A stretch of DNA of 64,000 nucleotides from an uncultured Bifidobacteriaceae bacterium (lineage in GTDB: Bacteria > Verrucomicrobiota > Verrucomicrobiia > Limisphaerales > UBA11358): positions 274,530 through 338,529 of the forward strand of contig CAZHIM010000001.1 in assembly GCA_964532525.1 (NCBI GenBank), read 5' to 3'. The translations under genes and the position numbers were made by a program. Each line of letters opens with the position of its first letter. Position 1 is the first letter of the stretch. This document shows, piece after piece, positions 1 to 64,000 of this stretch. The notes under the pieces were generated by a model, which saw only the letters and a program-made list of their open reading frames with translations, ran no database searches and was not told the DNA's origin.

Positions 1-1847
1 GGCAAACCGGAAACGGAGAAATTGACGGTGCCGGCGAACCGGTTCATGCCCGCCACCGTAATCGTGGTGGTGGCCACGCTGCCGCGCACCATGGCGAATG
101 CGCCCTGGGACGTATAGAACATGAAATCACTGGTGGCACTGCCCGCCAGGGCCGCCATCGCATTGCTGCCGCGCGGCGTACCCCAGCCGGTGCACAGGTC
201 ATAGCCGTTGGTGGCGTAAAACCGCGTGGGGTTCTGGCTATTGACGTTGTTGCCAGTGACAATGTCGTGGAAGCAATTGGTATAGGCGGCGTAAGGCCCC
301 TTGCCCAGGGCATAAATGGCCGGGTTGGGGAAACCCACCGCCGAATTGTGCAGCGAAGCCGCCTCCTGGTTGGCCAGCGCCATGAACCCCGCCCACAAGG
401 GCGAGGCGCAACTGGTGCCGCCCACCGAGCCGACGGACGTGCCGTTTTTGCTAATCAGAAACACGCCATCCGCCGGCATGGCCACATCCGGGTAATTGCG
501 GTACACGGCCGAGCCTTGATTGACCACGGTGGCGACGCCCTCCTGCCAGCTCGGAATCCCGTACCCGCTGATGCCGCCGCCGCTGCCGCCGTTGTTGTTC
601 CAATTCCAAGCCGTCTCCGAGCTCCACGGGCCGCCCGCACCGCTGGTCGTCAGCGTGGTGCCGCCCACGATGGTGGCGTACGGATTGCCCGTCAGCCCCG
701 TCCCGCCGTTCAAATCGGCGTCGCCATCACCCGACGCCTGGCTGAGCGCCTGGCCTTGGGCGATGAATTCCTGGAAACTCTGGATGGTGTTCGGGTCAAT
801 GCCGAAACCGTACGACAGCGTGATTTGCCGCGCACGGTTGTCCTCCGCAATGCGATTGAAGACGTCATCCCCCCCGCCTTCGTAATTCAGGATGGTGGCC
901 CCCGGCGCCATGGACATGGCCATGCAAATATCCAGCGCCTCCTCCCCGTCGTCGGTGCTGCTGCCCGTCAGCGCATTGGTCCAATAGGCGCTTTCCGTGG
1001 CCACGATGTTCGTAACCACGATGTTGGTGGAAAGACCCGCGTTGGTTTCGTACATGTAAACATCGTTCGGATAATACTGCCCGCCCACGTCGGCGATGGC
1101 GATATATTGGCCCGCGCCCGTATTGGTCACGCCCGGCACATAAGCCGCGCGAAAATCATTGCCCATGAAATAACCGCCCGGCGCCGAACCGGTATAATCG
1201 GCCGTCACGCCGTTATTCGTGGCCAGCGACAGCAATTTGAACCCGCCCAAACGATGCGGCAGCGTGAAATTATCCAGCCCGCTGATGTGCAGAATCGGCA
1301 CGTTCGTATCCACCGCCGGCTCCGTATCCGGCGCATAAAATTCCCGGGGTTCGGTCGGATGGGGATACCGCCGCAGCTTCACCTTGAACGCATTCTCAAC
1401 CTCGCTCACCGGCGCGGTCACATCCACCAGCATCCGATTCGAGCAAAGCCCGGCCACCTGAAGTCCCCTGCCCCGCACAAACTCAACCACTTTGCGGTAA
1501 TCCGCCTCCGTCGGCCCAAATTGCCGGCCGAATTCATCGGTGGTCAGCCACCGGTGATAGGTGGTGCTGGCGGGATCATTCAGCTCGGCCAGCAACTGGT
1601 CCAGTTGGGCCTGGTTATGGAACGGCAAGCCCACCACCAGCCGCAATTGATTGGTTCCCGGCAAATCGCCCAGGGGTTTCAGTTGCGCCACCGCCGCCGG
1701 CACGTGCCCCGGCACAGTCATCTGCTCCGCGGCGTTGATGGATAGGGCTGCCCACATCAGTGAAATCAGCCCGACAGTGGCTTTGGTTCGCAAAAAAGAA
1801 GTCAGGTGCACAAGGATTTCTCGTATTGTTATGCGAGAAACGGGCAT
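1..1847 (-). CDS. Sedolisin/kumamolisin-type (S53) serine peptidase precursor; 3' end lies beyond window start
   Basis: My own minus-strand translation; the ORF is absent from the track because it runs off the window. Start MPVSRITIREILVHLTSFLRTKATVGLISLMWAALSINA/AEQ is a signal peptide. A pro-kumamolisin-like activation region follows (LVVGLPFHNQAQLDQLLAELNDPASTTYHRWLTTDEFGRQFGP). The catalytic Ser motif is GGTSCASPLWAGFMALANQ. The + ORF 267..1745 is its antisense shadow. Confidence 0.8.
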   Translation of the reverse strand, partial: MPVSRITIREILVHLTSFLRTKATVGLISLMWAALSINAAEQMTVPGHVPAAVAQLKPLGDLPGTNQLRLVVGLPFHNQAQLDQLLAELNDPASTTYHRWLTTDEFGRQFGPTEADYRKVVEFVRGRGLQVAGLCSNRMLVDVTAPVSEVENAFKVKLRRYPHPTEPREFYAPDTEPAVDTNVPILHISGLDNFTLPHRLGGFKLLSLATNNGVTADYTGSAPGGYFMGNDFRAAYVPGVTNTGAGQYIAIADVGGQYYPNDVYMYETNAGLSTNIVVTNIVATESAYWTNALTGSSTDDGEEALDICMAMSMAPGATILNYEGGGDDVFNRIAEDNRARQITLSYGFGIDPNTIQSFQEFIAQGQALSQASGDGDADLNGGTGLTGNPYATIVGGTTLTTSGAGGPWSSETAWNWNNNGGSGGGISGYGIPSWQEGVATVVNQGSAVYRNYPDVAMPADGVFLISKNGTSVGSVGGTSCASPLWAGFMALANQEAASLHNSAVGFPNPAIYALGKGPYAAYTNCFHDIVTGNNVNSQNPTRFYATNGYDLCTGWGTPRGSNAMAALAGSATSDFMFYTSQGAFAMVRGSVATTTITVAGMNRFAGTVNFSVSGL

Positions 1848-1915
1848 AAGGCCAACAAAAATGGCTGCCTGAATCAGGGCTTGCAATGTGTGCCTCCGCG
1901 GCATACATTTTAGAC

Positions 1916-2212
1916 ATGGATGCCATCAAAGAGCGAAAAGCCCAGCGACTGGTCGCCCGGGTTTCGGCGGCAGACAAGCAGCTTTTCCGGCGAGCGGCAA
2001 CGATTGAAGGACGCTCGATGGCAACTTTCGTGATCGTTCATGCTCGCGAAGTGGCCCGCCAGGTTATCCATCAGAGCAACCTGATCCAACTGGAGGCGGA
2101 TGATTCCGTTCGCTTCGTTGAAGCCCTGCTTGCGCCACCTCGTCAACCCACACCGGCCATGAGGGATTCCATCCGCGCTTATCGGGAATCGGTGAAAAGC
2201 GACTTGGATTAG
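1916..2212 (+). CDS. DUF1778 (TacA-like, RHH) type II antitoxin
   Basis: MDAIKERKAQRLVARVSAADKQLFRRAATIEGRSMATFVIVHAREVARQVIH..LEADDSVRFVEALLAPP matches the DUF1778 pattern. The track start at 1886 is an alternative. The ATG at 1916 gives the usual ~98-aa size. Confidence 0.75.
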   Translation: MDAIKERKAQRLVARVSAADKQLFRRAATIEGRSMATFVIVHAREVARQVIHQSNLIQLEADDSVRFVEALLAPPRQPTPAMRDSIRAYRESVKSDLD

Positions 2213-2283
2213 CCTTTCCGCCCCTTCGCCTCGCGTTCGACTAGAAGCATTGACAGACAAGATGTAGTGATGAGCTGAGAGGA

Positions 2284-2368
2284 TTTTTGGCTTTTGGCAA
2301 GGCTTCGGCGAAGGCGCAGGTTACAAGTAACCCTGTAACTGAGCCGAAACGCAGCTAAAAGCCAAAAA
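2284..2368. terminator. 85-nt imperfect inverted repeat between the convergent antitoxin and toxin genes (possible bidirectional terminator)
   Basis: TTTTTGGCTTTTGGC (2284-2298) pairs with GCTAAAAGCCAAAAA (2354-2368) with one mismatch. Inner partial pairing is ggcttcggc/gccgaaac. The central palindrome is ggttac-aa-gtaacc. Confidence 0.35.
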
Positions 2369-2379
2369 GACCGCGGCCT

Positions 2380-2919
2380 TCACGGTTTCAACTCAGCGCT
2401 GCAGATTTGATGGAAATGCTCTAATTCACTCATCGGAAGAAACATTCTGCGCTCATCCAGCGCCAGAAAGCCGTGTTCCCCATAGAACTCTCGCGCCTTG
2501 GCATCTTTAGGGTCGGTCACCACAATCACCGCGCCGACCTCCGCACTATGCCGCTCACACCGGCGCAGCGCGTCAATGAGCAGCAGTCGTCCCACCTGCT
2601 GTCCTTTCCACGCTATGTCCCTCGCCAAACGTCCAATCAGCGTTGCCCCCAGTTTAGGGTAACGCGGCAATTTCTTGGCTAACGCTTCTGGCAATTGTTG
2701 AACGACCACGGCAGTCTGAGAGAGCGTGTAGTAACCAGCAACCCGTCCCGGATCCGCCTCTGGAACCAGCACAAAGCACGCCGAAGCCCGTGCCTGCATC
2801 TCTTTACGCGCTCGCTTCTGCAGGAACTCCGTAAGCTCTGGAGACTCACAGGCAAACTCTTCCCGCCGATGTTTGCTCGCGTCAAGCTGCTCTATTCTGA
2901 ATCCCTGAGATTCGCTCAC
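2380..2919 (-). CDS. GNAT-family acetyltransferase toxin (TacT/AtaT-like)
   Basis: 179 aa with a GTG start. FACESPELTEFLQKRARKE...VAGYYTLSQTAVVVQQLPEALAKKLPRYPKLGATLIGRLARDIAWKGQQVGRLLLIDALRR...VIVVTDPKDAKAREFYGEHGFLAL is the typical DUF1778-partnered GNAT toxin pattern. Confidence 0.75.
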   Translation of the reverse strand: MSESQGFRIEQLDASKHRREEFACESPELTEFLQKRARKEMQARASACFVLVPEADPGRVAGYYTLSQTAVVVQQLPEALAKKLPRYPKLGATLIGRLARDIAWKGQQVGRLLLIDALRRCERHSAEVGAVIVVTDPKDAKAREFYGEHGFLALDERRMFLPMSELEHFHQICSAELKP

Positions 2920-3055
2920 CGGATTGGCAGGTTCTGTTCAAGGCTCACGGCTGCAGAATAGCCATCTCTTGTATGCGTGTTAATCCAAAACGCATATGTA
3001 TTACAATCTCAAAGCTAAATTCCCCTATCCCTCAACACCTTACGCATTTCTCGTT

Positions 3056-3369
3056 GGTTCTTCGCTGTTTTCAGTGGAATAGCTAAAACGAAGTTGCCTT
3101 GGAGTTCCCGAATTCTCGGGACATAACCCAAACAATTCCTCTTTGAAAAAGGTGAACTTCAAAGCTGGGATGGTTGAACAAAAAATAACACATACCCGCA
3201 TTGAAGCCCCGCAATGCGGGTATGTGGATTTTAGAATTCATCCGTCGATTTGTCGAGTCGATAATTCAATGAACCCTGCTTTCCACCTCCAAATAAGGCG
3301 GTTTAAATCTCACAGATTCCTGAGGCATTGGATTCGTAAAGTGTATTCCACTGAAAACAGCGAAGAACC
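3056..3369. mobile_element. MITE (non-autonomous transposon), 314 bp, with 26-bp perfect TIRs and an 8-bp TSD
   Basis: GGTTCTTCGCTGTTTTCAGTGGAATA at 3056-3081 is the exact reverse complement of 3344-3369. The direct repeat TTCTCGTT flanks both ends (3048-3055 and 3370-3377). The interior is AT-rich, has no credible ORF, and contains a 15-bp perfect stem (3189-3203 / 3212-3226). Confidence 0.8.
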
Positions 3370-3842
3370 TTCTCGTTAGCCGCTAACTTTGCGATTCCGC
3401 CAACCCTGCTAGAATCGCCCTGGCTGGGAAACCGCTCCCGCCACGATGAGCCATCATGCTCACATTCGAGTCCGGCCACGGACGGCTCGCCACTCGGCGC
3501 CCGCCCGCAAGAATTCTTTGTCCCGCCACCGCGCCACAGAAAGGCTGAAGGCTAAAAAAAACATAAAAACACCGCGCGCCATTTCCCTTTTCAGCCTTCA
3601 GCATTTAGCCTTTAGCATTTCCTCCGGAACCCCTCAATTTCGTTCCCGAAAATCTGCGAAAACCCCAACAAAAACCCCCATCGTCAACCCTCGTCAACCC
3701 TAAAAACTTTTTTGGCCCATCCCGCCCCCAATTCCGCGCCCAGTTTCCAAAACCCTGCGTTCCGAGCCCCGCATCCCCCCCGCCGTGGGCCCGAAATTAC
3801 GCGATTGAGTCTCCCGCAACTTCGCGTAGCATTTACGGCTCT

Positions 3843-6599
<2,757 letters not shown>

Positions 6600-6609
6600 C
6601 AGCCCCTAG

Positions 6610-6808
6610 CCCGGATATTTCACAGTTGCCTTGGCGGACGATGGCAACACCGGCGTAGCGCAGGTTTCCAAACCTGCCGCAAACCTGCCGTATCGCCGAT
6701 TTCCAAATCGGCAGGGTGTCGCCATTGCGTGGCGTCTGCGGATTGGGAAAACTATCGATACGCCAGGCTTGGAAGTCTGCACCACCGGATTGCCTATGAA
6801 CTATCCGG
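6610..6808 (+). repeat. TTCCAA-hairpin dispersed repeat element, copy 1
   Basis: Bounded by CCGGATATTTCAC (6610-) and ATGAACTATCCGG (-6808), which are inverted. The interior holds GCAGGTTTCCAAACCTGC and GCCGATTTCCAAATCGGC, then degenerate opposite-polarity modules ending in CTTGGAAGTCTGC. The element is shared with 38290-38493 and 46436-46580. Confidence 0.7.
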
Positions 6809-6862
6809 TCTAAGCTCGGCAGCGGCGCGAACGCATCCCGGCTCCCTCGCCGGGACCGCCGC

Positions 6863-7795
6863 TCAGTTCTTCTCGGCCGCCGCCAGGATGGTCTGGAAAT
6901 GCGGCGGCTGTTCCTCCGTGGCCACGATGCTGATTTCAATCTTCTTGAACCCCGCTTCCTCCAGCCACCGTTGCAGATCGCTTTCCGCAAAGCCCGGCCA
7001 GCGGTCGCCGTACAGGTCATTCGCCTTCTCGAAGTTGTGCTTGGCCAGGTCCAGCACCATCACCTGCCCGCCCGGCTTCAAAATCTTGTGCGCGCTCCGG
7101 AGCGCGGCCGCCGGATTCTCCGCGTGATGCAGCGCCTGGCTCAGGATCACCAGGTCCACGCTGTTCGCGTCAATCGGCGGGTTCTGCAGATCCCCCAGCC
7201 GGAATTCCAGGTTTTTCAGCCCGTTCTTTTTGGCCTTCGCCGCCGCAAACTCCACAATCCGCTCCGAGTTGTCCACCGCGATGACCTTTTTGCACCGGCG
7301 CGCCAGCAACTCGCTCAGCAGCCCCTCGCCGGCCCCCAGATCCGCCACCACCAGCGGCGGCAGGATGCGCAGCAACAGATGTCCAAACGCCTGCCACGAC
7401 CGCCCCGGCCCATACACGCGGTCAAACCGGCCGGCAATCTGGTTGAAATAAACCTGCGCCTGCTCCTTCCGCCGGGCCAGGATCCGCTTGAGGTTGATCT
7501 GGTCGTGCGCCTGCTCCGGCAGCTCCTTCGCCCCCTGGATGGCCAGTTGAATGAACTGCCGCGCCATGGTATCCGCCTCCGGATTCAGTTTATAAAAGGT
7601 GCGCTTGCCCTCGCGCCGCGAGCTCACCAGCGCGCAATCGGCCAGCAGCCCGAGGTGCGTCGAAATGCGCGACTGCCCCAGGCGCGTGATCTCTTGCAGC
7701 TCCGCAACGGAAAGTTCGTCGCGTTCCAACAACGCAACGATGCGCAGCCGCGTCGGGTCGGACAGCGCACGGAGGGATTTAAGCGTGGCGGACAT
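6863..7795 (-). CDS. ArsR/SmtB-family HTH regulator fused to a class I SAM-dependent methyltransferase domain
   Basis: The N-terminal LRALSDPTRLRIVALLERDELSVAELQEITRLGQSRISTHLGLL is an ArsR wHTH. The C-terminal VADLGAGEGLLSELLA...VDLVILSQALHHAENP...LKPGGQVMVLD has SAM MTase motifs I and post-I. Confidence 0.85.
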   Translation of the reverse strand: MSATLKSLRALSDPTRLRIVALLERDELSVAELQEITRLGQSRISTHLGLLADCALVSSRREGKRTFYKLNPEADTMARQFIQLAIQGAKELPEQAHDQINLKRILARRKEQAQVYFNQIAGRFDRVYGPGRSWQAFGHLLLRILPPLVVADLGAGEGLLSELLARRCKKVIAVDNSERIVEFAAAKAKKNGLKNLEFRLGDLQNPPIDANSVDLVILSQALHHAENPAAALRSAHKILKPGGQVMVLDLAKHNFEKANDLYGDRWPGFAESDLQRWLEEAGFKKIEISIVATEEQPPHFQTILAAAEKN

Positions 7796-7888
7796 GAATC
7801 GTTTCTATCGGCGGGATTCTGCCCGGTTCGCCCCCATTCCGGCAACAAGTTCTTGGCACCATTCCCCGGCGCCCGGCCCCCCGCGACG

Positions 7889-9166
7889 TCAACAATACAC
7901 CGTCAGCGTCTGCACCAGCGTCTGCACGCGGTTGTAGTTCAGCACTTTTTCGATGTACGTGGCGTTGAGGCGCTGCCCTTCCGGCACCAGCAGCAAACCG
8001 CTGGGCGTATAGATGCCGCGGGACAGCACCATGCCCGGCCGCAGTTCCCCGAGCGAGACCTGCCGCTCGCGCCGCGGCACCGACGCCACCGCCTGGGCTC
8101 GCAGGAAAATCCTCAGCGCTTCCGGATCGAACGCCGTGCTCGCGCCGGTCTTGATTCTTTCCACCGCCTCGGAATCGGTCAGCCGGCACGACGCAAAGGC
8201 CACCGGCACGGCCAGCAGCCGCGCCAGCCAGGGAATGTTCTCCCCCACGAGCTGGTCCGGATAGCCGTGGCCATCGAACCGCTCATGATGGCCGCGAATG
8301 GTCTGGCCCACCTTGTCCAAATGGCTCACAAAGGCGGCCAGCTCCTGGCCGAGAATCGGATGCTGCTGGATCAGCGCGCGTTCCGGCTCACCCAGCGAGT
8401 CCGGATCCTCCTGCCAGCGGCGGATGATCTGCCGCGGCACGCCCACCAGACCGATGTCGTGCAGCAGCGCCGCGCTTTCCAGCACCCGCTGCTCGTCCGG
8501 CGGCAGCTTGGCCATTTGGCTGATGGCCCGGCTGAGCTCGGTCACCCGGCGCGCCTGGTTGCCCAGCGACGGATAGAACGTCTGCATCGTGTGGACGCAC
8601 AGTTCGATGGACCGGAGCAGATTGGTTTCCAGGGCGGAATTGAGCTGGCCCAGCTCCTGGTTCTGGCGCGCGGTGAGCTGCACTTGCTGTTCCAATGACC
8701 GGTTCAGCTCCACCAGTTGCGCATTCATCGTCTGTGTGGCTTCCTGCAGCCGCGCGTTCTGGCAGATCAACTGGTGGCGCTGGATGGCATTGCGCAGGGT
8801 GGCGATGAATTCCTCGTGCAGCCATGGCTTGATGATGAAACGGAAAATCTCGCCCTTGTTGATCGCGCCGATGACGGTGTCGAGATTGAGGACCGCCGTG
8901 GCCAGGATGCGCGTGGCAAACGGCTGGATCTGCCGCGCCCGCGCCAGCAGTTCCAGGCCCGACAGCCCGGGCATCAACTGGTCTGAAATGATGACCGAAA
9001 ACTTGCGCCGCTGGAGCTCCGCCAGGGCTTCGGTGGGAGAACTGAGGGCCACGGCCGGATAGCCCGCGCGCTGGAGTGTCTGCTGCAGCGCCGCCAGAAA
9101 GATCTTCTCGTCGTCAACGACCAGAATCGGATCACTGGGAGGGGCGATGTCGTCCGGCGAATGCAT
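7889..9166 (-). CDS. Response regulator with an HD-GYP domain (putative c-di-GMP phosphodiesterase, RpfG-like)
   Basis: The REC domain is ILVVDDEKIFL...VIISDQLMPGLSGLELL...IIKPW. The HD-GYP part is AALLHDIGLVGVP...IRGHHERFDGHGYPDQL. It lies 9 nt downstream of the preceding flagellar-operon ORF. Confidence 0.85.
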   Translation of the reverse strand: MHSPDDIAPPSDPILVVDDEKIFLAALQQTLQRAGYPAVALSSPTEALAELQRRKFSVIISDQLMPGLSGLELLARARQIQPFATRILATAVLNLDTVIGAINKGEIFRFIIKPWLHEEFIATLRNAIQRHQLICQNARLQEATQTMNAQLVELNRSLEQQVQLTARQNQELGQLNSALETNLLRSIELCVHTMQTFYPSLGNQARRVTELSRAISQMAKLPPDEQRVLESAALLHDIGLVGVPRQIIRRWQEDPDSLGEPERALIQQHPILGQELAAFVSHLDKVGQTIRGHHERFDGHGYPDQLVGENIPWLARLLAVPVAFASCRLTDSEAVERIKTGASTAFDPEALRIFLRAQAVASVPRRERQVSLGELRPGMVLSRGIYTPSGLLLVPEGQRLNATYIEKVLNYNRVQTLVQTLTVYC

Positions 9167-9175
9167 ACGCGCCGG

Positions 9176-9562
9176 TCAGTTGGCGCGGCTGCCGGTGGAA
9201 AGATAACCGTAGGCCCGACGGAGTTGCCGGAGGTTTTTGCCGGCCTCGCCCAACCGCTCAAGCTGCTGCCGGGCGGCGGCCCGGGTGGCTTGCAGCAGGC
9301 GCTGATTGTTTCGGGTCAAGTCAATGAGGTCGGAAACCTGCGCGCGAAGCTGGTGCTCTTGGGGAGCCGCACCGCCGCCGGTCCGCTGCCATTCGGCCCG
9401 GGTGGCCTGCGTCAGCCCCGTCACCAGGCCTTGGTAATCCCGGATGGCCAGATGACAGTCCGAAAGCAGCTCCCAGTTCCTGGTCTGAATCGCCTTGGCC
9501 TCGGCTTGGAGGAGCCGTCGCCATTCGCGGTAAGCCCGCAGCAATTCAGCTTCGGCGTTCAT
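9176..9562 (-). CDS. Hypothetical helical protein, possibly a FlgN/FliT-like flagellar export chaperone
   Basis: Its ATG overlaps the fliS stop (ATGA at 9559-9562), indicating translational coupling. MNAEAELLRAYREWRRLLQAEAKAIQTRNWELLSDCHLAIRDYQGL... is coiled-coil-like. The function is assigned from position and composition only. Confidence 0.3.
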   Translation of the reverse strand: MNAEAELLRAYREWRRLLQAEAKAIQTRNWELLSDCHLAIRDYQGLVTGLTQATRAEWQRTGGGAAPQEHQLRAQVSDLIDLTRNNQRLLQATRAAARQQLERLGEAGKNLRQLRRAYGYLSTGSRAN

Positions 9563-9999
9563 GCGGTGGCCAACTGGCGGGCGGTCCACGGGTTCAGAAC
9601 CGGGGCATTGACCGTCGTGCCGCTCAGCATCTTGAACCAGGCATCGCGCAAGTCCCGGAGCATGGGAATGACTTCATCAATCCCCTGGCGCGATTTCTTG
9701 AGATTGCTCTCCACCAGCCGGTGCTCAAAATACGTGTACAAATTGCGGAGCGTCTCGGCCAGCTGCCCGCCGGCTTCCACGTCCAGCGAACTGTTCAGTT
9801 CGCGAATGATGTCCACGGAACGCCTCAAATTGTTGTGAATGGTTGAATTGCGCTGCCCGATATCCTGGTAGCCAAAACCCAACAGGGCTCGTTCGAGCGA
9901 CAACAGGGCGCCGTCAAACAACATGAGCACTAATTGCCCGGGCGGCGCGGTCTGGGTGGCGATTCGACGGTAGGAACTCCAAGGATTGGTGGATGGCAT
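9559..9999 (-). CDS. fliS: Flagellar export chaperone FliS
   Basis: 146 aa. YRRIATQTAPPGQLVLMLFDGALLSLERA...IHNNLRRSVDIIRELNSSLDVEAGGQLAETLRNLYTYFEHRLVESNL is the classic FliS pattern. Confidence 0.9.
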   Translation of the reverse strand: MPSTNPWSSYRRIATQTAPPGQLVLMLFDGALLSLERALLGFGYQDIGQRNSTIHNNLRRSVDIIRELNSSLDVEAGGQLAETLRNLYTYFEHRLVESNLKKSRQGIDEVIPMLRDLRDAWFKMLSGTTVNAPVLNPWTARQLATA

Positions 10000-10051
10000 G
10001 GGGGGGGTCTGTGTTTTGGAAAATTAATTTAGGCAACGGCCTGCGCCACCA

Positions 10052-10309
10052 TCAAAGGCGGTCGGCCAGGAAACCCGCGAGCTGCTTCAGCGCCGAGTCC
10101 GAGGGGTAGTTGCCATCGCTCAGGAGGGCGTTGGCCTGGGCCACCTTCTCCGGCCGGGCCTGCGCCGACTGCCTGAGGGTGTCCTGTACGGACGAGGGCG
10201 AAAACGAGTCAGACGTGGCGCTGCCCGCTGGCGCAGATTGCGTCGGCCGGGCCGCGGGTTGCTGGACCGGTATGAAATTGGCACCACCACTATTGAATTC
10301 GACGATCAT
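10052..10309 (-). CDS. flgM: FlgM-like anti-sigma-28 factor
   Basis: The C-terminal RPEKVAQANALLSDGNYPSDSALKQLAGFLADRL resembles the FlgM sigma28-binding helices, and the N-terminus is disordered and Ser/Ala/Pro-rich. I prefer the ATG at 10309 (GGAG about 13 nt upstream) over the track start at 10381. Confidence 0.6.
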   Translation of the reverse strand: MIVEFNSGGANFIPVQQPAARPTQSAPAGSATSDSFSPSSVQDTLRQSAQARPEKVAQANALLSDGNYPSDSALKQLAGFLADRL

Positions 10310-10410
10310 AATCTTATAAAATCTCCGCGAACGGCTCTCCATCCACTCATCCGCGTCAAAATGGTCATCGGCACGACTCATGATTACTTTAGCCCAAATT
10401 CATTGGATCT

Positions 10411-11118
10411 TCAACGCTCAGGCATGGTGTCCAAAAGTATGGCAGCGCCATACCGTCCAAACCGGCAGGGCGAATTGACCGCCAGCCAGTTTTCCCGCCG
10501 AAACGGCCATACCGCCGCCGGCGCCTCAAACCGCTGGGCGGCCCGGAATATGGCCGGCCGGGCGGCGTCAAACACCTCGTCGGCCGCCCAGATTATCTGA
10601 CCGGACCGCACGTCCACCAGCTTGAACCGCCAACCGACGGCCAGCGGCGCGTAGGCGCGGTAAGTCGTCAGTTCGGCGAATAAAACCCCGTCGCACGCGT
10701 ATTCCCGGCGCAAATAGCCAAAGAAATCCGGCGGCAATGTCTCCGTGCCGGTCCAATTGGCCCGGCCGGCGGCTTGGCGGAGCCGGTCTCCATCCACCGC
10801 CACGACCTCAAATTTCCCGGTTTTGCCGAGTTGCTCCCAGAGCGCGGGGGTGAGCGCGGCGCACCCCTCGGCCAGGTCGCCAACGGCGGTTTGGGCTGCC
10901 ACGGGCAGGACGGCCACGCGCCGGAAGTCCGGAGCCAGTTTGGCGGCGGCGGCAAAGGTGTTTTCCAGATGTCTGACGGGAACGCGGACGGCGGGCGGCG
11001 CGGCGGAACCGGTGGCCGGGAGTCCGCCCAAAGCGAAAAGCCCGATCAGCCAGCCCGTGCGCCAGATTTTGCCCGGCTGGCGGCGGTCGCCGCTGCCTGG
11101 CGTGGCACTGAAGTTCAT
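10411..11118 (-). CDS. Exported protein with an LpoB/FlgO/DUF799-like pattern, embedded in the flagellar operon
   Basis: The signal peptide is WLIGLFALGGLPATGSA/AP. RRVAVLPVAAQT..GDLAEG...LGKTGKFEVVAVDGDRL...YACDGVLFAELTTYR...WRFKLVDVRSGQIIWAADE resembles periplasmic or lipoprotein alpha/beta modules. No lipobox Cys is present. Confidence 0.4.
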   Translation of the reverse strand: MNFSATPGSGDRRQPGKIWRTGWLIGLFALGGLPATGSAAPPAVRVPVRHLENTFAAAAKLAPDFRRVAVLPVAAQTAVGDLAEGCAALTPALWEQLGKTGKFEVVAVDGDRLRQAAGRANWTGTETLPPDFFGYLRREYACDGVLFAELTTYRAYAPLAVGWRFKLVDVRSGQIIWAADEVFDAARPAIFRAAQRFEAPAAVWPFRRENWLAVNSPCRFGRYGAAILLDTMPER

Positions 11119-11534
11119 GGGAGTCCTAAACTACCCCAACTGTGATATGTCTAAAGTCGGCTTCTGAGGGGTTTCTATCCGGACAACGCGGGTTGCCCGG
11201 GTCTCATTGGTCCCATGAACTCCAACCGCTGAAATTCAAAAACGCGCTCTGGCCGGCCGTGTCGAAACGCGGCGGAGCCGGAACGCCACCGTTTGCAGGT
11301 GGCTGCGGGGTTGCGGTGGAGCGAACAGAACCTGTTCCTCAAGCCGGCCGGTTTGGACAACCGGGCCGGAGACTTGGGGATGATGTGTACCGGTGAAAAA
11401 GTGAAAAGGCGCGGGCGCAACCCGCCGCCGGCGCGGCCAGAAGCCGCGGCCAGGCCATCCGCCATCCCCCCGGCGGCGCGCGGGGCGCGCTCCTGGCTCG
11501 GGTTCCATTTGGCGGTGGCGGGTTTCATGGGGTT

Positions 11535-13331
11535 TTAAAGGCTGCCGTTGGAGACCCCTTGCGAGAGATAGGTCAATTCCTGGTTGGTCTGCGCCTCGGC
11601 CGTCTCCATCGCCTGGAACTCGGAGTCCCAGGAATTTGTGTCGCTGGTGATTTTGGCTTCCAGATTGGAAATCTGAGTGGTGATGTCCGTGTTCTGCTGG
11701 GTGAGATCCGCCGTGCGGGTCGGCAGCGTGCCGTTCGCGCCGAGCGTGCTGGTGATGAAGGAGTTGATCCGGGTCGCCAAACCGCTGGTTGAATTGGAAA
11801 ACAGGGCCTCAACGTCGCTCAGGTTGGTGTTCAGCAGGGAAGCGATCGTGCTGGAGTCGCTCGTGGAAAGGGTGTTATTGCTGCCGTTGCTCGTGAATCC
11901 CAGGTCGGCCAATTGTGTGACGGTGCCGGAAGTTCCCGGAATATTCTCAACGGAGGCCATCAAGCTGCGCAGACTCGAGCCAATATCGGTGGTGGTTTCA
12001 TCGCCGGTCAGCGTGCCCGGAGTCACCGAGCCGGTGGACCCCGTGGTCACGGCTTGCTCGGTGCCGATGTAAGTCTGGAGCGTGTTGTAGTCCGAGACAA
12101 ATTGCTGGATGGTGTTGCTGATGGTCGCGGTGTCCATGCCGACACTGACCGTGGTGGAGCCCTTGGCTGCCGCGGTGACCGACAGTCCGGTGATGCCGGA
12201 ACTGGCGCTGCTGATGGTGTTGGACTGGCTGACGATCGGCTGCGCGCTGCCGTTCAGCGTATAGAGCAGGTTTTTCCCGTGGCTCAACGTGCCACCGGAC
12301 AATCCCGTGGCGTTCAGGAAATTGCCCGTGACATCCTGCATGGCTATTCCCACGTCGCCGGTGGTGGTGTTGGTGAGCACAAACCGGTTGTTGATCGAGT
12401 CATACGCGGCGCTCACGCCGGCGGTGGACTGATTGATGTTGTCCAGAATATCCTGAATGGTGTCCGTGCTGGCATTGAAATTAAAGGTCACCCCGTTAAT
12501 GATGAACTCGCCCTTGCCGTTGCCACCGTCGCTAATCGGAGTGTTCAAATCCGCGCCGGACATCACCCCCGAGGTGTTGACGCGCCCGAGCGCCGCGGTG
12601 CTCGTGATCGAGCCCGTGTTTTCGGTGCCGCTGCCGTTGTCATTGTAAAGCTGGGCCACCTGGAGGAAATTGCTGCTGTCGGCGGAGCTGCCGAGCGTGA
12701 TGGAACTGCCGTTGCTGCTCGTCAAACTGATCTTGTCCGTGGTGGCGCTATAACTGGCGCTCACCTGGTTGTTGGTGGCCTTGGCGATGGCATTGAACAC
12801 GTCCTGCAACGAATCGGTGGTGGCAATCGTCACCTGCGCCCCGTCCACCGTGAATGTGCCGGCCGTGACGGGCGTGGAAAATGAGGCGGAGCCGATCGTC
12901 ACCGTGCCGGGATCGCCGCCCGGGTCGAGCACCTGGCTCACATAGGTGGCGCCATTCAACTGCGCCGCCGTGGCGAGCTGGGTGATGTTGAAGGTATAAC
13001 TGCCGATGGCCGTCCCCGAGGCCTCCGCGCTAGCCACCATCGGATTGGTGCTGGCGGCCGTGACGCTGTTAAAAAAGGAAGGGTCCATCAGGGTTTCCGC
13101 ATCGAGCTGGAATGCGGACAGATCGCTGGAAATGGTGGAATAAGCGGATTGCTGCGCGGAGATGGTGGTCTGTTCGGCCTCCCACTGGGTTTCGGGCGCC
13201 CGCTCCGCGCTGGCCAATTCCGTGACAATGGTGGCCCAATCCAACCCCGAGGCCAAACCGGTAATCGCCAGGTTCGGGCTCGCGGAATGGGAGGCCAAAC
13301 CGCCAATGCCAAGCAATGTGCTCGATGCCAT
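11535..13331 (-). CDS. fliD: Flagellar filament cap protein FliD
   Basis: The N-terminus is LAITGLASGLDWATIVTELASAERAPETQWEAEQTTISAQQSAY. The C-terminus is TRTADLTQQNTDITTQISNLEAKITSDTNSWDSEFQAMETAEAQTN. The Ser/Thr-rich middle is typical. The ATG at 13331 (MASSTLLGIGG) is preferred, and the track start at 13403 is the alternative. Confidence 0.9.
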   Translation of the reverse strand: MASSTLLGIGGLASHSASPNLAITGLASGLDWATIVTELASAERAPETQWEAEQTTISAQQSAYSTISSDLSAFQLDAETLMDPSFFNSVTAASTNPMVASAEASGTAIGSYTFNITQLATAAQLNGATYVSQVLDPGGDPGTVTIGSASFSTPVTAGTFTVDGAQVTIATTDSLQDVFNAIAKATNNQVSASYSATTDKISLTSSNGSSITLGSSADSSNFLQVAQLYNDNGSGTENTGSITSTAALGRVNTSGVMSGADLNTPISDGGNGKGEFIINGVTFNFNASTDTIQDILDNINQSTAGVSAAYDSINNRFVLTNTTTGDVGIAMQDVTGNFLNATGLSGGTLSHGKNLLYTLNGSAQPIVSQSNTISSASSGITGLSVTAAAKGSTTVSVGMDTATISNTIQQFVSDYNTLQTYIGTEQAVTTGSTGSVTPGTLTGDETTTDIGSSLRSLMASVENIPGTSGTVTQLADLGFTSNGSNNTLSTSDSSTIASLLNTNLSDVEALFSNSTSGLATRINSFITSTLGANGTLPTRTADLTQQNTDITTQISNLEAKITSDTNSWDSEFQAMETAEAQTNQELTYLSQGVSNGSL

Positions 13332-13403
13332 AAGGTCGTATCGGCTGAAGTGGGATCCCGCTTGAATCCTTTTTGCCCGTGTCAAGCGCCAGACCTGCCT
13401 CAT

Positions 13404-13443
13404 TGAAAAATCGAGCCCGGGCGGCGCACCCGCGCCGCCCGGG
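13404..13443 (-). terminator. Rho-independent terminator downstream of flagellin 1
   Basis: A 12-bp perfect GC stem, CCCGGGCGGCGC (13416-13427) / GCGCCGCCCGGG (13432-13443), has a 4-nt loop. On the minus strand it is followed by CTCGATTTTTC. Confidence 0.7.
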
Positions 13444-13473
13444 AATTTTCACCGGTAGAACTGGACCGCCGGC

Positions 13474-14277
13474 TTACGACAGCAGGCGGAGCAGTGACTG
13501 GGGCATCGCGTTGGCCTGCGCCAACATCGCGGTGCTGGATTGCACCAGGATGTTCTCCTTGGCGTAGTTCGTGCTCTCCGTGGCCACATCCACGTCCGTG
13601 ATCTGGCTTGTGGCGGCCTGGAGGTTGTTGTTCAGCGCGCTGAGCTGGTTGTTGTAATAACCCAGCGTCTCTTCGTTGGCACCAATGGTGGCGCGGTCGG
13701 AAGCGAGTTGCTGAATGCCCTTTTCCGTGTCGGTTACCGCCTTCACCGCACCGCTCACCGACGTAATGTCGTCACCGGTCGCCGTCGTGTAGGTGGTGGC
13801 CGTGAGCTTCACCCCCTGGTTGGAGAACGAGCCGCCCTGACCGTCCGTGGTCACGCTGAGGGCGCTGCCGTCAAACAAGCTCACCCCGTTGAACGACTGC
13901 TTGGCCACGTTGTTGATGTACGAGCCGAGCGTGCTGTATTCCTGTTGGTACAAGGCGCGGTCGGTGGTGGTCTTGGTCACGTCCTGGGCCTGGACCGCCA
14001 GTTCGCTCATACGGGACAGCGCCGTATTGACCTGTTGCAGGTAACCGTCCTGGGTTTGGTTGAACGAGATGGCGTTGTTGACGTTGTCCTGGGCGGCCGT
14101 GGTACGGGCCGATTGCGCGGACAGCTTCATGGACACCGCCAGACCGGCGGGATCGTCCGAAGGCGAGGTGATTTGGGAACCAGAAGAAAGACGCGCCAGC
14201 GAGTTGCTCAATTTCGCGCTGTTCGTGTCCAGTTGGGTTGCGGCGTTTAGTGCGGATATGTTTGTATTAATGACCAT
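13474..14277 (-). CDS. fliC: Flagellin (267 aa, short type without D2/D3)
   Basis: MVINTNISALNAATQL...RLSSGSQITSPSDDPAGLAVS...IGANEETLGYYNNQLSALNNNLQAATSQITDVDVATESTNYAKENILVQSSTAMLAQANAMPQSLLRLLS. A GGAAGGAG SD lies 6 nt upstream of the ATG at 14277. The track start at 14364 is a spurious extension. Confidence 0.95.
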   Translation of the reverse strand: MVINTNISALNAATQLDTNSAKLSNSLARLSSGSQITSPSDDPAGLAVSMKLSAQSARTTAAQDNVNNAISFNQTQDGYLQQVNTALSRMSELAVQAQDVTKTTTDRALYQQEYSTLGSYINNVAKQSFNGVSLFDGSALSVTTDGQGGSFSNQGVKLTATTYTTATGDDITSVSGAVKAVTDTEKGIQQLASDRATIGANEETLGYYNNQLSALNNNLQAATSQITDVDVATESTNYAKENILVQSSTAMLAQANAMPQSLLRLLS

Positions 14278-14472
14278 AACTGACTCCTTCCATGAGTCAC
14301 CCCTTACGGGGAGATGTTTTGTTAAACGGCATCCCTGCCGGTAGGCGGGTTTTGTTGAGGGCACCCACCCGGTTTTTCCCTCCGGCTATTTGCGGCCGCC
14401 GGAAACCGTTTTACTACTTCAACAGGGTCTTCCGGTGAACCACACCGGGAAACTTTCTGCCGAACATCTTTG

Positions 14473-14499
14473 GTATCGGCACCCCGGGCGGGGACTTTA
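14473..14499 (-). promoter_or_regulatory. Sigma28 (FliA)-type promoter for flagellin 1
   Basis: The minus strand reads TAAA-gtccccgcccggggt(15)-GCCGATAC, against the consensus TAAA-N15-GCCGATAA. It lies about 195 nt upstream of the ATG. Confidence 0.7.
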
Positions 14500-14607
14500 G
14501 CCGGTTTGAGAGTTTTTAAGCGAAGCGTGACCGGGCCCCCGGGCCGCGAAGAGCTGGGAAGTGTGAGCGCAGACCGGATGCGCCGCCGCTGCGGCTTCGG
14601 TCGGGCC

Positions 14608-16485
14608 TCAGGTTTTCCGGCGGGGTTGGTCCGGCGCGGGCACCAGGACCACATGGGCCGGGCCGGACGGCGGCGTGGCGAGCGAACGCGTCCACCGCGT
14701 GGCCTCGCCCGCCACCGGCACAAAGCCGCTGCGGCTGAAGACGTGCCGGCAGGCCACATTGGCATCCGTGGGCACCAGCCGGCCGGTCATGGCCGCCTGG
14801 CCTTCGGCGGCAAACTGGCGCGCCAACTCGGCCAGAAATGCTTCCTCAATTCCCAGGCCCAGCGCGCGGCAACTCATGACCCAATGCTCAACGCAGTTTC
14901 CCGTCACCCAGGCGGCGCCGATGAGGCCATATTGCGTAAAACGATCCTCGGCTTCGATGACGTGCAACTGGCGGCCGGCGGCCAGATACTCATCGCACTG
15001 CGCCAACGTGTAGCGCGCGCCCACCGTGTTGAACTGGTTGGTCTTGTTGAACAGTTCCAGCGCCCGGTTCAGGTTCACACTCTTCAGGTCCCGAATCTGG
15101 TAAACCGACACGCGCAGCTTCAGCGCGCGCAGAAATTCCTCCGGCGACACCGATTGCCGGACGGCCTCGCGCTGCAACTGGGCCCGCACCATCGCGGTCT
15201 TCCGGCCTGATTCCCGGGTGATGACCGGCTGCTGCGTTTCCGGCGACCAGAGCAAAATGCGTTTGAGGTAATAAACGTGGCGGCCCAGCACGCGCACCCC
15301 CGGAAGCTGTTGCTGGATGGCCGCCCGCTCCGCCGGATGGTCATCCACCATCACCACATTTTGGGGGCGCAAATTCACTTCCCGGATGATCTCGGCGAGA
15401 TTCTGCGCCTTGCTTTCGAAATTGATTTTACGGATCGCAAAATCCTCCAGTTTGATCTGCCCGCCCACCATCCGGCTCCAGTTGGCTTGGATGAACGCCT
15501 CGTCGTTCTTGCTGACAATGGCCAGGATGATGCCGCGTTTCTTGAGGTAAAGCAGCGTCTCCATAAACCCCATCGGCCACCCTTCCGCCACGCCCAGCGT
15601 GCCTTCCGCGGCCACCCCGCGCCAAAGCGTGTCGTCCAGATCCACCGCCACCAGCTTGACGGCATCCACTGGCAGCGTGGTCCGGTACATCGCAAAAACC
15701 TCGTGCAGCAGCGCCTCGTAAAACTCCAGCCAGCGCGCCACGTAATGCTCCTGCATGGCGGCCGGCGGCTCGATGCGGTTCAAATCGTGATCGTGGTCGC
15801 CATCGCTCAACGTCGTCCCGTGGGTGAAGGACCACACCGCATCGTCCTGGCAGGCCTTTTTGCCGATGCTCGCGGCCACCTGGTCCGTGTCCACCCAGTA
15901 CGCGTTCTGGTATCGCGCCGTTTCGGCCGCCAGAAACTGGTTCAGCCGCTCGATGAAATGCATGACATTGCGCAAATCGTAGCGCGCCTGAAACCGGCCC
16001 AGCGGATTTTGCTGGGGCACCAAAAACCCCAGCACGAAAGTCAGGAGCTTGCGCTCGACATTCCATTTGATCGCATTGGCCAGATAGCGCGCGAGATGGT
16101 CCTGCGTCTGGCGCAGGAATTCCTCGTGCTCCGAGCCGTCATCCGGAAGCTGGAAATAGGCGTTGCCCAAAATGGACCGCAGCGGGATATGGATGATCTG
16201 GAAGGCGTAGGGCGCCGCCGGCTCCGGCGGCAGTTCCGGGAACCTGTCGAAATTGTTCAGCAACAGAAAATCGCCCTTCAACTGCGGGGCGATCATCGCG
16301 GCGATTTCGGGGAACGGCTGCGCCAGGCAACCGCCCACCACGAGGAACCGGGCCGGAGGCGTGGCCGTGACCTGCAAGTCCAGGGGCGTCCGGTAACGGG
16401 AGCCATTGTGCTGCGCGAACAGCGCCGGTTCCACCTTCAACAACCGGGGCGCCGCGGACGCGGACGTTGGAGCCGGGACATTCAT
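14608..16485 (-). CDS. FkbH-like HAD-IIIC phosphatase-family protein with a C-terminal GNAT-like domain
   Basis: HAD motif I is VAVDLDDTLWRG. The sequence continues LKKRGIILAIVSKNDEAF...VVMVDDHPAERA. The C-terminal part is IEAEDRFTQYGLIGAAWV...VMSCRALGLGIEEAFLAELA. The ATG at 16485 (MNVPAPTS) is preferred, because the upstream part of the track ORF is compositionally non-coding. Confidence 0.75.
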   Translation of the reverse strand: MNVPAPTSASAAPRLLKVEPALFAQHNGSRYRTPLDLQVTATPPARFLVVGGCLAQPFPEIAAMIAPQLKGDFLLLNNFDRFPELPPEPAAPYAFQIIHIPLRSILGNAYFQLPDDGSEHEEFLRQTQDHLARYLANAIKWNVERKLLTFVLGFLVPQQNPLGRFQARYDLRNVMHFIERLNQFLAAETARYQNAYWVDTDQVAASIGKKACQDDAVWSFTHGTTLSDGDHDHDLNRIEPPAAMQEHYVARWLEFYEALLHEVFAMYRTTLPVDAVKLVAVDLDDTLWRGVAAEGTLGVAEGWPMGFMETLLYLKKRGIILAIVSKNDEAFIQANWSRMVGGQIKLEDFAIRKINFESKAQNLAEIIREVNLRPQNVVMVDDHPAERAAIQQQLPGVRVLGRHVYYLKRILLWSPETQQPVITRESGRKTAMVRAQLQREAVRQSVSPEEFLRALKLRVSVYQIRDLKSVNLNRALELFNKTNQFNTVGARYTLAQCDEYLAAGRQLHVIEAEDRFTQYGLIGAAWVTGNCVEHWVMSCRALGLGIEEAFLAELARQFAAEGQAAMTGRLVPTDANVACRHVFSRSGFVPVAGEATRWTRSLATPPSGPAHVVLVPAPDQPRRKT

Positions 16486-16918
16486 GCGGCTGGCGCCGGC
16501 GCCAGACCGCGGCGGCGCGGGGCGGGGAACGGAGGACGGACAAATGTCATGCGTAAAATGTATTCGTGAATTCCCGCCCGGCAAGCGCCGGCAACGGGGT
16601 TTCGGAAACGGTCGCGCCCGGATGGGCGTTGCCCGGGTGCCGGTGGGAATGTTCCCCTCGTGGAAATCCCCGCCGCAGGCAGCCTCCGAATCCGGTGGCG
16701 GGTGACGGGTCGTCATTCCCGCCGGCCTCTGGCGTGGGCGTCCGGGGGCTTGCCGATTGGCCCCGTTTACGGACTTGGCCGCCGGCTTTTCGGCCGGCGG
16801 CCGTTCCTGACTGTTCTGCTTTTGGGCGGACTGGCTCCTTCCCCGGACGTTGCTACCACTCGGAACGCCCGGACGGCAGTCGCCGCCCGGGCTTTGCCCA
16901 GCGGCAGAAATCTGCCTG

Positions 16919-17722
16919 TTAGCTCAGGAGCTTCAGCACCGACTGCGGCATCGAGTTGGCTTGCGCCAGCATCGCCGTGCCCGTCTGCACCAGGATGTTC
17001 TCCTTGGCGTAGGTGGTGCTTTCCGTGGCCACATCCACGTCCGCAATCTGGCTGTTTGCCGCCTGCAGGTTGTTGCCCAGCGCTGAAAGCTGGTTGCTGT
17101 AGTACGAGAGGCTTTCCTCGTTGGCCCCGATGTTCGCGCGATCCGATGCGAGCTGGTCAATCGCCTTCTCGGTGTCGCTAACGGACTTCTGCGCGCCGCT
17201 GACGGACGTGATGTCATCGCCCGTCGCCGTCGTGTACGTGGCGCTGCTCAGTTTCATGCCCGCCATGCCAAACGTGTCGCCATTGGGATCGGTGGTCACA
17301 TTAAGCGTCGTGCCGTCGAACAGGCTCACGCCGTTGAACGACTGGGTGGACACGTTGTTGATGTAGGCGCCGAGGGCGCTGTACTCCTGCTGGTACAACG
17401 CGCGGTCGTTGGTGGTTTTGGTGACGTCCTGCGCCTCCACGGCCAGTTCGCTCATGCGTGAAAGGGCGGTGTTGACTTGTTGCAGGTAGCCATCCTGGGT
17501 CTGGCTGAACGACGTGGCGTCCGCCACGTTGTTCGAGGCCGCGGTGACGCGGGCCGTTTCCGAGGTTAACTGCATTGAGACGGCCAGCCCGGCCGGATCA
17601 TCCGCCGGCGAAGTGATCTGGGAACCAGAGGAGAGGCGTTGGAGGGATTGGCTGAGGGAGGCCTGGGATTGCATCAACTGCGCCGCAGCATTCAGCGCCG
17701 AGATATTCGTATTAATGACCAT
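16919..17722 (-). CDS. fliC: Flagellin paralog (267 aa)
   Basis: MVINTNISALNAAAQL...DDPAGLAVSMQL...DVDVATESTTYAKENILVQTGTAMLAQANSMPQSVLKLLS. It is the same length as flagellin 1 and roughly three quarters identical by eye. GGAAAGAG precedes the ATG at 17722. Confidence 0.95.
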   Translation of the reverse strand: MVINTNISALNAAAQLMQSQASLSQSLQRLSSGSQITSPADDPAGLAVSMQLTSETARVTAASNNVADATSFSQTQDGYLQQVNTALSRMSELAVEAQDVTKTTNDRALYQQEYSALGAYINNVSTQSFNGVSLFDGTTLNVTTDPNGDTFGMAGMKLSSATYTTATGDDITSVSGAQKSVSDTEKAIDQLASDRANIGANEESLSYYSNQLSALGNNLQAANSQIADVDVATESTTYAKENILVQTGTAMLAQANSMPQSVLKLLS

Positions 17723-17868
17723 AACTAACTCTTTCCGTGAGTCGCCCCGGGAGGAGCATTTGATTTGCGCAACATCCATGTTGCGGGTGTTTCATTCCGG
17801 GGCGAAACACCGTTTTTCCCCGTCAGCTCTTAGAGGCTGCTGGCCGCCATTGTCTTGCGACAGCACTT

Positions 17869-17894
17869 TTATCGGATGAAATGGCCGGCACTTA
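17869..17894 (-). promoter_or_regulatory. Sigma28-type promoter for flagellin 2
   Basis: The minus strand reads TAAG-tgccggccatttcat(15)-CCGATAAA, about 145 nt upstream of the ATG. Confidence 0.6.
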
Positions 17895-17985
17895 AATCTT
17901 CCGTGAAAATATTTCGGCGCTGCACGATGGACAAACGGCCCCGTTTCGCCCAAAATGAATTCGCCAGATCACTTCAGATGTTTCG

Positions 17986-19176
17986 ATGAAACCAGATGCC
18001 GCATTTCGTTCCCAGGATTCCGGGCGGGAATTGAAATCCAATTTCCAGTCCCTGCCGGGTGGTAACCCCGCGCCGCGGCTCCTCTTTGACGGTTTCCCGG
18101 GCATGGCCTACCTGGCCCGGACCGACCGCGGGCGGACCATTGAACTGGCCGGCGCCGGCTGCCAGGCGCTGCTCGGTTTCAAGCCGGACCACCAGGGCTT
18201 TGCCCTGGCGCCGCTGATCCACCCGGACGAGCGCGAGCAGGTGCTGGATGTGGTGAATTCCGCCGTGGCCGAAAATCATTCCTTTGCCATCGAATACCGC
18301 CTGCGCCATGCCAGCGGCGCGTGGCGGACGGTGTGGGAGCAGGGCCGGCCCGTCCCCCACGGGCAGCAACCGGCCGTGCAGGGGCAATTGCTGGACGTCA
18401 CCCAGCGCATCCAGCGGGAGCAGGCCCGTCTGGCCACGGAACTCCGGTTGTGGCACGCGCGAAAATTCCAGGTTCTCAACCAGCTCGCCGGCGGGGTGGC
18501 CCACGAGTTCAATAATCTCATCGCCGGCGTTCTCGGCAGCGCCGAACTGCTGGCCTTGGACCTGCCCGAAAAAAGCCCCGGCCAGGAAACGCTCAAGCAG
18601 ATTTTCGAGTCCAGCAACCTCGCGCGCGATTTTATCCACAAGCTCCGCGCCCTGGGCCAGCGCCCGCCCCTGGAGCTCAAACCCATCCGCCTGCAACCGG
18701 TGATCGAGGAATGCCTCCAGATCCTGCGCACGATCATTCCCGCCAAGGTGGAGCTCCAGGCCCAGATCAACGCCGACTGCCCCCGCGTGAACGCCGACGC
18801 CGCCCAAATGCACCAAGCCATCCTGGATCTGTGCCTTTACGCCTGGCAGGGACTGGCGGACCGGCGGGGCCGCCTCCGGATCTCGCTGGAGAATTGTCCC
18901 GTCGTCCGGCCGCCGGCCGGGACCATTAGCCTGCTGCAGCCGGGCCCGCATGTCCATTTCCAGCTCCAGGATGACAGCCCCGGACTGGACAAGAACGTGC
19001 GGGAACATCTTTTCCACCCGTTCCGCACGCGGCGGGCGGGTGGCACCAAAGTGGGGCTGGAACTGTTTCTCGTCCGGGAAACCATCCATGGACATCAGGG
19101 GGAAATCTTCCTGGAAAGCGAGCTGGGGCACGGCCTCACCTTCCATGTTTACCTGCCCGTGACCGGCGAAAAATAA
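17986..19176 (+). CDS. PAS-domain sensor histidine kinase
   Basis: The PAS region is GMAYLARTDRGRTIELAGAGCQALLGFKP...FAIEYRLRHASGAWRTVWEQGRPV. The HisKA H-box is LAGGVAHEFNNLIAGVLG. The HATPase part is GTKVGLELFLVRETIHGHQGEIFLESELGHGLTFHVYLP. The gene is divergent from flagellin 2. Confidence 0.9.
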   Translation: MKPDAAFRSQDSGRELKSNFQSLPGGNPAPRLLFDGFPGMAYLARTDRGRTIELAGAGCQALLGFKPDHQGFALAPLIHPDEREQVLDVVNSAVAENHSFAIEYRLRHASGAWRTVWEQGRPVPHGQQPAVQGQLLDVTQRIQREQARLATELRLWHARKFQVLNQLAGGVAHEFNNLIAGVLGSAELLALDLPEKSPGQETLKQIFESSNLARDFIHKLRALGQRPPLELKPIRLQPVIEECLQILRTIIPAKVELQAQINADCPRVNADAAQMHQAILDLCLYAWQGLADRRGRLRISLENCPVVRPPAGTISLLQPGPHVHFQLQDDSPGLDKNVREHLFHPFRTRRAGGTKVGLELFLVRETIHGHQGEIFLESELGHGLTFHVYLPVTGEK

Positions 19177-19271
19177 CGCGCGCCGCCGCGACGGGCGGCG
19201 CTGCATCACACCTTGGCGCGCTGGACATCAACGCGCCATAACCTTCCCTCGCCAAACCCGCGGCGTCACCG

Positions 19272-19691
19272 TTATTTGGGCGCGACCGCGGGAGCGTTGG
19301 TGGCGGCCGGCGCCGGCGCCGGCGCTTCCGCCTTCTTCGGGCCGCCGATTCTTACGAGCGTGGCGGTGGCCTTGCCCGCATCGTCCTTCAGACAGTAGCC
19401 ATGGACGGCTGCCCCCACGGTGATGTCACTGAAGACCGCCGGCTTGCCTTCCTTGGTGATCTTGGTGGCCGAGGTGATGGCATACGTCGTGTTGGCAACG
19501 GTGAAGGTCATGGCGTTGGCATCCACCGCGGCGACCTTGCCATGGTAGGGAAGTCCGTGTGGTTTTTTAGGAACGGGAGTTTCGGCGGCCGGGGCGTTGG
19601 TGGAATCAGCCGCCCGGCTGATGGCGGGCGTGGCGGCGAGGGCCGCGGCGATGAACGCGCAACAGGCGATACTGGTTAACTTGGTTTTCAT
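19272..19691 (-). CDS. Small secreted protein of unknown function
   Basis: The ATG at 19691 gives MKTKLTSIACCAFIAAALAATPAISRA/ADS, a signal peptide. A beta-rich core (KVAAVDANAMTFTV..ITKEGKP..ITVGAAVHGY) and an Ala/Pro tail follow. Confidence 0.5.
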   Translation of the reverse strand: MKTKLTSIACCAFIAAALAATPAISRAADSTNAPAAETPVPKKPHGLPYHGKVAAVDANAMTFTVANTTYAITSATKITKEGKPAVFSDITVGAAVHGYCLKDDAGKATATLVRIGGPKKAEAPAPAPAATNAPAVAPK

Positions 19692-19749
19692 GTTCTGTTT
19701 TTGGTTGTGGTTTGCTTGACGACAGCCTTTCAAGCACCGGGGCCGCGAA

Positions 19750-20268
19750 TCACCACGCGCCCTCGGTGAGCAACTCGGACAGGTTTTGCGCAAAATCCGC
19801 CGCCAGCACGGGCATCGCCTCGCGCTCGGCACTGGCCAGATCATTCCCAATATGAACAAAAGTGTGGCCTTTCACGTCCTTGTCCAAGATCGTTTTGCCG
19901 GACAGGCGGTCCCGCGCAACCACATGGACCGTCAGATCAATCCGGTAATTCTCCGGCGTGATGACGTCCGTGTTCAAAAACCCCAGGCCCACGCGGTTGT
20001 ATCCGCGGATCACGCCCGTCACCACCAAATCGCCATCTCCAGGGTGGGTCGCCAGGCGGTACGTGCCATCGGTCTGCAGGCGTTCGCGCAGCGATTGCGT
20101 GATGGCGTCGCCCAAGCGGGGTTGGAGGGTTTGATTGTTAAAGGGCTGAACCTCGATGGACTTGGCGCCCGCGATGGCGCCGTTGACCGGACCGAGCTGG
20201 TAGCCGGCGCAACCGGCCAGCAGCACCAAGGCGGCCAGGCCGGAGAGGAGGGACTTCAGCACACGCAT
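19750..20268 (-). CDS. lptE: LptE-like LPS-assembly lipoprotein
   Basis: The lipobox is LLAGC followed by AGYQLG. The sequence pattern (IEVQPFNNQTLQPRLGDAITQSLRERL...VVTGVIRGY...YRIDLTVHVVARD) resembles LptE. The gene lies immediately after bamD. Confidence 0.55.
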   Translation of the reverse strand: MRVLKSLLSGLAALVLLAGCAGYQLGPVNGAIAGAKSIEVQPFNNQTLQPRLGDAITQSLRERLQTDGTYRLATHPGDGDLVVTGVIRGYNRVGLGFLNTDVITPENYRIDLTVHVVARDRLSGKTILDKDVKGHTFVHIGNDLASAEREAMPVLAADFAQNLSELLTEGAW

Positions 20269-20269
20269 T

Positions 20270-21265
20270 TTATTTGGCCGGGGGCGGCGTGGCGACCAGC
20301 CGCGGTTTCAGCACGTCAATGCGCTGCCGGGCCTGCGCGGCGAGGGGCGAATTGGCGTCAAGCTGCAACACGGCGTTGTAATAGACGATCGCCCCGGCCC
20401 ATTTGTGCCCGTGCTCGTAAAACTTGGCGATCTCAAAATTCCCGCGGACCTGCTCGGCCTTGAGTTTGACGATGGACTTCTGGCATCCCGCCACGCGTTT
20501 GTCATCGGGGAAAAAGGTGATGAAATCGGTGTAGGCGGCAATGGCCTGGGCGGCGGCCCCCTGGTCATATTCGGCGGTATCGGCCTGCTTTTCCCAGGCA
20601 AGGCCGGTGCGGTACATGGCGTCGGCGGCGATCGTGGGCTGGTCGCGATAGCGGTCGGAGGCGGTTTCGTAGGCCTTCACGGCGTCGGCGTAATTGCGCT
20701 GCTTTTCGCGGGCGGCACCGATGCGCAGCTGCGCGTGGGGGGCCACTTCGCTATAAGGTCCGCTGGTGACGATTTTGCCATACAGCTTGGCAGTCTGGTC
20801 CATGGACGGGTAGAGGGGGATGAGGTTCCAAAGCCTGAACCATTCGCCGCCCAGGAAGCGGTTGGCAATTTCGTACTGGCGCCAGAGCACCTCGTTGTAC
20901 TGCCCGCTCTTGGGATATTTATCAATGATCTGCTGGTACGCGTTGAAGGCCGCTTCGTCCCGGTGCCTGAGTTCCAGGCAGCGGCCCACCAGATAGGCGG
21001 CCCGCGGCGCGTAATCCGACAGCGGCCAGACGCGCAGCACGCGGTGGGCGGCATGGAGGGTGACGGCGTAATCCTTGTTGGTGAAAGCCTGCTCCGCCAC
21101 TTCAATCTGTTCCTTGGCCCGGCTGCGCTGCCAGCGGGCGTGCTCGCCAACGCTTTCGTAATACCAGCCTTCGCCCGGGACGAACACCAGCGGCGCGGGG
21201 GAGCGTGATGGCAACAAGACCATCACTATCAATAATAAAATCCAGATTCCAAACCGAAGCTTCAT
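20270..21265 (-). CDS. bamD: BamD-like outer-membrane protein assembly factor (TPR lipoprotein family)
   Basis: There is an N-terminal hydrophobic signal. TPR-like repeats carry YAPRAAYLVGRC, AFNAYQQIIDKYPKSGQY, APHAQLRIGAAREKQRNYADAVKAYE, YTDFITFFPDDKRV and GNFEIAKFYEHGHKWAGAIVYY. Confidence 0.6.
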   Translation of the reverse strand: MKLRFGIWILLLIVMVLLPSRSPAPLVFVPGEGWYYESVGEHARWQRSRAKEQIEVAEQAFTNKDYAVTLHAAHRVLRVWPLSDYAPRAAYLVGRCLELRHRDEAAFNAYQQIIDKYPKSGQYNEVLWRQYEIANRFLGGEWFRLWNLIPLYPSMDQTAKLYGKIVTSGPYSEVAPHAQLRIGAAREKQRNYADAVKAYETASDRYRDQPTIAADAMYRTGLAWEKQADTAEYDQGAAAQAIAAYTDFITFFPDDKRVAGCQKSIVKLKAEQVRGNFEIAKFYEHGHKWAGAIVYYNAVLQLDANSPLAAQARQRIDVLKPRLVATPPPAK

Positions 21266-21306
21266 GCGGGCACGTTACCGGCCAATTTTAGTCAAGTCAA
21301 AGCCAT

Positions 21307-21807
21307 TCAGCCACGATAGATGATCAGGATGCCGTAGTCGCTCATGACCTTCTGGACGCCGACATCGAATTGTTCATAGCCGACCACATGCGTGCTGATG
21401 ATGTTGGATTCACCGATCTCATGGAGAAACGCCGAAACTTTGTCATCGAAGAGGTCATGTCCGTTCTCGATGCAGGCGGCCCGGCGGATGGTCCGGACGC
21501 GGAGGCGTTTGCCGGCGCCGCGCTGCACGGCTTCGAGCGGCGGTTGCGCTTTGACGATCAGGGACTCGGCGGGCCGGTCGTGAACCGGCACCTTGAGATG
21601 AAGCTGGACCTTGGCGGCGGCGGAGGTGTTGATGGCGCTGGGGGCGGGCGTGGGCGCCGTGGCCAGCGAACCGGTGGTCACCTTGCCGGAGGCGGCAGGG
21701 ATCGTGATGGTCTCGCCGCAGGAAGGACACTCAATTTGACTCCCCGCACCGGACTGGTCCACCGCGAGCTCCTGGTCACAGTTCGGGCAGTTGAATACGA
21801 TGTCCAT
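21307..21807 (-). CDS. Zinc-ribbon protein of unknown function
   Basis: The ATG at 21807 gives MDIVFNCPNCDQELAVDQSGAGSQIECPSCGETITIP, with CxxC...CxxC. The 5' part of the track ORF is a spurious extension. Confidence 0.5.
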   Translation of the reverse strand: MDIVFNCPNCDQELAVDQSGAGSQIECPSCGETITIPAASGKVTTGSLATAPTPAPSAINTSAAAKVQLHLKVPVHDRPAESLIVKAQPPLEAVQRGAGKRLRVRTIRRAACIENGHDLFDDKVSAFLHEIGESNIISTHVVGYEQFDVGVQKVMSDYGILIIYRG

Positions 21808-22043
21808 AGTTGGAGGGGTTGAGTTTGGTGTTAGATTAAATCCAGACCGGGCGGGAAACCAGAAAATAATGAGGGCGGCGGGGAATTGTTTTTTGGAGCG
21901 CCAAGCCGGTTGCCGGCGGCCGGCCGGCCGGCACCGCCAACGCCCCCGGGTCAGGCTGGAATCTCCCATTTTTCCCGCCGGTTGGCCCGGATAAAAGTTC
22001 TGGCCAAAGGGCCGGGGGAGTCGCACATTAAAGACGATAAAAA

Positions 22044-22352
22044 ATGCCTGCGGTTCCGGAGCCAATGACGATTCCGCGACCAGACATCGGAGAGGATGCC
22101 AAGGCCGCCGATGCGCTGGCGCCCACCTTTTACGTCATCTGCTGGAACGACCCGGTGAACCTGATGACCTACGTGACCCACGTGTTCATGAAACTGTTTG
22201 GCTGGGAGCGGGAGCAGGCGCAGCAGCACATGCTGGAGGTGCATGAAAAGGGCAAAAGCGTGCTGGCGCGCGAGGGAGCCGAAAAGGCCGAATTCTACGT
22301 CCACGAACTCCAGAAGTACAAGCTGCACGCCACGATGGAACCGGCGGAATGA
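22044..22352 (+). CDS. clpS: ATP-dependent Clp protease adaptor ClpS
   Basis: FYVICWNDPVNLMTYVTHVFMKLFGWEREQAQQHMLEVHEKGKSVLAREGAEKAEFYVHELQKYKLHATME is the canonical ClpS core. Confidence 0.9.
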   Translation: MPAVPEPMTIPRPDIGEDAKAADALAPTFYVICWNDPVNLMTYVTHVFMKLFGWEREQAQQHMLEVHEKGKSVLAREGAEKAEFYVHELQKYKLHATMEPAE

Positions 22353-22810
22353 AACTGCTCCGCCAATCGCCCAACCGCTGGCAATATCAATTGCCCGCCA
22401 ACGAGGCCGCCATTCTGCGGGGCCTGGTGAAGAAATTTCCGTTCACCCCGGTCGGCCCGGCGCGCATTTCCCGGCACCGGGATGCCCGGACGGCGGAGCG
22501 GGAGGAATTGCTGGCCGAGGCGCTGGCCGCGCAGCGCGAAGAATTGAAACGCCTGGCGGCGGATTTGCTGGTGGAGGCGCGCTGGAAGGAGTCCAGCCGC
22601 GGCCACCTGCTCACGCTCAGCGGGGAGTCGCGCGAAATCCTGCTGCAAATCCTCAATGACATCCGCCTGGGCTGCTGGCACGCGCTCGGCGAACCGGAAA
22701 GCCTGGCGCCGCCGCTCACCAAAAAGGATCTTGTGTTCCGCCACCTGATGGATTTGGCGGGCTATTTCGAATCCAACCTGCTCGAACCGGAAGACCACCC
22801 GGATCAGTAA
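22349..22810 (+). CDS. Hypothetical protein translationally coupled to clpS
   Basis: There is an ATGA overlap with the clpS stop. The 153-aa protein has coding-like composition and no motif I can name with confidence. Confidence 0.45.
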   Translation: MKLLRQSPNRWQYQLPANEAAILRGLVKKFPFTPVGPARISRHRDARTAEREELLAEALAAQREELKRLAADLLVEARWKESSRGHLLTLSGESREILLQILNDIRLGCWHALGEPESLAPPLTKKDLVFRHLMDLAGYFESNLLEPEDHPDQ

Positions 22811-22995
22811 GACCGCCTCGCGGCGCCCCCGGCGCGAAAGCCGAAACTCTTTCGCGCCGGATTCCACCCTTTGCGCGGACAGCGCCGCGAAGTCCTTGCC
22901 GGCGGCAGGCTCCGGCCGGCGTGGCGGCCGGGGAATTCCCGGGCGGCGTGCCGGGCCGTGATTGAGGCATCGCGAAATCCACGCTGGGCGCGCGC

Positions 22996-23682
22996 TCAGG
23001 AAGCCTGGCTGTGGACCCATTCGACGGCATGGCGCACGAGTTCGGGGGCGCTGGCGAGGTGGAGCTTTTCCTTGATGTGGGTGCGGTAGGTCTCGATGGT
23101 GCTGATGCTCAGGTTCAATTCGGCGGCGATCTCGCGGGTGCCGCGGCCCTGGCCGAGGAGCCGGTAAACTTCCAACTCCCGGTCGCTGAGTTGCTCGATT
23201 TCCGAAGCCAGCGGGGCGGCCGCGGACCGGGTCATCTTGCGCAGCATGCGCTCGTTCATGGCCGGGCTCAGGAAAACTTCCCCGGCGAGAACCTTGCGGA
23301 TGGCGTGCATCACCTGGGCGGTGGGTTCATGCTTCATGACATAGCCCTTGGCGCCGGCGCGCAGCGTCCGTTCAGCGTACAGCGTCTCATCGTGGGTGGA
23401 GAGCGCCAGCATGCGGAGCCCCGCGTCCCGGGCCGACAAGTCCTTCATGAGCTCCAGGCCGCTGGCCCCGGACCCCAGGGAGACGTCCACAATGACGAGG
23501 TCGGGGTGTTGCCGGATGACTTCGGCCAAGGCGCGGGCCGCCGTCCCGGCCTCGCCACAAACTTCAAGGTCGCGCTCGTGATTGATGAGCCGGGCCAGGC
23601 CCTCGCGGGTCACCGGATGGTCATCCACCAGAAAGATCCGGCGCTTGCGCGGGACCGGTATGTTGTTCGGGGAACGGGTCAT
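22996..23682 (-). CDS. NarL/FixJ-family response regulator (REC + LuxR HTH)
   Basis: RIFLVDDHPVTREGL...DLVIVDVSLGSGASGLELM...LSDRELEVYRLLGQGRGTREIAAELNLSISTIETYRTHIKEKL. The start ATG at 23682 overlaps the upstream kinase gene by 62 nt. Confidence 0.9.
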   Translation of the reverse strand: MTRSPNNIPVPRKRRIFLVDDHPVTREGLARLINHERDLEVCGEAGTAARALAEVIRQHPDLVIVDVSLGSGASGLELMKDLSARDAGLRMLALSTHDETLYAERTLRAGAKGYVMKHEPTAQVMHAIRKVLAGEVFLSPAMNERMLRKMTRSAAAPLASEIEQLSDRELEVYRLLGQGRGTREIAAELNLSISTIETYRTHIKEKLHLASAPELVRHAVEWVHSQAS

Positions 23683-25852
23683 GGCTTTGCTTCTGATTGG
23701 CGGGCAGCTCGCAGGAGACGGCCGTGCCGCCCCGCTTGCGGCGGCGGATTTCCAGCCTTCCCCCCATGAGCCGCGCCCGGGTTTGCATGTTGTTGATTCC
23801 CATGCCGCTCTTCTTGCCCGCCGCCGGCATGCCGAAGCCGTCATCCTTGACGGTCAGCACCACGCGCTTGTCCTCGCGGGCCAGGGTGATGGAAATGTTT
23901 TTTGCGCCGCCGTGCCGCAGCGCGTTTTGCACCGCCTCCTGGGCGATGCGGTAGAGATGATACGCCGCGCGGTGGTCGGAAATCTTCACCGGCGCGGGAA
24001 ACTGGCAGAAGCAATGCGCCCGGTGCGAGGCGTCAACGTCTTCGGCGAGTTTGCGCAGCGCGGCCGCAAGGCCGGCCGGAGTCACCCGGACGGGATTGAG
24101 GCCCCCGGCGACACTGCGGGCCTGCTGGATGGCCTGGTCCAGGATGTCTTCCAGGGCCCGGGCCTCCCGCGCAATGGCGGAGGAGCGCGCCCCGGCGATC
24201 TTCTGCAAATAGACGCTGCGAAATTTGGCGCCAATGAGCACCTGGCAGAGGCCGTCGTGCAAGTCGCGGCCGATGCGCGCCTGCTCGCGTTCACTCGACT
24301 TGATGATTTCCTTTTCCAGCCGTTCGTGTTCGGCGCGCAGGCGCAGGGTGTTGATGCCAAAGGCCAGGTCGTTGGCCAGGTCCGTGAACAGGAGCTGGTC
24401 CCCCACGTCGAAGCCGTCCACCTGCCGGGCGTATATCACCAGAGCCCCGAAGCAATGCTGCTCCGCCAGCAACGGCAGGGCGATGAGCGATCCGTAACCG
24501 CGCCGCCGGGCCGCTTCGCGCCAGGGAGCGTATCCGGGATCGGCGAACGTGTTGCGGCAAAGACAGGGCTTGCCCGTGCGGATGGCCGTCCCCGTGGGGC
24601 CGCGGCCCCGCGGAATATCGGCCCAGGTGACGCCGGAACGCTTGACAAATTCGGGGTTGGGGCCGGCCAGGGCGATGGGCCGGATGCTCTTGCGCGCATC
24701 CGTTTTCGCGAAGCCCACCCAGGCCATCCGGCCGCTGCCGCTCTGGACGATGATGCGGCAGATGTCATCGAGCAGCTCCTTTTCCGTGCGGGCCCGCAGC
24801 ATCGCCTCGTGACATTCCCGCACGGCCTGCAAGGTGCGGTTGGTCTTCCGCAGAAGCTGCTCGGTCTGCTTCCGCTCGGTCATGTCCTCGGTGAAAATGA
24901 CGATGCCGCCGACGGCGCCCGCCGGATCAAACCAGGGACGGGATTCCCATGAGAGCCATTGCACTGAACCGTCGGCGCGCTCGAAACGGTCGTCGGTCTT
25001 CCGCTGCACTTCGCCCGCCAAACCGCGCTGGCAGCCGGCGTGCCAGCGAACCGCGATTTCGGGCAGGACTTCGTAATGGGATCGCCCAATCAGCGGCCGG
25101 CCCTGCAGCCCGAGGTCGCGCACCCACCGCGCGCTGGCCGCCAGATACCGCATGTCCCGGTTGAACATGGCCACGGCCACGGGCGCGTTTTTGATGAAGC
25201 GCCGCAACCGTTTTTCGCCGTCGGCCACGAACCGGGCCGGGCCGCGGGCCGCGGTGGCGGGCGGGGCCGCCGGGCGGCCCAGGGCCTCATTGAGTTTGTC
25301 GAGCGACGTTTCCACCAGCTTGCGGCCGGTGATATCCCATAGCACGTGGACGGCGCCGGAAACGCGGTGCCGGCGATCAAAGATGGGATCCACGGTGCAA
25401 TTGTACCAGCGGGAGCCCACCTGGAGCTCGGCGGACTCGCGGCAGCCGCTGAGACACATCTTGGAGAAAAGACAGTCCGGAACCGGCTCCCGGGCGCCGT
25501 GCACCACTTCCCAGCAGCGGCGGCCCACCACCGGATGGCGCACCAGTTCTTCCGCGGCCCGGTTGCAGCGCTGGATCCGAAATTCCCTGTCCATCAGCCA
25601 AACCGGCTCGGCTAGCGTGTCCCAAACGGCCAGCCATACCGGCTCGAGCGGGGAACCCCCTGGTTTTGGTGGAAGGGAGGAATATCCGGGCGAAGGTTGT
25701 GGCCCCCCCCGCGGCGTTGCCAACCGCCTTGTTCCGGACAGCTTATTTTTCTGATTTGCCATAAGCTTCCTGACGCTTCCCGACTTCCCGCCGCCTTCAG
25801 ACTCACTGTAGCGCCATTTTCCCGATTGACAAGCCAGAGTTCGCCGGACCAA
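23621..25852 (-). CDS. Multi-PAS/GAF sensor histidine kinase (HisKA_3 / NarX-type)
   Basis: PAS-like blocks are followed by a GAF-like region. The H-box is REQARIGRDLHDGLCQVLIG. The HATPase part is YRIAQEAVQNALRHGGAKNISI...DDGFGM. The start is uncertain, with 25762 (MANQKNK) as the alternative. Confidence 0.85.
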   Translation of the reverse strand: MVRRTLACQSGKWRYSESEGGGKSGSVRKLMANQKNKLSGTRRLATPRGGPQPSPGYSSLPPKPGGSPLEPVWLAVWDTLAEPVWLMDREFRIQRCNRAAEELVRHPVVGRRCWEVVHGAREPVPDCLFSKMCLSGCRESAELQVGSRWYNCTVDPIFDRRHRVSGAVHVLWDITGRKLVETSLDKLNEALGRPAAPPATAARGPARFVADGEKRLRRFIKNAPVAVAMFNRDMRYLAASARWVRDLGLQGRPLIGRSHYEVLPEIAVRWHAGCQRGLAGEVQRKTDDRFERADGSVQWLSWESRPWFDPAGAVGGIVIFTEDMTERKQTEQLLRKTNRTLQAVRECHEAMLRARTEKELLDDICRIIVQSGSGRMAWVGFAKTDARKSIRPIALAGPNPEFVKRSGVTWADIPRGRGPTGTAIRTGKPCLCRNTFADPGYAPWREAARRRGYGSLIALPLLAEQHCFGALVIYARQVDGFDVGDQLLFTDLANDLAFGINTLRLRAEHERLEKEIIKSSEREQARIGRDLHDGLCQVLIGAKFRSVYLQKIAGARSSAIAREARALEDILDQAIQQARSVAGGLNPVRVTPAGLAAALRKLAEDVDASHRAHCFCQFPAPVKISDHRAAYHLYRIAQEAVQNALRHGGAKNISITLAREDKRVVLTVKDDGFGMPAAGKKSGMGINNMQTRARLMGGRLEIRRRKRGGTAVSCELPANQKQSHDPFPEQHTGPAQAPDLSGG

Positions 25853-25899
25853 GGGGCGGATTGACTTGGACGGCGCAGACGGTTATTTTCCCAGTTTCA

Positions 25900-26628
25900 A
25901 TGCTGGAAATAATTGAGAAGCTGCTTGTTTTACAGGATCGCGACCGGAGAATTCTCCACGTGTCCCAGGAACTGTCCCGCCTGGGGCCGGAACGCGAGAC
26001 CCTTCAGACCTCCGCCGCCAACACCCAAAAATCCCTCGACGCCGCGAAAATGCGCGTCAAGAAGCTGGAGCTGGACCGCAAACAGCGGGACGTCGAAATC
26101 GAGGCGCAGAAGACGCAGATTGAGAAGTATCTGAATCAGCAGTTGCAAACCCGCAAAAACGAGGAATACAAGGCCCTGACCCACCAAATCGAGACGGCCA
26201 AGGCGGCGATTTTCAAGATCGAAGATGCGCAGATTGCGCTCATGGAGCAGGCGGAAGCCGCGCAAAAGGACGTGGTGAAGGCGACGGCCGAGTCCGCCGC
26301 GGCCAAGAAGCTGCTGGACGACCAGATCGGCCATTTGAACCAGCGGGAGGCCAACTTGAAGAAGGAGTTGGCCGAATTGCAGGCCGGCCGCAAGACCTTG
26401 GCCGAGGCGGTGGCTGCCCCCACGCGGAGCCGCTACGAACGGCTCTTCAAACACAAGGGCGAAAACGTCATCGTCGGTATCGAGCACGGCGCCTGCGGCG
26501 GCTGCCACATGAAATTAACCGCGCAGGAGGTCGCCAACTGCCGCGCCCAGGCCGAAATCGTGACCTGCACGAGCTGCAGCCGGATTTTGTACTTCACGCC
26601 CGACATGGATCTCGAAGGCGGCGACTGA
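25900..26628 (+). CDS. Coiled-coil protein with a C-terminal C4 zinc ribbon (COG1579-type)
   Basis: MLEIIEKLLVLQDRDRRI opens a long coiled coil, which ends in GACGGCHMKLTAQEV...VTCTSCSRILY. Confidence 0.7.
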   Translation: MLEIIEKLLVLQDRDRRILHVSQELSRLGPERETLQTSAANTQKSLDAAKMRVKKLELDRKQRDVEIEAQKTQIEKYLNQQLQTRKNEEYKALTHQIETAKAAIFKIEDAQIALMEQAEAAQKDVVKATAESAAAKKLLDDQIGHLNQREANLKKELAELQAGRKTLAEAVAAPTRSRYERLFKHKGENVIVGIEHGACGGCHMKLTAQEVANCRAQAEIVTCTSCSRILYFTPDMDLEGGD

Positions 26629-26663
26629 AAGCGGCACGGTAAGAAAGCAGGTGGGCGGAAAAG

Positions 26664-27413
26664 ATGAGTAATGCAGACGGAAAACCGGCCGAAAGAGTCG
26701 GCCTGTTTCAAATTGTCGTCCTGGTCCTGTCCGTGATTGTGCTGGCGGCGTTGGGCGCCGACATGGTTTTCACATTTCCCCCGGGGGTTTCCAATATCCT
26801 GCAAACGCTGGACACGGCGGTTTGCATCCTGCTGCTGATTGATTTTTGCATCCGGTTCTGCCAGGCCCCGTCCAAGCTGGGCTTTCTCAAATGGGGTTGG
26901 ATTGACCTGCTGGCGAGTATCCCGAACATCCCGTGCCTCCGCGTGGGGCGGTTGGTGCGCATCCTCCGCGTGATCCGCCTGCTGCGGGCCATCCGCACAA
27001 CGCAGAAGCTGAGCACCCTCATGTTCAAGAATAAGGCCCAAACCGGCGTCGCTTCGGTGCTGCTCACCGCGTTTCTGCTCATTATCTTCTGCTCCGTGGC
27101 CGAGCTCATGTGCGAACAGCAGAGTTCCACCGCCAATATCAAGACGGCCGGCGACGCCATCTGGTGGAGCGTCACGACCGTGACGACGGTGGGCTACGGC
27201 GATAAATACCCGGTGACCATGGGCGGCCGGGTGGTGGCGATGGTGCTGATGGTCTCGGGCATCGGTCTGTTCGGCACCTTGAGCGGCGTGACCGCCACAT
27301 ATTTTTTACATTCCAAGCAGGAGCAGAACGGCGGCGACCCGCAAAAGGAGGAAATCCTGGCGCGCCTCAGGGCGATCGAAGACAAGTTGGACCGGCTCAA
27401 CCGGGGAAAATAA
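26664..27413 (+). CDS. Voltage-gated-type potassium channel
   Basis: The selectivity filter is TTVTTVGYGD. An S4-like Arg ladder (RVGRLVRILRVIRLLRAIR) precedes S5-pore-S6. Confidence 0.85.
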   Translation: MSNADGKPAERVGLFQIVVLVLSVIVLAALGADMVFTFPPGVSNILQTLDTAVCILLLIDFCIRFCQAPSKLGFLKWGWIDLLASIPNIPCLRVGRLVRILRVIRLLRAIRTTQKLSTLMFKNKAQTGVASVLLTAFLLIIFCSVAELMCEQQSSTANIKTAGDAIWWSVTTVTTVGYGDKYPVTMGGRVVAMVLMVSGIGLFGTLSGVTATYFLHSKQEQNGGDPQKEEILARLRAIEDKLDRLNRGK

Positions 27414-27494
27414 GGGGCGCTTGTCCGCGGGGGAGGGACGCGAAGCCGCGATGTGGCTTGAGATTTTGGCCCGCGTCCATTATGTTCCGGGCGG

Positions 27495-27892
27495 TTTTGG
27501 AAGGGTGGAGAATCGCTCCCGGCGCAAGCCGGGGGAGGAAAGTCCGAACTCCACAGGGCACGACGCCGCGTAACCCAAGTCCGTACGATTGGGATACACG
27601 CGGGCGGCACGCCGGAATGCGTGCCGACGGACAGTGCCACAGAAAACAGACAGCCGGCCGGATCCTCACGGGTGCGGCCGGTGATGGTGAAAAGGTGCGG
27701 TAAGAGCGCACCGCGTGAAGCGCAAGCAACACGGCACGGAAAACCCCGTCGGGTGCAAGACCAAATAGGGAATCCCGGGGCGGCCCGCCCCAACCCCGCG
27801 AAAGCGGACGGATTCCGGGTACTGGTCGCTGAGACAAATGATTCTCTCCGTCGCAAGGCGCAGACAAAATTCGGCTTACAGCCCTTCCAAAA
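27495..27892 (+). ncRNA. rnpB: RNase P RNA, bacterial type A
   Basis: Universally conserved blocks are present: GGAGGAAAGTCCGAACTCCACAGGGCA, CAGTGCCACAGAAAACA, GGTGAAAAGGTGCGGTAAGAGCGCACCG, CAAGACCAAATAGGGAA and ACAAAATTCGGCTTACAG. The P1 stem is TTTTGGAAGGG (27495-27505) / CCCTTCCAAAA (27882-27892). Track ORFs over this region are spurious. Confidence 0.92.
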
Positions 27893-27901
27893 CCACTTCC
27901 C

Positions 27902-28297
27902 TCAACTCCGGGGCGCCACGGTGACCGTGAACCGCATGGACTTTGCCGGTGCCGTCTCCTTTTCCCACGGGCGCGCGTAATTCAATTGCACCGTCACCTG
28001 CCCGGGGGCCAGGCCGCGGAAGCGGAAGATCTCCGTGCCGCCCGCGCCGGTGAGACCCATGGTGGACGCGTTGGGCGTGTAGGACGACTCGACCAGTCTG
28101 AGCGTCGGCAACGTCGCCGCGGCCGGCTTCCAGTCATAGCCCGTGGTGGGGTTGGCCGGCAACTGCACCACGGCATCGGCGCCCACGGGAATCGTGATGG
28201 CCCGGCCATTGTCCTGATCGGTGAGGATCCGCGAACCCGGGGTGGTGGCGCACCCGGCCAGGAGCAGGCCGAGCAATAGCGGCAGCAGTGATTTCAT
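27902..28297 (-). CDS. Chagasin-family (I42) cysteine-peptidase inhibitor lipoprotein
   Basis: The ATG at 28297 gives MKSLLPLLLGLLLAGC, a lipobox. The hallmark NPTTGYDW motif is present, and the ~130-aa size fits an Ig-like fold. Confidence 0.8.
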   Translation of the reverse strand: MKSLLPLLLGLLLAGCATTPGSRILTDQDNGRAITIPVGADAVVQLPANPTTGYDWKPAAATLPTLRLVESSYTPNASTMGLTGAGGTEIFRFRGLAPGQVTVQLNYARPWEKETAPAKSMRFTVTVAPRS

Positions 28298-28354
28298 GTT
28301 CCACAAGTACCCCCTGACGCCCGGCAAAGCAAGCCGGGCTTGGCTGGAACGAAT

Positions 28355-28459
28355 CAGTTGAATGAAAAATTAACCACAGATGAACACAGATGGACACAGA
28401 TATTCGAGTCAAGAAGTGCTTCCGAATCTGTGTCCATCTGTGGCTAATTCATTCAACTG
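28355..28459. repeat. Inverted-repeat element with CACAGATG tandem motifs
   Basis: The left arm CAGTTGAATGAAaaaTTAaCCACAGATGaacacagATGGACACAGAT is mirrored by ATCTGTGTCCATCTGTGGcTAAttcATTCAACTG. The left arm holds three 10-nt cacagatgNa units. Confidence 0.6.
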
Positions 28460-28476
28460 CATGGATCCAACTTCTT

Positions 28477-28639
28477 GGCCTAATTCTTAATTACGGGCAC
28501 GTTCGCGGCGAGGGATTCTTCACGCAGGCGAGGCGCGAGCGACGAGCATATCCGCACGGAATTGTGAAGAGCGAGCAACGAAGCCTGCATGAAAAAGACC
28601 TGCCGCCCTGCGGGTTGCGTCGAATTTAAGAATTAGGCC
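28477..28639. repeat. 14-bp inverted repeats flanking a 135-bp AT-richer segment
   Basis: GGCCTAATTCTTAA (28477-28490) and TTAAGAATTAGGCC (28626-28639). No clear target duplication is present. Confidence 0.5.
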
Positions 28640-28677
28640 ACTTAGCCGTCCGGAAGGCGCCCTCGCCTCCCTCGCGC

Positions 28678-28915
28678 CTATCGGCTCATGCCGTGCTTGA
28701 TGACTGGCGTGGAGAATTTCCGGGGCGTCCAAAGTTGCGGGTCGCCGAGATTGCCGAGACGATCCACGGCGCGCACGGCGACGGCATCGGGATTGGCCAC
28801 CTCGAAATAATCGTCCAGGCGCGGTCCGGGAACGATCTGGGTGGTCCAGGCGCCGTTGGCGCGGGCCTGCACGAGCCACCGGCCAGGCGGCGCCGAGGGG
28901 GCGAACCGTCCGTGG
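28678..28915 (-). pseudogene. Orphan duplicated 3' fragment of the GHL10 hydrolase gene (32450..34024)
   Basis: 28682-28888 aligns without gaps to 32454-32660, with about 20 mismatches in 207 nt. It encodes ...WLVQARANGAWTTQIVPGPRLDDYFEVANPDAVAVRAVDRLGNLGDPQLWTPRKFSTPVIKHGMSR, against the C-terminus of the full gene. No upstream catalytic part is present. Confidence 0.8.
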
Positions 28916-29070
28916 TTCGCGCCGACGCAGGCGTTGAACGATTTTGCGCGTCCTGAATGGCGCGAGTGGAGGCGACGTGAACGCCGCGCGCCAGTCGCGG
29001 CACGGAGCCGCAGCGAAGCGTGGGCGCCCCTGCTTTTCTCGGTAATATGCGTGGCTCCGCTTCCGCCCCG

Positions 29071-32000
29071 CTACTGGCCGCAGGTGTTGGTGGTCACGAC
29101 CATGGAGAAATAGTCTTTATCGCCCCGATCCCTAATCACCACCGTAAGGTTGTTTGTTCCGTAATGCAAACCCGGAGCCAGGGTTTTGAACGTCCCCCAC
29201 TCGGCATAGCCTTCGTGATTGGTCGTATCAATATAGGTGTTGAGGTTATTGAGATACAGCCAATAATCGTTGTCTATGGCGATGGAATATTTCACCTGCG
29301 ACAGGACAACATTGGTGGGGATGACCAAGGCAATGCTGTTGGACCAAATCGAGGGCACTCCTCCAGCCGTCTGCGTCGGCCAATAGGTATTCGGCAACGG
29401 ATACAGATCTTGGTATTGATTCGGATACTCGCTGGAAAACGGCGTCTGCAAATCGCCCAGCGAAACCACCGGATGATTTGTGGACACGTCCCAAACCGCC
29501 CAAACCGCGTCCGGCGCGAGCAAATCATTGGGATTTTGACCCGCGGCGACAAATTCATTCGAGAAGGGCGATTCGTAAGTGTTGCCGGAGCCGCTGTCTT
29601 GGAGTCCAAACGTCGCCACATAATAGTTGGTTTGGCCGACCACGGCGTTGGTGTCCATATAGCTCATCTGGCTGAGATCGGAATTGCTGTAAATGCACGT
29701 GTAGGGGCCGCCGGAAACCGGGCCGCGATAAAGCTTGTAATCGCTTATGAACTTGTATTGCTGTTCCATTTGTTGCACGGCATTGTCCAGATTCCAATCC
29801 AGTTGAACAAAAGGCCCCACCGCGAATAGATTGCATCCGGCCGTCAGAATCGGGCCAGCCACGACATAAGTCGTGACGGTGGCCAAATTGGTCGTAGTCC
29901 AAACGCCGTCGCTAACGGTGAATTGAAATGAATCCACACCTTCGTAATTGGTATTGGGTGTATAAAAGACCTTCGGCGGCTTGTGCCTTAAGGTTCCGTA
30001 GGCCGGTTCGCTAACGATGAAGTACTCGAACGCATTGGCGCACCGACTGTCGGCCGTCAATGTAATGTTTACCGGCTGGTTGGTCCACGTCATCACTGCC
30101 TGACCGTTGGGACTGATATTCGGGTCGCCCACGGTAACGCTCACCGTGGCGGTAGCCGAATAGCCGCATTCATCAATGGTCTCGTAATTGAACGTGTCCG
30201 TACCGGTGAAGCTCGGGTCAGTGGGCGTGTAAATATAATGCGGGTCGGTGGATTGCCCTGACTGATTGGTCGCGGTGCCGTGAAGCGGATTGGAAGGCAC
30301 GGCATAGCTCACACCCTGATAGCAGTTGTCCGAGCCGCTCAACGTGAAGCCGACCGGCGTGCCGCTGCAGGTTTGTGCCGTAATTGGATTGCCATAGACT
30401 TGGGATGACACAATCAAGGTGACCGTGGCCGGAGCCGAAGTGAACCGGCCGTCGCTCACATTGAAGGTGAAACTGTCCTGCCCCTCATAACAGCTAGTTG
30501 GAGTGTAGGTGACCGAAGGTAGTGCGCTCGTATCCAATGTTCCATTAGTCGGCCAAGTCAGGACTGTATAAGTCAATGGCAATCCAAGAGGGTTGCCAAC
30601 ATCCAACGATAAGTCGATTGACTTTTGGGTATTTGGACATACCGGCTCCTTATCACCGCGAGCAGTCGGATACACCTCCGGATTGGCGAACAGTGTATTG
30701 GTGGCTGAAACGTAGTCAGTATCAATCAGATAGTTGGTGTTTTGCACCAGCGTAAAAATGATTGTCTGATCCGGCTTCAGCCCGTCGGCATAGGGCAGAA
30801 TGGGAATGTCCGCCGACCATTGGCCGGCGGGAATGGTCAACACGCCGGGAAGATTCGAGTAGTCTATCCCGCCCTGCGCCGTTCCGCTGACGGTGTAGTA
30901 GACGGTAATGTCATTCGTCGTTAAACCATGCGCTTGGTTTCCGTTATAGATGCTGACAATGCCTGAGTATCCGGGGTCGTTGGCATTGGTTGGATTCAGC
31001 TCCTCGGAGTTCTGCGCGTTCCAGAGTTGCATCACCGGGTTGGCGTGATGCACCCGATAGAACGTCACGGCATTGGTCAAGGGAACCGGCGAGAAGTCCG
31101 TGGAATCGTCATCGCCCAGCCATAGAATCTCGCCCAAATCCCAGTTGGTGCAGGTCAAGCTGGTGGTGGAAAGCAATTGAAATGCGTCGTCGTTAGTGAC
31201 TCCATTCAACTGCAGCCAAACGTTGGTGTTCGTTGGGCCGGGAAGCGGGCTCAAAACTTCCAGCCAGAGGCCGTTGGTAATTACACTTAAATTAAGACCG
31301 TTGGGCTGGAAAAGTTGCGTGCCTGCGTTGGTGGAGGTTTGTATCTGCTCGATGAGGTCCGCCACGATCTGGGCTTGAGCCTGCACCGTGGAAGCCGTTT
31401 GGGCGCTGCTCATTGGACCGGCGGACAATGGCATGATTTGTCCGGCCGTGTCGTCCACCAAAAAGTTGTTGCCAGCCGCCGCATAGGTTGGAAGACATGA
31501 CAAGTCAGGGGGCAGGATGGGATAAGGCAGCGTCTGGAGCCGCCCGTCAGGACCCGGGCTTACGACCCAAAAGGTTCCCGTGCCGGGCAAGGCTGTCGTC
31601 GATACCGGAGCAAGGCCGGCGGCATCGGCGGCGATTCTAACCACAGAATCCGGGGCCGATTGAACCGATATGGTTTGGGCATAACCAGACCCAAAGAGCA
31701 ACATTCCCGTGCCCAATAAAACGAATAGTTTGGAGCGCCGTTTGAAGGCATAAGCCAAAATGCCACTTATTCCAAGTAAAGCTAAAGTCGTGGGTTCCGG
31801 AACTACGACTCCTTCTCGAAACCATAAGTCCGTGGGGAAAGCCTCGCCTCCCACAAATAGTTGCCCATTGGGATAGGTGTCGCCGGGATCCGATACATCG
31901 AACGGATTGTCGCCGGATTGAACGACCGGTTGAAGATAGTAAGTCTGCCCGGGAGTCAATGCGATTGCAAGAGCAAAGTAGAAGTTCGTTACGCCGGGAA

Positions 32001-32361
32001 ACCCCCAACCAAATCCGTCAGGCATATAAACCGGAATGGTGGAACCAAGCAATGTTGCCGACCTCGTGTTCGGCGAACCGGTCCAAAGATTTACATAAAC
32101 CGTCGCCCCATTGTTGCCGTTGTTGGGTAGGTCCAGGAGCTCAAATTGCACAAATCCAATCGCCGAAAGGGTCGGGACAAAAGATTGGGTCAAAGGTTCG
32201 GGTTGAATATCAAGATAATCTCCCAAAGTTGTTGGTGGAATCGTGGATTGCTGGTCGTAAACAACGCCCTGCGCGTGGGTTTGGAATGCGGCGGCGATAA
32301 ATATCGCCGCCAGCAGGTTTCGGATCGTCCGATTGGTCCCGCAGGTTGGAATCATAAGCAT
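29071..32361 (-). CDS. Large secreted adhesin-like ORF: a small PEP-CTERM protein module fused in frame to an ~880-aa Ig-like/Calx-beta repeat protein
   Basis: The N-terminal signal peptide is NLLAAIFIAAAFQTHA/QG. VVVPEPTTLALLGISGILAYAFKRRSK lies at aa ~186-212. A second signal-like segment, LFVLLGTGMLLFGSGYA/Q, follows. A Calx-beta-like block reads ITVYYTVSGTAQGGIDYSNLPGVLTIPAGQWSADIPI. Ig-like repeats are DSFTFNVSDGRFTSAPATVTLIV, GTDTFNYETIDECGYSATATVSVTV and GVDSFQFTVSDGVWTT. GC is visibly lower than in the neighbouring genes. Confidence 0.75.
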   Translation of the reverse strand: MLMIPTCGTNRTIRNLLAAIFIAAAFQTHAQGVVYDQQSTIPPTTLGDYLDIQPEPLTQSFVPTLSAIGFVQFELLDLPNNGNNGATVYVNLWTGSPNTRSATLLGSTIPVYMPDGFGWGFPGVTNFYFALAIALTPGQTYYLQPVVQSGDNPFDVSDPGDTYPNGQLFVGGEAFPTDLWFREGVVVPEPTTLALLGISGILAYAFKRRSKLFVLLGTGMLLFGSGYAQTISVQSAPDSVVRIAADAAGLAPVSTTALPGTGTFWVVSPGPDGRLQTLPYPILPPDLSCLPTYAAAGNNFLVDDTAGQIMPLSAGPMSSAQTASTVQAQAQIVADLIEQIQTSTNAGTQLFQPNGLNLSVITNGLWLEVLSPLPGPTNTNVWLQLNGVTNDDAFQLLSTTSLTCTNWDLGEILWLGDDDSTDFSPVPLTNAVTFYRVHHANPVMQLWNAQNSEELNPTNANDPGYSGIVSIYNGNQAHGLTTNDITVYYTVSGTAQGGIDYSNLPGVLTIPAGQWSADIPILPYADGLKPDQTIIFTLVQNTNYLIDTDYVSATNTLFANPEVYPTARGDKEPVCPNTQKSIDLSLDVGNPLGLPLTYTVLTWPTNGTLDTSALPSVTYTPTSCYEGQDSFTFNVSDGRFTSAPATVTLIVSSQVYGNPITAQTCSGTPVGFTLSGSDNCYQGVSYAVPSNPLHGTATNQSGQSTDPHYIYTPTDPSFTGTDTFNYETIDECGYSATATVSVTVGDPNISPNGQAVMTWTNQPVNITLTADSRCANAFEYFIVSEPAYGTLRHKPPKVFYTPNTNYEGVDSFQFTVSDGVWTTTNLATVTTYVVAGPILTAGCNLFAVGPFVQLDWNLDNAVQQMEQQYKFISDYKLYRGPVSGGPYTCIYSNSDLSQMSYMDTNAVVGQTNYYVATFGLQDSGSGNTYESPFSNEFVAAGQNPNDLLAPDAVWAVWDVSTNHPVVSLGDLQTPFSSEYPNQYQDLYPLPNTYWPTQTAGGVPSIWSNSIALVIPTNVVLSQVKYSIAIDNDYWLYLNNLNTYIDTTNHEGYAEWGTFKTLAPGLHYGTNNLTVVIRDRGDKDYFSMVVTTNTCGQ

Positions 32362-32449
32362 AAGCGATTTCTCATTCTGTTTCGATGCGGTATAGCGTGT
32401 TTAACAGCGGTTGCAAGCGACAAATTTGTGACGCTCTGCCCCCGCCCGC

Positions 32450-34024
32450 CTACCGGCTCATGCCGTGCTTGACGACTGGCGTGGAGAATTTCCGGGGCGT
32501 CCAAAGCTGCGCCTCGCCAAGATTGCCCAGACGATCCACGGCGCGCACGGCCACGGCGTCGGGATTGGCCACCTCGAAATAATCGTCCGCGCGCGCCCCA
32601 GGCACGATCTGCGTGGTCCAAGCGCCGTTGACGCGGGCCTGCACCAGCCACCAGCCGGGCGGGTGGGCGCCGGAATTTTGCCATTCGACGTGCGGGGTCC
32701 GTTCCGCCAGGGAGACGGACACCCCGGCCGGCGGCGCCGGGGTGATGGCGGGGAGCCAGGGGGTGGTCGGCACGAGTGCGGGAACCGCGTACGCGGCGCG
32801 CACAGCGGCCGCCAGCGCTGGATTCTCCAGGATGCTCCGCAAATGATAATGCACCGCGCCAGGGTCGCTTTTCTGCCGGATGATCTGGAGTTGGCGGGGA
32901 ATCTCGGCCACGGAGAATTTCGTGCCGACGTTGGAATCGGACAGGCCCGGCCAGACGTGCCGGCCGCGCGCATTTTGGGCGCGCCACCAGTCGAACAGCA
33001 GGGGAAAACTCTGCTGGGGCGTCGCCACCGGCCAGTAAAGCTGCGGGGCCAGATAGTCCACCCAGCCTTCCGCCAGCCACCGGCGCGAATCCGCATAAAG
33101 CCGGTCGTAGGCGTCCATGCCCGCAATCGGCGGCGGATTCTTGGGCCGCCAGATCCCAAACGGGCTCACGCCAAACTGCACCCACGGCTTGGCGGCCTTG
33201 ATGGCTTGCGACAGCTTGAAGATGAAGCGATTGATATTGTCCCGCCGCCAGTCCGCCCGGCTCAGGCCGGTGCCGGCACCGTACCGCCTCCAGCTCGCCT
33301 CGTCCGGAAAATCCAGATAAACCCCCACGGCGTTTTTCTCCGGGTAAGGATAGAAATAATCGTCAATCACCACGCCGTCCACGTCGTAGCGCCGCACCAC
33401 GTCCGTCACCACCGCCAGCACCCGCGCCTGCACGGGCGGCTCGCCGGGATCGAGCAGGGTCTGGTCGCCGTAATGCCGCACCAGTTCGGGCACCGTGCGG
33501 GTGATATGGTTGGCGGCGGCCGGCGATCTGGCCTGGGGATGGCCGGCCCGGAACGGGTTGAACCAGGCGTGAAGTTCGAGTCCCCGTTTATGCGCCTCGG
33601 CCACGGCGAAGGCCAGGGGGTCGTAATACGGCTCGGGCCCGCGCCCCTGGGCACCGGTGAGATATTCGGACCACGGCTCAATGGACGATCCGTAGCAGGC
33701 GTCGCATACCGAGCGCACTTGGAAAAAAACGGCGTTGAAGTGGAGCTGCGCCGCGCGGTCGAGGAGCGAAATCAGTTCCGTCTGCTGCTGGGCCGCCGGC
33801 AGGCCGGGTTTGGACGGCCAGTCAATGTTCGCCACGGTGGCGATCCAAGCGGCGCGAAATTCGCGGGGCGGCGGCGGTGGCACGATTTTGGCGGCGGCGT
33901 TTTCCTCCGGGGCGGCCGCCTGCGCGGCCAGCGCCAGAAAGAATGCCACGCACCCGGACAGCCTGCGCCAGAAACGGCGCGGCACCTGCCGGGCCGGGGG
34001 CGCGATGAAAAGTGACAGCGGCAT
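32450..34024 (-). CDS. Glycosyl hydrolase-like 10 (GHL10/DUF187, YngK-type) secreted protein
   Basis: EFRAAWIATVANIDWPSKPGL...LHFNAVFFQVRS..CDACYGSSIEPWSEYLTG...YDPLAFAVAEAHKRGLELHAWFNPFRA. The ATG at 34024 gives a signal-peptide-like N-terminus, CVAFFLALAAQAAA. Confidence 0.75.
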   Translation of the reverse strand: MPLSLFIAPPARQVPRRFWRRLSGCVAFFLALAAQAAAPEENAAAKIVPPPPPREFRAAWIATVANIDWPSKPGLPAAQQQTELISLLDRAAQLHFNAVFFQVRSVCDACYGSSIEPWSEYLTGAQGRGPEPYYDPLAFAVAEAHKRGLELHAWFNPFRAGHPQARSPAAANHITRTVPELVRHYGDQTLLDPGEPPVQARVLAVVTDVVRRYDVDGVVIDDYFYPYPEKNAVGVYLDFPDEASWRRYGAGTGLSRADWRRDNINRFIFKLSQAIKAAKPWVQFGVSPFGIWRPKNPPPIAGMDAYDRLYADSRRWLAEGWVDYLAPQLYWPVATPQQSFPLLFDWWRAQNARGRHVWPGLSDSNVGTKFSVAEIPRQLQIIRQKSDPGAVHYHLRSILENPALAAAVRAAYAVPALVPTTPWLPAITPAPPAGVSVSLAERTPHVEWQNSGAHPPGWWLVQARVNGAWTTQIVPGARADDYFEVANPDAVAVRAVDRLGNLGEAQLWTPRKFSTPVVKHGMSR

Positions 34025-34043
34025 GGCCGGGGGCGGAACCGGG

Positions 34044-35597
34044 CTACGGCCGGGCCTTCCACACCGCCATCGTATCCGGCGAGCCCTGGCTGCGAATGCC
34101 ATTGTCGGTGAGAATGTCGTCGGTGGCGGCGAGCATCTCCTTGCGCGGGAACACGCAGGTTTCGGAGGCGTTGCTGTCAAATGCCAGCACGATGAAGTCG
34201 TCCTTGCAATCGCGGATCAGTTGCACGAGGTGATTCAGGTTCTTGACGGGCGCGCCGTTGATGGATTTGACCACCTGGTTGTACGGCGGGGAATAGCCCT
34301 TGACCAAGGCGTGCGGGAAAAAGGGCGAGGAAACCACCACGAGGCGCTCATCGGCGAAGGCCGGCGGCTCATACAGGCGCGGCAGCAGCGGGCTGCCGGA
34401 ATAAGTCAATATGCGCACCCAGCGCTCGCTGTACTCCCCGCCGATGAGAACCCGCACAAATTCCTTGCTGGCCTCGGAGAAGACCACCGGCCCGCAAATG
34501 AAATAGGAGGGATACGAATTTTCCAAATCGGGAATCACCTGCGGCCGCCGGGTGAGCACCGGGAGCTGCACCGCCATTTCCTTGCCGTCCCGGACCACGG
34601 TGAGCGGCACCTTCCCGTCCCTGGCCACCTTTTGGACTTCATAAAGAAAGTGGACGCGCAGGTTCTCGCTGAGCTTGACCATCCCCTCGTCGTCCACCGG
34701 CACCTCCCCAATGCGCGTGATGACGTCCCATTCCTTCAAGGGATACGCCGCATCGTTGCGCACGGGCTGGTGCACCACCATGCCGCTGACCGCTTTGTCC
34801 AGCTTGAGGAACTGGCGCAACGCGGGGTTTTCCAGCGTCTGGAGGTCGTCGAACATCGCCGGCTTGCCATCATAATGGCCGTCGGCAATGTCCTGCAAAA
34901 AAAGCTCGATTTCCTCCACCGGCACAATGTAGCTGATGTTGTCGGACCGCCCCAGGTGGCTGAAGGCCAGCCCGATCATCTTGTCGCCCACCACCGCGGG
35001 GCCGCCGCTGTTGCCGGGGTTGATGGCCGCATCCACCTGGATGCGCAGGCCGCAGACGGAATAATTGTAGGCCGCAAATTCAATCCGCGAGACGATGCCC
35101 TTGGTGATGGACAGGCTGCTGCCGCCTTCCGGATATCCGTAAGCCATGACGGGGTCCTTGATGTCCGGCAGGTTGGTGCTCATGGCCAGCGCCGGATGCG
35201 TGTCGAAAAAGCTCTCGTCGTCCAGCTTGAGCACGGCCAGGTCTATGCCCGGCGCGATGAACTCGACGGTGGCGGACAACTTGTCGCCGGCCTGGTTGGC
35301 CTGGATCTGAATCTGGCTGGCGTAGTTGACCACGTGGGCGTTGGTGAGGATGCGCTTGCCCTTGATGACCACGCCCGTGCCGGTTTCATCCGTGGGCGAC
35401 TCCTTCGTCCACGGGCGATACGGATCCGGAAAGCGCATCGTGGAAAAAATCTTCACCACGGAATTCTCGACGCCACCGGCGGCGGCCGGCGCCGCGGCAA
35501 CGGCGGAATTCGTGGTTTGTCCGGCGGCGGACCAGCCCGCGGCGGCAAATACAAGGACGGCCGCGGCGAGAAGCCCGGCGACTGGGCGCGTGTTCAT
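34044..35597 (-). CDS. Secreted trypsin-like (S1C, Deg/HtrA-related) serine protease with PDZ-like C-terminal region
   Basis: The catalytic triad contexts are ILTNAHVV, IDLAVLKLDD and INPGNSGGPAV. The ATG at 35597 gives the signal peptide MNTRPVAGLLAAAVLVFAAAGWSAA. Confidence 0.8.
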   Translation of the reverse strand: MNTRPVAGLLAAAVLVFAAAGWSAAGQTTNSAVAAAPAAAGGVENSVVKIFSTMRFPDPYRPWTKESPTDETGTGVVIKGKRILTNAHVVNYASQIQIQANQAGDKLSATVEFIAPGIDLAVLKLDDESFFDTHPALAMSTNLPDIKDPVMAYGYPEGGSSLSITKGIVSRIEFAAYNYSVCGLRIQVDAAINPGNSGGPAVVGDKMIGLAFSHLGRSDNISYIVPVEEIELFLQDIADGHYDGKPAMFDDLQTLENPALRQFLKLDKAVSGMVVHQPVRNDAAYPLKEWDVITRIGEVPVDDEGMVKLSENLRVHFLYEVQKVARDGKVPLTVVRDGKEMAVQLPVLTRRPQVIPDLENSYPSYFICGPVVFSEASKEFVRVLIGGEYSERWVRILTYSGSPLLPRLYEPPAFADERLVVVSSPFFPHALVKGYSPPYNQVVKSINGAPVKNLNHLVQLIRDCKDDFIVLAFDSNASETCVFPRKEMLAATDDILTDNGIRSQGSPDTMAVWKARP

Positions 35598-35982
35598 ATC
35601 CGCCAAGCTAGATAAACGCGCGTCCGGCGCAATAAAAATTGCCGGCACACCCCGCCGCGCCAGGAGTGCCTGCCGCCCCGCACGGAAACACCACTCCCCC
35701 GGGCGCCTGGCTTTCTGCTTGGCCCGCAAACGGTTGACCAAACCGGAAATTATTGGCGGCGAAACACAGCCGCCAGCGCAAGGATGACCAAACAAAGGGC
35801 GGCGCTCGGCGCCACCAAAGCATCGCTGGCCAAAATCACGGGGAGGATTGACAGGTGCATACTTTTCCTTTCGCATCAGCGGCGCCACTTCAGGCTGCCG
35901 CCACCATCGCCAAATTAACCCACCGCCTTTAATAAGCAAGCCCCATCAATTCTATAAGCATAATACACACCACTTGAGCCAC

Positions 35983-36837
35983 TTACGAAGCCGCACCGGG
36001 CGGGTGTCTGGCCGCCGGAGCGCGCCGGTGCAGATAGTAGAGCAGCAGGAAAAGCGGGACGAGGGACAAGGCGAAGAAGATGGGACCGCCGTGGTGATGG
36101 ATCGGGGAATCAATCATCCGCGGGCCGATGTGGATGCAGAGTTGCCCGATGACGAATACCCGAAATCCGTTCCGCAGCAGGGCCAGCGGGATCACCGCCA
36201 GGCATAGGACGGCGCGTCGCCCCGGCTGGCGCAGGATCATCCGCCCCGCCACCAGGCTGGTGATGAGCAGTATCCAGGTGGAGTGGATGCCGCTGCATTC
36301 GGGAGCCACCTCCAAGGTGATGCCGGGCAGATGAAACACCGTGTCGCTACGCCCGACGGGCGTGCCGGACAGGATAAACATCCATTCCGCCACGTCCGCC
36401 GAGCCGTGCTGGAGCGCGCCCTCGATGGCGTCGCGCACCCCCGGCGGCAGGGGAAGCATGAACAGCAGCAGGCAGAACGGGAAGACCAGGGCCCGCATGG
36501 TGGCGCCGCCCAGGCTCCAGCAACCCGCGCCGGCCAGGGCGAGCAGCCACGCCAGCACTACAAGGGCCAGCGCCGGGTTAATGAAGCTATGAACCGCCAG
36601 CACGACCGCGGCGGCGGTGAAAAAAACCGCCGCCGCCCGGCGCGCGGGAAATGACTGCGCCGGCAGCTCCGGCCGCAGCGTCCAAGCCAGATACGCGCAG
36701 GCCAGCGGCATCAGCGGGATGTACGAATACAGGTCGTCGGCCAGGGCAAAGTGGACCAGGTGCCACAGGGGAAGGGCGAAAATCAGCGTCAGCCCGGCGG
36801 CGGCAAGGGCAAAGGTGCGGAACGGCGCGGTTTTCAA
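35983..36837 (-). CDS. Exosortase (PEP-CTERM protein-sorting transpeptidase family)
   Basis: This is a polytopic membrane protein with the family signature residues EVAPECSGIHS (Cys), LLRNGFRV (Arg) and HHHGGPIFF (His). At 284 aa it has no extra C-terminal domain. Confidence 0.85.
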   Translation of the reverse strand: MKTAPFRTFALAAAGLTLIFALPLWHLVHFALADDLYSYIPLMPLACAYLAWTLRPELPAQSFPARRAAAVFFTAAAVVLAVHSFINPALALVVLAWLLALAGAGCWSLGGATMRALVFPFCLLLFMLPLPPGVRDAIEGALQHGSADVAEWMFILSGTPVGRSDTVFHLPGITLEVAPECSGIHSTWILLITSLVAGRMILRQPGRRAVLCLAVIPLALLRNGFRVFVIGQLCIHIGPRMIDSPIHHHGGPIFFALSLVPLFLLLYYLHRRAPAARHPPGAAS

Positions 36838-38195
36838 AAGCTGTAACTGATCTCGAAGCCGGACTGGTTGCTCTCAAAAGTGTATCCGGCTTGCGACGAG
36901 GAGTTGTCGGCGTATTGATAAAAAACGGACCAGGTTCCGCGCTTGAAGAACGGATGGCTGAGCCGCGCGGTCAGGGAAATCTGGTCGTCCGTGCGGTTGG
37001 CCAAGGCGGCGGAGGTGATGCCCGAGGGCGTGCTGTAATCGGTCATGGAATACGCGGCGCCGACGGCCACGGTGAAATCCCGGAACAACCGCTGGTTCAG
37101 GTTCACGCTCACGATGGTGGTTTCGGTTTCCTGGGCCGCCAGGTAATAATCGGAGGAGGCCACCGTCCGGCTGGCCGAGAGCGAAATTTGCGTCGCCTTG
37201 AACGGCTGGTATTGGATCGCGGCGCCAAAGACCGGTTCCAGGGAATTGGCCGCGCCCGCGGTGCTGAACTCGCGGTCTTCCAGGCCGGCGTTGAGCTGGA
37301 AGCTGATCTTTTGCGTGGCGCGCCAGTTGACCCGCCCCTGCACCTGTTCGTAATACTGGTCGAGATTGTTCACCGCCCCGGGCTGGGCGGCAACAGGGTT
37401 GGCCGAGCCGTCAGTTTCCCCGAGCACGTAACCGCCCCCCACGCCAATGCCCGCGTCCAAGCGCGGCAGAAATTGGTAGTTGATCCAGTCCAGCGTGGAC
37501 CAGTCGTAGGAATCTTCAAAGCCGGAGACCAAGGTGATGGTCTGGTTCAGGTCGAGGTCCAGCGACACCTTGGAATTCAGCGCCCGGGAGGCGCTCAGGG
37601 TGGTGTTGTGGATGGTCTGGTCGGTCTGGGCGCCGGTCCCCGCCGTGGGCATGGAAACCCACTGTGAATTATGCGCCAGGCCAAAGGTCCAGGCCTCGTA
37701 GAGCACATTGCCCGTCAACGTCACGGCCTGGTTCATCGTGTCCCGGAATTTATCGCTGGAATAGAACTGGAAGGTGGGCGTGTAATCCAGCGCCCAGTGC
37801 GGCCCCAGGTCCATGAGGATGCCCGGGGACAGTTCCTGGAGAATGGTTTCCTGCTGGTTGCCGGGAGTGTTCTGGAACCCGGTGCCATACATGAAAATGT
37901 AGTCGGCATGCGGCCGCAACCACAACGGCCCGTAGCGGAACATTTCGGGCAGCGTGTTGCCGGCGGGCTGCTCCGCCGGCTCAAACACGTTCATTTCGTT
38001 GGGCTGGTCCTGCTGCCATTGCGTCTCCACGGGCGCTGCCGGGAGCGGAGTGGCGATCACGTTGTTGGGATTGCCATACCCCGTGGGTGCGGCAGCGACG
38101 CGCTGGTCAATCAGTCCCCCCGCAGTCAAGAGCACTCCTCCGAGGCCAAAATGCCAGACGCGGGCCGATAGCCGGTTTGTGGATTTCGCTCTCAC
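36834..38195 (-). CDS. Outer-membrane beta-barrel protein associated with the exosortase/EPS locus
   Basis: A signal peptide is present. Amphipathic beta-strand composition rich in Y/T/S/N/G runs throughout. The C-terminus is GFEISYSF with a terminal Phe. There is a 4-nt overlap with the exosortase gene. Confidence 0.6.
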   Translation of the reverse strand: MRAKSTNRLSARVWHFGLGGVLLTAGGLIDQRVAAAPTGYGNPNNVIATPLPAAPVETQWQQDQPNEMNVFEPAEQPAGNTLPEMFRYGPLWLRPHADYIFMYGTGFQNTPGNQQETILQELSPGILMDLGPHWALDYTPTFQFYSSDKFRDTMNQAVTLTGNVLYEAWTFGLAHNSQWVSMPTAGTGAQTDQTIHNTTLSASRALNSKVSLDLDLNQTITLVSGFEDSYDWSTLDWINYQFLPRLDAGIGVGGGYVLGETDGSANPVAAQPGAVNNLDQYYEQVQGRVNWRATQKISFQLNAGLEDREFSTAGAANSLEPVFGAAIQYQPFKATQISLSASRTVASSDYYLAAQETETTIVSVNLNQRLFRDFTVAVGAAYSMTDYSTPSGITSAALANRTDDQISLTARLSHPFFKRGTWSVFYQYADNSSSQAGYTFESNQSGFEISYSF

Positions 38196-38289
38196 AATCG
38201 AATAGTCTTGAAAACCCCGGAGAGAATCAAGGGCTTTGCACCGCGCGCATTGAATCTCCAGATGCGACGAGGTGCGTCCCCCTGCCCGA

Positions 38290-38493
38290 GCCCGGATATT
38301 TCATGGCTGCTCCGACGGGCGCGGGCAAAACCGGCGTGGCGCAGGTTTCCCAACCTGCTGTATCGCCGATTTCCAAATCGGCACGCCATCGCAAGGTCGA
38401 GGGCATTGGAATTAGAGATGGCCTGTGGGTTTGGAAACCTACGATACAGCACACTTGGAAGTTTGCGGTACGGGTTTGACTATGAAATATCCG
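38290..38493 (+). repeat. TTCCAA-hairpin dispersed repeat element, copy 2 (most complete)
   Basis: The TIRs are CGGATATTTCAT (38292-38303) and ATGAAATATCCG (38482-38493). The four internal hairpin modules are GCAGGTTTCCCAACCTGC, GCCGATTTCCAAATCGGC, GGGTTTGGAAACC and CACTTGGAAGTTTGCGGTAC. Confidence 0.75.
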
Positions 38494-38495
38494 CT

Positions 38496-39782
38496 CTACG
38501 CCTTCCACACCTGGCCGGGCTTCGTTTGAATGCCCGCCAGCGCGTTGCGCGTGTCCACAATGCACGGCACCCAATCCGCCAGTTCCTGGTAATTCACGGT
38601 CTGATGGTTCGTGGCCACGATCACGGCGTCGAAGCCCGCGACGGTCGCGCGGTCCCAGCCGATGGACCGCGTGCCGGCCCAGTGCGGATGTTCGCGCGTG
38701 GGCCGGATGACGGGCACATAGGGATCGTAATAAGCCACCTCGGCGCCGCGTTCCTTGAGCAGGTCCAGCAACACGTAGCTGGGCGATTCGCGCTCGTCGT
38801 CCACGTTCGGCTTGTAGGCCAGGCCCAGAACCAGCACGCGGCTGCCGTTGACGGCCTTGCGGCGGGCGTTGAGGGCCTCGGTCGTGCGATTGATGACGAA
38901 CTGCGGCATGGCCGTGTTGATTTCGCCGGCCAGCTCGATGAAGCGCGTGTTTTGCGAATATTCGCGCGCCTTCCACGTCAGGTAAAACGGATCAATGGGA
39001 ATGCAATGGCCGCCCAGCCCCGGCCCGGGATAAAACGGCATGAAGCCGAACGGCTTGGTCTTCGCCGCGCGGATCACCTCCCACACGTCAATGTCCATGG
39101 CCTGATAAACCACCTTGAGCTCGTTGATGAGCGCGATGTTGACGCTGCGAAAAATGTTTTCCAGCAGCTTGGTGGCTTCGGCCACGCGGCACGACGACAC
39201 CGGCACGACGGTCTGGATGGCCCGGCCGTAGAGCGCCGTGGCGCGTTCGAGGCAGGCGGGCGTCAAGCCGCCCACGACCTTGGGAATCGCCGCCACCTTG
39301 CTGTCCGGATTGGCGGGATCCTCGCGCTCGGGCGAAAAGGCCAGATGAAAATCCACCCCCGCTTTCAGCCCGGAACCCGCCTCCAACACGCCGCGCAAAT
39401 CTTCATCCGTGGTGCCGGGATAGGTGGTGGATTCGAGGACCACGAGCGTGCCCTTTTGCAGGAACGGCGCCACGCTCCGGCCGGTGTCGAGAATGTACGA
39501 AATATCCGGCTCGCGATTCTTGTTGAGCGGCGTGGGCACACAAATGATCACCGCCTCCACCTCCCGCACGCGGCTGAAATCGGCCGAGGCGGTGAACCGG
39601 CCGGCGTGGACCTGCTCGGCCAGGGCGGCGGATTCGATGTGCTTGATGTAACTGCGGCCGGCATTCAGCGCGGCGACTTTCGCCGGGTCAATGTCCAGCC
39701 CCAGCACGAAGGTGTCCGAGCGCGCAAACTGGAGGGACAGCGGCAGGCCGACGTAACCGAGACCGACAATGGCGATTTTCAT
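38496..39782 (-). CDS. Nucleotide-sugar 6-dehydrogenase (UDP-glucose/GDP-mannose dehydrogenase family, WbpA/TviB-like)
   Basis: The Rossmann motif is MKIAIVGLGYVGLPLSLQFA. The catalytic Cys context is PGPGLGGHCIPIDP. The 428-aa length fits the UDP-GlcNAc/ManNAc dehydrogenase subgroup. Confidence 0.85.
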   Translation of the reverse strand: MKIAIVGLGYVGLPLSLQFARSDTFVLGLDIDPAKVAALNAGRSYIKHIESAALAEQVHAGRFTASADFSRVREVEAVIICVPTPLNKNREPDISYILDTGRSVAPFLQKGTLVVLESTTYPGTTDEDLRGVLEAGSGLKAGVDFHLAFSPEREDPANPDSKVAAIPKVVGGLTPACLERATALYGRAIQTVVPVSSCRVAEATKLLENIFRSVNIALINELKVVYQAMDIDVWEVIRAAKTKPFGFMPFYPGPGLGGHCIPIDPFYLTWKAREYSQNTRFIELAGEINTAMPQFVINRTTEALNARRKAVNGSRVLVLGLAYKPNVDDERESPSYVLLDLLKERGAEVAYYDPYVPVIRPTREHPHWAGTRSIGWDRATVAGFDAVIVATNHQTVNYQELADWVPCIVDTRNALAGIQTKPGQVWKA

Positions 39783-39835
39783 GGACGATAATGGTAGATT
39801 TAATGGTTTGGTGGATCAATGGAGGATCAGACTTT

Positions 39836-41491
39836 TCATTTCTTCCGGTCCGGGTGAAAGACAAACTCGGCATAGCACCACGCAACGCTCTCGGCCAGGA
39901 TTTCGCGCACGCCCTCGCTGTAGTGCCACCAACGGGCGGGATCATAGTCCGGATCGGGCACCGATATGATCCCCACGGCGGCGTTGGTGCCAAAGGCTTC
40001 CTGGAACAGCAGGCCGGTGCGCCGGGCGTGCGCGTCCTCCGTCAGCACGTTGAAGCTGTGGACAGCCGCGCCGTTGGTCTGGAAAAATTCGCGCAACGCC
40101 AGCGCCGAACTGTACGTGCGGTCGCGTCCCTTCTCGTGCGAGGGCGCCATCCGCACGAGCGCCGCGGGCACGCCGGCCTTCACCAGCGATTCGGCGCCCA
40201 CGCTGGCCGAGGTGTTAAAATCGTTGCTCTCGCCGTCCGTGCCCACCACCGGGCCGCCGGTGGTGTAAACCTGCTCGTAATGGCCGGCCCGGAATTCGCG
40301 CACGGCGGCGTCAATCACGTATTGGTGGACCCAGCCTTCGACCACGAGCGTCTTCGTCTCCACGCGGCGGGTTTGCGCGAGGAACGGCTGAATCGTGTGC
40401 GCGCAGGCCAGCGCAAGACCCGCCGCGCCCAAAATCAGCACCAGCCAGGCGCGCCACGTGAGCCCCCAGCGGAGCCGCCGATGGAAAAAAAGCGGCCGTT
40501 TTTCGCGCGCCGGCCCGGCGGCAGCCGGCTCCGCGGACAGGCGCCACTTGCGACGGCACCAGCCGGCGGCCATTCCCGGCGCGAGCAAAATGGTGGCGCA
40601 GCGGGCCGAGACGCGGAAACCCCCGCCCTGCCAAAATCCTTCGCGGGCGAATGCGCGCGCCTCGGGAAAATCGCCCGTCGCGCAGGCCAGTTCCGCGCGG
40701 CAGCCGGCGTAAAAGGCGATGCGCTCGCGGACGACGGCATTTTTCCCCGGCTCGATTTCCTGCAGGCGCCAGAACATTTCGGTCTGGACCCGCAGATAGC
40801 CCAGATAACGCCGTTTGGCGGCCGCCAGATTGACGTCGCGCGTGAGACTGTTCGCCGCGTTCAGTCGGATCGTGACGAGCGGGTCGGTGAGATAATAAAA
40901 CCCCGCGAAAAAGGAGAGGTTAAAGATCAGCAGCGTGTCTTCGGCGGCGGGCAGCGTCTCGTTGAACCCGCCGGCCCGTTCGAGCAGCGCCTTTTCCACC
41001 AGCAGCGACTGGATGTGCGGATGGCACCGGGCCCGGCAGGCGGCGTCCCGCGCCCGCGCCACGAACACCACCCCCGGACCGCGCTCCTCGCAAGTCAGCT
41101 CCTCGATATCCGAATGCGGGCGCCCATTGTCGAGCGCGCTGCGCGTGAAGCACATTTTGCCACCGAATTTTTGGAGGCAATCCCATTGGCGGCGAAGCTT
41201 GTCGGGATGCCACAAGTCGTCGGAATCCAAAAAGGCGATCCACTCGGCGCGGGCGGCGCGGATGCCGGCGTTGCGGGCGGCGCTGACGCCGCGGTTTTCC
41301 TGGCGGATAACGCGCACGCGTTCGCCAAACGGCTCCAGCACGCCGGCCGTGCCGTCGGTGGAACCGTCGTCCACCACGATCAGCTCGAAATCGGCAAAGG
41401 TCTGGGCCAGCACGCTGCGGATGGCGTCGGCGATGCACTGCGCGCGGTTGAACGCGGGGATCACCACGGAGATTTTGGGCGCGGCGTTCAT
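39836..41491 (-). CDS. Fusion protein: family 2 glycosyltransferase + TM segment + DUF218 (YdcF/ElyC-like) domain
   Basis: The GT2 part is ISVVIPAFNRAQCIADAIRSVLAQTFADFELIVVDDGSTDGT...AFLDSDDLW. The TM segment is WLVLILGAAGLALACA. The DUF218-like part is LVVEGWVHQYV...TTGGPV...RTYSSALALREFF. There is an ATGA overlap with the upstream GT2 gene. Confidence 0.75.
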   Translation of the reverse strand: MNAAPKISVVIPAFNRAQCIADAIRSVLAQTFADFELIVVDDGSTDGTAGVLEPFGERVRVIRQENRGVSAARNAGIRAARAEWIAFLDSDDLWHPDKLRRQWDCLQKFGGKMCFTRSALDNGRPHSDIEELTCEERGPGVVFVARARDAACRARCHPHIQSLLVEKALLERAGGFNETLPAAEDTLLIFNLSFFAGFYYLTDPLVTIRLNAANSLTRDVNLAAAKRRYLGYLRVQTEMFWRLQEIEPGKNAVVRERIAFYAGCRAELACATGDFPEARAFAREGFWQGGGFRVSARCATILLAPGMAAGWCRRKWRLSAEPAAAGPAREKRPLFFHRRLRWGLTWRAWLVLILGAAGLALACAHTIQPFLAQTRRVETKTLVVEGWVHQYVIDAAVREFRAGHYEQVYTTGGPVVGTDGESNDFNTSASVGAESLVKAGVPAALVRMAPSHEKGRDRTYSSALALREFFQTNGAAVHSFNVLTEDAHARRTGLLFQEAFGTNAAVGIISVPDPDYDPARWWHYSEGVREILAESVAWCYAEFVFHPDRKK

Positions 41492-42498
41492 CGCGGCAGC
41501 GGTTTCCGGGCACCGCGCCACCAGGCGGGCGAGAGGCGCACGAATTGTTTCAACACCGCGAACGATTTGTCGCATTCCCAGGCGCCGCGCAACTGGCGCC
41601 AGGCCGCCGCCGGGTTGCCGGCCGCGAGCAACTCCTCCGCGTAGCTGGTGGCCATCAAGGCATAACGCCGCCGGGCAAACCGCCGGACTTCGGCGCGCGT
41701 TTTTTTGTCCGCGATGTAATCCGTGTTGATGCGGATGCACTTCTTCAGGTCCGCGATGTCCGCGCCGCTGCGGCGCAGCCGCGAGGTGGCGGCGCTGCCG
41801 TGCACGCGGTAGCTGGCCAGCACGGCCGGCTCAAACCACACCGGAAAATCTTTGGCGACGCGGCACCACATTTCCCAGTCCAGGCTGTAGCACAGGTCCG
41901 TGCGGAAGCCGCCGAGCGCCTCATAGGCGGACCGGCGCACCACCACGGACGGCGTCTGGATCAGTTGCTTGCGCGCCATGTTGGGCAGCGGATCGGGCAC
42001 GCAGCCGGGACTGGCGGCGTCCAGGTCGGAAAGCCCGAGCTGCCGCCCCTGGGCATCAATGAACGCGTGCCGGCAATACAACAGGCCCGGAGCGGCGGGC
42101 GACTCGGTTCCCGCCTTCAGTTTTTCGTAAAAGCCCGGCGCCACCAAGTCGTCCTGGTGCAGAAGATGCACCCAGCGGCCCCGGGCCAGCTCGATGCAGC
42201 GGTTCCAGATGCCGGCCATGCCGAGGTTCTTTGGCTGGCGCTCCACCGTCACGCGGTCGCCCCCAAGTTCCCGCACGAGCGCCTCCGGCGCGCCCTGCGG
42301 CGAGGCGTCGTCCACCACGGCGATCTGCATGACGTCCCGGCCGGGGTCCTGCTCCAACACGCTGCGCAGCGTGGCGGCCAGAAAATCCGGCGGCGCGTTA
42401 AAGGTGGAAATCATCACCGACCAGAGAAACGGCGTGCCGTCCGGGCGCGGCGCGATGGCGGGCATGGCGGCGGACGGCCTGGACGAGGCCGGGCTCAT
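41488..42498 (-). CDS. Family 2 glycosyltransferase
   Basis: SVMISTFNAPPDFLAATLRSVLEQD...IAVVDDASPQG...HLLHQDDLVAPGFY. The ATG at 42498 overlaps the upstream stop (ATGA). The track's 5' extension overlaps the RgpF gene and is spurious. Confidence 0.85.
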   Translation of the reverse strand: MSPASSRPSAAMPAIAPRPDGTPFLWSVMISTFNAPPDFLAATLRSVLEQDPGRDVMQIAVVDDASPQGAPEALVRELGGDRVTVERQPKNLGMAGIWNRCIELARGRWVHLLHQDDLVAPGFYEKLKAGTESPAAPGLLYCRHAFIDAQGRQLGLSDLDAASPGCVPDPLPNMARKQLIQTPSVVVRRSAYEALGGFRTDLCYSLDWEMWCRVAKDFPVWFEPAVLASYRVHGSAATSRLRRSGADIADLKKCIRINTDYIADKKTRAEVRRFARRRYALMATSYAEELLAAGNPAAAWRQLRGAWECDKSFAVLKQFVRLSPAWWRGARKPLPR

Positions 42499-43349
42499 GG
42501 CTGGGGGCCGGCCGCGGCCGGATATTCGCGGCGCAGGTCCGCCAGGATTTCCGCCGGCAGACCGTGCTTTTCCAGCAGGGCGAAGCCGAGTTCCGGCGAC
42601 ATGCGGAAGGTCCGCTCGCGCAGCACGGACACCTTCAGATACGGCATGCCGCGCGCCAGCAGCAGGTCCGGGTAAATGCGCGTCATATCCCGCGGCGGCA
42701 GCGCCCGCTGGCGATAGAGGTAGGCGAGGAAATGGCGCTTGTCCGCGGCGGTCTGCACCACCTTGCGGCTGGCGCGAAAGGCGGCAAGAATGGCCTCCTG
42801 CGAAAAAACGGGTTTGCCCGTGAAACCGCCCTCGGTGAGCCACGTGGTGAGCCCGAGTTCGTAGCTGTGAATCACCTGCAAGCGGCTGCGGTAGGGCAGC
42901 ACGCCCTGCCAAAACTCCTTGAACCGCGCGCTGTGGAGCACCCGCGGACCGAAGACCAGGAAAAAGCTTTGGAGATGCGGAATCCATTCGTCGTTGTCGG
43001 TCAGGCTCCAGAAATCACACCCGGCCACCGCGGGATTTTGCCAGAGCGGCGCCAGCGGCTGCAACGGGCCGATGATGCTGGAGTTCGTCAGGAGCAATTC
43101 GTCGAATCGCGCCAGATTGTATTCCGCCAGGCCGCGCTGCCACATGGCAAAGTCCAGGCCCGTGTTCGGCCGCACCCCGATCTGCCGGCAGAGGTCCTTC
43201 AGGACCGCCCCGCTGGCGGGCGCGATGTCCGAGTTGGAGACAAAACAGATTTCGCTGCCCAGCTCGGCCAACTGCCGGAGATGAAACAGCACATGCGTCG
43301 CCACCTGGGGCGACGTGCCGAAATGGGCGTAAATGATCAGGCGTTTCAT
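42495..43349 (-). CDS. Rhamnan synthesis protein F (RgpF)-family glycosyltransferase
   Basis: MKRLIIYAHFGTSPQVATHVLFHLRQL...ICFVSNSDI...RPNTGLDFAMWQRGL...LLLTNSSIIGPL fits the RgpF pattern. Confidence 0.7.
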   Translation of the reverse strand: MKRLIIYAHFGTSPQVATHVLFHLRQLAELGSEICFVSNSDIAPASGAVLKDLCRQIGVRPNTGLDFAMWQRGLAEYNLARFDELLLTNSSIIGPLQPLAPLWQNPAVAGCDFWSLTDNDEWIPHLQSFFLVFGPRVLHSARFKEFWQGVLPYRSRLQVIHSYELGLTTWLTEGGFTGKPVFSQEAILAAFRASRKVVQTAADKRHFLAYLYRQRALPPRDMTRIYPDLLLARGMPYLKVSVLRERTFRMSPELGFALLEKHGLPAEILADLRREYPAAAGPQP

Positions 43350-43380
43350 GGCATCATTTCATTGTCCGTTGCCCGCGCCG

Positions 43381-44148
43381 TCAGCCCCGCCAGCGGTCCA
43401 CGGCGCGCCGCCACCACGTGCGGTTGGCGGCGGCGTGGTGTTTGTCCACCTCGCATTGCAGCCGATGGCCCAGCGCGGAAAAAATGCGGCGCACGGCCGC
43501 CGGTTGGTCGTTGGCGGTGCGCAAAAAATTGCGCACGGCCGGCGGCTGGTCCGGCCCCGCGGCCAGCATCCCCAGGCCAAAGCCGTGCTCGAAATTGAAG
43601 CTCGGAAATTGCGGGCTTAGCTCGGCCCACAAACGGTGCACGCCGAAGCCGCGGTCCCGCACCATGGTGTCGTGAAACAGCACCACGCCCCGCGCGCTCA
43701 GTTTCGGGCGCCAAGTTTCGTAATCGTGCTTCACGGCCTCGTACGAGTGCAGCCCGTCAATGTGCAGCAGGTCCACGGAGCCGTCGGCTATCTGCCCCCG
43801 GGCGTCGTCAAAGGTCATGCGCAGCAGTTTGGAAAAACCTTCGTACTGCCGGTGGTGCGTCTGCAGGTGCTCGTAAACCTCCTGCCCGTAAAACCCGGCG
43901 TCGCTGTCGCCGGCCCAGGTGTCCACCGCATAACAGCGGGTGCCGGTGCCGGCGGCCACCGCGGCCTGGCAAAAGGCGCAGTAGGAAACGCCCCAGTGCG
44001 TGCCCAGTTCCACGACCACCCGCGGCCGCTGCAATTGCACCAGCATCATGCCGAAGGGCACGTGCTCGTTCCAGGCCGACTGCACGTGAAGATGCTGCGG
44101 CTGGGCACACAGCAGCGGAAAATGCAGGGGGTTGAATTCAGCGTCCAT
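43381..44148 (-). CDS. Class I SAM-dependent methyltransferase (CmcI / Methyltransf_24-like, sugar O-methyltransferase candidate)
   Basis: VVELGTHWGVSYCAF...CYAVDTWAGD...VDLLHIDGLHSYEAVKHDYETWRPKLSARGVVLFHD. Confidence 0.7.
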   Translation of the reverse strand: MDAEFNPLHFPLLCAQPQHLHVQSAWNEHVPFGMMLVQLQRPRVVVELGTHWGVSYCAFCQAAVAAGTGTRCYAVDTWAGDSDAGFYGQEVYEHLQTHHRQYEGFSKLLRMTFDDARGQIADGSVDLLHIDGLHSYEAVKHDYETWRPKLSARGVVLFHDTMVRDRGFGVHRLWAELSPQFPSFNFEHGFGLGMLAAGPDQPPAVRNFLRTANDQPAAVRRIFSALGHRLQCEVDKHHAAANRTWWRRAVDRWRG

Positions 44149-44205
44149 ACTGTGTGACAGGATTATCGCTGGCGGGCGCGGTGGCAAGTCATCGTTGGCT
44201 TTCTG

Positions 44206-45495
44206 TCATCGTTGAATTTCCTCCACTTTCCATTCCAGGCGGGGCCGCAACGCGCCCGGCCACACGCGCGTGTATTTTTCCCGCACCCGGTCGAGGTCGT
44301 GCTGGTCCACGGTCTGGAAGCACACCACGTCGCGCTCCAGGGCGTGGAGCCGGTCGGGATTGTAGCTGCACAGCGCGGCCAGGATGAAAAATTGCCCCTC
44401 CGCCAGCAAATGCGCCGGCACCAGGCACCGCGAACGCACCAGCCCCGGCCGCCGCGCGGACGACCACCATTGCGGATTCACAAAATCGTTGGTCACGAAC
44501 AACAGCACGCCGTCTTCGTTGATGAAGTGGATCGAAACCGTGGGCTTGAGCCGCTCCTGCAAATTCCAGTATTCCACCTCGATCTCAAACGGCTCGCTGA
44601 TGTCAATGGACTCGGTGACCGCCCCCTGCGCGTTTCTCACGCGGACCGAGTGCAGGCGCGCCACGTCATCGCCGGGCGCCTTGTCGCGGTCGGCCCAGAC
44701 GCGTTCAGCCGCGCGGTCGGTGCCCGAGCTGAGATACTTTCGGGTCATTTCCTCGGCCGGGCCGTCGCCCGCCACCGCTCCGCGTTGCAACAGGATCACG
44801 CGCTTGCACAGCCGCAAAATGGTGGGCATGGAATGGGACACGAACAGCACCGTGCGGCCGCGGGAGCTGACATCCTGGATTTTGCCCAGGCATTTCTTCT
44901 GGAACGCCGCGTCGCCCACCGCCAGCACTTCGTCCACGATCAGGATCTCCGGCTCCAGGTGCGCCGCCACCGCGAACGCCAGGCGCACATACATGCCGCT
45001 GCTGTAGCGCTTGACCGGCGTGTCCAAAAACTGCTCCACCTCCGAAAAGGCCACGATCTCGTCAAACTTGCGTTTGATCTCGGCCTTGGACATCCCGAGG
45101 ATGGCGCCGTTGAGAAAAATATTTTCGCGCCCCGTCAGCTCCTGGTGGAACCCCGTGCCCACCTCCAGCAGGCTGGCCACGCGGCCCTCGATGGCGATGC
45201 GGCCGCGCGTGGGCTCGGTGATGCGGCTGAGTATCTTGAGCAGCGTGGACTTGCCCGCGCCGTTCCGGCCGATGATGCCCACCACGTCCCCTTGCTGGAT
45301 CTCAAACGAGACGTCCTTCAGCGCCCAGAATTCCTCGTGGGCGGCCTGGCGGCGCTCCCGGCGGCGGGTGAGCCACTGCCCCGGCGCCAGCAGCAGGTTC
45401 TCGAGCGCATGCCGCAGACCGTCGCCGTTCGCGGCCTGGTGCCCGAGCACGTAGCGCTTGGAAAGATGCTCAATACTGATGACGGGTTCGCTCAC
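44206..45495 (-). CDS. wzt: Polysaccharide ABC exporter ATP-binding protein (Wzt/TagH-type) with an extra C-terminal domain
   Basis: Walker A is GRNGAGKST, the signature is YSSGMYVRLAFAVA and Walker B is ILIVDEVLAVGD. A ~180-aa C-terminal beta-rich extension has the position of a Wzt carbohydrate-binding domain. A GTG start at 45495 is inferred. Confidence 0.85.
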   Translation of the reverse strand: MSEPVISIEHLSKRYVLGHQAANGDGLRHALENLLLAPGQWLTRRRERRQAAHEEFWALKDVSFEIQQGDVVGIIGRNGAGKSTLLKILSRITEPTRGRIAIEGRVASLLEVGTGFHQELTGRENIFLNGAILGMSKAEIKRKFDEIVAFSEVEQFLDTPVKRYSSGMYVRLAFAVAAHLEPEILIVDEVLAVGDAAFQKKCLGKIQDVSSRGRTVLFVSHSMPTILRLCKRVILLQRGAVAGDGPAEEMTRKYLSSGTDRAAERVWADRDKAPGDDVARLHSVRVRNAQGAVTESIDISEPFEIEVEYWNLQERLKPTVSIHFINEDGVLLFVTNDFVNPQWWSSARRPGLVRSRCLVPAHLLAEGQFFILAALCSYNPDRLHALERDVVCFQTVDQHDLDRVREKYTRVWPGALRPRLEWKVEEIQR

Positions 45496-45521
45496 GATAA
45501 ATGATTTGGCAATGGCGCGGT

Positions 45522-46340
45522 TTAAATGATGTCGGCAAAGGAACGCTCGGTTTTGCGGAAATACCACAGGCCGGTGACAATCAGCACGGCCACGCCGGCC
45601 AGCGACGCCACCTGGCCGGGCCAATACAGCCCGTTCGCCCCGCCCAGCACGCACCAGCGGAAGCCATCAATGATCCCCACCACGGGATTGAGCGAATACG
45701 CCAGCCGCCATTTTTCCGGGATGTCCCTCGTCATCACAAAGACCGGCGCCGCGTACAAGCCGAATTGCACCAGGAACGGCACCACAAACCGGAAGTCGCG
45801 ATACTTGACCATGAGCGCCGCAATCCACAGGCCCACGCCAAAGGACGCGCCGAAGGTGAGCAGCACGAAGATCGGCAGGGCCGCCACGCTCCACGGCGGC
45901 GCAAAATGATACCAGATCATCAGCCCCGCCATGAACACCGCCGCGATCAGGAAATCCACGAAACTGGTGATGACACTGCTCGCTGGCACGACCAACCGGG
46001 GAAAATAGACCTTGGAAATCAGATTCGAATTCGTGATCAAACTCGTCCCGCTTTCGGACAGGGCGGTCGAAAAAAACTGCCACGGCAGCATGGCGGAAAA
46101 AACAAAGAGCGGCACCGGCGAGGCGCCATCACCTTTCAGTTTGCTCACCTTCATGACCAGCGTCAGCGCCAGCATGGTGAGAAAGGGTCGCAGCACGGCC
46201 CAGGCCACGCCCACCGCCGTCTGCTTGTAGCGGATCAGCAAATCGCGCCAGGCGAGAAAGGCGAACAACTCGCGATACCGCCAGAGGTCGCGCCAGTATT
46301 GGCGCTCGGTGCGGCCGGCCTCGATGATCAATCTTGCCAT
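45522..46340 (-). CDS. wzm: ABC-2 type polysaccharide exporter permease (Wzm/TagG-type)
   Basis: 272 aa with six predicted TM segments. YRELFAFLAWRDLLIRYKQTAVGVAWAVLRPFL is the typical ABC-2 N-terminal motif. Confidence 0.85.
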   Translation of the reverse strand: MARLIIEAGRTERQYWRDLWRYRELFAFLAWRDLLIRYKQTAVGVAWAVLRPFLTMLALTLVMKVSKLKGDGASPVPLFVFSAMLPWQFFSTALSESGTSLITNSNLISKVYFPRLVVPASSVITSFVDFLIAAVFMAGLMIWYHFAPPWSVAALPIFVLLTFGASFGVGLWIAALMVKYRDFRFVVPFLVQFGLYAAPVFVMTRDIPEKWRLAYSLNPVVGIIDGFRWCVLGGANGLYWPGQVASLAGVAVLIVTGLWYFRKTERSFADII

Positions 46341-46435
46341 GTTTTAAATAGTATTAGCGGTCTCCGCTCCGGTAACAAGTTTTCAACCGCCCCGCGTCTT
46401 CGCCCCGGCGCACAGTCATAGGGAACGCCAAGTGC

Positions 46436-46580
46436 GTGGCGCAGGTTTCCAAACCTGCTGTATCGCCGATTTCCAAATCGGCTGGGCGTGGCCAGTGCGC
46501 GCGCGTCGAGACGACAGACCGCCTGCGGGTTTGGAAACCCGCGATCCGGCAGACTTGGAAGTCTGCGGTACGAGCATATA
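46436..46580 (+). repeat. TTCCAA-hairpin dispersed repeat element, copy 3 (outer TIRs degenerate)
   Basis: GGCGCAGGTTTCCAAACCTGCTGTATCGCCGATTTCCAAATCGGC...GGGTTTGGAAACCCGCGATCCGGCAGACTTGGAAGTCTGCGGTAC. Confidence 0.7.
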
Positions 46581-46607
46581 CCGATCGCACATACATACAC
46601 CTCGTCT

Positions 46608-47792
46608 TCAGAAACTTCTTGGTCGGCTCCCGGCGGCCGTGCGCAGCAGCCCATCCAGCGCCGCGCGCAATACTTCCGGACCGTAGCGCGCATGCACCGC
46701 CGGCGCCGCCGTCTGGCGCCACGCCCCGGCCCGGACGACCTGTTGCAGGGTGCGGGCGATCGTTTCGGGCGTGTTCTCGGGCATCCAGGTCACGCCGGCG
46801 GCCAGGTCCGGCTCCATCGCGCCCATCGGTGTAGAGATCACATGCGCCCCCGCCGCGAGGTACTCGATGATTTTAAAGGCGAAGACGTTTCCCGGCTGCC
46901 GGCTCAGGTCGTGCGGGTTGATGCAAATTTTCGCCCGGGACATCAGCTCCGCCAATTCCTCCATGCCGACGGTGCCGTGGAAGATGATGCCCGGATTTCC
47001 CGCGGCGAGCTGCTTCAGCCTCGCGGTTTCCTCGCCCTCGCCGGTGACATGCAGCTCCCAGCCCGCCAGCTGCGCGCGCGGCCAAGCCTGGATGAGCGAC
47101 GCGATGCCCTTGGTGCGGTAATGCGTGCCGGAGAAGAGCACCCAGTCCTTTTTTTCCGTCTCCGGCTTGCCGCTCGCGCGAAGAATTTCCTCCGCCACCA
47201 CGCCGCGGACGAGCAGTTGCGGCGCGCCGGCGGGCAACTGGGCCAGCAGATGCGGCGAGCACGCCAGGCCGCCCGCCACGGCGGCGAGCACCCGGTGCGC
47301 GCGTTGCACGTAGCCGGGCCGGAGCCCCGCGTTGGTCCGGCCGTCCACGTCCAAAAATGCGTCGTCCTCGTACTCCAGCACCACCGGCAGCCCAAATTCT
47401 TTCAGGGCCGCTTCGGCGCACATCACCTGCGGCACTTTCAAGTTGTAAATCAGGACCAAGTCGAAAGGCGCCTCGCGGTGCCGCCGCGCAAACAGCGCGC
47501 GCAGCCGGTTCCCCTGCCAAACGCCGTTGAGATACCGCACCGGCAGCGCGGACGAATAATTCACCGGCACGTCGGGATGGAACCGCACCGGTTCGCTGAA
47601 CGCCGGATAATATTTCAGCCCCAGCTCCACCACTTCCCCCTGCGAGAAAATCTCCACCTGGTGGCCGGCGGCGCACAGCAGCCGCGCGATGACCTCCATC
47701 TTGCCGGAGCCCGCGAGACTCCGGTTCAACGTGATGGGCCGCCGCGCGCCGAGCGTGCGGCCTTGATAGGGGGCGAGATAGGCGATGCGCAT
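46608..47792 (-). CDS. GT-B fold glycosyltransferase (family 4/1)
   Basis: 394 aa. The C-terminal half reads VLFSGTHYRTKGI...GWELHVTGEGEE...NPHDL...FAFKIIEYLAAGAHVISTPMG. Confidence 0.75.
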   Translation of the reverse strand: MRIAYLAPYQGRTLGARRPITLNRSLAGSGKMEVIARLLCAAGHQVEIFSQGEVVELGLKYYPAFSEPVRFHPDVPVNYSSALPVRYLNGVWQGNRLRALFARRHREAPFDLVLIYNLKVPQVMCAEAALKEFGLPVVLEYEDDAFLDVDGRTNAGLRPGYVQRAHRVLAAVAGGLACSPHLLAQLPAGAPQLLVRGVVAEEILRASGKPETEKKDWVLFSGTHYRTKGIASLIQAWPRAQLAGWELHVTGEGEETARLKQLAAGNPGIIFHGTVGMEELAELMSRAKICINPHDLSRQPGNVFAFKIIEYLAAGAHVISTPMGAMEPDLAAGVTWMPENTPETIARTLQQVVRAGAWRQTAAPAVHARYGPEVLRAALDGLLRTAAGSRPRSF

Positions 47793-47795
47793 GAA

Positions 47796-48983
47796 TCAGA
47801 CGGGGGCCAGGCGTTGATAGACGGCAGTGGTCAGCCGCGCCACTTCGTTCCACGAATGATGCTCGCGAGCATACGCGCGGATGTCCTCGCGCCGCTCCGC
47901 CAGGCGGGCAAACAATTCGCCGCCAAAATAGGTCTCGATCGCGCGCACCAGCCCCGCGGCGTCGCGCGGCGGAAAGACATAACCGGTGCGGCCCTCGACA
48001 ATTTCCTCCCGGAGCGAGCCGACGTCCGCGGCGATGGCCGGCAGGCCGAAATTATAGCCAAGGAACAGAACGCCGCTCTGAAAGATGTGCGTGTAGGGCA
48101 GCACCAGGACGTCCGCCGCCTTGAAATAAATCTCCGTTTCCGCGTCCGGCACGAACTCGATCTTGAGCAGGATTTTGGCGCGGAGCGGACTGGCGTTGAT
48201 GCGTTCCAAAATGCCCGCCCAGTAATCGTCGCCGCCCTTGGGCCGGCCGGCGATGACGAGGCGGTAAGGCTCCGGGCTCCGGGCGATTTCAAAGAACGCC
48301 TCGACGAGATATTCCAGTCCCTTGTAGGGTGCTATGTTGCCGAAAAACAAGAGCACCCGGTCTTGTGCGCCCAGGCCCAGCCGCGCCCGCGCCGCCGCGC
48401 CGGTCAGCGCGGTGTCCGGCACGGTGCTGTTGAGCCCGAAGGGAATCACCGTGGTCCGCTCCGCCGGGACGCCGTATTGGGACACGAGCTCGGCGCGCAT
48501 CTTTTCCGTGTGCAGAAAAATATGATCGCACCGCCGATACTGGAATTTCAGCGTGGCGCGGTTGAACGCGGAATCCCCGCCGTCCCGCTCGCGGGCGTTC
48601 ACATTGTGGACGGTGAAGACGATTTTTCTGCCGCGCAACCGGTAGAGCAGCATCAGCGCCGTGCGGTCAAACCACTCGAATTTGTTGTTCCACAAAATGT
48701 GAAAGATTTTCGGCCGGGCGGTGCCGGCGTAGGCAATCAGCCGCGCATAGTAGGCCAGCACGCGGATGATCTTCGCGGGCAGGCCGGCCGCCACGCGCTG
48801 GTCGCCCCGCAAATTCAGGAACCGGATCTGCGGGGCGCCGTGCAGCTCCGGTCCGTCCACCTCGTCGCTGCCCACGAAATCGAGCCGCGTGCCGGCGGCC
48901 GCCAGCGCCGCCGCCAGGCCCAGCGCGTACGGCCGGTCGCGCCCGGCGGTGAGCAGGCTGACTTGCGGGGCGGGCGGGTTCAT
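47796..48983 (-). CDS. Family 4 glycosyltransferase
   Basis: LLFFGNIAPYKGLEYLVEAF...YRLVIAGRP...ADVLVLPYTHIFQSGVLFLGYNFGLPAIAADVGSLREEIVEGRTGYVF. The ATG at 48983 overlaps the upstream stop (ATGA). Confidence 0.85.
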   Translation of the reverse strand: MNPPAPQVSLLTAGRDRPYALGLAAALAAAGTRLDFVGSDEVDGPELHGAPQIRFLNLRGDQRVAAGLPAKIIRVLAYYARLIAYAGTARPKIFHILWNNKFEWFDRTALMLLYRLRGRKIVFTVHNVNARERDGGDSAFNRATLKFQYRRCDHIFLHTEKMRAELVSQYGVPAERTTVIPFGLNSTVPDTALTGAAARARLGLGAQDRVLLFFGNIAPYKGLEYLVEAFFEIARSPEPYRLVIAGRPKGGDDYWAGILERINASPLRAKILLKIEFVPDAETEIYFKAADVLVLPYTHIFQSGVLFLGYNFGLPAIAADVGSLREEIVEGRTGYVFPPRDAAGLVRAIETYFGGELFARLAERREDIRAYAREHHSWNEVARLTTAVYQRLAPV

Positions 48984-49855
48984 CGCAGTTGCTTCACCAC
49001 GGCGGCGAGGACTTCTTCCACCGGAATCGCCCGGCTGGCGCGCTCGTCGGCGCCGCGCTGGAAGAAATACTGCGCCAGCAGCGGCGAGGTGATTTGCCGC
49101 TGGATGCCGTACGGGTAAATCTCCCACGGGCTCGTGCAGGTGAACAGCGTCACGCAGCGCGTCCCGGCCGCCAGCGCCAGGTGCATCGGCAGGCTGTCGC
49201 CGCTCACCAGGCAGCGGTGGTTCCGGATGTCGCCGAGATGTTCGAGCAGGCTGGCCCGCTCGGGCAGCACGTTCACCTTCAGGCCGCGGGCTTCCAGCGC
49301 GCTCTGGAGCTCGGGATAAAACGCCCAGTTCTTCATCGGCCAGACGGATCCCGCCCGCGGCGCGATGGCCACGTCGCCCGCCAGCCCGGTCTTCGCCGGC
49401 GCGGGCACCAGATATTTCTCGCCTTTGAACTTCAGCCCGAGCCCGGAGAAAATGAGATCCTGGTACGTGCGGCGGTTTTCCAGCTTCAGCTTGTCCGCCG
49501 CGGCCCGGCCAAACCGGCTGATGAGGCTCAGATCAAACCAGCCGCGCGAATCCTCGGTGTAGGTGGGCCCCCCGTTGGCCGCCCGGGCGCCGAACAGCCG
49601 CTTGAATTTCAGCTCCGCCACAAATTGCGCCGCGTCGGACGAATCCTCCAAATTGATCACGAGATCATATTCGCGGTCGGCAAACCGCGCGCGCTCCTCC
49701 CAGGCGGCGCTCCGCAACGTGCGGGCGATGCCCGCCAGCAGCGGCGCGTTCTTCGCCGCGGTCACCCACGAGACTTCGCCGGCCAGGTGCCGCAGCAGCG
49801 GCGTCGTGCGCACCACGTCGCCCGCGGCGGCGAGTTTGAGGATCAGCGTATTCAT
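48980..49855 (-). CDS. Family 9 glycosyltransferase (heptosyltransferase-like)
   Basis: MNTLILKLAAAGDVVRTTPLL...LVSGDSLPMHLALAAGTRCVTLFTCTSP. Confidence 0.75.
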   Translation of the reverse strand: MNTLILKLAAAGDVVRTTPLLRHLAGEVSWVTAAKNAPLLAGIARTLRSAAWEERARFADREYDLVINLEDSSDAAQFVAELKFKRLFGARAANGGPTYTEDSRGWFDLSLISRFGRAAADKLKLENRRTYQDLIFSGLGLKFKGEKYLVPAPAKTGLAGDVAIAPRAGSVWPMKNWAFYPELQSALEARGLKVNVLPERASLLEHLGDIRNHRCLVSGDSLPMHLALAAGTRCVTLFTCTSPWEIYPYGIQRQITSPLLAQYFFQRGADERASRAIPVEEVLAAVVKQLR

Positions 49856-49856
49856 G

Positions 49857-51695
49857 TCAGATTTCCAGCCGCCGCGGCAGGTCGCGAAAGAGCTGGCGCT
49901 GGACCGATTCCAGTGTGAGCACCGCGTTGATTTCCGCCGGAAAGTCCCGCCCGCCCGAAACGTGCGCGCGCGCCATCTGCCCGAGCGCGCCGGCATCCCA
50001 AAACCCGCCCGTCATGACCTGTGCGGCGGCGATTTTGCGAACGAGATACGGCGCCAGGGCGCCCCGCAACCAGGTGCCATATTTCAAAAACTTGTGCAGC
50101 CCCGCAATCCCCAGCGCGCCGACCACCGGTTTGAACACCGGATTCAACAGCCGCAGCCGCCGCGGCAAACCCGCGTCGCTGTAATAATCCAGCTTGAACG
50201 TCAGCTCGGCGAGCGCGCGATGAATGAACACCTCCGGGTCCCACCGGTCGCTGATGAACCCGCGATCGGTGGAAATCCGGTCCAGCGCCGGGCTGCACGC
50301 CTTGATGAGCCGGATCACCGGCAGCGCCGATTTTTGCAGGTTCACCGGGCATTGATACGCCAGCGCCACCAGGTCGTTGTCGAGATACGGCGTGCGGAAA
50401 GTCACCTGCGAACGGCCCGCCGCCAGGCTGCCGAACAGGCTCAGCGGCACTTCCTGGAAGGCGGCGAAGGTCTGCGGCTGGCCTTTCCGGGCCGCGAGTT
50501 CGCCGGCGGCCGCGTTGACCGCGGGCAGAAAATCGCGCGCAAGGATGGCGGGCGCCAGCCTGGCCGGCTTGAACGTGGAGACCCCGCGGAAAATTTCGCC
50601 GCCGTAATTGCCCGTCAGGCGCACGGCCGCCAGCGCCCGCGCCTGGCGGTTAAAATAAATTTCGTGCGCCCCCAAAATCCCGAAACACCCGTCGCTGATA
50701 TACACCGCCCGGTCGGCGTGCGCCGCGAAATCGTCGAAAAAGTCCGGTCCCAGCCGCAGACGGTGGTGTTCGAGCCCGCAGGCGGCGGCCACGCGCCCGG
50801 CCACGCGGTCGTCCAGCGTTTCGCCGGCCGGGCCGGTGAACGTGTAGGTCACTTCGCGCCGCGCGTCGTGCGAGTGACCGGCCATGATGGCGCGGCTGTC
50901 CAGCCCGCCGGTCAGCGAGATTCCCACCTTGGACTCCCCGGCAAAATAGCGCGGCAGGATCCGCCGGAACACCGCGGCGAATGCCGCCTGGTAATCCGGC
51001 GCGGACAGTTTCGGCAGCGCCTCCCACGCCTGGGGCGAGAAATATTGCCCGCGCCGCACGGCCCCGGCCTCAAAGCTCCACCGCGCGCCGCCGGGCAGCA
51101 ACTGGACCCCGCGGAACAGCGTCCGGTTCCCCAGCGGGCAGCCGGCCCCCAGGAATTGCGCCACGCCTTCGCGGTCGAATTCCCGCAGCTCGGGCAGCAC
51201 GCGGAGCAGCGCCTTGGCCTCGCTCGCAAAATAAAACGCCCCGCCCGCCTCGTGCCAATAGATGCGCTCCACGCCGTAACGGTCGTTGAACAGGATCACG
51301 CGCCCGCGCCGCCGGTCAATCAGCAGGCCGCTGAACAGGCCGTTGAGCCCTTCAAAAAACGCTTCGCCCCGTTCCTCGTACCGCTCCACGAGCCGGGCGC
51401 CGGCCGCCGCGCCCGGTTCCGGCGCCGCCGGATTGTGGCGGGCCCCCGGCGCAGCGTCCGAAAAGCATTCGCCGGCGAAAAGCAGGGCGATGTCCTGTTG
51501 CGGATTTTGGAACACCTGGCCGGCGGCAAACGAATGCTCGTGCGCCACCCACCCGGCGGCCACGCCCAGCTCCGGCGCGGCGAAACTCCCGGTGGTGTAA
51601 AAACTCTCGTGGCGCATGGCGGCGACCATCGTTTTCACGATGCGCGCATCGTCGCCGGCCGGGTTGCGGCTGATGACTCCGACGATTCCGGGCAT
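49857..51695 (-). CDS. Asparagine synthetase (AsnB)-family protein lacking the N-terminal Cys nucleophile
   Basis: It starts MPGIVGVIS instead of MCGI. An in-frame TAA lies 13 codons upstream with no alternative start between. The synthetase PP-loop is ISLTGGLDSRAI. 612 aa. Confidence 0.8.
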   Translation of the reverse strand: MPGIVGVISRNPAGDDARIVKTMVAAMRHESFYTTGSFAAPELGVAAGWVAHEHSFAAGQVFQNPQQDIALLFAGECFSDAAPGARHNPAAPEPGAAAGARLVERYEERGEAFFEGLNGLFSGLLIDRRRGRVILFNDRYGVERIYWHEAGGAFYFASEAKALLRVLPELREFDREGVAQFLGAGCPLGNRTLFRGVQLLPGGARWSFEAGAVRRGQYFSPQAWEALPKLSAPDYQAAFAAVFRRILPRYFAGESKVGISLTGGLDSRAIMAGHSHDARREVTYTFTGPAGETLDDRVAGRVAAACGLEHHRLRLGPDFFDDFAAHADRAVYISDGCFGILGAHEIYFNRQARALAAVRLTGNYGGEIFRGVSTFKPARLAPAILARDFLPAVNAAAGELAARKGQPQTFAAFQEVPLSLFGSLAAGRSQVTFRTPYLDNDLVALAYQCPVNLQKSALPVIRLIKACSPALDRISTDRGFISDRWDPEVFIHRALAELTFKLDYYSDAGLPRRLRLLNPVFKPVVGALGIAGLHKFLKYGTWLRGALAPYLVRKIAAAQVMTGGFWDAGALGQMARAHVSGGRDFPAEINAVLTLESVQRQLFRDLPRRLEI

Positions 51696-51959
51696 TAAAC
51701 TTGGGTTCTCAAAAGTTGGAGCCGGCGGGAGGAATTAAACACTCCATCGGCCAGATACAATCTGGCTGCTCTGACGTTAAGCTACACCGGCGACAAGGCT
51801 GCAAACTCTAATTCATTCCATTAAAAGGTAAAGTGCATTTCATCCGCCGCGAAATCTCGGCATGGTTCTTATGCCGCCAACAAAAACGGGGGCAGACTTC
51901 GCCGAGACGCTGGGAGCGTTTCTCCCTCTCCGCGTCGGCGGAGTCTGCGGAGCCGATGG

Positions 51960-52105
51960 GGAGAGAATTCCCCGAACGTGTTCGCGCATTGAACCCCTGA
52001 ACCGGGTTAGATCCAGTGCGAGCATATTGCCCAGACGCGGAAACGAGTTCTCCCTCTCCCCGGGGGAGAGGGCCGGGGTGAGGGTAAGCGTTAAACTGTT
52101 TAGCT
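51960..52105 (+). repeat. Dispersed repeat family 2, copy A
   Basis: AATTCCCCGAAcgtGTTCGCGCATTGAACCCCTGAACCG (51965-52003) and GAGGGTAAGCGTTAAACTGTTTAGC (about 52079-52103) are shared with 59648-59823. An internal palindrome, CTCTCCCCGGGGGAGAG, is present. Confidence 0.65.
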
Positions 52106-52204
52106 CACGGTGTTTCCAGTCCTTCACAGCTTTAGATTTGGCGCGGAGGTTCATGGAAAGAGCCGGGGTGAGGTGCCCGTTTGACCATCTTTTCTGTCAT
52201 GAAT

Positions 52205-53176
52205 TCACTCCTCTTTTGCCGTGGCCAACCCGCCGGTTTCGGCCTTGGTTTTGGACGCATAGAGCAGCCCGCGGAGCTTCAACAGCGCCGTCAGCACCGG
52301 CCCGGGCAACAGGCCCACCACCCCGCGATACAGCCGGAGCCCCACGTAAATCCGTCCCTTCCACGTCAGCGGGACATAGTAGCGCGGAAATTTGAGCGGC
52401 TCGAAACCGTTGCGGCGCTTGAATTCCACCAGCGAGCTGTCCTTTTTGTTCCCGTAAACGTAGTTGCCATAGACGAAATACTGCATGCCTTTTTGGGCGC
52501 AAATCTCCACGGCCTTGGTGATGAGCGCATTCAGCGGCCGTTTGTCGTAATGCGCGTTGAGCGCCAAAATGTGCAGGATCACCGCCAGCCGCCCCACGTA
52601 CACCATCTTGATGAACCCGATGAGCTCGTCCTCGAAATACGCGCCCACGAATTCGCTCCGCTCCAGATAGGTGCCGTGTTCGCGCTTGATGGTCGCGAAA
52701 TCCTTGCCGTAATGCCAGAAGGGCTTGCCCTGGCGCACCGGCGATTCGTTGCACAGCTTGTGAATGCCCCGCGCCAGCGCGTCGTCGTAGGGCACGGACT
52801 TCACCACCACGCCCCGCTTGGCGGCCCGGCGCGTGTTCTTGCGCGCTTCCTGCGGCAGCTTGTCCCACCAGGCGTCGAAATCCGTCGTGTCCACCACCGC
52901 GTAATTGTCCCAGTCGTAGTGGAAGGGAAATTTCGGCGTCACGTCCGGCGGCCGCTGGAAAAACGTCAGCACGTCCGCCCGCAGCCCGCTTTGCCTGAGC
53001 CCGGCAATGAACGCCGGCGGATCGGTCACCAGCCCCCCTTCGGCCACCACGTCGTCGAAAATCGCCGCCGTCTTGATCCAGCCGCCCGTGGCCACGACGA
53101 TATTGCCGCCGACCTCCGCCGCCGGCACAAGGGAGGTTTTGCCATGGACCCGCACTTCAACCTGTTTCAAAGCCAT
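52205..53176 (-). CDS. FemAB-like / GNAT (Acetyltransf_6-type) protein typical of exosortase-linked EPS loci
   Basis: The ATG at 53176 is preceded by GGAGAATT. RRAAKRGVVVKSVPYDDALARGIHKLCNESPVRQGKPFWHYGKDFATIKREH...FIKMVYVGRLAVILHILALNAHYDKRPLNALI. Confidence 0.6.
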   Translation of the reverse strand: MALKQVEVRVHGKTSLVPAAEVGGNIVVATGGWIKTAAIFDDVVAEGGLVTDPPAFIAGLRQSGLRADVLTFFQRPPDVTPKFPFHYDWDNYAVVDTTDFDAWWDKLPQEARKNTRRAAKRGVVVKSVPYDDALARGIHKLCNESPVRQGKPFWHYGKDFATIKREHGTYLERSEFVGAYFEDELIGFIKMVYVGRLAVILHILALNAHYDKRPLNALITKAVEICAQKGMQYFVYGNYVYGNKKDSSLVEFKRRNGFEPLKFPRYYVPLTWKGRIYVGLRLYRGVVGLLPGPVLTALLKLRGLLYASKTKAETGGLATAKEE

Positions 53177-53190
53177 AATTCTCCGGGAAA

Positions 53191-55059
53191 TCACCCCGCC
53201 GATTTGGCGGTGCGCAGCCACTGCTCGAACATCACCAGGCTGAAGAGCAGCTTGTGGTTGTCCTGCCGCCGCGACTGGTGCTCGGCCAGGAGCTGTTTGA
53301 CCGGCTCCGGCCGCAGCCACTCGTATATCAGCGAGTGGCTGTCGAGCAGGAGCCCGGCCATCTGGCCCGTGGCCGCCACATTGAACCAGTCGTCCACCAC
53401 GTTGACGGCGAAACCGCGCTTCTTGCGCTTGAGAATTTGCGGCGGCAGGAATTTTTCGCAGACCCGGCGGTGCAGCCATTTCCGCTCGCCGCGCCGCACC
53501 TTGAAACGGGCGCCGAGCCGCTGGGCGTATTCCACCACTGTCCGGTCCAGGTAGGGCACCCGCGCCTCGAGGCCGTGCGCCATCGAAAGCTTGTCCGCGT
53601 ACATGAGCAGCTCGTCCGGCAGGGAGGAGCGGATTTCCAGCAGGGAAAAGCCGCCGAGTTCGTCCAGTTGCTCCATTTGCGGCGCCAGGGACTGCCAGTA
53701 ATCCACCAGCCCGGACGCCGGCGCCAGGCCGTCGCGGAACAGCCCGTTCACCGCCTCGCCCGGCACGAGGGAAAAGACATTCTGATAGCGTTCCAGCCGG
53801 TCGGCGGCGCCGAGCGACTGCACCCCGCGCTTCAAGGTCTCGTTGCGCGGCAACCGGGCCACCAGCGACGCGGTGAGCGCCCGCACCCCTCCGGGCAGCC
53901 CGCGCCAGAAACCGCCGTAATGCACGCCCAGATGGCGCTTGTAGCCGCCAAACAATTCGTCCGGCCCCTGCCCGATCAGCGCCACTTTCACGTCCCGCCG
54001 CGCCCGCTGGCAGATGAAATACATCGGCACCACCGACGACGCGGCGATGGGCTCCTCCAAATACCGCACGATGTTCGGCAGCGCCTTCTCGAATTCCGCC
54101 TGGTTCAGCATCACTTGGTGATGCCGCGCGCCCAGAATCGCCGCCGTTTCCGCCGCGTCCACCAGCTCGTCATCCGCGAACTTTTTCCCGTAGCCCACCG
54201 TGTACGCCGGCCAGTCGTGTCCGCACTCGTTCATCAGCGCCAGCAACAGGCCGGAATCCAGCCCGCCGCTCAAAAGAATTCCCACCGGCACATCCGCGAG
54301 CAAATGCCGCTTCACCGCGGCCCGGTAGAGCCGCGTTAATTCCTCTATGGCGGCGGCGTCCGTGGGCGGCGGCGCAAACGGCTCCGGCCGGAAATTGTAC
54401 CAGCGCTCCTCGCGGCAGTTGCCGTCTTCCACGATCAACATCGTGCCCGGCGCCAGCTTGCGGACGCCCTGATAAATCGTCAGCGGCGCCGGCGTGTACC
54501 GGAACCGCAGGAACAAATTCACCGCCGCCGGGTCCACGCCCGGGCGCCCGTCGCCGGCCGCCGCCACCGGGCGGATCTCCGAGCCGAAGCTCAGTTTCCC
54601 GTCGGCGATCCGGTAGTAAATCAGCTTGATGCCCATGGCGTCGCGGGCCACGACCAGCTTCTTTTTCCGCACGTCCCAAATCGCCACGCCAAACATGCCG
54701 TTGAGGTGGTTGAAGACGTCGGTGCCCCACTGCTTGTACCCGTGGAGAATCACCTCGGTGTCCGAGCTGGTGCGGAACTGGTGCCCGCGGCCTTCCAGCT
54801 CGACCCGCAGCTCGGGGTAGTTGTAAATCTCGCCGTTGAAGACCAGCCACACGGATTCCTCGGCGTCCGCCATGGGCTGGTGCCCGCCCGCCAGGTCAAT
54901 GATGGACAGCCGCCGGAAGCCGAGCCCGAGCGAACGGTCGAAAAAGTAGCCTTCATCGTCCGGCCCGCGATGGACCATCGTCCGCGTCATCCGCCGGATG
55001 ATGTCCTGGTTCGCCGGTTCGTCGTCGGCGATCTTAATTTGTCCGCAAATTCCACACAT
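53191..55059 (-). CDS. asnB: Asparagine synthase (glutamine-hydrolysing) family amidotransferase
   Basis: MCGICGQI gives the Cys2 nucleophile. Also present are HRGPDDEG, WLVFNGEIYNY and the PP-loop GILLSGGLDSGLL. Confidence 0.9.
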   Translation of the reverse strand: MCGICGQIKIADDEPANQDIIRRMTRTMVHRGPDDEGYFFDRSLGLGFRRLSIIDLAGGHQPMADAEESVWLVFNGEIYNYPELRVELEGRGHQFRTSSDTEVILHGYKQWGTDVFNHLNGMFGVAIWDVRKKKLVVARDAMGIKLIYYRIADGKLSFGSEIRPVAAAGDGRPGVDPAAVNLFLRFRYTPAPLTIYQGVRKLAPGTMLIVEDGNCREERWYNFRPEPFAPPPTDAAAIEELTRLYRAAVKRHLLADVPVGILLSGGLDSGLLLALMNECGHDWPAYTVGYGKKFADDELVDAAETAAILGARHHQVMLNQAEFEKALPNIVRYLEEPIAASSVVPMYFICQRARRDVKVALIGQGPDELFGGYKRHLGVHYGGFWRGLPGGVRALTASLVARLPRNETLKRGVQSLGAADRLERYQNVFSLVPGEAVNGLFRDGLAPASGLVDYWQSLAPQMEQLDELGGFSLLEIRSSLPDELLMYADKLSMAHGLEARVPYLDRTVVEYAQRLGARFKVRRGERKWLHRRVCEKFLPPQILKRKKRGFAVNVVDDWFNVAATGQMAGLLLDSHSLIYEWLRPEPVKQLLAEHQSRRQDNHKLLFSLVMFEQWLRTAKSAG

Positions 55060-55068
55060 GGGTTGCTT

Positions 55069-56292
55069 TCAGGGCCGGGGGGTGTTCTCGCGCAGGTAAA
55101 ACGCCAGCGCCCGGAACATCTGCGACTGCGCCCAGCGGTGCATCGGCACGTTGTCCCAGCCGAGCTTCAATTTCCGGGAACGGAACGAGCCGTCGGGTTT
55201 CACCCAATGTTCCAGAATGCCGCCCACCACCGTCGCCAGCGTGTCGTCCAGGACCGGAAATTCCTTCCGCAGCAGCAGGCACAAATTGATGCACTCCGCG
55301 CAATCGTAAAGCTCGCATTCGTAAACCGTCAAGCGGGGCGCCCGCGAAAACGGCCGCGGCATCCCGCCGGCGCCAAACAGATTGTTCCGGTAATACTCCA
55401 CGCCCCGCGCCAGGGCCTCCCGGATGCGCGGGTCGCCATTGAGCCGATGGATCTTGGCGAGCGCCTTCATCACGAAACAGGTGTGGAAATGGTCCACAAA
55501 ATCGCGCACGCCGTCCTTGGCGTAGGGCCAGGAGCCGTCCGCGTTCTGCGCCGCGAGCACGAAATCCACATTGCCCGCCGCGATCTTAAGCCAGTCCTCG
55601 TTGCCAAAATATTTCGCGGCCGTCACCAGCATCGTGGCCCGATAGGCCGCGGCGTTCACCACCTTGAATTCCCCCGCCGGCATGTACGAGCAGGTGTTGC
55701 CGCCCCCGGCATAGGGCTGGTCCTGGATGTCCGTCACGGCGTGGCGGACGGCCGAAGCCATCATCTCCTTCCACGCGTCGGCCGGACGGAGCTGCTGGAC
55801 CTGCAGCAGCGCCTCAAAAACATAGGGCGTCGTGGTGATGAACGGCGTGTGCGCCGGCAGCACGCCGTTGCGCGTCACCCAGTCGAACGGATAGCCCCAG
55901 CAATAGTTCGCGTAGCCCGGACTCCGCGTGGCCTGCAGCACGTCCAGAAAATGCACCGCCCGGTCGAGGTACTGCGCCTGGCCCGTCGCCTCGTACAGAA
56001 AGGCAAATCCCATCGCGTAATGCGCGTCGGCGATCGGCAGGCGCATCGGCTGGTGAAACAGCCGGCGCGCGGCGGGGAAAAAGGCCTCGCAAAAAACCAT
56101 CGGCGCCACGGCCGCGATGCCGAGCCAGCGGTTGCGGTAATACAGCCCCTTCGCGCGGCGCCCAACGGGGCCCGCGAAGAACGACTGGTGATCCCAGGAG
56201 AATTCGCCGTACGCGTCGAGCCAGCGAACGAAGTTTTTCAGCGTCTCGGGAATTTTGCCGGCGGCGAGCGCCTGTTGGCTGGGGGGCTGCAT
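55069..56292 (-). CDS. Hypothetical protein, possibly (alpha/alpha)-toroid / glucuronyl C5-epimerase-like
   Basis: 407 aa. NYCWGYPFDWVTRNG, AAQNADGSWPY and repeated helical hairpin composition are present. The assignment is tentative. Confidence 0.3.
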   Translation of the reverse strand: MQPPSQQALAAGKIPETLKNFVRWLDAYGEFSWDHQSFFAGPVGRRAKGLYYRNRWLGIAAVAPMVFCEAFFPAARRLFHQPMRLPIADAHYAMGFAFLYEATGQAQYLDRAVHFLDVLQATRSPGYANYCWGYPFDWVTRNGVLPAHTPFITTTPYVFEALLQVQQLRPADAWKEMMASAVRHAVTDIQDQPYAGGGNTCSYMPAGEFKVVNAAAYRATMLVTAAKYFGNEDWLKIAAGNVDFVLAAQNADGSWPYAKDGVRDFVDHFHTCFVMKALAKIHRLNGDPRIREALARGVEYYRNNLFGAGGMPRPFSRAPRLTVYECELYDCAECINLCLLLRKEFPVLDDTLATVVGGILEHWVKPDGSFRSRKLKLGWDNVPMHRWAQSQMFRALAFYLRENTPRP

Positions 56293-57203
56293 CAGGGCTC
56301 TTTCGTTTCCAGCCGGAAGTGGTCCACCTTTTTGAGCCGGAAAACGGAGCCCAGGATGGTTTTGAGTTTGTGCATTTGTTCCCGCCGGTGAAAGCGCATC
56401 AGCTCGGGCGAAACGGCCCGCTGCATCCGCCGCGCGGCGGCCGAGACGTAGCCGGCCAGCACCGCGAGCCCGCCCAAAAGCAGCGGCTGCTTGGCCAGCC
56501 GGTAAACCACGCGGAACATTTCCCAGATCGGCGAGTTGCCCAGATAATAGTCCTTTTCGCCGTAGGAATAAAGCGCGGCCAGCACGCCGCGTTCGGCCGT
56601 GCCGAGCGAGCGGTAGTGGTTGAACCGCTTCTCCAAAAACGACCGCGTGCCCCAACCCTTCATCCGCGCCGTGGTCACGGCAATCCAGTCAATCCCGCCG
56701 GCGCGATTCGGCACGTACCCGCCGATGTCCTCCCAGCATTGGCGCCGGAACAACTGGCAGCCGCCGGCCACGTGATTCTGCCCCTCGAAGCTGTCCCGCG
56801 CCGAGTCATAGCCGTCTTCCAGAAACGGCGTGCCCGCCACCCCCAGCTTCGGATCCCCCGCAAATTTCCCCATCAGGAATTCCAGATAATCGGCCTCGAA
56901 CGACAGGTCGGAATCCAGATTGCCCACCACGTCGAATTCCAGCGCCCGCACCCGCTCGAAGCCCGCGTTGAAGGCGTGGACCTTCCCGGCAAAGCTCCGG
57001 TCCACGTCCCCCGGCCGGTGCACCACCTCGATCCACGGATAACGCCGCGCATACTCGTCCGCGATTTGCCCCGTGCGGTCCGTCGAGCCGTCGTCCACGA
57101 TCACCCACCGCACCGGCGGCAGCGTCTGCGCCACCATCGAATCCAGCGTCTTCTGGATGAACTTCTCCTCGTTGCGCGAGGGTGTGATGAGCACGTATTT
57201 CAT
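56292..57203 (-). CDS. Family 2 glycosyltransferase
   Basis: MKYVLITPSRNEEKFIQKTLDSMVAQTLPPVRWVIVDDGSTDRTG...NLDSDLSFEADY. A C-terminal TM segment is present. There is an ATGA overlap with the upstream gene. Confidence 0.85.
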   Translation of the reverse strand: MKYVLITPSRNEEKFIQKTLDSMVAQTLPPVRWVIVDDGSTDRTGQIADEYARRYPWIEVVHRPGDVDRSFAGKVHAFNAGFERVRALEFDVVGNLDSDLSFEADYLEFLMGKFAGDPKLGVAGTPFLEDGYDSARDSFEGQNHVAGGCQLFRRQCWEDIGGYVPNRAGGIDWIAVTTARMKGWGTRSFLEKRFNHYRSLGTAERGVLAALYSYGEKDYYLGNSPIWEMFRVVYRLAKQPLLLGGLAVLAGYVSAAARRMQRAVSPELMRFHRREQMHKLKTILGSVFRLKKVDHFRLETKEP

Positions 57204-58363
57204 GGCTGGGGCAGGGCGGCGGCGGGCCGGACGGCGCCGTTGGGCGCCGCGGCGGCACGGCCCGCTTTCCGGTCGGGATAAATCTGGGCAAAAATCTCGT
57301 CCATCATTCGCGCCGTCAGCAGGATTTCCCGGTACGGAATCGGCGGCGGACTTTGGCTGCGGATGCTTTCGTAAAATCGCTCGATCAGCTCCTTCATCCC
57401 GGCGTCCTGGTGCAGCCGGCCATTCACGAAACTGATGAAATTGCCGCAGGCGTTGCGCAACTGCTGTCCCGCTTCGTTCAGCGGCGGCGCCAAAAACGTC
57501 AGGTAGCTCTTGTAGGAGCGGTTCTCGTGGCGCACCAGCGTCCCGCTGGCGTGGTCCACGGTCAGCGAATTGGCCGGCCCGCAGACCCGCAGGCGGTTGA
57601 GGCCGGGCTTGAGCTGCGTGGAGAAGCAGAAAAACGCCGTCGTGCCCGCGCCGTCGCGGATGAGCACGCGCAATTCGTCCAGGATCTCCTCGCCGCCGAG
57701 GCGGCGAAGCTGCTCGCTTTGATGCGCGCTGGCGTGGAGCTCCGCCAGGTCGTCGTCGAGAAACGGGCTCAGCTTGGCCAACCCGTGGCTCAGGATGTTG
57801 TGCAGCAACTGCCCGGGCAGCTGCCGCACCCAATGATCCTTGTTGCCCAGCAGCGGCCCCACGTAGCTGGCGTCGCCCAGGTCATAGGAAAAATGGCTCT
57901 CCAAATGAACGGGTTTGCCGCCTAGAAAATTCTCCCCCACCAGCCGGCGCATCCGCAGCATCTCCGGCGTGAACTGCAAATTGTGCCCGGCGGTGATTTT
58001 CAATCCCCGGCCGTCGGCCAGGTGGATCAGCTCCCCGGCCTCGGGGGCGGTGACGGTGAACGGTTTCTCCAGATAGACGTGGCTGCCGGCTTCCAGGCAT
58101 TGTTTCGCCAGCGCAAAATGTCCCTGCGGCGGCGTGGTGATGTGCACCACGTCCGGCCGCGCCGCGCGCAGCATTTCGCCGGCGTCGCCGAAGCAGGCGG
58201 TGATGCCGAAGCGCTCGCCGAGCTGGCGGGCCATGAGCACTTCCCGGTCGCACAGCCCGACGATCTGGCAGCTCGCCACGCGCCGGCTGGCCAGCACGTG
58301 CTGGTCGGCAATCTTGCCGCAGCCGATGATGGCCACCCGGAGGTTTTTGGATGCGGTGTTCAA
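57200..58363 (-). CDS. Gfo/Idh/MocA-family NAD-dependent oxidoreductase (WbpB-like candidate)
   Basis: LRVAIIGCGKIADQHVLA...VVHITTPPQGHFALAKQCLEAGSHVYLEKPFT. Confidence 0.85.
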   Translation of the reverse strand: MNTASKNLRVAIIGCGKIADQHVLASRRVASCQIVGLCDREVLMARQLGERFGITACFGDAGEMLRAARPDVVHITTPPQGHFALAKQCLEAGSHVYLEKPFTVTAPEAGELIHLADGRGLKITAGHNLQFTPEMLRMRRLVGENFLGGKPVHLESHFSYDLGDASYVGPLLGNKDHWVRQLPGQLLHNILSHGLAKLSPFLDDDLAELHASAHQSEQLRRLGGEEILDELRVLIRDGAGTTAFFCFSTQLKPGLNRLRVCGPANSLTVDHASGTLVRHENRSYKSYLTFLAPPLNEAGQQLRNACGNFISFVNGRLHQDAGMKELIERFYESIRSQSPPPIPYREILLTARMMDEIFAQIYPDRKAGRAAAAPNGAVRPAAALPQP

Positions 58364-58370
58364 GTTGCGT

Positions 58371-59420
58371 TCAAATTGCGCCCCGCCGGTATTGTGCCAG
58401 AAACGCCGTCATGGCGCCGCTCAGATTCACGCGCGGCTTCCAGCCCAGGCGGTCATGGAGTTTTTGGTTCGAATAGCGGTTGCCCTTCCACTCGGCCGCC
58501 GCGCGCCGCCGGTTGAAGGCCGGCGGCAACTGCCCGTCCCGCCACCGGGAAAAATCCTCCCACAGGCAGCTCAATCCGTACGCCAGAAAATACGGCACCC
58601 GCACCGAAAAGAAGGGCTTCACCCGTTTGTACGCCCGGAGAAATTCGGCGCTGGTCAGCCGCTCGTCGTCCACCACGTTGAAAACTTCGCCATCCACGCC
58701 CGGCTGCAACCCGGCCAGCACAATCGCCTCCGCGCAATTATCCACGTAGGTCAGCGGCAGTTGGTTCCCCCCGCCCAGGTGGATGAAAAACCCAAACGTG
58801 TCAATCCCCACCCGCCCGCTCAACGCCGGTTTGCCGGGACCAAAGACCGCCCCGGGCCGCAGAATGACGCTCGGCAGGCCGTGCTGGTCGCGATATTGCC
58901 GCACGATCTCCTCCTGCTTGAGCTTCCCAAAACAGTACGCGTCGTAACGCGCCTGCGGCGCGTCTTCCAGCGGACAGCTCTCGTCCAGCAGCGCCCCCCG
59001 CTTCAATTTCAAATTCGAATACACCGCGAAGGAGCTCACGTTCACAAACCGCGCCACGCGGCCGTGCGCCTGGAAGGCCTCCAGCAAGTTCCGCGTGGCC
59101 AGGGCCGAATTCATGAACGCGCCCGCAAACGATTTCTCCATGCCCGCCGCCAGATGGTAGATCACCGAGACGCCCTCCGCCGCCCGCCGGCAATCCTCCC
59201 GCGACAGCAGGTCGCCCCGCACAATCTCGGCGCCCTGGCCGGCCGGGCTGGCTTCGAGAATTTGCTTCAGGCGATCCATCCGGCTGGAGGGGCGGACGAA
59301 ACACCGCACGTTGCTGAAACCGTATTCGAGCAGGATTCCCACCACCTTGGCGCCAATGAAACCATTGGAGCCCGTCACCAATACCCGGTCGGCGGGGGAA
59401 ATGATGTAGTTCGGATTCAT
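58371..59420 (-). CDS. NAD-dependent epimerase/dehydratase (SDR) family protein
   Basis: The ATG at 59420 gives MNPNYIISPADRVLVTGSNGFIGAKVV, a GxxGxxG motif. YCFGKLKQEE is the YxxxK motif. Confidence 0.85.
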   Translation of the reverse strand: MNPNYIISPADRVLVTGSNGFIGAKVVGILLEYGFSNVRCFVRPSSRMDRLKQILEASPAGQGAEIVRGDLLSREDCRRAAEGVSVIYHLAAGMEKSFAGAFMNSALATRNLLEAFQAHGRVARFVNVSSFAVYSNLKLKRGALLDESCPLEDAPQARYDAYCFGKLKQEEIVRQYRDQHGLPSVILRPGAVFGPGKPALSGRVGIDTFGFFIHLGGGNQLPLTYVDNCAEAIVLAGLQPGVDGEVFNVVDDERLTSAEFLRAYKRVKPFFSVRVPYFLAYGLSCLWEDFSRWRDGQLPPAFNRRRAAAEWKGNRYSNQKLHDRLGWKPRVNLSGAMTAFLAQYRRGAI

Positions 59421-59644
59421 TCGCGTTTTCAACCCGGTCCTCTGCCCAAACGAACCCCGGGGTTTATGTCTGTATCCCTTTCCTTGGCGCAAGCTGCCAT
59501 CAGCGTGCGGGGAAGAATATAAGACATTCGCGGCCTCGTGCTAACAAGAAATGACAAATCCTCTCGCCAGCCGACACCTATCCCGGAGGGATTGAATCAC
59601 GATCGAGACCGGAAAGCGTGGCAACGGAAAGTCTTCTCCCGGGG

Positions 59645-59825
59645 TGAAAATTCCCCGAAACCGTTTGCGCATTGAACCCCTGAACCGCAGACGAAACATT
59701 CAACGTTCAACGCCCAATATCGAAGGGGCTCGCGCTGCCGCCTTCGTTCAGGGTTGGAAGTTGATTGTCGAAGGTTGAATGTTTTCCAGGTTCAGGGGGA
59801 GGGCGAGCGTTAAACCATTTAGCCC
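59645..59825 (+). repeat. Dispersed repeat family 2, copy B
   Basis: AATTCCCCGAAaccGTTTGCGCATTGAACCCCTGAACCG (59648-59686) and GAGGGCGAGCGTTAAACCATTTAGC (about 59799-59823) match copy A. A long imperfect hairpin pairs CCCCTGAACC...AACATTCAAC with GTTGAATGTT...GGTTCAGGGG. Confidence 0.65.
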
Positions 59826-59965
59826 AAAATGCTTCCACTGCTTCCATGCTGGAAGCCGGATGTTCGGTATTGGAGGTTTCCTCCCCCGGGCGGCACAGGA
59901 ATCCTTTCGGTCCTTTCAACCACCCAGCCCGGGAAATCCAGCCCAGGCACCGCCGGCGCCCCAAC

Positions 59966-61312
59966 TCACGGATTGGGGTTGGTGGGCGCGAGCGCCTGCA
60001 AATTGCTGGGCGGCGTGATGCTCCCCGTCTCGGTGGTCGTGCCCGTGCTGGTATTCGTGAACCAGGGACTGTTGCTCACCAGCGGATGCGGATAAACCAG
60101 CGGCGTATAATTCGGCATCACGGAATTGGTGTAAATATCGCGGCCCTGCTGGATGAACGGCGCGTCCGTGTTCATGCCCAGCGCAAACGTGCCCCACTGC
60201 GTTCCCGGCACGGTGTTGCCCCAAAGGTATATGGGCACGGGCCCCGGCGCGCCGTTGACCACCCCCTGCCCCACCTGCTCGTAGGCGGGGTAGTTCGCGG
60301 GATATACCAACTGCGCGGGAAACCATTCGGCCTGCCACTCGGACGACGCGGGCTCCACCCAAAACGTGAACATGGCGGATGCGTTCCAGTAACTGGTGGT
60401 GGAAACAACGTTGCTCCAGATCACCCCCGTGCCGCCGCGCTGCAAATACAGGTACGGCATCGTGTTGTTGGTGTCATTCAGGGTCCACGTGTTCTCGTAG
60501 CATTCCACCTGCAGCGTGGAAATATGGGAGCCGGAATTCACGCCGTGCGTGGATTCGGGAATGTTGGTGATGCTGTTGTAGCGCACGGTGAGCCGCGCCC
60601 CGCCGTCGGCCTCCACCAGCCCGGACATGGGCGCGCTGCTGGGCTGCGAAAACACGCAGCTCTCCACCACCACCGAGTTGGTCGTGCCCCAGGACATCGG
60701 CTGGGTCCAGCCGTAGTTCACCACGTTGCCGTTGGCGCGCACGTTGATGTAATTGTAAACCACCCCGCCCGGGAAAAAGAACTGGCAGTTGTCCACCAAA
60801 CCGAACGGCCCGGCGCTGAGCTTGGAATTGATGCTGCCTATCGTGATGCCGAAATTGATCTGCGACGCGTTGAGAAACTCGCAGTTCGAAACGCGGAAAC
60901 ACACCCCGCTGCCGTCAATGCCCAGCAGGTTCGAATATGGCCGGCTGGCCCCCACGTTGAAAATGAAGTTCCGGATCGTCACCAGGCTGCTGCCAGCCCC
61001 GATGTAGATGCCCGAATTGGCCGGCGTGTTCAGGAGAATCGTCGGGCGGTTGTTGGTGGAAGGCCCTTGAATCGTGAAAATGTTGCTCGTCCCAATAATC
61101 AGCGCATTCGTCCAGTTGTAAGTGCCGCCCGCCGCGCCCACTGTCAACACCCACCCGTCCTGCGCCTTGCCCAGCGCGTAGGCCAGGGCCTGCGCGGTGT
61201 CCGCATAGCTCCCGTCACTGGATATCATTTCGGCGGCATCATTGGCCTGATAAGCGCCGCCGCTAAAAACCACTCCCATGAATAGCGACAACGCCGGTAA
61301 CAAATATTTCAT
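59966..61312 (-). CDS. Secreted right-handed beta-helix protein (pectate-lyase-fold; polysaccharide lyase/hydrolase candidate)
   Basis: The signal peptide is [23 protein letters not shown]. Repetitive N/G/V/I-rich coils include [30 protein letters not shown] and [10 protein letters not shown] Thr-rich tail follows. Confidence 0.65.
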
Positions 61313-61428
61313 CTTTTTGCTGTATCTTTGCGACAGTAATAACCTTATAGCAGAATACGAGCCACGGCAACTGCCTTCAACCGCGCAATTTCAAGCGTCC
61401 CCGCCGCGTGATAATGGACAGTCCTGGA

Positions 61429-62910
61429 TCATTTCAGGCCACCCGGTGTCAATTTTGTTTCCAGCGCCTGCCCGCCCCGTCGGCTTTCCGGCCCGGGAAA
61501 CCGCGGCGCCGCCCCCGCGTGATCCGTCAAATGGGGCAGCGGCCGCAATTCCGCGGTCGGCGCCAATTCCCCCTCCGGTTCCGTCTCCAGCGCCGGCGCC
61601 GGCTCCGGCGGGGGATAATCCAGCGCGATGATATAAAACATGAACCACATGGGATGCAGCGCCTTGAAACTGGATTCGGTCCAGTTGTAAATCACCAGCG
61701 CGCAGAGAAAAGCCACCCGGAACCGGCCGAAATGAAAATTCGTCAACAATTCCCGGCGCGCCTTCCAAAACGTGGCCAGCAGCAGCGTTAGCAGGATGCC
61801 CAGCCCAATCAGCCCCAGGTTCAAATAGGCCTCCAGATAGCCGTTGTGGGCCTCATTCGGATGCCAATACCATTTGGAGTTCATGAACTCCTGCCGGTCG
61901 CCCAGCCAAAAACTCTCGAAGCCGACGCCGATGATCGGATTGATCGGAATGCTCAAACAGTCGTGCCAAATCAGCGTGCGGTCCGTGAGCGTGCGATCCT
62001 TGCCCAGCGCCTGGAAAAACAGGTCCGAAATTCCAAAAACATATTCCGCCGCCGCGCACCCGGCGATGGCCAGCAGAATCCACGTGCCGACATATTCCCG
62101 CTTGCACCACCGCATCCCCAGCACCGCCAGGAGCAGCACGCCGATCAGCAGCGTCACCAGCGACGTGGAACTTTGCGCCCGGACCAGCAGCCACCAGATC
62201 AGCACCAGGAAGATGCCGCATAATATCAGCTCGTTCCGCCGCAGCTTGCTCTTCTCCCACTGCGCCACCTTGAGCAGATACCACACAAAAAAGAACCCGA
62301 AGATGAGGCAGTCGGTGCCCAGCGCATTCTTGTCCAGCGTGATGCCCTTGTTGAAGGGCTGGCCGGTCCATTCCGAAAACCCGCGGCCCAACTCCGGAAA
62401 GTATTTGATGAACAAGATCGAGAGGGGCACCACCAAATACGCGCACCGCTTCAGGAGCGTGCTCAGCGCCGTCTCGAAGTCCGGCTCGGTGAACAGCACG
62501 AGCACCATGATCGGCTGGCCGAGAATCTTGAACCACCGCTTGAACGACACGAACATGAAATCCGACCAAAACACGGCCACGAAACAATAGAGCAAAAAAA
62601 AGGTCAGCCAGCGGTTGTGCCGGATGAATTCGGAAAGCCGGAAGCCGCGGCGGGCCAGCACCCACAGGCCGGCCACCATGAGCATGAGTGAAACCAGCGC
62701 ATCCGCCGGGCTGCCCTCCTCCAGCGACCGCCCCCCCACGTGCCAGCCCGCGATGTCCAGCCACGCGGACACGAACCGGGACGTGATGATGAACAGCCAG
62801 ATCAGCGGAATCCACAGCGCGCCCGTGACGTTGGGATTTTGCCGGATGTCCCGCCAGAACAAAAACACGACGAACCCCGCGTACAGGACGGTGGCCAGGG
62901 CGGAAGGCAT
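61429..62910 (-). CDS. O-antigen ligase/polymerase-like (Wzy_C) polytopic membrane protein
   Basis: There are at least 10 hydrophobic segments. NEAHNGYLEAYLNLGLIGLGILL matches the Wzy_C/O-antigen ligase loop-helix motif. A Pro/Glu-rich C-terminal tail is present. Confidence 0.7.
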   Translation of the reverse strand: MPSALATVLYAGFVVFLFWRDIRQNPNVTGALWIPLIWLFIITSRFVSAWLDIAGWHVGGRSLEEGSPADALVSLMLMVAGLWVLARRGFRLSEFIRHNRWLTFFLLYCFVAVFWSDFMFVSFKRWFKILGQPIMVLVLFTEPDFETALSTLLKRCAYLVVPLSILFIKYFPELGRGFSEWTGQPFNKGITLDKNALGTDCLIFGFFFVWYLLKVAQWEKSKLRRNELILCGIFLVLIWWLLVRAQSSTSLVTLLIGVLLLAVLGMRWCKREYVGTWILLAIAGCAAAEYVFGISDLFFQALGKDRTLTDRTLIWHDCLSIPINPIIGVGFESFWLGDRQEFMNSKWYWHPNEAHNGYLEAYLNLGLIGLGILLTLLLATFWKARRELLTNFHFGRFRVAFLCALVIYNWTESSFKALHPMWFMFYIIALDYPPPEPAPALETEPEGELAPTAELRPLPHLTDHAGAAPRFPGPESRRGGQALETKLTPGGLK

Positions 62911-62940
62911 GGTTCAACAATGGGCGCGCTTCAAAAACGG

Positions 62941-64000
62941 TCAGGCCGGATTTTGGCGGAAAAAGCTCGCAATCTGTTCCGCCACGTAAGCCTGCATGGT
63001 CCCGGTCAACTCCGGATAAATCGGCAGCGACAGGATCCGCGACTGGTTGGCGTACGCCACCGGAAAATCTTCCGGCCGGTGCCCCAGATACGCATAGGCC
63101 GGATAAAACGGCAGCGCCTTGGGATAGTTCAGCACGGTGCTGATGCCCGCGTCCCCGAGAAATTTCTTCAGCGCGTCGCGCTTCCCGGTGCGGATGACGT
63201 AGAGGTGATACACATGCTCGCGGCCCGGCGCCACCTTGGGCAGCACCAGATCGCCCACGCCCGCCAGCAATTCATCATACCGGGCCGCCACTCGCCGGCG
63301 CGCTTCGGTCCACGCTTGCAAATGCGGCAGCTTCACGTTGAGAATGGCCGCCTGCAGGCCGTCAAGCCGGCTGTTGATGCCTTCCATGATGTGTTCGCCC
63401 TTGCCGCCGTGCCGCGCAAACGTCGCGCACCAGTCGGCCAGCGCGTCGTCCTGCGTCACCAGCGCCCCGGCGTCGCCATAGGCGCCCAGGTTCTTCCCCG
63501 GATAAAACGAGAAGGTCCCCGCGTTCCCAAACGTGCCCGCCAGTTTCCCCTGGTACCGCGCCAGGTGCGCCTGCGCACAGTCTTCAATCACCCACAACTT
63601 GTGGTTCCGCGCGATGGCCATGATGGCCCCCATGTCCGCCGGCTGCCCGAACAGGTGCACCGGCAGAATGCCCACCGTCCGCTCCGTGATTTTCGCCTCG
63701 ATCTGCGCCGGGCTGATCGTAAACGTCTCGGCCTCGGTGTCCGCAAACACCACCTTGCCCCCCGCCTGCGTGATCGTCTCCGTCGTGGCGATCCACGAAT
63801 GGGCCGTGGAAATCACTTCGTCGCCCGGCTTGACGCCCAAGCCGCGCATGGCGATATAGAGGGCATCGGTGCCATTCGCGCACGAGACGCAATGCCGCAC
63901 TCCCAGCCGCTCCGCCCAGCGCTGCTCAAACTGGTCCACCTGCGGGCCGCGGATGTACGCCGAGGCCGTGATGACGGCCTGGATGGCCGCGTCTATCTCC
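62941..64000 (-). CDS. DegT/DnrJ/EryC1/StrS-family PLP-dependent sugar aminotransferase (WbpE-like); 5' end beyond window
   Basis: CVSCANGTDALYIAMRGLGVKPGDEVI...GILPVHLFGQPADM...SFYPGKNLGAYGDAGA, with the PLP Lys in PGKNLG. The frame stays open to 64000 (..EIDAAIQAVITASAYIRGPQVDQFE), so the track's GTG start is internal. Confidence 0.9.
   Translation of the reverse strand, partial: EIDAAIQAVITASAYIRGPQVDQFEQRWAERLGVRHCVSCANGTDALYIAMRGLGVKPGDEVISTAHSWIATTETITQAGGKVVFADTEAETFTISPAQIEAKITERTVGILPVHLFGQPADMGAIMAIARNHKLWVIEDCAQAHLARYQGKLAGTFGNAGTFSFYPGKNLGAYGDAGALVTQDDALADWCATFARHGGKGEHIMEGINSRLDGLQAAILNVKLPHLQAWTEARRRVAARYDELLAGVGDLVLPKVAPGREHVYHLYVIRTGKRDALKKFLGDAGISTVLNYPKALPFYPAYAYLGHRPEDFPVAYANQSRILSLPIYPELTGTMQAYVAEQIASFFRQNPA

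Follow-up and report, generated by a model that had tools for sequence, protein, structure and literature searches.

Recent insertion of an ISL3-type MITE between leuS and a GNAT toxin gene of an uncultured peat bacterium

The 314-bp segment at positions 3056–3369 of the window (the whole 64,000-nucleotide stretch of DNA analyzed here) is very probably a MITE that was mobilized in trans by an ISL3-family DDE transposase, spread in a recent burst, and inserted at this site after the split from a relative of ∼90–94% nucleotide identity. The segment has the structure of a MITE, its site is empty in that relative, further copies of it lie at other sites, and other genomes contain ISL3 elements whose ends match and which are flanked by 8-bp duplications of their own.

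The left terminal inverted repeat (TIR), GGTTCTTCGCTGTTTTCAGTGGAATA at 3056–3081, has its exact complement at 3344–3369 (26 of 26 positions match), and the 8-mer TTCTCGTT directly abuts both ends of the element, at 3048–3055 and 3370–3377. When up to 3 mismatches were allowed, the 26-mer had only two matches in the 64-kb window, against 0.00 expected from 100 shuffles, while the chance of a matching duplication for one fixed pair of 8-mers is 4^-8, or ∼1.5e-5. The termini begin GGTTCTTCG and the ends are of the GGTTCTTCGCTGTTTTCAGTGG type; a 20-mer inside the element near its right end reads GATTCCTGAGGCATTGGATT. The element has a GC content of 43.0%, compared with 62.7% across the window, and contains a central hairpin at 3189–3226 with 15 pairs and an 8-nt loop. 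The longest ORFs inside it (52–78 aa) have no Pfam match, and no tblastn similarity to the ISL3 transposase was found. An earlier, sequence-only reading of the window had described perfect 26-bp TIRs with an 8-bp duplication, an AT-rich body of 314 bp, the internal 15-bp hairpin and the lack of an encoded transposase, and the present analysis agrees with it on each of these points. The features of the element are as follows.

3048–3055, no strand: left copy of the target-site duplication, TTCTCGTT (direct-repeat match; the corresponding place in the relative L119 holds TTCCCGTT once).
3056–3081, plus strand: left TIR, 26 nt, the presumed binding and cleavage site of an ISL3 transposase (0–2 mismatches to the ends of 1.3-kb ISL3 elements; 16 of 26 positions shared with the ISTfe1 TIRs).
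3082–3343, no strand: non-coding interior, 262 bp, of low GC content (no similarity to IS or transposase sequences; no Rfam and no Pfam match).
3179–3226, minus strand: 15-bp stem with 8-nt loop followed by TTATTTTTTG on the minus strand, resembling an intrinsic terminator, with a weaker T-run on the plus strand (consensus scan only; stem present in the centroid fold).
3228–3256, minus strand: putative promoter-like site, TCGACA-17-TAAAAT (10 of 12 positions), directly upstream of the hairpin (consensus scan).
3344–3369, minus strand: right TIR, 26 nt (inverted-repeat match).
3370–3377, no strand: right copy of the target-site duplication, TTCTCGTT (direct-repeat match; comparison with L119).

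The element lies in a divergent intergenic region, with the gene for a GNAT (TacT-like) toxin on its left (179 aa; 2380–2919, minus strand) and leuS on its right (3843–6599, plus strand), the same neighbors that had been named from the sequence. The flanking genes were used in exact-protein look-ups, and these, together with their 90%-identity cluster mates, recovered the contig L119, which shares its JGI sample with a filled copy and has the same gene order at 90–94% nucleotide identity. The left flank of the window aligns up to L119 position 5434 and the right flank aligns from position 5427. At this point L119 reads ...CACTTTATGCA TTCCCGTT AGCCGCTAACTTTGCG..., with a single 8-mer and no element, and the window reads TTCTCGTT, 314 bp, TTCTCGTT; the reconstructed empty junction of the window is ACGCATTTCTCGTTAGCCGCTAAC. 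The search for an empty site in relatives, proposed in the sequence-only reading, was thus successful. As the pair consists of a filled and an empty site whose flanks overlap by exactly one 8-mer, the insertion with its 8-bp duplication postdates the split from L119. Precise excision in L119 is formally possible and less parsimonious than insertion, and mobility is demonstrated either way.

The alignment with L119 also contains a second insertion in the window, at 2244–2421. It is ∼178 bp long with CTA on both sides, and includes a long internal palindrome (TTTTTGGCTTTTGGC...GCTAAAAGCCAAAAA) with an MFE of −73 kcal/mol. This insertion lies between tacA and the GNAT gene, which converge, and puts new sequence in place of the final ∼10 toxin codons, with a change from an ending in ...MSELVEREAKGWNA (stop) to one in ...MSELEHFHQICSAELKP (stop). 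No other copies of it were found in the contigs compared, and it was therefore rejected as a multi-copy MITE. The TacA-like antitoxin gene (PF08681, 1e-18; 1886–2212, plus strand) and the GNAT toxin gene (2380–2919, minus strand) are convergent and not co-transcribed; in L119 the 3′ ends of the antitoxin gene (4475–4771, plus strand) and the toxin gene (4768–5274, minus strand) overlap tail-to-tail by 4 nt. DUF1778/GNAT toxin-antitoxin pairs are normally arranged as antitoxin-then-toxin operons, and the convergent arrangement is unusual.

Further copies of the MITE were found in peat metagenomes, where a scan with an interior 20-mer returned 11 stretches, all of them at contig ends. One of these, L129, was rejected as a chance 20-mer match (38/78 identity, 47% GC) and dropped, and stretches representing the same locus from different samples were merged before flanks were counted. 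The left end of the element (78–312 nt, 99–100% identical) adjoins at least 8 different flanks: the window (=L131), L124, L125 (=L133), L126, L127 (=L132), L128, L130 and L134. The flanks consist of DNA with 61–66% GC and have other repeats in common with the window. All copies are intergenic, most of them a few hundred bases upstream of a gene that is transcribed away from the element. The contigs of the other seven copies end inside the element, such that only one side of their duplications can be read, and neither a second copy nor a partner IS was found within the 64-kb window. The occurrence of further copies at 99–100% identity in at least 8 distinct flanks agrees with the sequence-only reading, as does the recency of the insertion, to which the near-identical copies, the perfect TIRs and duplication, and the empty site in L119 all point.

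The presence of the MITE accounts for the interruption of assemblies of this lineage between leuS and the toxin gene. In ERZ27250145, a MEGAHIT assembly with k = 141, the contig on the left runs to 3196 and the one on the right begins at 3230; both breakpoints fall within one base of k−1 to k nt inward from 3056 and 3369, the offset that a de Bruijn graph gives for a repeat bounded at precisely these two positions. Contigs also end inside the element in five further assemblies (ERZ27249945, ERZ27249831, 3300014199, 3300042090 and 3300014658), and an independent JGI assembly (L001/L120) spans the entire filled site at 100% identity.

The exact 22-nt terminus of the element was present in at least 112 stretches, and in fact more, of species-representative genomes. 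Among the matches listed, nearly all carriers were Verrucomicrobiota MAGs (Opitutaceae, Chthoniobacterales, Limisphaerales and Verrucomicrobiales), plus a few Victivallales. Pairing of left and right ends among these same listed matches gave 43 elements of 114–529 bp, 749–840 bp, 1322–1355 bp, 2.4 kb and 5 kb, and the flanking 8-mers of the comparable pairs in this set, 1.3-kb copies included, were identical at all eight positions in 17 of 42 cases and at six or more in 29 of 42. The elements of 1.32–1.36 kb have ends with 0–2 mismatches to the 26-mer of the MITE, and carry the gene for a 418-aa protein, which takes up nearly all of the sequence from one TIR to the other: the left TIR is followed by 18–30 nt and an ATG, and the stop codon overlaps the right TIR. 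This protein matches PF01610 (DDE_Tnp_ISL3) at 6.8e-60, PF13542 (HTH_Tnp_ISL3) with 28.2 bits (cutoff 27.4) and the NCBIfam model NF033550, “ISL3 family transposase”, with 268.5 bits (cutoff 180), while its match to the ISL3 zinc ribbon, PF14690, falls slightly under the cutoff (23.4 bits against 25.5); a solved structure was not found for it by sequence. Judged by these profile matches, the 1.3-kb elements are ISL3-family insertion sequences.

The closest named elements in PLSDB are ISAtc1-3 and ISTfe1, ISL3 elements of Acidithiobacillus with ∼39% amino acid identity to the Verrucomicrobiota transposase. ISTfe1 is 1,302 bp long, has 26-nt TIRs (GGCTCTTCG...AGTGGGTAG) that are identical to the MITE TIR at 16 of 26 positions, and is flanked on both sides by TAAAAGAT, a perfect 8-bp duplication. 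These elements and the candidate partner IS are alike in their length of ∼1.3 kb, in 26-nt TIRs with GGYTCTTCG and AGTGG blocks, in a single transposase ORF and in a perfect A+T-rich 8-bp duplication; unlike the element in the window, which has no gene, ISTfe1 and ISAtc1-3 are autonomous. The resemblance of the GGYTCTT-type termini and the 8-bp duplication to ISL3 ends, suggested in the earlier reading, is therefore substantiated by an IS of the ISL3 family with matching ends and by the common design of ISTfe1.

The family of this transposase is intact and very large: at E≤1e-100 it comprises 2,391 clusters, most of them found on stand-alone contigs of 1.3–2 kb. Identical transposases occur on 15–17 contigs with differing flanks, which indicates that the ISL3 IS is active in nature. 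Across the family, perfect duplications are 72% A+T, in genomes of ∼58% GC. Many unrelated short elements (114–840 bp, ∼23 interior clusters) are bounded by the same 22-nt terminus across the Verrucomicrobiota MAG loci L006–L117, and some genomes hold several of them (e.g. CAWJTA01, with L024, L037, L058, L066 and L069). Two MAGs labelled Bifidobacteriaceae (L057 and L084) also carry the terminus, probably through mislabelling or contamination. Among the copies of one transposase, P0013 (L135–L144), many belong to an IS variant with TGGCAACA next to one end and the reverse complement of this sequence, TGTTGCCA, next to the other. This pattern could have arisen through insertion at a target that is palindromic or repeated, or artefactually, during assembly of the short IS contigs.

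Given the match between its ends and those of the IS, the MITE would have been mobilized in trans by that ISL3 transposase. In the mechanism we propose, an ISL3 DDE transposase supplied in trans would bind both 26-bp TIRs and excise or copy the element, which would then be integrated into an A+T-rich target through cuts staggered by 8 bp; their repair would produce the TTCTCGTT duplication. The insertion would belong to a recent burst, known from at least 8 copies that are nearly identical, with the MITE landing preferentially near a rare, lineage-specific repeat, Y (described below).

The terminal 26–32 nt are the only part of the element in common with other elements, based on 112 TIR-bearing loci. 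The 262-bp interior has no blastn or tblastn similarity to IS or transposase sequences, and the IS is too compact, with almost no non-coding DNA to donate; we therefore rejected an origin by internal deletion, and the element is not a simple deletion derivative. A set of 37 short TIR-bounded elements fell into ∼23 unrelated interior clusters in which the element of the window was a singleton, so that an interior common to other short elements was rejected as well. Searches of plasmid and phage collections gave no match to the interior, and an origin from either was not retained. Short elements elsewhere track the GC content of their hosts, whereas the element of the window lies 20 GC points under its host.

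The sequence-only reading had also predicted an active partner transposase elsewhere in the genome. Members of the partner family are abundant in Verrucomicrobiota, but ∼237 kb of same-lineage contigs and the samples of the window yielded none. Neither an intact nor a degraded ISL3 transposase was detected in the window or those ∼237 kb, and the four transposase clusters that were traced to contigs all came from other samples. The MITE could accordingly be a genuine ISL3-type element whose autonomous partner is gone from the genome, either as the fossil of a finished burst or as the product of a transient or horizontally delivered transposase. This is a somewhat unlikely reading that draws on the missing transposase in both the contigs and the samples, and on the GC content of the element (43%, against 63% for the host), which suggests a foreign origin. 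However, copies that are 99–100% identical, with perfect TIRs and duplication, imply very recent activity. Absence from binned contigs is also weak evidence, since multi-copy ISs are routinely lost from short-read MAGs and most of the transposase matches lie on stand-alone 1.3–2 kb contigs. We infer that a partner was present in this genome at the time of insertion.

The insertion context of the MITE is itself repetitive. The flanks of L124, L125/133, L126 and L130 are mutually homologous and, when reversed, are homologous to the window flanks across the insertion point, which defines the following feature.

3005–3530 (3005–3055 plus 3378–3530), plus strand: dispersed repeat Y, the insertion context of the element, with the core CCGTTAGCCGCTAACT and then a promoter-like TTGCGA...TGCTAGAAT at 3389–3415.

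In all copies the core of Y reads ...TTACGCATTTCCCGTTAGCCGCTAACT and includes the palindrome GTTAGC-N-GCTAAC. Four copies continue past the core with the extended −10 promoter motif TTGCG...TGCTA(G/C/A)AAT, whose −10 varies only at its third position (TAGAAT, TACAAT or TAAAAT), the least constrained one. Some copies have a further module, seen in the window at 3628–3728, with a tandem CGTCAACCCT and with AAAACCCC runs. Y may be the promoter of a regulon, a leader or a mobile module in its own right. The copies lie upstream of unrelated genes, namely leuS, prfC-like, DUF2911-like, GH-like and FAD-oxidase-like genes (window, L124, L125/133, L126 and L130). The RNA fold downstream of the promoter-like block could be compared in three sequences only, and these contained no compensatory changes. 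No Y core was found in the other loci from Verrucomicrobiota, which total 742 kb; within ∼135 kb of non-redundant sequence from the same lineage the core was clear only beside MITE insertions or at the orthologous empty site, if a single marginal match with 2 mismatches in L134 is disregarded.

Of the eight MITE insertions, five are no more than ∼130 nt away from a Y core, and L125/133, L126 and L130 have theirs at the same Y boundary. Using a conservative estimate of Y density, the probability of five in eight falling this close is ∼1e-8; counting intergenic DNA only, we estimate, by judgement and not by computation, a value of <1e-3. The MITE parts of these loci are 99–100% identical while the Y parts are 80–90% identical, indicating independent recent insertions and not duplications of a MITE-plus-Y block. 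The simplest reading suggested by the association is a regional target preference, the alternative being selection for upstream positions. Our tentative proposal, which we hold with less than even confidence, is that the MITE and its transposase may be guided to the lineage-restricted, promoter-bearing Y and not to random A+T-rich sites.

Other repeats are present in the window. Another dispersed intergenic family occurs at 6591–6830, 38285–38501 and 46450–46566 (69–73% identity within the window), and also in L126 and L130 near their MITE copies. Upstream of leuS, at 3535–3625, there is a block of inverted and tandem repeats (AAAGGCTGAAGGCT / AGCCTTCAGCATTTAGCCTTTAGC) that is missing or different in L119, where the alignment has a gap; it may be a small indel or a repeat. 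The only Rfam match in the window is RNase P RNA class A (RF00010, 213 bits) at 27497–27894 on the plus strand.

With respect to the genes on either side, the element lies ∼136 nt upstream of the start codon of the GNAT toxin, and its left end is ∼72 nt upstream of the promoter-like site of that gene (−35 at 2983–2978, overlapping a palindrome at 2972–2996), so that the core promoter of the toxin was probably left intact. The predicted transcription starts are near 2948 for the toxin gene and near 3422 for leuS. On the other side, the element is ∼40 nt upstream of the conserved promoter-like −10 in repeat Y, which probably serves leuS. Its right end divides Y, with CTTACGCATTTC, the upstream half of the core, cut off from the promoter-like block and the palindrome GTTAGCCGCTAAC; from this split we infer that the insertion may have a regulatory effect, possibly on the expression of leuS.

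A rival reading is that the element is a domesticated regulatory cassette, retained in front of genes for a strong terminator at its center, and possibly a promoter-like site, that would insulate or modulate nearby promoters (the Y modules); its distribution relative to Y would then reflect selection instead of targeting. The terminator-like hairpin with its T-run beside a promoter-like site would fit such a cassette, as would the exclusively intergenic copies, most of them upstream of genes, and the single orientation relative to Y in four of the five Y-associated copies. We nevertheless consider it improbable. The hairpin and promoter-like site are consensus matches only, in numbers near the shuffled expectation: two promoter-like sites were found by the consensus scan in the region against 1.0 expected, so that TCGACA-17-TAAAAT may be due to chance, and any function of the two motifs would be speculative. 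Moreover, near-identical copies signify recent spread and not long-term retention, and four orientations of five are not significant. Correia elements of Neisseria are short, TIR-bounded intergenic repeats beside genes and can carry promoter or terminator activity; they have a TA duplication and a different transposase family. The element of the window is like them short, TIR-bounded and intergenic, and any regulatory activity of its own would be putative.

The whole element folds as a single long hairpin closed by the TIRs, with z = −11.8, and the 15-bp central stem is retained in its centroid fold; stability of this order is a trivial outcome of 26-bp TIRs plus one hairpin and is expected for a MITE. 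No Rfam match was obtained for the element at gathering or permissive thresholds, and a known RNA family was rejected on this basis. An immobile structured RNA gene or an ancient relic fixed at the site, which the very stable fold might otherwise suggest, is refuted by the empty site in L119 and by at least 8 copies in unrelated contexts, and is at odds with the matching IS ends and the lack of an Rfam family; the scenario that the sequence-only reading had set against a MITE, i.e. no other copies, no IS with matching ends and an identical sequence in every relative, fails in each of its three parts. Equally negligible is a chimeric join that mimics an insertion: assemblies often break inside the element, but L001/L120 spans the filled site at 100% identity and the geometry of flanks, TIRs and duplication is exact.

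The MITE mobilized by an ISL3 transposase, as preferred here, has close counterparts. In Microcystis aeruginosa PCC 7806, a 187-nt non-coding ISL3-associated MITE has inverted termini that start GGCTCTTCG, 8-nt direct repeats and a stem-loop, and was assigned to ISL3 transposases on the strength of ISL3 copies in that genome with matching termini and 8-nt repeats (PMC11448079). Both elements are short and non-coding, with 8-nt repeats and a stem-loop, and start GGCTCTTCG there and GGTTCTTCG here. They differ in that the host is a member of the Cyanobacteria in one case and probably, to judge by where the termini occur, of the Verrucomicrobiota in the other, and in that the present element has a length of 314 bp, perfect 26-nt TIRs, an unrelated low-GC interior and an ISL3 partner that was not located in the same genome. 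In Methanosarcina acetivorans, an ISMac21-related MITE of 179 bp is present in 6 copies, with an ISL3-family IS as its potential autonomous partner (PMC3852290); the last columns of its table entry, 22 and 7, are apparently the lengths of the inverted and direct repeats, in uncertain order (PMC3852290). The host in that case is an archaeon, and the likeness to the element of the window is by table listing and not by sequence. ISL3-derived MITEs have thus already been published (PMC11448079, PMC3852290), and the element described here is another MITE of the ISL3 type.

On its own this is a routine mobile element, for which a well-documented pair of filled and empty sites is now available from a peat bacterium that is uncultured and probably belongs to the Verrucomicrobiota. 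The element also draws attention to an ISL3 subgroup of great abundance, with transposase clusters in the thousands, a 22-nt terminus conserved across Verrucomicrobiota and many unrelated short derivatives. Targeting, if the association with Y does reflect it, would be unusual within the ISL3 family and would offer a route to coordinated regulatory change: an ISL3 element directed to particular regions would be systematically rewiring the upstream regions of a set of genes, with a strong terminator as its cargo.
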